DNA of 13,960 nt, taken from NCBI GenBank assembly GCA_037445915.1, contig JBBIJQ010000015.1, positions 23,638 to 37,597 of the forward strand, given 5' to 3'. Below the pieces are notes generated by a model. The model saw nothing but the letters and a program-made list of their open reading frames with translations. It was not told where the DNA came from and made no database searches. The stretch is from Planctomycetales bacterium. Its GTDB lineage: Bacteria; 4484-113. How positions within the stretch are numbered: the stretch's first letter is position 1; each line of letters begins with the position of its first letter. Below, piece after piece: positions 1 through 13,960 of this stretch. Position numbers and translations under genes: made by a program.

Positions 1-512
1 CCCCTCCCAAGCGAGACAAGTTCATCCCGGCTGGAAAGCGCCAAAAAACCGGCAATCACCGGCACCTTCCCCAGGCGGATATGCGGCAGGACGTTTTTGA
101 TGAAGCGGTTGGACGTCTTATGGGTGCGGACAGAGAAGTCGCGTTCCTCATTAGACTTGATTGGCGAGATTGGAGACTCGTCGTCCGAGTCGACTATGAT
201 GGGCCAACTTTCGCGGTTGCGAGGGTAGAAGACTGCGGTGCTTAGCTTCTGGGCCTTGAGCGCCGCGGACATTAGCAGGACGCTCTTTTCCTCGCCGATA
301 GAGGAGTAGTTAAGCGTCGTTTCCATATCAGAAGAGATGCTGGCACATTCTGCGATGTCTGCGAGCAGGCGGTTAGTTTCGTCGTTCATAGCGGAGACGA
401 CAACCGCAACTTGTTCGCCGCTTTCAATGAGCCCGGCGATAGCCCTGGCCGCGCGCGTGAAGTGCGCTGGGGTCGCCAGTGAAGTTCCTCCGTATTTTAT
501 GACGCGCCGCAT
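1..512 (-). CDS. lysC: Aspartate kinase (amino acid kinase domain), N-terminal part; runs off the window edge
   Basis: Not in the ORF track. Manual translation from ATG at 512 gives MRRVIKYGGTSLATPAHFTRAARAIAGLIESGEQVAVVVSAMNDETNRLL...SIGEEKSVLLMSAALK...GKVPVIAGFLALSSRDELVSLGRG. It contains the aspartokinase motifs K(F/Y)GGTS, VVVSAM, V(V/I)AGF and LGRG(GSD). Confidence 0.88.
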   Translation of the reverse strand, partial: MRRVIKYGGTSLATPAHFTRAARAIAGLIESGEQVAVVVSAMNDETNRLLADIAECASISSDMETTLNYSSIGEEKSVLLMSAALKAQKLSTAVFYPRNRESWPIIVDSDDESPISPIKSNEERDFSVRTHKTSNRFIKNVLPHIRLGKVPVIAGFLALSSRDELVSLGR

Positions 513-539
513 CTGAGACTGCGCTTTCGCGCAGAAGCA

Positions 540-548
540 ATTATAGCA
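540..548 (-). promoter_or_regulatory. Extended -10 promoter (TGCTATAAT) for the aspartate kinase
   Basis: The reverse complement of 540-548 is TGCTATAAT, a perfect TGn-TATAAT, 27 nt upstream of the ATG at 512. Confidence 0.6.
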
Positions 549-582
549 GCCGCTAGTTTCAACCCTTCTTAGCCGCCGTATA

Positions 583-591
583 TGGTAGAGT
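583..591 (+). promoter_or_regulatory. Extended -10 (TGGTAGAGT) for probably leaderless aroC
   Basis: TGn-TAGAGT is followed by 6 nt and then the ATG at 598; there is no Shine-Dalgarno. Confidence 0.5.
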
Positions 592-597
592 TACTGC

Positions 598-1809
598 ATG
601 CAGAGGGTGCGGCTGCTCACATCCGGCGAGTCTCATGGGCCTGCGCTGACGCTTATTCTCAGCGGACTGCCCGCTGGCGTTTGCCTTGACGAAACGTTTC
701 TCAAGGATGAGCTGGGAAGGCGGCGAAAGCTGCATGGCCGTTCAGCGAGAATGAAGCTGGAGAGTGATGCGTTCACGTGCGAAGGCGGCTTGCGTGCGGG
801 TGTAACCACCGGCAATCCCCTTTGCTTTCGCATACCTAACGCCGAGGCTTCCGAGTGGGAAGCCCTGCTTTGTCCATGGGGAGCGGCGGAAAGTGAGCGA
901 GTAGCTGTCCCGCGCCCTGGACATGCCGACCTTGCAGGCGCACTCAAGTTCGCTTCCTCAGGCGATGGCAAGCTTAAGCCTGCCGATATCCGCGACGTGA
1001 TGGAGCGCGCCAGCGCCCGGGAGACTGCGGCGCGCGTTTTGGCAGGGGCTGTCTGTAAGCTCTTGCTTGCGCAGGCAGGCGTGAGCATCACCGGCTTTGT
1101 CTACCGCATTGGAAAGTCCTCGTTGCCGAAGCGACAACTGCTTAAGCTCTTGAACTTAACTGCGCCTGGCGAAAACGCATTCAGGCGCGCAGAGGCTTCG
1201 CCGCTTCGCATTCCTGAATACAGCCTAGAGCAAGTTGCTAAGTCTGCATTAATCAGCGCGGCTGCACGCGGAACAACCCTCGGAGGCGGCTTTGCAGTGA
1301 TGGCGTTCGGCGTCATTCCGGGACTCGGAAGCTATGCCCAATGGGACGAGCGCCTTGACGGTAAGCTCGCTCAAGCCCTGATGAGCATCCCCGCGGTGAA
1401 AGCAGTCGGCATCGGCTGCGCGCAATGGCAGGCGGGTGCGGACGGCAGAGGATTTCACGATGAGATAGTGCGCATGGACGGCGCGCTCACCCATTCCGCG
1501 AACAACGCAGGCGGCATTACTGGCGGTATCAGCAATGGGATGCCGGTAGCCCTGACTGCAATCGTCAAGCCTATTCCCACTCAGATGCCGGGCCTGCGCT
1601 CGGTTGACCTGGAGACTGGCAAAGCGGCGCTAGCGCCATGGTCTCGCAGCGACGCTACTGCTGCGCCGGCGGCAGCGGTAGTCGCGGAAGCAATGCTCGC
1701 GCTCGTGCTTGCCGATGCTGCGCTAGCGGAACTCGGCGGCAGCCATCTTGCAGACTTCCTCACCCGCTGGGAGGAGCGGAAACAGCTGGCTTTTCGTCTT
1801 TTCCAGTAG
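598..1809 (+). CDS. aroC: Chorismate synthase
   Basis: Signature motifs: TSGESHG, G.TTGNP, PRPGHAD, ERASARETAARV, SIPAVKAV.IG, NNAGGI.GGISNG, KPIPT, RSD. Confidence 0.96.
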   Translation: MQRVRLLTSGESHGPALTLILSGLPAGVCLDETFLKDELGRRRKLHGRSARMKLESDAFTCEGGLRAGVTTGNPLCFRIPNAEASEWEALLCPWGAAESERVAVPRPGHADLAGALKFASSGDGKLKPADIRDVMERASARETAARVLAGAVCKLLLAQAGVSITGFVYRIGKSSLPKRQLLKLLNLTAPGENAFRRAEASPLRIPEYSLEQVAKSALISAAARGTTLGGGFAVMAFGVIPGLGSYAQWDERLDGKLAQALMSIPAVKAVGIGCAQWQAGADGRGFHDEIVRMDGALTHSANNAGGITGGISNGMPVALTAIVKPIPTQMPGLRSVDLETGKAALAPWSRSDATAAPAAAVVAEAMLALVLADAALAELGGSHLADFLTRWEERKQLAFRLFQ

Positions 1810-1812
1810 CCT

Positions 1813-2856
1813 GTGGGAGTGGAAAACACTTACAATCAGATCTCAGCCATGGTCACTAGTGCGAGCGTAAAACCTGCATTCCGCCTTGAGGAGCTTACAA
1901 AGTCCTTTTTCCCATTTTGGGGCTGGCAAAAGCGGCTGGCGGTTGAAGCTGTGCGCGGTCTTGACCTTGAGGTCCCAAGAGGCTGCATTTTCAGCTTGCT
2001 TGGCCCTAACGGCGCAGGCAAAACTACAACGATAAAGATGATTGCTGGCCTGATACTGCCCACCAAGGGCCGTGTTATCTTTTACGAGGAATCAGGCAGC
2101 CCAATGCGCGGCAGGCCGAGGCTGGGCGCAGTGCTTGAGGGGACGCGCAACCTTTACTGGCGGCTTTCGCCGATTGAAAACCTGCTTTACTTCGGCGAGC
2201 TGAAAGGGCTAACCCGCCGCCAAATATATGCCGAAGCGCGAGACTTGCTGGAAATGTTTGACCTCACCAGCAAGGCGAAAGCAAGCACGATGACGCTTTC
2301 GCGCGGGATGCAACAAAAAGTCGCAGTTGCGGTCGCTTTGCTTGGCAAGCCGGACATAATGCTCCTTGACGAGCCAACGCTGGGGCTTGATGTTGAAAGC
2401 TCGCGGCTGATTCAGAAGCGCTTGCGCGAACTGGTGGAGAAGGAAGGGCGCACCATTGTGCTTACAACGCATCAAATGGAGCTGGCGGCGCGCATCTCTG
2501 ACCGCGTGGGCATCATCTCCGCTGGCAAGCTAATTGCGGAAGACAGCCTAGCGAACCTGACGGCGTTCTTCCGCCGGCAGGAATATTGCCTTGAACTGGG
2601 GGCGGCTGAATGGGAAAAGATACGCCCTGAGATGGCTCGGTTCAAGTTCAGCGAAGCTACAGGAAGTCCTGAGGCTTGCATACGGGTGACCTTCCACCTG
2701 GAAGAAAAAGAAGCGTTTTTCGCGCTGGCGGAGAAGCTCGTAATTCTCAAGCCTGACTTCACCTCCTTCCAGCAAGGGAGTCCTTCTCTAGAGGATATAT
2801 TCCTTGAAATAACGAACCACTACCCGTCGGACAAGCAGGGGGAGGATGCGCGGTGA
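1813..2856 (+). CDS. ABC transporter ATP-binding protein (ABC-2/DrrA-like exporter); start uncertain (GTG 1813/1819 or ATG 1849)
   Basis: Walker A GPNGAGKTT, signature LSRGMQQ, Walker B/D-loop MLLDEPTLGLD, H-loop LTTH, and C-terminal PSLEDIFL typical of DrrA-like ATPases. Confidence 0.93.
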   Translation: MGVENTYNQISAMVTSASVKPAFRLEELTKSFFPFWGWQKRLAVEAVRGLDLEVPRGCIFSLLGPNGAGKTTTIKMIAGLILPTKGRVIFYEESGSPMRGRPRLGAVLEGTRNLYWRLSPIENLLYFGELKGLTRRQIYAEARDLLEMFDLTSKAKASTMTLSRGMQQKVAVAVALLGKPDIMLLDEPTLGLDVESSRLIQKRLRELVEKEGRTIVLTTHQMELAARISDRVGIISAGKLIAEDSLANLTAFFRRQEYCLELGAAEWEKIRPEMARFKFSEATGSPEACIRVTFHLEEKEAFFALAEKLVILKPDFTSFQQGSPSLEDIFLEITNHYPSDKQGEDAR

Positions 2857-3656
2857 TGGCGCTAAAGCTTTTCCGCGCCGAATTCCTGCGCAGCATCCTG
2901 CTCGCCCTGCGCTACCCCATAGAGTTCATCGTCGGGATGGGAGTCTTGTACTCGCTGTTCATGGGCTTGTTTCTCGGCGCGCGCACAATGGTACAGGACC
3001 CGAGCGCTTTGGGCGCATCGCTGGACGCGTTTGTTATCAGCTATGCAATGTGGTTCTTTGTTCTTTCCGCGATGGGCAAGTTGGCATTTTCCATCCAGGA
3101 CGAAGCGCAGGCTGGAGTGCTGGAACAGCTTTTCCTAAGTTACCCGAAGATGATAGTCCTGCTCATCGTCCGCTGTGTTGTGGACTTCTTTGCGAGCCTC
3201 GTCTTCGTCGCAGTGCTGCTCATCTTGATTATGTCCACGACCGGCCGCTGGCTGGTCTTGACACAACAGGAACTGGGGCAGGTGCTCCTGTTGCTTGTCC
3301 TTACAGTCGCTGGCATCTACGGCTTCGGGCTGATTTTCGCCGGGCTTGCGCTGGTCTTCAAGCGCTTAGGCCAGCTCAGCTCAATAACCCAATTCGCATT
3401 CTTTCTCATTGCTTACCTGCCGCTGGACAGCTTAGAACCGTGGCTCCGCGGGATACTCTACTGCCTGCCGCTTTCACTCGGCGTAAGGCTGATGAAATCA
3501 GTTGCAGTGCAGCATGAGAGCATTTGGTCTGCCACATCGCAAATGGAGCTGGTGGGCTTGGTGGTAAACTCTGCGATATACTTGCTCGTAGGCGCGCTCG
3601 TCTTCGCAATTTGCGAACGCAAGGCGAAGATGGACGGTCGCCTGGGCCAATACTAA
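2853..3656 (+). CDS. ABC-2 type exporter permease
   Basis: About 6 hydrophobic segments and an E.Q.GVLEQLFLS motif typical of ABC-2 permeases. The GTG start overlaps the ATPase stop (GTGA), with GGAGG at 2841-2845. Confidence 0.88.
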   Translation: MMALKLFRAEFLRSILLALRYPIEFIVGMGVLYSLFMGLFLGARTMVQDPSALGASLDAFVISYAMWFFVLSAMGKLAFSIQDEAQAGVLEQLFLSYPKMIVLLIVRCVVDFFASLVFVAVLLILIMSTTGRWLVLTQQELGQVLLLLVLTVAGIYGFGLIFAGLALVFKRLGQLSSITQFAFFLIAYLPLDSLEPWLRGILYCLPLSLGVRLMKSVAVQHESIWSATSQMELVGLVVNSAIYLLVGALVFAICERKAKMDGRLGQY

Positions 3657-3673
3657 CTGCGCGAGGGTTTCGC

Positions 3674-5257
3674 TTGCAGAAGTTTCTGGATTTTCTCGCT
3701 ATGCTCCCTGACACGCCAGGCGCGGAACACCAGGGAAAGCTCTTGACGCTGCTTGAACAAGTTCGCGGGATAGGGATAGCATTCTTTGATGACTTACTCG
3801 GCTGCAGGTACTCCGACGAAAAGTTCGCCGGGTTCGCCGGGTTGCCGGTTGAGAAGATGCTGGGGCTTCAGCTTCAGTCGCTGGTTCCGAGCGCAAGCTG
3901 CGACGACCTATCTTCGCCGGAAAACAGGGAGATGGTCCATCCCATTGCTTCAAGGCCCCTGCAGCAGTTATTCATAAGCCCTGCGACCTCAAGCGAGCTT
4001 GAGATGGAGCTAACGCCGATTTGGATCAACGATACGTTCTTTGGTGTAATCGCAGTTATTCAAGGTTCCCCCAGGCGCAGAAGCGCTCAGCAGGCCTTGC
4101 TGCGAGAGTTGCCGCTTTCAAAGCTGCTTGCCGAGATTGACGGCGAACAGCGATTGGAGAAGCTTTTTGGAGGCCGTATCGCCCCGTTCGTAGTACTGCT
4201 GGACGAAGAAGGGAGGCTTGAGTTTATCAGCGCCGCCGCCCGCCAGAAACTAGGTATCGGGGCTGAAGACCACGTGGCATATTTCATTTCGGACGACGCA
4301 AACTTCAATTCTCCCGAATTTGCTTCACTTGTAAAAGACGCATTGATCGGGCGCGAAGTGTATTTCCCGGTTTTTGAGTACGTAACTGATATTCATGGCG
4401 CGCTTGGATATGGCAACGGCATCAAGCTTAATGCGTCAGTGACGCTTTCACCTGTGGAAGAGCCTGCGGGCCGCACACGAACAGCAATGTTGTTCACCTT
4501 CCAGGGCAGCGAGACGCTTACGCAACCTGTCGCATTTATGCAGCGCTCGGAAAGCGTGGCGATGCTGGCCCGAGGCGTCGCCCACGAGTTCAACAACATC
4601 TTTGCCGCCATCAAAGGGATTACCTCGCTGCTGCACTCAGAAGTAGAAGTTGGAGGGTTCGCCGACGGTTACTTGGGCAAGATGGATGGGCTAGTTGACC
4701 GAGGAGTGAAGCTTATTACCAACCTCACAAGCTACGCCCGGAGCAGTGAAACGATACTGGAGAAGGTGGAAGCAGCCGAGTTCTTACGCAACTTTGCGGC
4801 GCTAGTGGACTTTATCGTGCCCAAGGAAGTGAAGTTTGAGTTTGCGCTTTCGGCTAAAGGCCGCTTGGAATGCGACCAGAACTCGCTTCGCCAAGGCCTT
4901 TTCAACCTAGTCCAGAACTCGCTTGACGCGCTTGCGGACATGCCGGACAAGCGCATCCGCATTGAAGCCGTGGAAGTTAACGCGTCAGAGCTGCCTGCGG
5001 GGATCTTTCATTTCAGCACGCCTACAATCTTATGCGTTACTATTGCGGATTCCGGGCCGGGGATACCCGCTGAGCTGGCGACCAGAATCTTTGAGCCGTA
5101 CTTCTCTTCCAAGGACCCGCAACGCTCCTCGGGCTTGGGGCTGAACGTGTCCCAGCAGATATTCCGCCGCCACGGGGGCGTTTTACTGGCTGATCGGGCA
5201 GGGCCGCTGGGCGGGGCGCAGTTCAAAGTGTATCTGCCGTTGCGCAAGCAACCATAA
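3674..5257 (+). CDS. Soluble sensor histidine kinase (PAS-like input, HisKA, HATPase_c); start probably TTG 3674 or ATG 3701 rather than 3524
   Basis: H-box ARGVAHEFNNIF, N-box NLVQNSLDA, G1 DSGPGI, F-box IFEPYFSSK, G2 GLGL. No obvious transmembrane segment. GAGGG at 3663-3667 precedes TTG 3674, and the longer ORF would overlap the permease by 133 bp. Confidence 0.88.
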   Translation: MQKFLDFLAMLPDTPGAEHQGKLLTLLEQVRGIGIAFFDDLLGCRYSDEKFAGFAGLPVEKMLGLQLQSLVPSASCDDLSSPENREMVHPIASRPLQQLFISPATSSELEMELTPIWINDTFFGVIAVIQGSPRRRSAQQALLRELPLSKLLAEIDGEQRLEKLFGGRIAPFVVLLDEEGRLEFISAAARQKLGIGAEDHVAYFISDDANFNSPEFASLVKDALIGREVYFPVFEYVTDIHGALGYGNGIKLNASVTLSPVEEPAGRTRTAMLFTFQGSETLTQPVAFMQRSESVAMLARGVAHEFNNIFAAIKGITSLLHSEVEVGGFADGYLGKMDGLVDRGVKLITNLTSYARSSETILEKVEAAEFLRNFAALVDFIVPKEVKFEFALSAKGRLECDQNSLRQGLFNLVQNSLDALADMPDKRIRIEAVEVNASELPAGIFHFSTPTILCVTIADSGPGIPAELATRIFEPYFSSKDPQRSSGLGLNVSQQIFRRHGGVLLADRAGPLGGAQFKVYLPLRKQP

Positions 5258-6125
5258 GCTTCCCTGCATGCCTTACGCGCAGTTCTTTGCTGGAAAACAA
5301 CGTCAGCTCGCCGTCAACTCCGACAGTAACGGGAACTTCCAAGCCCGCCAAGTCAAGCTGCTCCGCTCGGCAGTGTGAGATTCGCTTATCGCTAAGGTGC
5401 GTCCGCAAGTATAGCTTGGGCAGCTTCAAAAGCATCTCAGCCCGCGTGCAGCTTTTAAATACCATCACGTCCAGCTTCCCATCTGAGAGGTCTGCGTTCG
5501 GCGTGACCGGCAAACCGCCGCCGATGTTCTCTGAGTTCATTGCCACTAGCCACCATACCGGCCCATCTGCGATTGCCTTCCCATCGCAAGCAGCGCGCAT
5601 GTTTCTAAGCTTCAAGCGTGGCAGCGTCGCCAGGAAAGAAGCCATGTAGTTGCTGTGCAGCAGGCCGCGAGACTTCGCCATTGTTTCTAAGACCTGTGTA
5701 TCAAGGCCGATTCCTAGAGAATTCAAAAACCGCCTCTCTTCAACCTTCCAAACATCAATCTCTTGAATGTGAAAGCGCGGGAGGGCGCGCAGGTAGCCGC
5801 TGAATTTGCGCGGCATTCCCAATGCCCGCGCTAGGTCGTTGCCCCTGCCTGAGGGAAGCACTATGAGCGTTTGCGTGAGCAAGTCTAAACGCTGGGCAAT
5901 TTGGTTGGTTGTCCCATCTCCGCCGATTGACAGGATTAGCGGATACTCCTTTGCGGATTGCGCAATGAGGCCGTGCAAGCAACCAACCGACTCGGGAAGG
6001 ACTATTGATAAGCGGGCGAAGTATGGGCTTAAGCCTGCGCGAAACTGCTCAATGAATGGATGGCTGCCAGGCGAAAGGATTCCCAAACAGGCGCAGTCAC
6101 GAAAACCGCCCGCCAAATTTGCCAT
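5223..6125 (-). CDS. Diacylglycerol/lipid kinase family protein (DAGK/YegS/BmrU-like)
   Basis: GGDGTTN, LPSGRGNDLARALG, FLNSLGIGLD, N...IGGG...PNADLSDGKLDV and VDGE motifs. Confidence 0.9.
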   Translation of the reverse strand: MANLAGGFRDCACLGILSPGSHPFIEQFRAGLSPYFARLSIVLPESVGCLHGLIAQSAKEYPLILSIGGDGTTNQIAQRLDLLTQTLIVLPSGRGNDLARALGMPRKFSGYLRALPRFHIQEIDVWKVEERRFLNSLGIGLDTQVLETMAKSRGLLHSNYMASFLATLPRLKLRNMRAACDGKAIADGPVWWLVAMNSENIGGGLPVTPNADLSDGKLDVMVFKSCTRAEMLLKLPKLYLRTHLSDKRISHCRAEQLDLAGLEVPVTVGVDGELTLFSSKELRVRHAGKLMVACATADTL

Positions 6126-6126
6126 T

Positions 6127-6696
6127 TCAGTAGCGGTCTTGCGGAATAAGCAGGCGCATCTTGGTTTGCCCTACGCCGATTTGCCCCGCGCCCTTCAGCT
6201 CAACCTTGGTGCGCCCGTCTTCGGTCAGCATCCGCTTTGGCACATAAACGTAGGTGGGGATAGAAACTTCATTAGCGTTCATTTCCACGCGCACGTTGGG
6301 AGACTCATAAGTTTCAAGCGTGTTGGGATTCTGGACAATGATGTCCACGGATGCAGCCGTAGGCTTGCCGCCAGATTCCTTTGAGTTCGTATAGACCAAC
6401 AGGTCAAGGCGCAACACAAACGAATCCGCCCGCAGGGCTGAAACGTCCACCCCTTCAAAGAACCAAATCGCCGTGTATGACCGGCGCATCTTCAGCGGGT
6501 TGGCGGTTGAAAGCCACCAGGTTGAATAGCGCTCTTGGTAAGAGCCGTTGCACTCAAAGTAACGGGCGGAGTAGGTTGTCGCGAGGTCAAGCGGGTCGCT
6601 GGCTTCAATGGACTGGCTGAAACCTGGGGTTGCCGCGAACAGGACGAGTGAAACGGCTGCGAATAAAACGCGGAAACTTGAGAAAATCCCTTTCAT
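6127..6696 (-). CDS. Hypothetical secreted protein (189 aa); start reassigned to ATG 6696
   Basis: MKGIFSSFRVLFAAVSLVLFAATPGFS is a typical Sec signal peptide. TAGAAT lies 7 nt upstream of this ATG. The stop is 1 nt from the DAGK start. The longer track ORF would overlap the divergent lipoprotein gene. Confidence 0.7.
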   Translation of the reverse strand: MKGIFSSFRVLFAAVSLVLFAATPGFSQSIEASDPLDLATTYSARYFECNGSYQERYSTWWLSTANPLKMRRSYTAIWFFEGVDVSALRADSFVLRLDLLVYTNSKESGGKPTAASVDIIVQNPNTLETYESPNVRVEMNANEVSIPTYVYVPKRMLTEDGRTKVELKGAGQIGVGQTKMRLLIPQDRY

Positions 6697-6703
6697 ACGA
6701 CTA

Positions 6704-6709
6704 ATTCTA
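6704..6709 (-). promoter_or_regulatory. -10 box (TAGAAT) for the probably leaderless secreted protein/DAGK unit
   Basis: The minus strand reads TAGAAT-TAGTCGT-ATG, with no SD. Confidence 0.5.
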
Positions 6710-6742
6710 GCCCTGCGAACCCACCCCGTCAATGAGATGCGG

Positions 6743-6768
6743 TGGTATAATCTATACGATTTCGGGGG
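6743..6768 (+). promoter_or_regulatory. Extended -10 (TGGTATAAT) and RBS (GGGGG) of the large lipoprotein
   Basis: TGGTATAAT at 6743-6751; GGGGG at 6764-6768, 6 nt before ATG 6775. Confidence 0.65.
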
Positions 6769-6774
6769 TAACCT

Positions 6775-9700
6775 ATGAACTGCAACTGGGCATGGAAATC
6801 TTGTTTTCTTATTATCGTGCTGTTCCTCGCCACCGCCTGTGGGGGCCAGCGCTCTTCCGTTTCTTCCGCCGCAATCCTTCGTTCGGGGACGCTTGGACAG
6901 GAGACTCCTGAACCGCCCCTTTTGCGAGACGAGCAATCAGCCTACGATCCGGCTAAAGCAATCAATCGCTCCGGGTTTTCGCTGTTTGTGCTAGACCGAT
7001 GGGGCGAAATAGCTCCGGGCGACCGGAAGAACTACGACATGACCATACGGACGTTGATGAACGGCGATACGTTTGTCTCGGTATACGCCGTGGGGCTTGC
7101 CGATTCTGCGGGCAGTTTTTTCATCCTCAAGTACAACCCGGATGAGTGGCGTGTCCGTGAAACGCTTCCTGGCAGCTTCTACGGCGGCGCGTCCAAAAGC
7201 ATCTTCATCTCCGTGGACAAGTTCGCAGGTAGCCTCCCATTCGGGCTTGCGCGCGTTCGCCCACAGGATAATGGAGTGGTCTCCGGCGACGGCCTCATCG
7301 CGGAAATCTCCTTCATGCCTGGCCGCGCAACAGGCAGCCGCACGACAAGCGCAACAGTCAAGGAAAGCTCGCTAATCCTTACTCGGTATGATGTGCAGCC
7401 GTTTGAAGGGCTGGCAGAGGTGGCTTGGGCAGACCAGATGCGCGGCGACTACGACAACACCGGCAAGGTTACTGTCGCCGATGTCACGCCGCTAGCAATG
7501 TTCTTTGGGGGCATCATAGGAGACGGCATAAGCAACGAAACCGCCGAGCTTTTTGTGGACACGGCCGGCAACGGCGACGACGTCATCAGCATTGCCGACA
7601 TCACTCCAATCGCGATGAATTACGGCAGCACTATTGACGGCTATAACATCTACCGCAGCGTTGAAGGGCGCCCCGATATTCCCGAAAAGAAGCTGGTAAA
7701 CCTTGTGACTTCCGGCGCCCTACTGAGCATTGACCGTTACGTGGCTGAGCAGTTCCTGCCCGCAAACTACGCTTACGTAGACGCAACGCTGATGGACGAC
7801 TTCACCAGCCCCAGCACAACCTTCATATACCGCATCGTCCCTGTTGGCGACGGTGGAGAAGCTTCTTATTCACACTCCAAATCAGTACTAGTCCAGGAAA
7901 CAGCCGACACGACGCCGCCTCGCGGCCCCGGCGCTCCATCCAACCCTTATATCGGATTGACGGCTGTGGATGCCGGCAACTCCCGAGCGAAAATTTCCTA
8001 CCGGCGCAATGCCGTGGACAACGTCTCGCCCGCCGACAAGATTAAATACTTCCTCTACCTCGGCCCGGTTGGAACCAGCTACGGCATTGACTTAGACAAC
8101 TCCGCCATCGTTGAGGTAACGAATACTGCTCCGCCGTACATCTGGGACGGCCTTGCGAATGGCAGCACTTACGCAATTTACATCGCTGCTGAAGATGAGG
8201 CTGGCAACCGGACGAAGCCGGTCACCGGCGCGGTTAAGACTATTACGCCCAGCGACGGCGCGCGCAACGACTTCACGCCGCCGGTCTGGGATACTACGGT
8301 TGGCATCGTGACCGCTACGCAGGGGAACGGCGGTATCCGCGTCACTTTCGGCACCGCCCATGACGCCCAATCCCCTCCGGTTCGCTTCCGCGTATATTAC
8401 GCCGCGTCAACCGAGCTTCTCTTTGAGACAGCGCCCCGCTTGGAGGCCGACAGCTCGCCTTTCAGCATCACTGGCCTGCAAAACAACACTGCCTACACGG
8501 TAGCCGTGCGCGCGATAGACTCGGCTGACCGCTACGACCCCCCTATCTCGCCTAACGAAGACGCCAACACGGTAACGTTCACCCGTACGCCAAATGCCGC
8601 TGCGGGGGATGTAACCCCGCCGGTTTGGGATACGACTACCGGCGTTGTTAAGGCAGTCCCCGGCGAGGGGAGCATTCGCGTGGAGTTTGGCACTGCGACG
8701 GATGCGGCCAGCCCGCCTGTCATATACAACATCTACTACCAGCAAGGGCCGCAGGTGGACTTTACCTCGGCGACGCAGGCCATCATCGCCACGAGTAATT
8801 ACCCGCCGACCTTCATCTACGGCCTGACGGACGGCCAGGCATACACGGTCATCGTCCGGACGGCGGACGCAGTGGGCAACGAGGAGAAGAATGCGGTCGC
8901 GCTTACGACCAGGCCTGACATCGGCTTGGACAACGAGCCGCCGACCTGGGATACGACAATCGGCGCCCAATACGCATCTTACGGCAACGGCTTGATAGAC
9001 GTGTCATGGAATAGCGCCACAGACGCAATGTCCCCGCCTGTGGGTTACCGCGTTTACTGGGAAGAGGGAGAAGGCGGCATAACCGACTACGCAGCCGCAA
9101 TTGCCAGTGGGCGAACTGCTACAACCACCGACCTTTACTACCGCATTGAGGGGCTAACGAATAACACAGCTTACAGCGTCGCAGTGCGCGCATTCGACTC
9201 CTGGGCTACGCCTAACGAGGACTACAACCTTGTGTTCCTCGTGGAAACGCCGCGCGGAGGCGTCGCTTACGACACTATATTGGTTGAAGACCACCCGACA
9301 AGCCCCATCCGTTATACGAGCACATCAGTCGCCCCTAACGGGACAATTGGCATCGCCTACACAGTAGCCAACGAGTTTCAGCCGGGCAGGTTCAGATACA
9401 GACTCCGCTATGCGCAAAGCGCAGACGGCGGGCGCACTTTCACTACTGAACTTGTAGCCGGCGACATGGCCAACTCGCGCGGGAAGATGCCTTCGCTGAA
9501 GTTTGATGCTGCGTCGGTGGCGCATATCGCCTTCATAAACAACACGCGCGAGTACGACACGAACCCTGATGTCCCATACACCCTCGTGGAGTATGTGAAC
9601 CGGGCAGGCGGCACTTGGTCTGCGCCTGAGCTAATTGACGGCGGCGATAATGACACCGTTTATCTCAACCCGAGCCTGGCTTTCAACTCAGCAGGAGTTC

Positions 9701-10446
9701 CTGCCGTGTCCTACAACGTTTGGCTGACCGCTGATAACGATAAGACAGGCCGGCTGTATTACGCCAGAAAAGATCCGGTCTGGTCGGTGGAAGAAGTAAA
9801 CGGCGTGCGCGCGGGCGGCGGCCCCGGCCAGGACGGGGCAACGACTCCGCTTTCATTCGGCGTTTTCAGGTTTGGCGGGCCTCCAATGGAAGTTCCGACC
9901 ATCGCCTTCTCCGACCCATCCAAGGCAGGCAATCTTTTCTGGACGCTGCGGCGCGGCGCAGGCGATTGGTATACCTTAAGCCTTGACGATGCTAGCTGGA
10001 TGACACACGTAGGCCTTTACATGTGGAAGGCGGATGTCGGCGGGGGCAACTTCATCTACTTACCCCGCATTTCCTACCGCTTTGAGACTGGCACGGCTCT
10101 TTACATAGCCAAGAGCTATGTTGAAGACAGCCAGCTAAAATGGTCGTTCACCCAGGCGGACTTTTCCAACGACCCGGGCACCGGCTTCTACTCCAATGTC
10201 GCAGTGGCATTTCAAGCGGGCTATGAGATGATATTCGCAACCTGCTGGGATATGAACCGCCAGAAAGGCAAACTCTGCATTGAGAACTTATTGGGCGGTG
10301 ATTACATGGTTTATGATGTCCCGCCTTACACCGCAGTTCGCTCTGGAGAGTACATCTCAATGGGCCTCCTGCGCGTAGGGGCGAATGACAAGGCCATCGT
10401 CTCGATGGTAGCCGACGCTAACCTGTATGTCTCGGTGATGAAATAG
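6775..10446 (+). CDS. Large multidomain surface lipoprotein: cohesin-like, dockerin-like, 4x FN3-like, Asp-box/beta-propeller-like C-terminus
   Basis: Lipobox-like LATA-C22-GG after a hydrophobic stretch. Cohesin-like segment F.LKYNP...SGDGLIAEISF. Duplicated Ca-loop/helix GDYDNTGKVTVADVTPLAMFFG and GNGDDVISIADITPIAMNYG. FN3-like GL.N(G/N)T.Y.V.VRA.D repeats. Asp-box SADGGRTF. Confidence 0.85.
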   Translation: MNCNWAWKSCFLIIVLFLATACGGQRSSVSSAAILRSGTLGQETPEPPLLRDEQSAYDPAKAINRSGFSLFVLDRWGEIAPGDRKNYDMTIRTLMNGDTFVSVYAVGLADSAGSFFILKYNPDEWRVRETLPGSFYGGASKSIFISVDKFAGSLPFGLARVRPQDNGVVSGDGLIAEISFMPGRATGSRTTSATVKESSLILTRYDVQPFEGLAEVAWADQMRGDYDNTGKVTVADVTPLAMFFGGIIGDGISNETAELFVDTAGNGDDVISIADITPIAMNYGSTIDGYNIYRSVEGRPDIPEKKLVNLVTSGALLSIDRYVAEQFLPANYAYVDATLMDDFTSPSTTFIYRIVPVGDGGEASYSHSKSVLVQETADTTPPRGPGAPSNPYIGLTAVDAGNSRAKISYRRNAVDNVSPADKIKYFLYLGPVGTSYGIDLDNSAIVEVTNTAPPYIWDGLANGSTYAIYIAAEDEAGNRTKPVTGAVKTITPSDGARNDFTPPVWDTTVGIVTATQGNGGIRVTFGTAHDAQSPPVRFRVYYAASTELLFETAPRLEADSSPFSITGLQNNTAYTVAVRAIDSADRYDPPISPNEDANTVTFTRTPNAAAGDVTPPVWDTTTGVVKAVPGEGSIRVEFGTATDAASPPVIYNIYYQQGPQVDFTSATQAIIATSNYPPTFIYGLTDGQAYTVIVRTADAVGNEEKNAVALTTRPDIGLDNEPPTWDTTIGAQYASYGNGLIDVSWNSATDAMSPPVGYRVYWEEGEGGITDYAAAIASGRTATTTDLYYRIEGLTNNTAYSVAVRAFDSWATPNEDYNLVFLVETPRGGVAYDTILVEDHPTSPIRYTSTSVAPNGTIGIAYTVANEFQPGRFRYRLRYAQSADGGRTFTTELVAGDMANSRGKMPSLKFDAASVAHIAFINNTREYDTNPDVPYTLVEYVNRAGGTWSAPELIDGGDNDTVYLNPSLAFNSAGVPAVSYNVWLTADNDKTGRLYYARKDPVWSVEEVNGVRAGGGPGQDGATTPLSFGVFRFGGPPMEVPTIAFSDPSKAGNLFWTLRRGAGDWYTLSLDDASWMTHVGLYMWKADVGGGNFIYLPRISYRFETGTALYIAKSYVEDSQLKWSFTQADFSNDPGTGFYSNVAVAFQAGYEMIFATCWDMNRQKGKLCIENLLGGDYMVYDVPPYTAVRSGEYISMGLLRVGANDKAIVSMVADANLYVSVMK
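7906..9252 (+). repeat. Four tandem ~107-121 aa FN3-like repeats within the lipoprotein
   Basis: Units start at 7906 (DTTPP), 8269 (DFTPPVWDTTVG), 8608 (DVTPPVWDTTTG) and 8929 (DNEPPTWDTTIG). Units 2-4 share A.DA.SPPV.(Y/F)..Y, GL......Y.V.VR..D and NE(D/E).N; unit 1 is more diverged. Confidence 0.85.
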
Positions 10447-10571
10447 GCGCGTAGCGAGCATAAACTTTTCGCTTCAAGTTGTGCCATGGATTCTTGCCCG
10501 CGATATGAAAGCGCGGCGGGGCAAGGCAGCTGCGCACCGTTATTGCCAGCCAAAATTCCTTGCTATTCCTT

Positions 10572-10600
10572 GGAACAAAACCGCGCCGAACCGCGTCTAA
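10572..10600 (+). promoter_or_regulatory. ECF/sigmaE-type promoter GGAACAA-N16-GTCTAA
   Basis: GGAAC at 10572-10576 and GTCTAA at 10595-10600 match the established sigmaE-type consensus GGAACTT-N16-GTCnAA in sequence and spacing. Confidence 0.6.
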
Positions 10601-10604
10601 TCTA

Positions 10605-10695
10605 GTGAAGGGTGGATGAGCCTTCCCCGCTCACACCCTTTCCCATCCCCCCTAACTTGCCGGGGCCAGGAGCAAAAACCCCTGGCCCCTTTTTT
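10605..10695 (+). ncRNA. Candidate ~90-nt small RNA (C-rich loop hairpin, C-rich linker, terminator)
   Basis: Starts a few nt after the ECF -10. Hairpin GAAGGGTG-GA-TGAGC[CTTCCCC]GCTCA-CACCCTTT at 10607-10641, linker CCCATCCCCCCTAACTTGCC, then an intrinsic terminator. Confidence 0.55.
10662..10695 (+). terminator. Rho-independent terminator
   Basis: Perfect 9-bp stem GGGGCCAGG (10662-10670) / CCTGGCCCC (10681-10689) followed by T6. Confidence 0.85.
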
Positions 10696-10719
10696 CATTT
10701 TCCGATTTTTCCGGTTGCC

Positions 10720-10748
10720 TTGACAGGAAGCAGCTTTAGCCTTACCTT
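10720..10748 (+). promoter_or_regulatory. Sigma70-type promoter for the tRNA
   Basis: TTGACA (10720-10725), 17-nt spacer, TACCTT (10743-10748), 10 nt upstream of the tRNA. Confidence 0.7.
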
Positions 10749-10758
10749 GAAGCCGTGC

Positions 10759-10831
10759 GCACCAGTAGCTCAGTGGATAGAGCGTTGGCCTCCGAAGCCA
10801 AAGGCCGAAGGTTCAAATCCTTCCTGGTGTA
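10759..10831 (+). tRNA. tRNA-Arg(CCG), CCA not encoded
   Basis: Acceptor stem GCACCAG/CTGGTGT, D-arm GCTC-AGTGGATA-GAGC, anticodon arm TTGGC-CTCCGAA-GCCAA, T-arm GAAGG-TTCAAAT-CCTTC. Confidence 0.96.
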
Positions 10832-10900
10832 TTGCAGCCAACCCTCCGGCCATGCTTCAAAAAAGCGCACGCCTGAGATAACATTATTGCGGGAGCGAAA

Positions 10901-10984
10901 ATGAAAATCGTTAGGCTGTTTTTTACGCTTACTTTCACGATTACGGCTATCTTTGCTTTGACCGCGTCCTGCGGCGGTAGCTGA
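10901..10984 (+). CDS. 27-aa small ORF consisting of a lipoprotein signal peptide (MKIVRLFFTLTFTITAIFALTAS-CGGS)
   Basis: RBS GGGAG at 10891-10895, basic N-terminus, hydrophobic core, lipobox-like LTAS-C followed by GG, and tandem stops TGA TAG. Possible promoter TTCAAA(10856)-N17-TAACAT(10879). Could be a remnant of a longer gene. Confidence 0.55.
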   Translation: MKIVRLFFTLTFTITAIFALTASCGGS

Positions 10985-11058
10985 TAGCCAACATTCCGCC
11001 GGTCAGGCGGATAAGAGGTGAAAGGGTCTTCAGGCACGGTGCCACATTACGGCTAACT

Positions 11059-11679
11059 ATGGACACGATAAAGCAGCATATAATAGCCCCTGACGAGGAG
11101 TTGATGGAGCTTGCCGCGAATGGGCAGCTTTCGGCCTTTGACGAGTTAAATAAGCGCTACCAGTCCCGCATTTATAACTTTATCAAAAAACAGGTTGGAA
11201 CCCAGGAAACTGCGGAAGACCTGGCACAAGAAGTATTTCTTCGCCTGTTCAAGTCCCTCAAGAGCTACGATCCGGAACGCAAGTTTTCCTCCTACATCTA
11301 CAAAATCGCAGTAAACGAAATCCGCCGCTATTACCAAAAACAGGCCGGCTCGCAAAGCTATTCCCTGAGTGATCCGGTATTAGATAGTGAGGACGGGCGA
11401 GAGCGCGTTGATATCCTCCCCGGCGACTCCGGGCCTGATCTAATAGTTATTAAGATGCTCACCGGAGAGGCTTTGCGCAAGCTGATAGACCGGCTGCCTC
11501 CGGAACAAAAAATTGTCGTCTTCCTTAAAGTTTATGAGCAGATGACCTTTGATGAAATCGCCAAGGCGATGGACCGGCCGCTTTCAACCGTCCTTTCGCG
11601 AATGCGTTACGCGCTCCACAAACTACGCAAATGGATTACTGAGGAAGGAATTGCGTCAGATGAACTGCTCGGAAATTAG
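11059..11679 (+). CDS. ECF (sigma-70 family, RpoE/SigW-like) RNA polymerase sigma factor
   Basis: Region 2 motifs AFDEL..RY, AEDLAQEVFLRLF and FSSYIYKIAVN; region 4 LPPEQK.V..LK...MTFDEIA..M..PLSTV.SRM.YA; 206 aa. Confidence 0.93.
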   Translation: MDTIKQHIIAPDEELMELAANGQLSAFDELNKRYQSRIYNFIKKQVGTQETAEDLAQEVFLRLFKSLKSYDPERKFSSYIYKIAVNEIRRYYQKQAGSQSYSLSDPVLDSEDGRERVDILPGDSGPDLIVIKMLTGEALRKLIDRLPPEQKIVVFLKVYEQMTFDEIAKAMDRPLSTVLSRMRYALHKLRKWITEEGIASDELLGN

Positions 11680-11917
11680 GCTCCATATCCTGCGCTACCT
11701 GTGCGGAGAGTTGACGATAGTAGAGCTTGCGCAACTCCGCGCGCAGGTTGACGACTGCACAGGCTGCAATGAGTGCGAGAAAGAGCGCGAAGCTATGGAG
11801 ATGATACTCTCCCGCCTCAACACCGCTTACGAAAACGAGCCGGTGCCCGCCAGCCTGCGCGAGCGCATTTTCGCTAAACTTGCCGAGGTCCGCGGCGAAG
11901 GCGTGGACGAAAGCTAG
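11660..11917 (+). CDS. Soluble zinc-finger (zf-HC2/ZAS-like) anti-sigma factor, 85 aa; start ATG 11660
   Basis: MNCSEIR..I..YL.GEL...E...L..Q...CxxC and P.VPASLRERI match the RsrA/RsiW-type anti-sigma domain pattern. It overlaps the sigma stop by 20 bp, has GAGGAAGGA upstream and has no transmembrane segment. Confidence 0.8.
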   Translation: MNCSEIRLHILRYLCGELTIVELAQLRAQVDDCTGCNECEKEREAMEMILSRLNTAYENEPVPASLRERIFAKLAEVRGEGVDES

Positions 11918-11988
11918 CAAATGCCATGGCCCGCTCGGTTTGAATCCCCGCCGCACTAAGTTATAATGAAGCTAACAGGCGACCGCTT

Positions 11989-12026
11989 GAGCCACCCCTG
12001 CATTTCAGAGGGTGGCTTCGGCTTTT
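11989..12026. terminator. Hairpin between convergent anti-sigma and plsY, probable terminator
   Basis: AGCCACCC-CTG[CATTT]CAG-A-GGGTGGCT stem at 11990-12017, followed by TCGGCTTTT on the + strand. Confidence 0.6.
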
Positions 12027-12645
12027 AGTGCTTTGCTCCAACCTTCCGTTCTTTCCCCCTAATCAAGCGCCCGATGTTCTCACGGTGCGTGAATGCGACT
12101 AGAAGCGCCGCCGTAATCCCAAGCCAAGCATAGGCGCGGATGGATGGAATGGCGAGCGTTGCAGCCAGCAGCGCGGCTGCCGCCACCAGCGAGCCGAGAG
12201 ACACATAGCGGAATGCGGCGAACACAACCGCGAAGGCGGCCGTCGGCACTAGCACCCATACTCCGATGAGCGCAGTCACCGCGCCCAAAGCGGTGGCGAC
12301 GCCCTTGCCGCCCTTGAAGTTAAGGAACGGCGTGAAGGTGTGCCCAAGTATCGCAGCAAGCGCCAGCCCGCCCAGCATCAGCGCAGTCCTGTTGGTGTCA
12401 AACCCTAACGGCGCGCTCAGCATCCATCTCCCGACAAGCACAGGCAGCGCGCCCTTCGCTACGTCAAGGATGAGCGTGGCAATGCCTGCGCGCGCGCCGA
12501 AGTTGCGCCAGGCGTTGGTCATGCCGATGTTGCCGGAACCGAGCGTGCGGATGTCGGTCTTGTAGATGACGCGCGCGATTACGTAGCCGAAGGGGATTGC
12601 TCCACAGAGGAACGCCGCGGGAAGCAGGAGCCAATAGAGTTCCAT
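12025..12645 (-). CDS. plsY: Glycerol-3-phosphate 1-O-acyltransferase PlsY
   Basis: G.IPFG, DIR..GSGNIG.TNA.R, D.AKG, GH..TPFL.FKGGKGVAT..G, YVSLGS and HRENI.RL..G.E motifs. Confidence 0.96.
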   Translation of the reverse strand: MELYWLLLPAAFLCGAIPFGYVIARVIYKTDIRTLGSGNIGMTNAWRNFGARAGIATLILDVAKGALPVLVGRWMLSAPLGFDTNRTALMLGGLALAAILGHTFTPFLNFKGGKGVATALGAVTALIGVWVLVPTAAFAVVFAAFRYVSLGSLVAAAALLAATLAIPSIRAYAWLGITAALLVAFTHRENIGRLIRGKERKVGAKH

Positions 12646-12651
12646 GCGCGT

Positions 12652-12657
12652 ATTATA
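12652..12657 (-). promoter_or_regulatory. -10 box (TATAAT) for probably leaderless plsY
   Basis: The minus strand reads TATAAT-ACGCGC-ATG, with no SD. Confidence 0.6.
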
Positions 12658-12677
12658 AGCCAGCGGCGCGCTAAAGT

Positions 12678-13115
12678 TTAAACCGCAGGTTGCAAAAGCG
12701 CCCAGACGGTTAGAGTCTCACTGTGGTCTGGATAGTGGATGGTGGCGTTTATCTCGCCGCTTGCGCTGACCGTCCCTTCAAAGTAAAACTCGCGGCCGGT
12801 TTCCATGTTCATTATCACGGAGAAGCTCCCGCCGTTGCGGCTCCCCTCGCCAAAGACTTCCGCAACCGCCTCATCGTCAGGATACGACAAGCCGGCTTCA
12901 AGCAGCTCCTCAGTTTCAAGCAGCCGCACTTGGATAACGATGCTGGCGCCACTTGCTGGGTTCGTCGCAGTGCCGTGGTAGGTGCCGGACATGTTCGCCG
13001 GGCCGGTGGGCACGTTGAACGTTTGCCCTGCGCCGCCTCCGCACGCGTTAAGCGCCGCGAGCATCCCCGCAACGATGATGAGCGCCATAAACGCCAAGAT
13101 TAGCCTTCTTCCCAT
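12678..13115 (-). CDS. Hypothetical small lipoprotein (145 aa); start reassigned to ATG 13115
   Basis: MGRRLILAFMALIIVAGMLAALNA-C25-GGG lipobox. The mature part is beta-rich, beginning with .MSGTYHG. TGCTATAAT lies 6 nt upstream of ATG 13115. Confidence 0.72.
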   Translation of the reverse strand: MGRRLILAFMALIIVAGMLAALNACGGGAGQTFNVPTGPANMSGTYHGTATNPASGASIVIQVRLLETEELLEAGLSYPDDEAVAEVFGEGSRNGGSFSVIMNMETGREFYFEGTVSASGEINATIHYPDHSETLTVWALLQPAV

Positions 13116-13121
13116 GCGAGA

Positions 13122-13130
13122 ATTATAGCA
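13122..13130 (-). promoter_or_regulatory. Extended -10 (TGCTATAAT) for the probably leaderless lipoprotein gene
   Basis: The minus strand reads TGCTATAAT-TCTCGC-ATG. Confidence 0.62.
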
Positions 13131-13146
13131 GCGCTTCATTCAGCTA

Positions 13147-13960
13147 CTACCCCAGGTTCTTTATCACGAAGCCGCTGAAGGATTCGTCGTCGCGTTCAAG
13201 CTCAAGCTTGCGCGCGCCTGCGGTGGCGTAGCTCATCCCCGGCATCTCAAAAATGCTGCCGCACATAGCCACGACCCAGCCTGGCCCGCCCGCATAACGC
13301 ACTTTCGTTATCGTAAGCGGCTTGCCCGAGGGGTCGCCGCGGTATTCGCCGTCGTCGGTGATGGAGAACTGCGTCTTGCTCATGCAGACGTTGGTCATCG
13401 GCCCTGTGCTGGCCTCTATCCGCCGCAATTGCGCTTCCACGCCGCGCGCATACTTCACTTCGCCCGCGCGGTAGATTTCGCTCGCGATTGTCTCAATGAT
13501 CCCTGTTAAGTGCATTGTGCGCGGGTAGAGCAGCTTGAAGTCTTTCGCGGTCTTCTCATGCGTCTTGGCGATGGTGTCCACGACAACCTGCGCCAGGTTC
13601 TCCGCGCCTGCCGGCCCGTCAACATAGCCCGTGTGCGCAACGCAGGGCGCGCCCAGCTTCTCGCGGATGTAGCCCGTTATCGCGTCAATCTCGCCATCAG
13701 TGTCAAAGGCGAAGCGGTTAAGCGCGACAACGACCGGCACCCCATACTTGCGCAAGTTCTCAATGTGGATGCGCAAGTTCCACATCCCCGACAGGCATCC
13801 TTCCGCGCTTTCTGCGAAGCGGAACATCCGCTGCTCGGCTTTTGTCGCGCCGATGGGATCCATGCCGCCCTGGTTTTTCAGGTCGCGCGCCGAGCAGACT
13901 ATAACCGCGCAGGCGGGGTGCTTGCCAGTCGTGCGGCAGACGATGTCCATGAACTTCTGC
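13147..13960 (-). CDS. fhs: Formate--tetrahydrofolate ligase, C-terminal part (5' end outside the window)
   Basis: KFMDIVCR...P...VIV.S.R.LK.QGG, NL..HIENLRKYGVPVVVALNRF..DT..E, IETIA.EIYRA, CMSKTQFS.TDD and G.I..MPG match the Fhs C-terminal half. The frame is open to the window edge. Confidence 0.88.
   Translation of the reverse strand, partial: QKFMDIVCRTTGKHPACAVIVCSARDLKNQGGMDPIGATKAEQRMFRFAESAEGCLSGMWNLRIHIENLRKYGVPVVVALNRFAFDTDGEIDAITGYIREKLGAPCVAHTGYVDGPAGAENLAQVVVDTIAKTHEKTAKDFKLLYPRTMHLTGIIETIASEIYRAGEVKYARGVEAQLRRIEASTGPMTNVCMSKTQFSITDDGEYRGDPSGKPLTITKVRYAGGPGWVVAMCGSIFEMPGMSYATAGARKLELERDDESFSGFVIKNLG

Follow-up and report, generated by a model that had tools for sequence, protein, structure and literature searches.

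The locus considered here raises the question of whether the short interval between a large lipoprotein gene and a tRNA-Arg(CCG) gene encodes an independent small RNA and, if so, which sigma factor transcribes it and on what it acts. The window (the whole stretch of DNA analysed, 13,960 nucleotides from a Planctomycetales bacterium) also contains an ECF sigma factor gene and a gene for a small anti-sigma factor downstream of the tRNA gene. A sequence-only reading of the window had pointed out a candidate ECF-dependent small RNA in this interval, here called sRNA-1. The interpretation that we favour, with a probability of roughly 0.6, is that sRNA-1 is a trans-acting RNA of about 90 nt that belongs to an ECF regulon and acts through a C-rich seed.

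Anatomy of the sRNA-1 locus

The GGAACAA-N16-GTCTAA promoter motif, the bulged hairpin, the linker and the 9-bp terminator with U6 that the sequence-only reading had described were all found at the positions given for them (Table 1). The spacer between GGAAC and GTCTAA is 18 nt (equal to GGAACAA-N16-GTCTAA) and GTCTAA ends 6 nt 5' of the hairpin, so placed that transcription from this ECF-type promoter would start near 10606 and would end at the intrinsic terminator at 10695. Folding of positions 10603-10696 with RNAfold gave an outer stem of 8 bp (10607-10614/10634-10641), a GA bulge (10615-10616) and an inner stem of 5 bp (10617-10621/10629-10633) closed by the loop CUUCCCC (10622-10628), followed by an unpaired, C-rich linker (10642-10661), the terminator stem (10662-10670/10681-10689) and the U6 tract (10690-10695). 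The minimum free energy of this segment was -37.9 kcal/mol (z = -3.76) and none of 200 shuffled sequences was as stable. A simple terminator scan did not report the sRNA-1 terminator because the loop exceeds the 8-nt limit of that scan.

Table 1. Features of the window and two further small RNA candidates in the same genome (G000).
Feature	Position	Strand	Basis or remark
Lipoprotein gene, 1223 aa, FN3 + Ig-like domains	6745-10446	+	
-35 element GGAAC (GGAACAA), ECF-type	10572-10576	+	direct sequence reading
-10 element GTCTAA	10595-10600	+	direct sequence reading
sRNA-1 transcript, predicted, ~90 nt	10606-10695	+	start from promoter geometry
5' hairpin: 13 bp, GA bulge, loop CUUCCCC	10607-10641	+	RNAfold
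Invariant block CCAUCCCCCCUAACUUG, presumed seed	10643-10659	+	recurrence across 34 distinct loci
Intrinsic terminator: 9-bp G+C stem, 10-nt loop, U6	10662-10695	+	RNAfold
tRNA-Arg(CCG), outside sRNA-1	10759-10831	+	Rfam; own promoter TTGACA-N17-TACCTT 10720-10748
Neighbouring ECF sigma, outside sRNA-1	11059-11679	+	
Anti-sigma of neighbouring ECF, 85 aa, RsrA-like soluble	11660-11917	+	best NCBIfam match
sRNA-2 candidate	G000 C49:7192-7288	-	GGAAC-N17-GTCTAA promoter, single-stranded CCUAACUUCCUUUCUGG, terminator
sRNA-3 candidate	G000 C19:2468-2584	-	GGAAC-N17-GTCTAA promoter, GACAGC..GCUGUC hairpin, terminator

When the window was searched with Rfam at the gathering score, the tRNA-Arg(CCG) was the only hit and no family was assigned to sRNA-1, in agreement with the earlier remark that the RNA was not recognisable as a known one. 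Lowering the threshold to E≤10 for sRNA-1 returned only noise, such as mmgR with 14.9 bits (gathering score 41) and BjrC80 with 11.9 bits (gathering score 80).

A small-protein gene at this place would have to use the only open reading frame that runs across the element, an 89-aa frame with a GTG start (10612-10881). This frame continues through the tRNA gene, which bears out the earlier statement that no credible ORF is present; the clades described below have no start codon or frame in common, and their C run differs by single bases (6, 7 or 8). We consider a coding function of the element extremely improbable.

Conservation and covariation in relatives

A BLAST search of the element against 40 relatives recovered its second half, and in some cases the whole of it, in seven members of the window's family and one genome of the sister family. 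At these loci the promoter motif, hairpin, linker and terminator occur together, behind differing upstream genes. Scanning one genome per species with the 17-nt core gave 20 loci, five of which (L050, L054, L059, L060 and L063) come from unrelated taxa, have no flanking hairpins and were set aside as chance matches; of the remaining 15, 14 have the full terminator context and one (L046) is ambiguous. The records of the loci are labelled 'Planctomycetales bacterium', 'UBP7' or 'bacterium'. The same core found 16 loci in metagenomes, all with the full architecture.

A covariance model (R1) was built from 15 homologue sequences. It detected sRNA-1 in 18 of the 19 genomes of the window's order (E≤0.01), the sole miss being a genome that is 90% complete (G004). 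Applied to the whole phylum at E≤0.001, the model found no match in the five genomes of the phylum's other families; at this threshold two further genomes of the order (G001 and G007) were also lost, which leaves 16 of 24 genomes. There is one copy of sRNA-1 per genome, except in one complete genome of genus g7, where two copies lie 1.4 kb apart (L143/L156). The 5' half of the second copy is unrelated.

The block CCAUCCCCCCUAACUUG is unchanged in all 34 distinct loci, a count to be read with the fact that the pattern itself was used for collecting loci; the same block is seen in the matches obtained by BLAST and R1, which are the fairer gauge of invariance. The C run is 7-8 long in three loci of the window's family. 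The check for conservation in relatives that had been called for thus came out positively, with promoter, seed and terminator recurring together, and judged from this conservation the element is more than a product of chance. We are highly confident that sRNA-1 is a genuine sRNA gene in its own right. It represents a family that is new but of a kind already known, and its range is a single order within an uncultivated candidate phylum.

The homologues fall into three clades. Clade A is the window's family, with the GGAACAA..GTCTAA promoter and the long bulged 5' hairpin. Clade B comprises much of the sister family together with most of the metagenome loci and has the promoter GCGAACA-N17-CGTCTA and a GUUACG..CGUAAC hairpin. 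Genus g7 makes up clade C, with a sigma-70-like TTGTAG-N17-TATGAC promoter (at loci L143/L156, L045, L052, L053, L145 and L146) and a UGUGU..ACACA hairpin. The 5' hairpin is found at the same place in all homologues and its sequence is swapped between clades.

Covariation was evaluated separately for clades B/C and clade A. In the clade B/C alignment (15 sequences) 98.6% of the cells pair, 6 of the 14 pairs change on both sides and none of 500 shuffles matched the covariation score, while slid controls, in which the partner was shifted by one to three columns, gave only 32-48% pairing. The compensatory changes are distributed over both helices: three of the six pairs of the 5' hairpin change on both sides, as do three of the eight terminator pairs, which are 100% paired over the 15 sequences. 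In clade A covariation was at chance level (0.091 versus 0.084, equalled by 92 of 500 shuffles); the helices themselves are conserved there, and the MAFFT alignment of this clade is partly misregistered, including the window's own row. Covariation, for which a test had been suggested earlier, is thus seen in both helices of clades B/C and does not exceed chance in the window's own clade.

The segment CCCCCCUAAC was unpaired in the minimum free energy fold of all 27 homologues folded. In clade A it is part of a free linker, and in clades B/C a 5-bp stem holds it in a loop of 12 nt; the helix that closes this loop (UUACC/GGUAG) is invariant in clades B/C, is absent from clade A and is uninformative either way. 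As regards the C-rich loops emphasised earlier, the linker proved invariant and the hairpin loop is C-rich solely in the window's family. The layout that we propose for sRNA-1 is a 5' hairpin that varies by clade and would serve to stabilise the RNA, an always-unpaired CCAUCCCCCCUAACUUG and a terminator hairpin. The earlier description of the element as a separate non-coding transcription unit of ~90 nt, which has a promoter of the ECF type and exposes a C-rich segment, is supported.

The distribution of the homologues also bears on whether the element could act in cis, either as the 3' UTR or terminator of the 1223-aa lipoprotein gene or as the leader of a tRNA-Arg/ECF operon. The distances in the window would allow this, as the element begins 126 nt past the lipoprotein stop codon (10446) and ends 63 nt ahead of the tRNA. 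However, the upstream gene varies by genus and promoter, RNA and terminator move as one. On the downstream side, a conserved tRNA promoter (TTGACA-N17-TAnCTT) sits 3' of the sRNA-1 terminator, whose 9-bp G+C stem and U6 would block read-through, and no tRNA was found within ~1.5 kb in the nine loci of the sister family (f2) that were examined or in G003; adjacency to the tRNA is limited to part of the window's family. A cis-acting element is in our estimate very improbable.

The proposed sigma factor and its regulon

An ECF-type motif, GAAC-N16-19-GTC, is suitably placed for sRNA-1 in 26 of 34 distinct loci (25 with the motif 25-50 nt 5' of the invariant block, and L069 just beyond this range). 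GGAAC is kept in seven of the eight genomes of the window's family that have sRNA-1, and a genome of the window's own genus (G001) has the degenerate version GAAAC-N19-GTCCGA. The same components, i.e. GGAAC or GAAC, (C)GTC and a spacer of 16-19 nt, are shared with RpoE-like autoregulated ECF promoters (-35 element GGAACTT, 'AAC ... CGT'). As in those systems, the motif also heads an ECF/anti-sigma operon here; what differs from the classical ECF promoters is that the motif would drive a non-coding RNA and that the wiring appears to differ by clade.

Nine proteins of the sigma-70 family, six of them ECF-like, are encoded in the genome from which the window comes (G000). An ECF gene unlinked to sRNA-1 (contig C51, 9191-9799), directly followed by the gene for a 313-aa zf-HC2 anti-sigma, has orthologues in all 19 genomes of the order. 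GGAAC-N16-18-GTC is found just 5' of the start in each of them, and such a motif before the gene of the ECF itself is typical of ECFs that activate their own transcription (PMC8103513). A promoter matrix was made from 16 unique promoters of these C51-type ECF genes only and scanned on both strands of G000. The ECF gene itself ranked 1, the sRNA-2 candidate 3, the sRNA-3 candidate 5 and sRNA-1 10, and ranks 4 and 6 are promoters of protein genes. Other strong matches in G000 precede genes whose products are a Big_1/invasin-like protein, a subtilase of family S8 that carries Ig-like domains, a SpoU methylase and proteins to which Pfam assigns no family.

A second ECF (G000 C10:8436-9053, present in 17 of the 19 genomes) has a closely similar promoter of its own, TGAACA-N16-18-CGTC. 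When the two matrices were compared, the C51-type matrix scored higher for all seven distinct clade A promoters (20.9 versus 14.3 bits for the window) and the C10-type matrix for 11 of the 12 clade B promoters. Cross-recognition of the sRNA-1 promoter by the C10-type ECF is possible on these figures. The sigma-70-like promoter of genus g7 implies that ECF control of sRNA-1 is not universal, and the comparison of the clades suggests that control of sRNA-1 has shifted from one sigma factor to another in the course of evolution.

The sequence-only reading had named the neighbouring ECF as the cognate sigma factor, which after release from the adjacent small anti-sigma would transcribe sRNA-1. The genes are close together in the window and the order sRNA - tRNA - ECF is repeated in G002. 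Moreover, NCBIfam placed none of the three ECFs (C51-type, C10-type and the window neighbour) beyond the ECF superfamily, so that as generic members of it their specificity is unreadable from protein sequence. Nevertheless, inspection by eye revealed no GGAAC..GTCTAA 5' of this ECF gene or of the five orthologues examined (L090-L094); instead, a sigma-70-like -10 element (TAGAAT, TAAAAT or TAACAT) precedes the gene, and in four of the six loci (the window, L091, L093 and L094) there is a tiny lipoprotein-like upstream ORF. The linkage is also poor: sRNA-1 and the neighbouring ECF are on separate contigs in G005 and G007, and G004 retains the tRNA and the ECF while sRNA-1 was not detected there. 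In 19 of 19 genomes the motif marks the autoregulated promoter of a different ECF, the C51-type. The earlier assignment is not supported, and we regard transcription of sRNA-1 by its neighbour as quite improbable.

The promoter matches make it quite likely that an ECF sigma factor drives sRNA-1 in G000, and we lean towards the C51-type ECF as that factor. The sRNA-1 promoter would then most likely be part of the regulon of this unlinked, autoregulated ECF with its 313-aa zinc-finger anti-sigma, a regulon that would also include secreted or surface proteins and the two further small RNA candidates, and release of the sigma factor would lead to accumulation of sRNA-1.

For both of these candidates, promoter and terminator are conserved in other genera of the family. 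sRNA-2 has a conserved single-stranded CCU(A/G)ACUUCCUUUCUGG (loci L109-L114 and L117) and is kept in G001, G002 (two copies), G005, G006 and G008. In sRNA-3 (loci L118-L124) AAUCCCCCAUACCCCCC runs into the terminator and there is an AAU(U)CCCCCUAUACCCCCC motif; the element immediately precedes the -10 sequence of a gene for a 590-aa protein. BLAST found sRNA-3 in 7 of the 19 genomes of the order, being kept in six relatives within the family, and found none in the sister family.

The C51-type ECF genes (L080-L088 and L159-L168) have in addition an extended -10-like TGnTAnAAT directly 5' of the ECF -35 element, and in the window's family their ECF -10 element is ~8-12 nt away from the start codon. 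Two promoters may thus be stacked ahead of these genes, and the mRNAs may be almost leaderless.

Proposed mode of action and comparison with known small RNAs

According to our proposal, the C6-centred seed would need no Hfq to pair with short segments of mRNAs that are rich in G, for the most part in ribosome-binding sites, where the C6 run would out-pair the ribosomal CCUCC on G runs and in this way reduce translation of the mRNAs concerned. Hfq (PF17209) was not detected in any of five genomes searched, one of them complete, and control genomes were positive. This negative search, together with a C-rich seed, fits the chaperone-independent C-rich sRNAs of Gram-positive bacteria.

Candidate targets were sought from crude gene starts in G000 (90% complete), and the choice of starts favoured G-rich Shine-Dalgarno sequences. 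Complements of 7-mers of AUCCCCCCUAAC were present at -30 to -1 of 25 among 1529 crude starts, compared to 3-12 in five control windows, an enrichment that is partly circular because start calling rewarded Shine-Dalgarno sequences rich in G, which are G-rich anyway. A duplex scan of 1520 crude starts with 40 shuffled seeds as controls gave no enrichment, either in the number of sites at or below -14 kcal/mol (488 versus 585 ± 105) or in the best energy (-30.1 versus -28.9 ± 2.6). The lipoprotein ribosome-binding site at 6761-6770, put forward earlier as one possible target, offers only five G:C pairs at -12.8 kcal/mol and ranked 624 of 1520, and we no longer count it among the candidates.

A G6 run at -20 to -1 was found for 18 of the 1520 crude starts in G000. 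Pfam descriptions of 15 of these 18 genes are mixed (NuoF, NuoK, NuoB, H+-PPase, LeuRS, L20 and regulators), and with NuoM the set includes four genes of NADH dehydrogenase subunit families, which is suggestive of membrane energy complexes as possible targets. Overall we hold the chances to be evenly balanced that sRNA-1 acts by pairing with G-rich mRNA sites.

Several individual candidates were dropped. The sites at ComEC (rank 1), MreC (rank 2) and NuoM (rank 6) are not conserved in relatives: the first is missing even within the same genus, the second depends on a start call in G000 that is probably wrong, and at the third the G6 run is lost in other genera. Neither the 20-mer nor parts of it had a complement in G000 except in the gene itself, as would be needed for a long antisense target, and complements of the 16-mer with up to three mismatches were in five genomes not more numerous than those of a control read backwards.

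The lack of a conserved mRNA site in these searches would also be expected if sRNA-1 were a decoy or sponge for a protein or other abundant partner that binds the C-rich block. The 17-nt pattern is fixed in 34 distinct loci despite changing promoter type and 5' hairpin, and clades B/C display the block in a 12-nt loop that tops a 5-bp stem. On the other hand, the search for binding proteins, which covered Hfq, yielded no candidate, and the search for mRNA sites was a crude one in a single 90%-complete genome. Invariance is likewise a property of the multi-target seeds of known sRNAs, e.g. RybB. A conserved seed-pairing domain is described in PMC6694218. We regard a decoy function as unlikely, yet as a rival to be taken seriously beside our working model of pairing with mRNA.

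Among known systems, the sigmaE-dependent sRNAs of enterobacteria and vibrios (MicA, RybB and MicL; VrrA and MicV) are likewise short, end in a terminator and have envelope-stress ECF promoters with a GGAAC -35 element. sRNA-1 has no likeness in sequence or structure to these sRNAs, and Rfam gave no match to their families, either at its gathering score or when the threshold was lowered to E≤10. sRNAs of the MicA/RybB type depend on Hfq, whereas in the host of sRNA-1 no Hfq gene was detected (five genomes). Furthermore, the seed of sRNA-1 is internal and centred on C6 and not 5'-terminal as in the sigmaE sRNAs, and its host belongs to an uncultivated candidate phylum, unlike theirs. In the enterobacterial sigmaE layout, several unrelated sRNAs within one ECF regulon, beside envelope proteins, form a repressing 'sRNA arm' (PMC8103513, PMC4102768 and PMC6694218). 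The first of these also lists as hallmarks of ECF systems AAC at -35 and CGT at -10, an anti-sigma gene transcribed together with the sigma gene, self-activation and the sRNA arm of RpoE.

With RsaE/RoxS, 6C and IsrR, sRNA-1 has the unpaired C-rich motif in common. There was no Rfam match of sRNA-1 to RsaE or 6C at E≤10, and of the two or more conserved, unpaired C-rich motifs that mark RNAs of this type it has one that is invariant, while its hairpin loop is C-rich only in the window's family. The ECF-type promoter is a feature of sRNA-1; RsaE/RoxS, 6C and IsrR are not known to be ECF-dependent. For these RNAs, Hfq-independent pairing of the unpaired C-rich motifs with G-rich ribosome-binding sites is assumed or has been demonstrated (PMC6486639, PMC5419742 and PMC9410917).

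A more far-reaching version of the proposal, which we find rather doubtful, is that a phylum without Hfq independently built a two-armed circuit resembling that of enterobacterial sigmaE, in which one autoregulated ECF controls surface or secreted proteins as well as three unrelated sRNAs. sRNA-1 would in that case be a selective mimic of the anti-Shine-Dalgarno sequence that prevails over the ribosome solely at ribosome-binding sites with G runs, and would have been passed from one ECF to a paralogue, and to the housekeeping sigma factor, with its 17-nt seed unchanged.

By sequence comparison alone it was possible to define an sRNA family in its promoter, seed and structure, to name a candidate sigma factor for it and to find two sibling RNA candidates of the same predicted regulon. 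To our knowledge, regulatory RNAs are almost unknown outside the cultivated model phyla. Literature searches on phylum UBP7 gave no sRNA paper among the matches listed, and searches on Planctomycetes, ECF and sRNA gave none on the lineage of sRNA-1 among the matches listed. If confirmed, the findings would make the ECF 'sRNA arm' a recurrent design without need for Hfq and would provide a clean case of a frozen sRNA seed under rewired transcriptional control. The practical value is modest: annotation gains one more covariance model, and a compact promoter/sigma pair becomes available for testing.

Some minor observations concern the genes around sRNA-1. The lipoprotein gene is preceded by a TATAAT box, ~25 nt 5' of its start, and has GGGGG as its Shine-Dalgarno sequence. 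The anti-sigma gene overlaps the 3' end of the neighbouring ECF gene by 20 nt, and the 85-aa product is rich in CxxC with a match to RsrA below the cut-off (38.5 versus 62.5 bits); a soluble protein of this kind suggests that the neighbouring ECF responds to a thiol or redox signal in the cytoplasm rather than to one from the envelope. In the interval between the tRNA and the ECF gene, a 27-codon ORF on the plus strand (10901-10984) encodes a signal peptide and a lipobox (LTASC) followed only by GGS. ORFs with a lipobox cysteine followed by 5-13 residues were also seen by eye 5' of the orthologous ECF genes at L091, L093 and L094. The 27-codon ORF might encode a leader peptide through which the sigma operon senses the export or maturation of lipoproteins.
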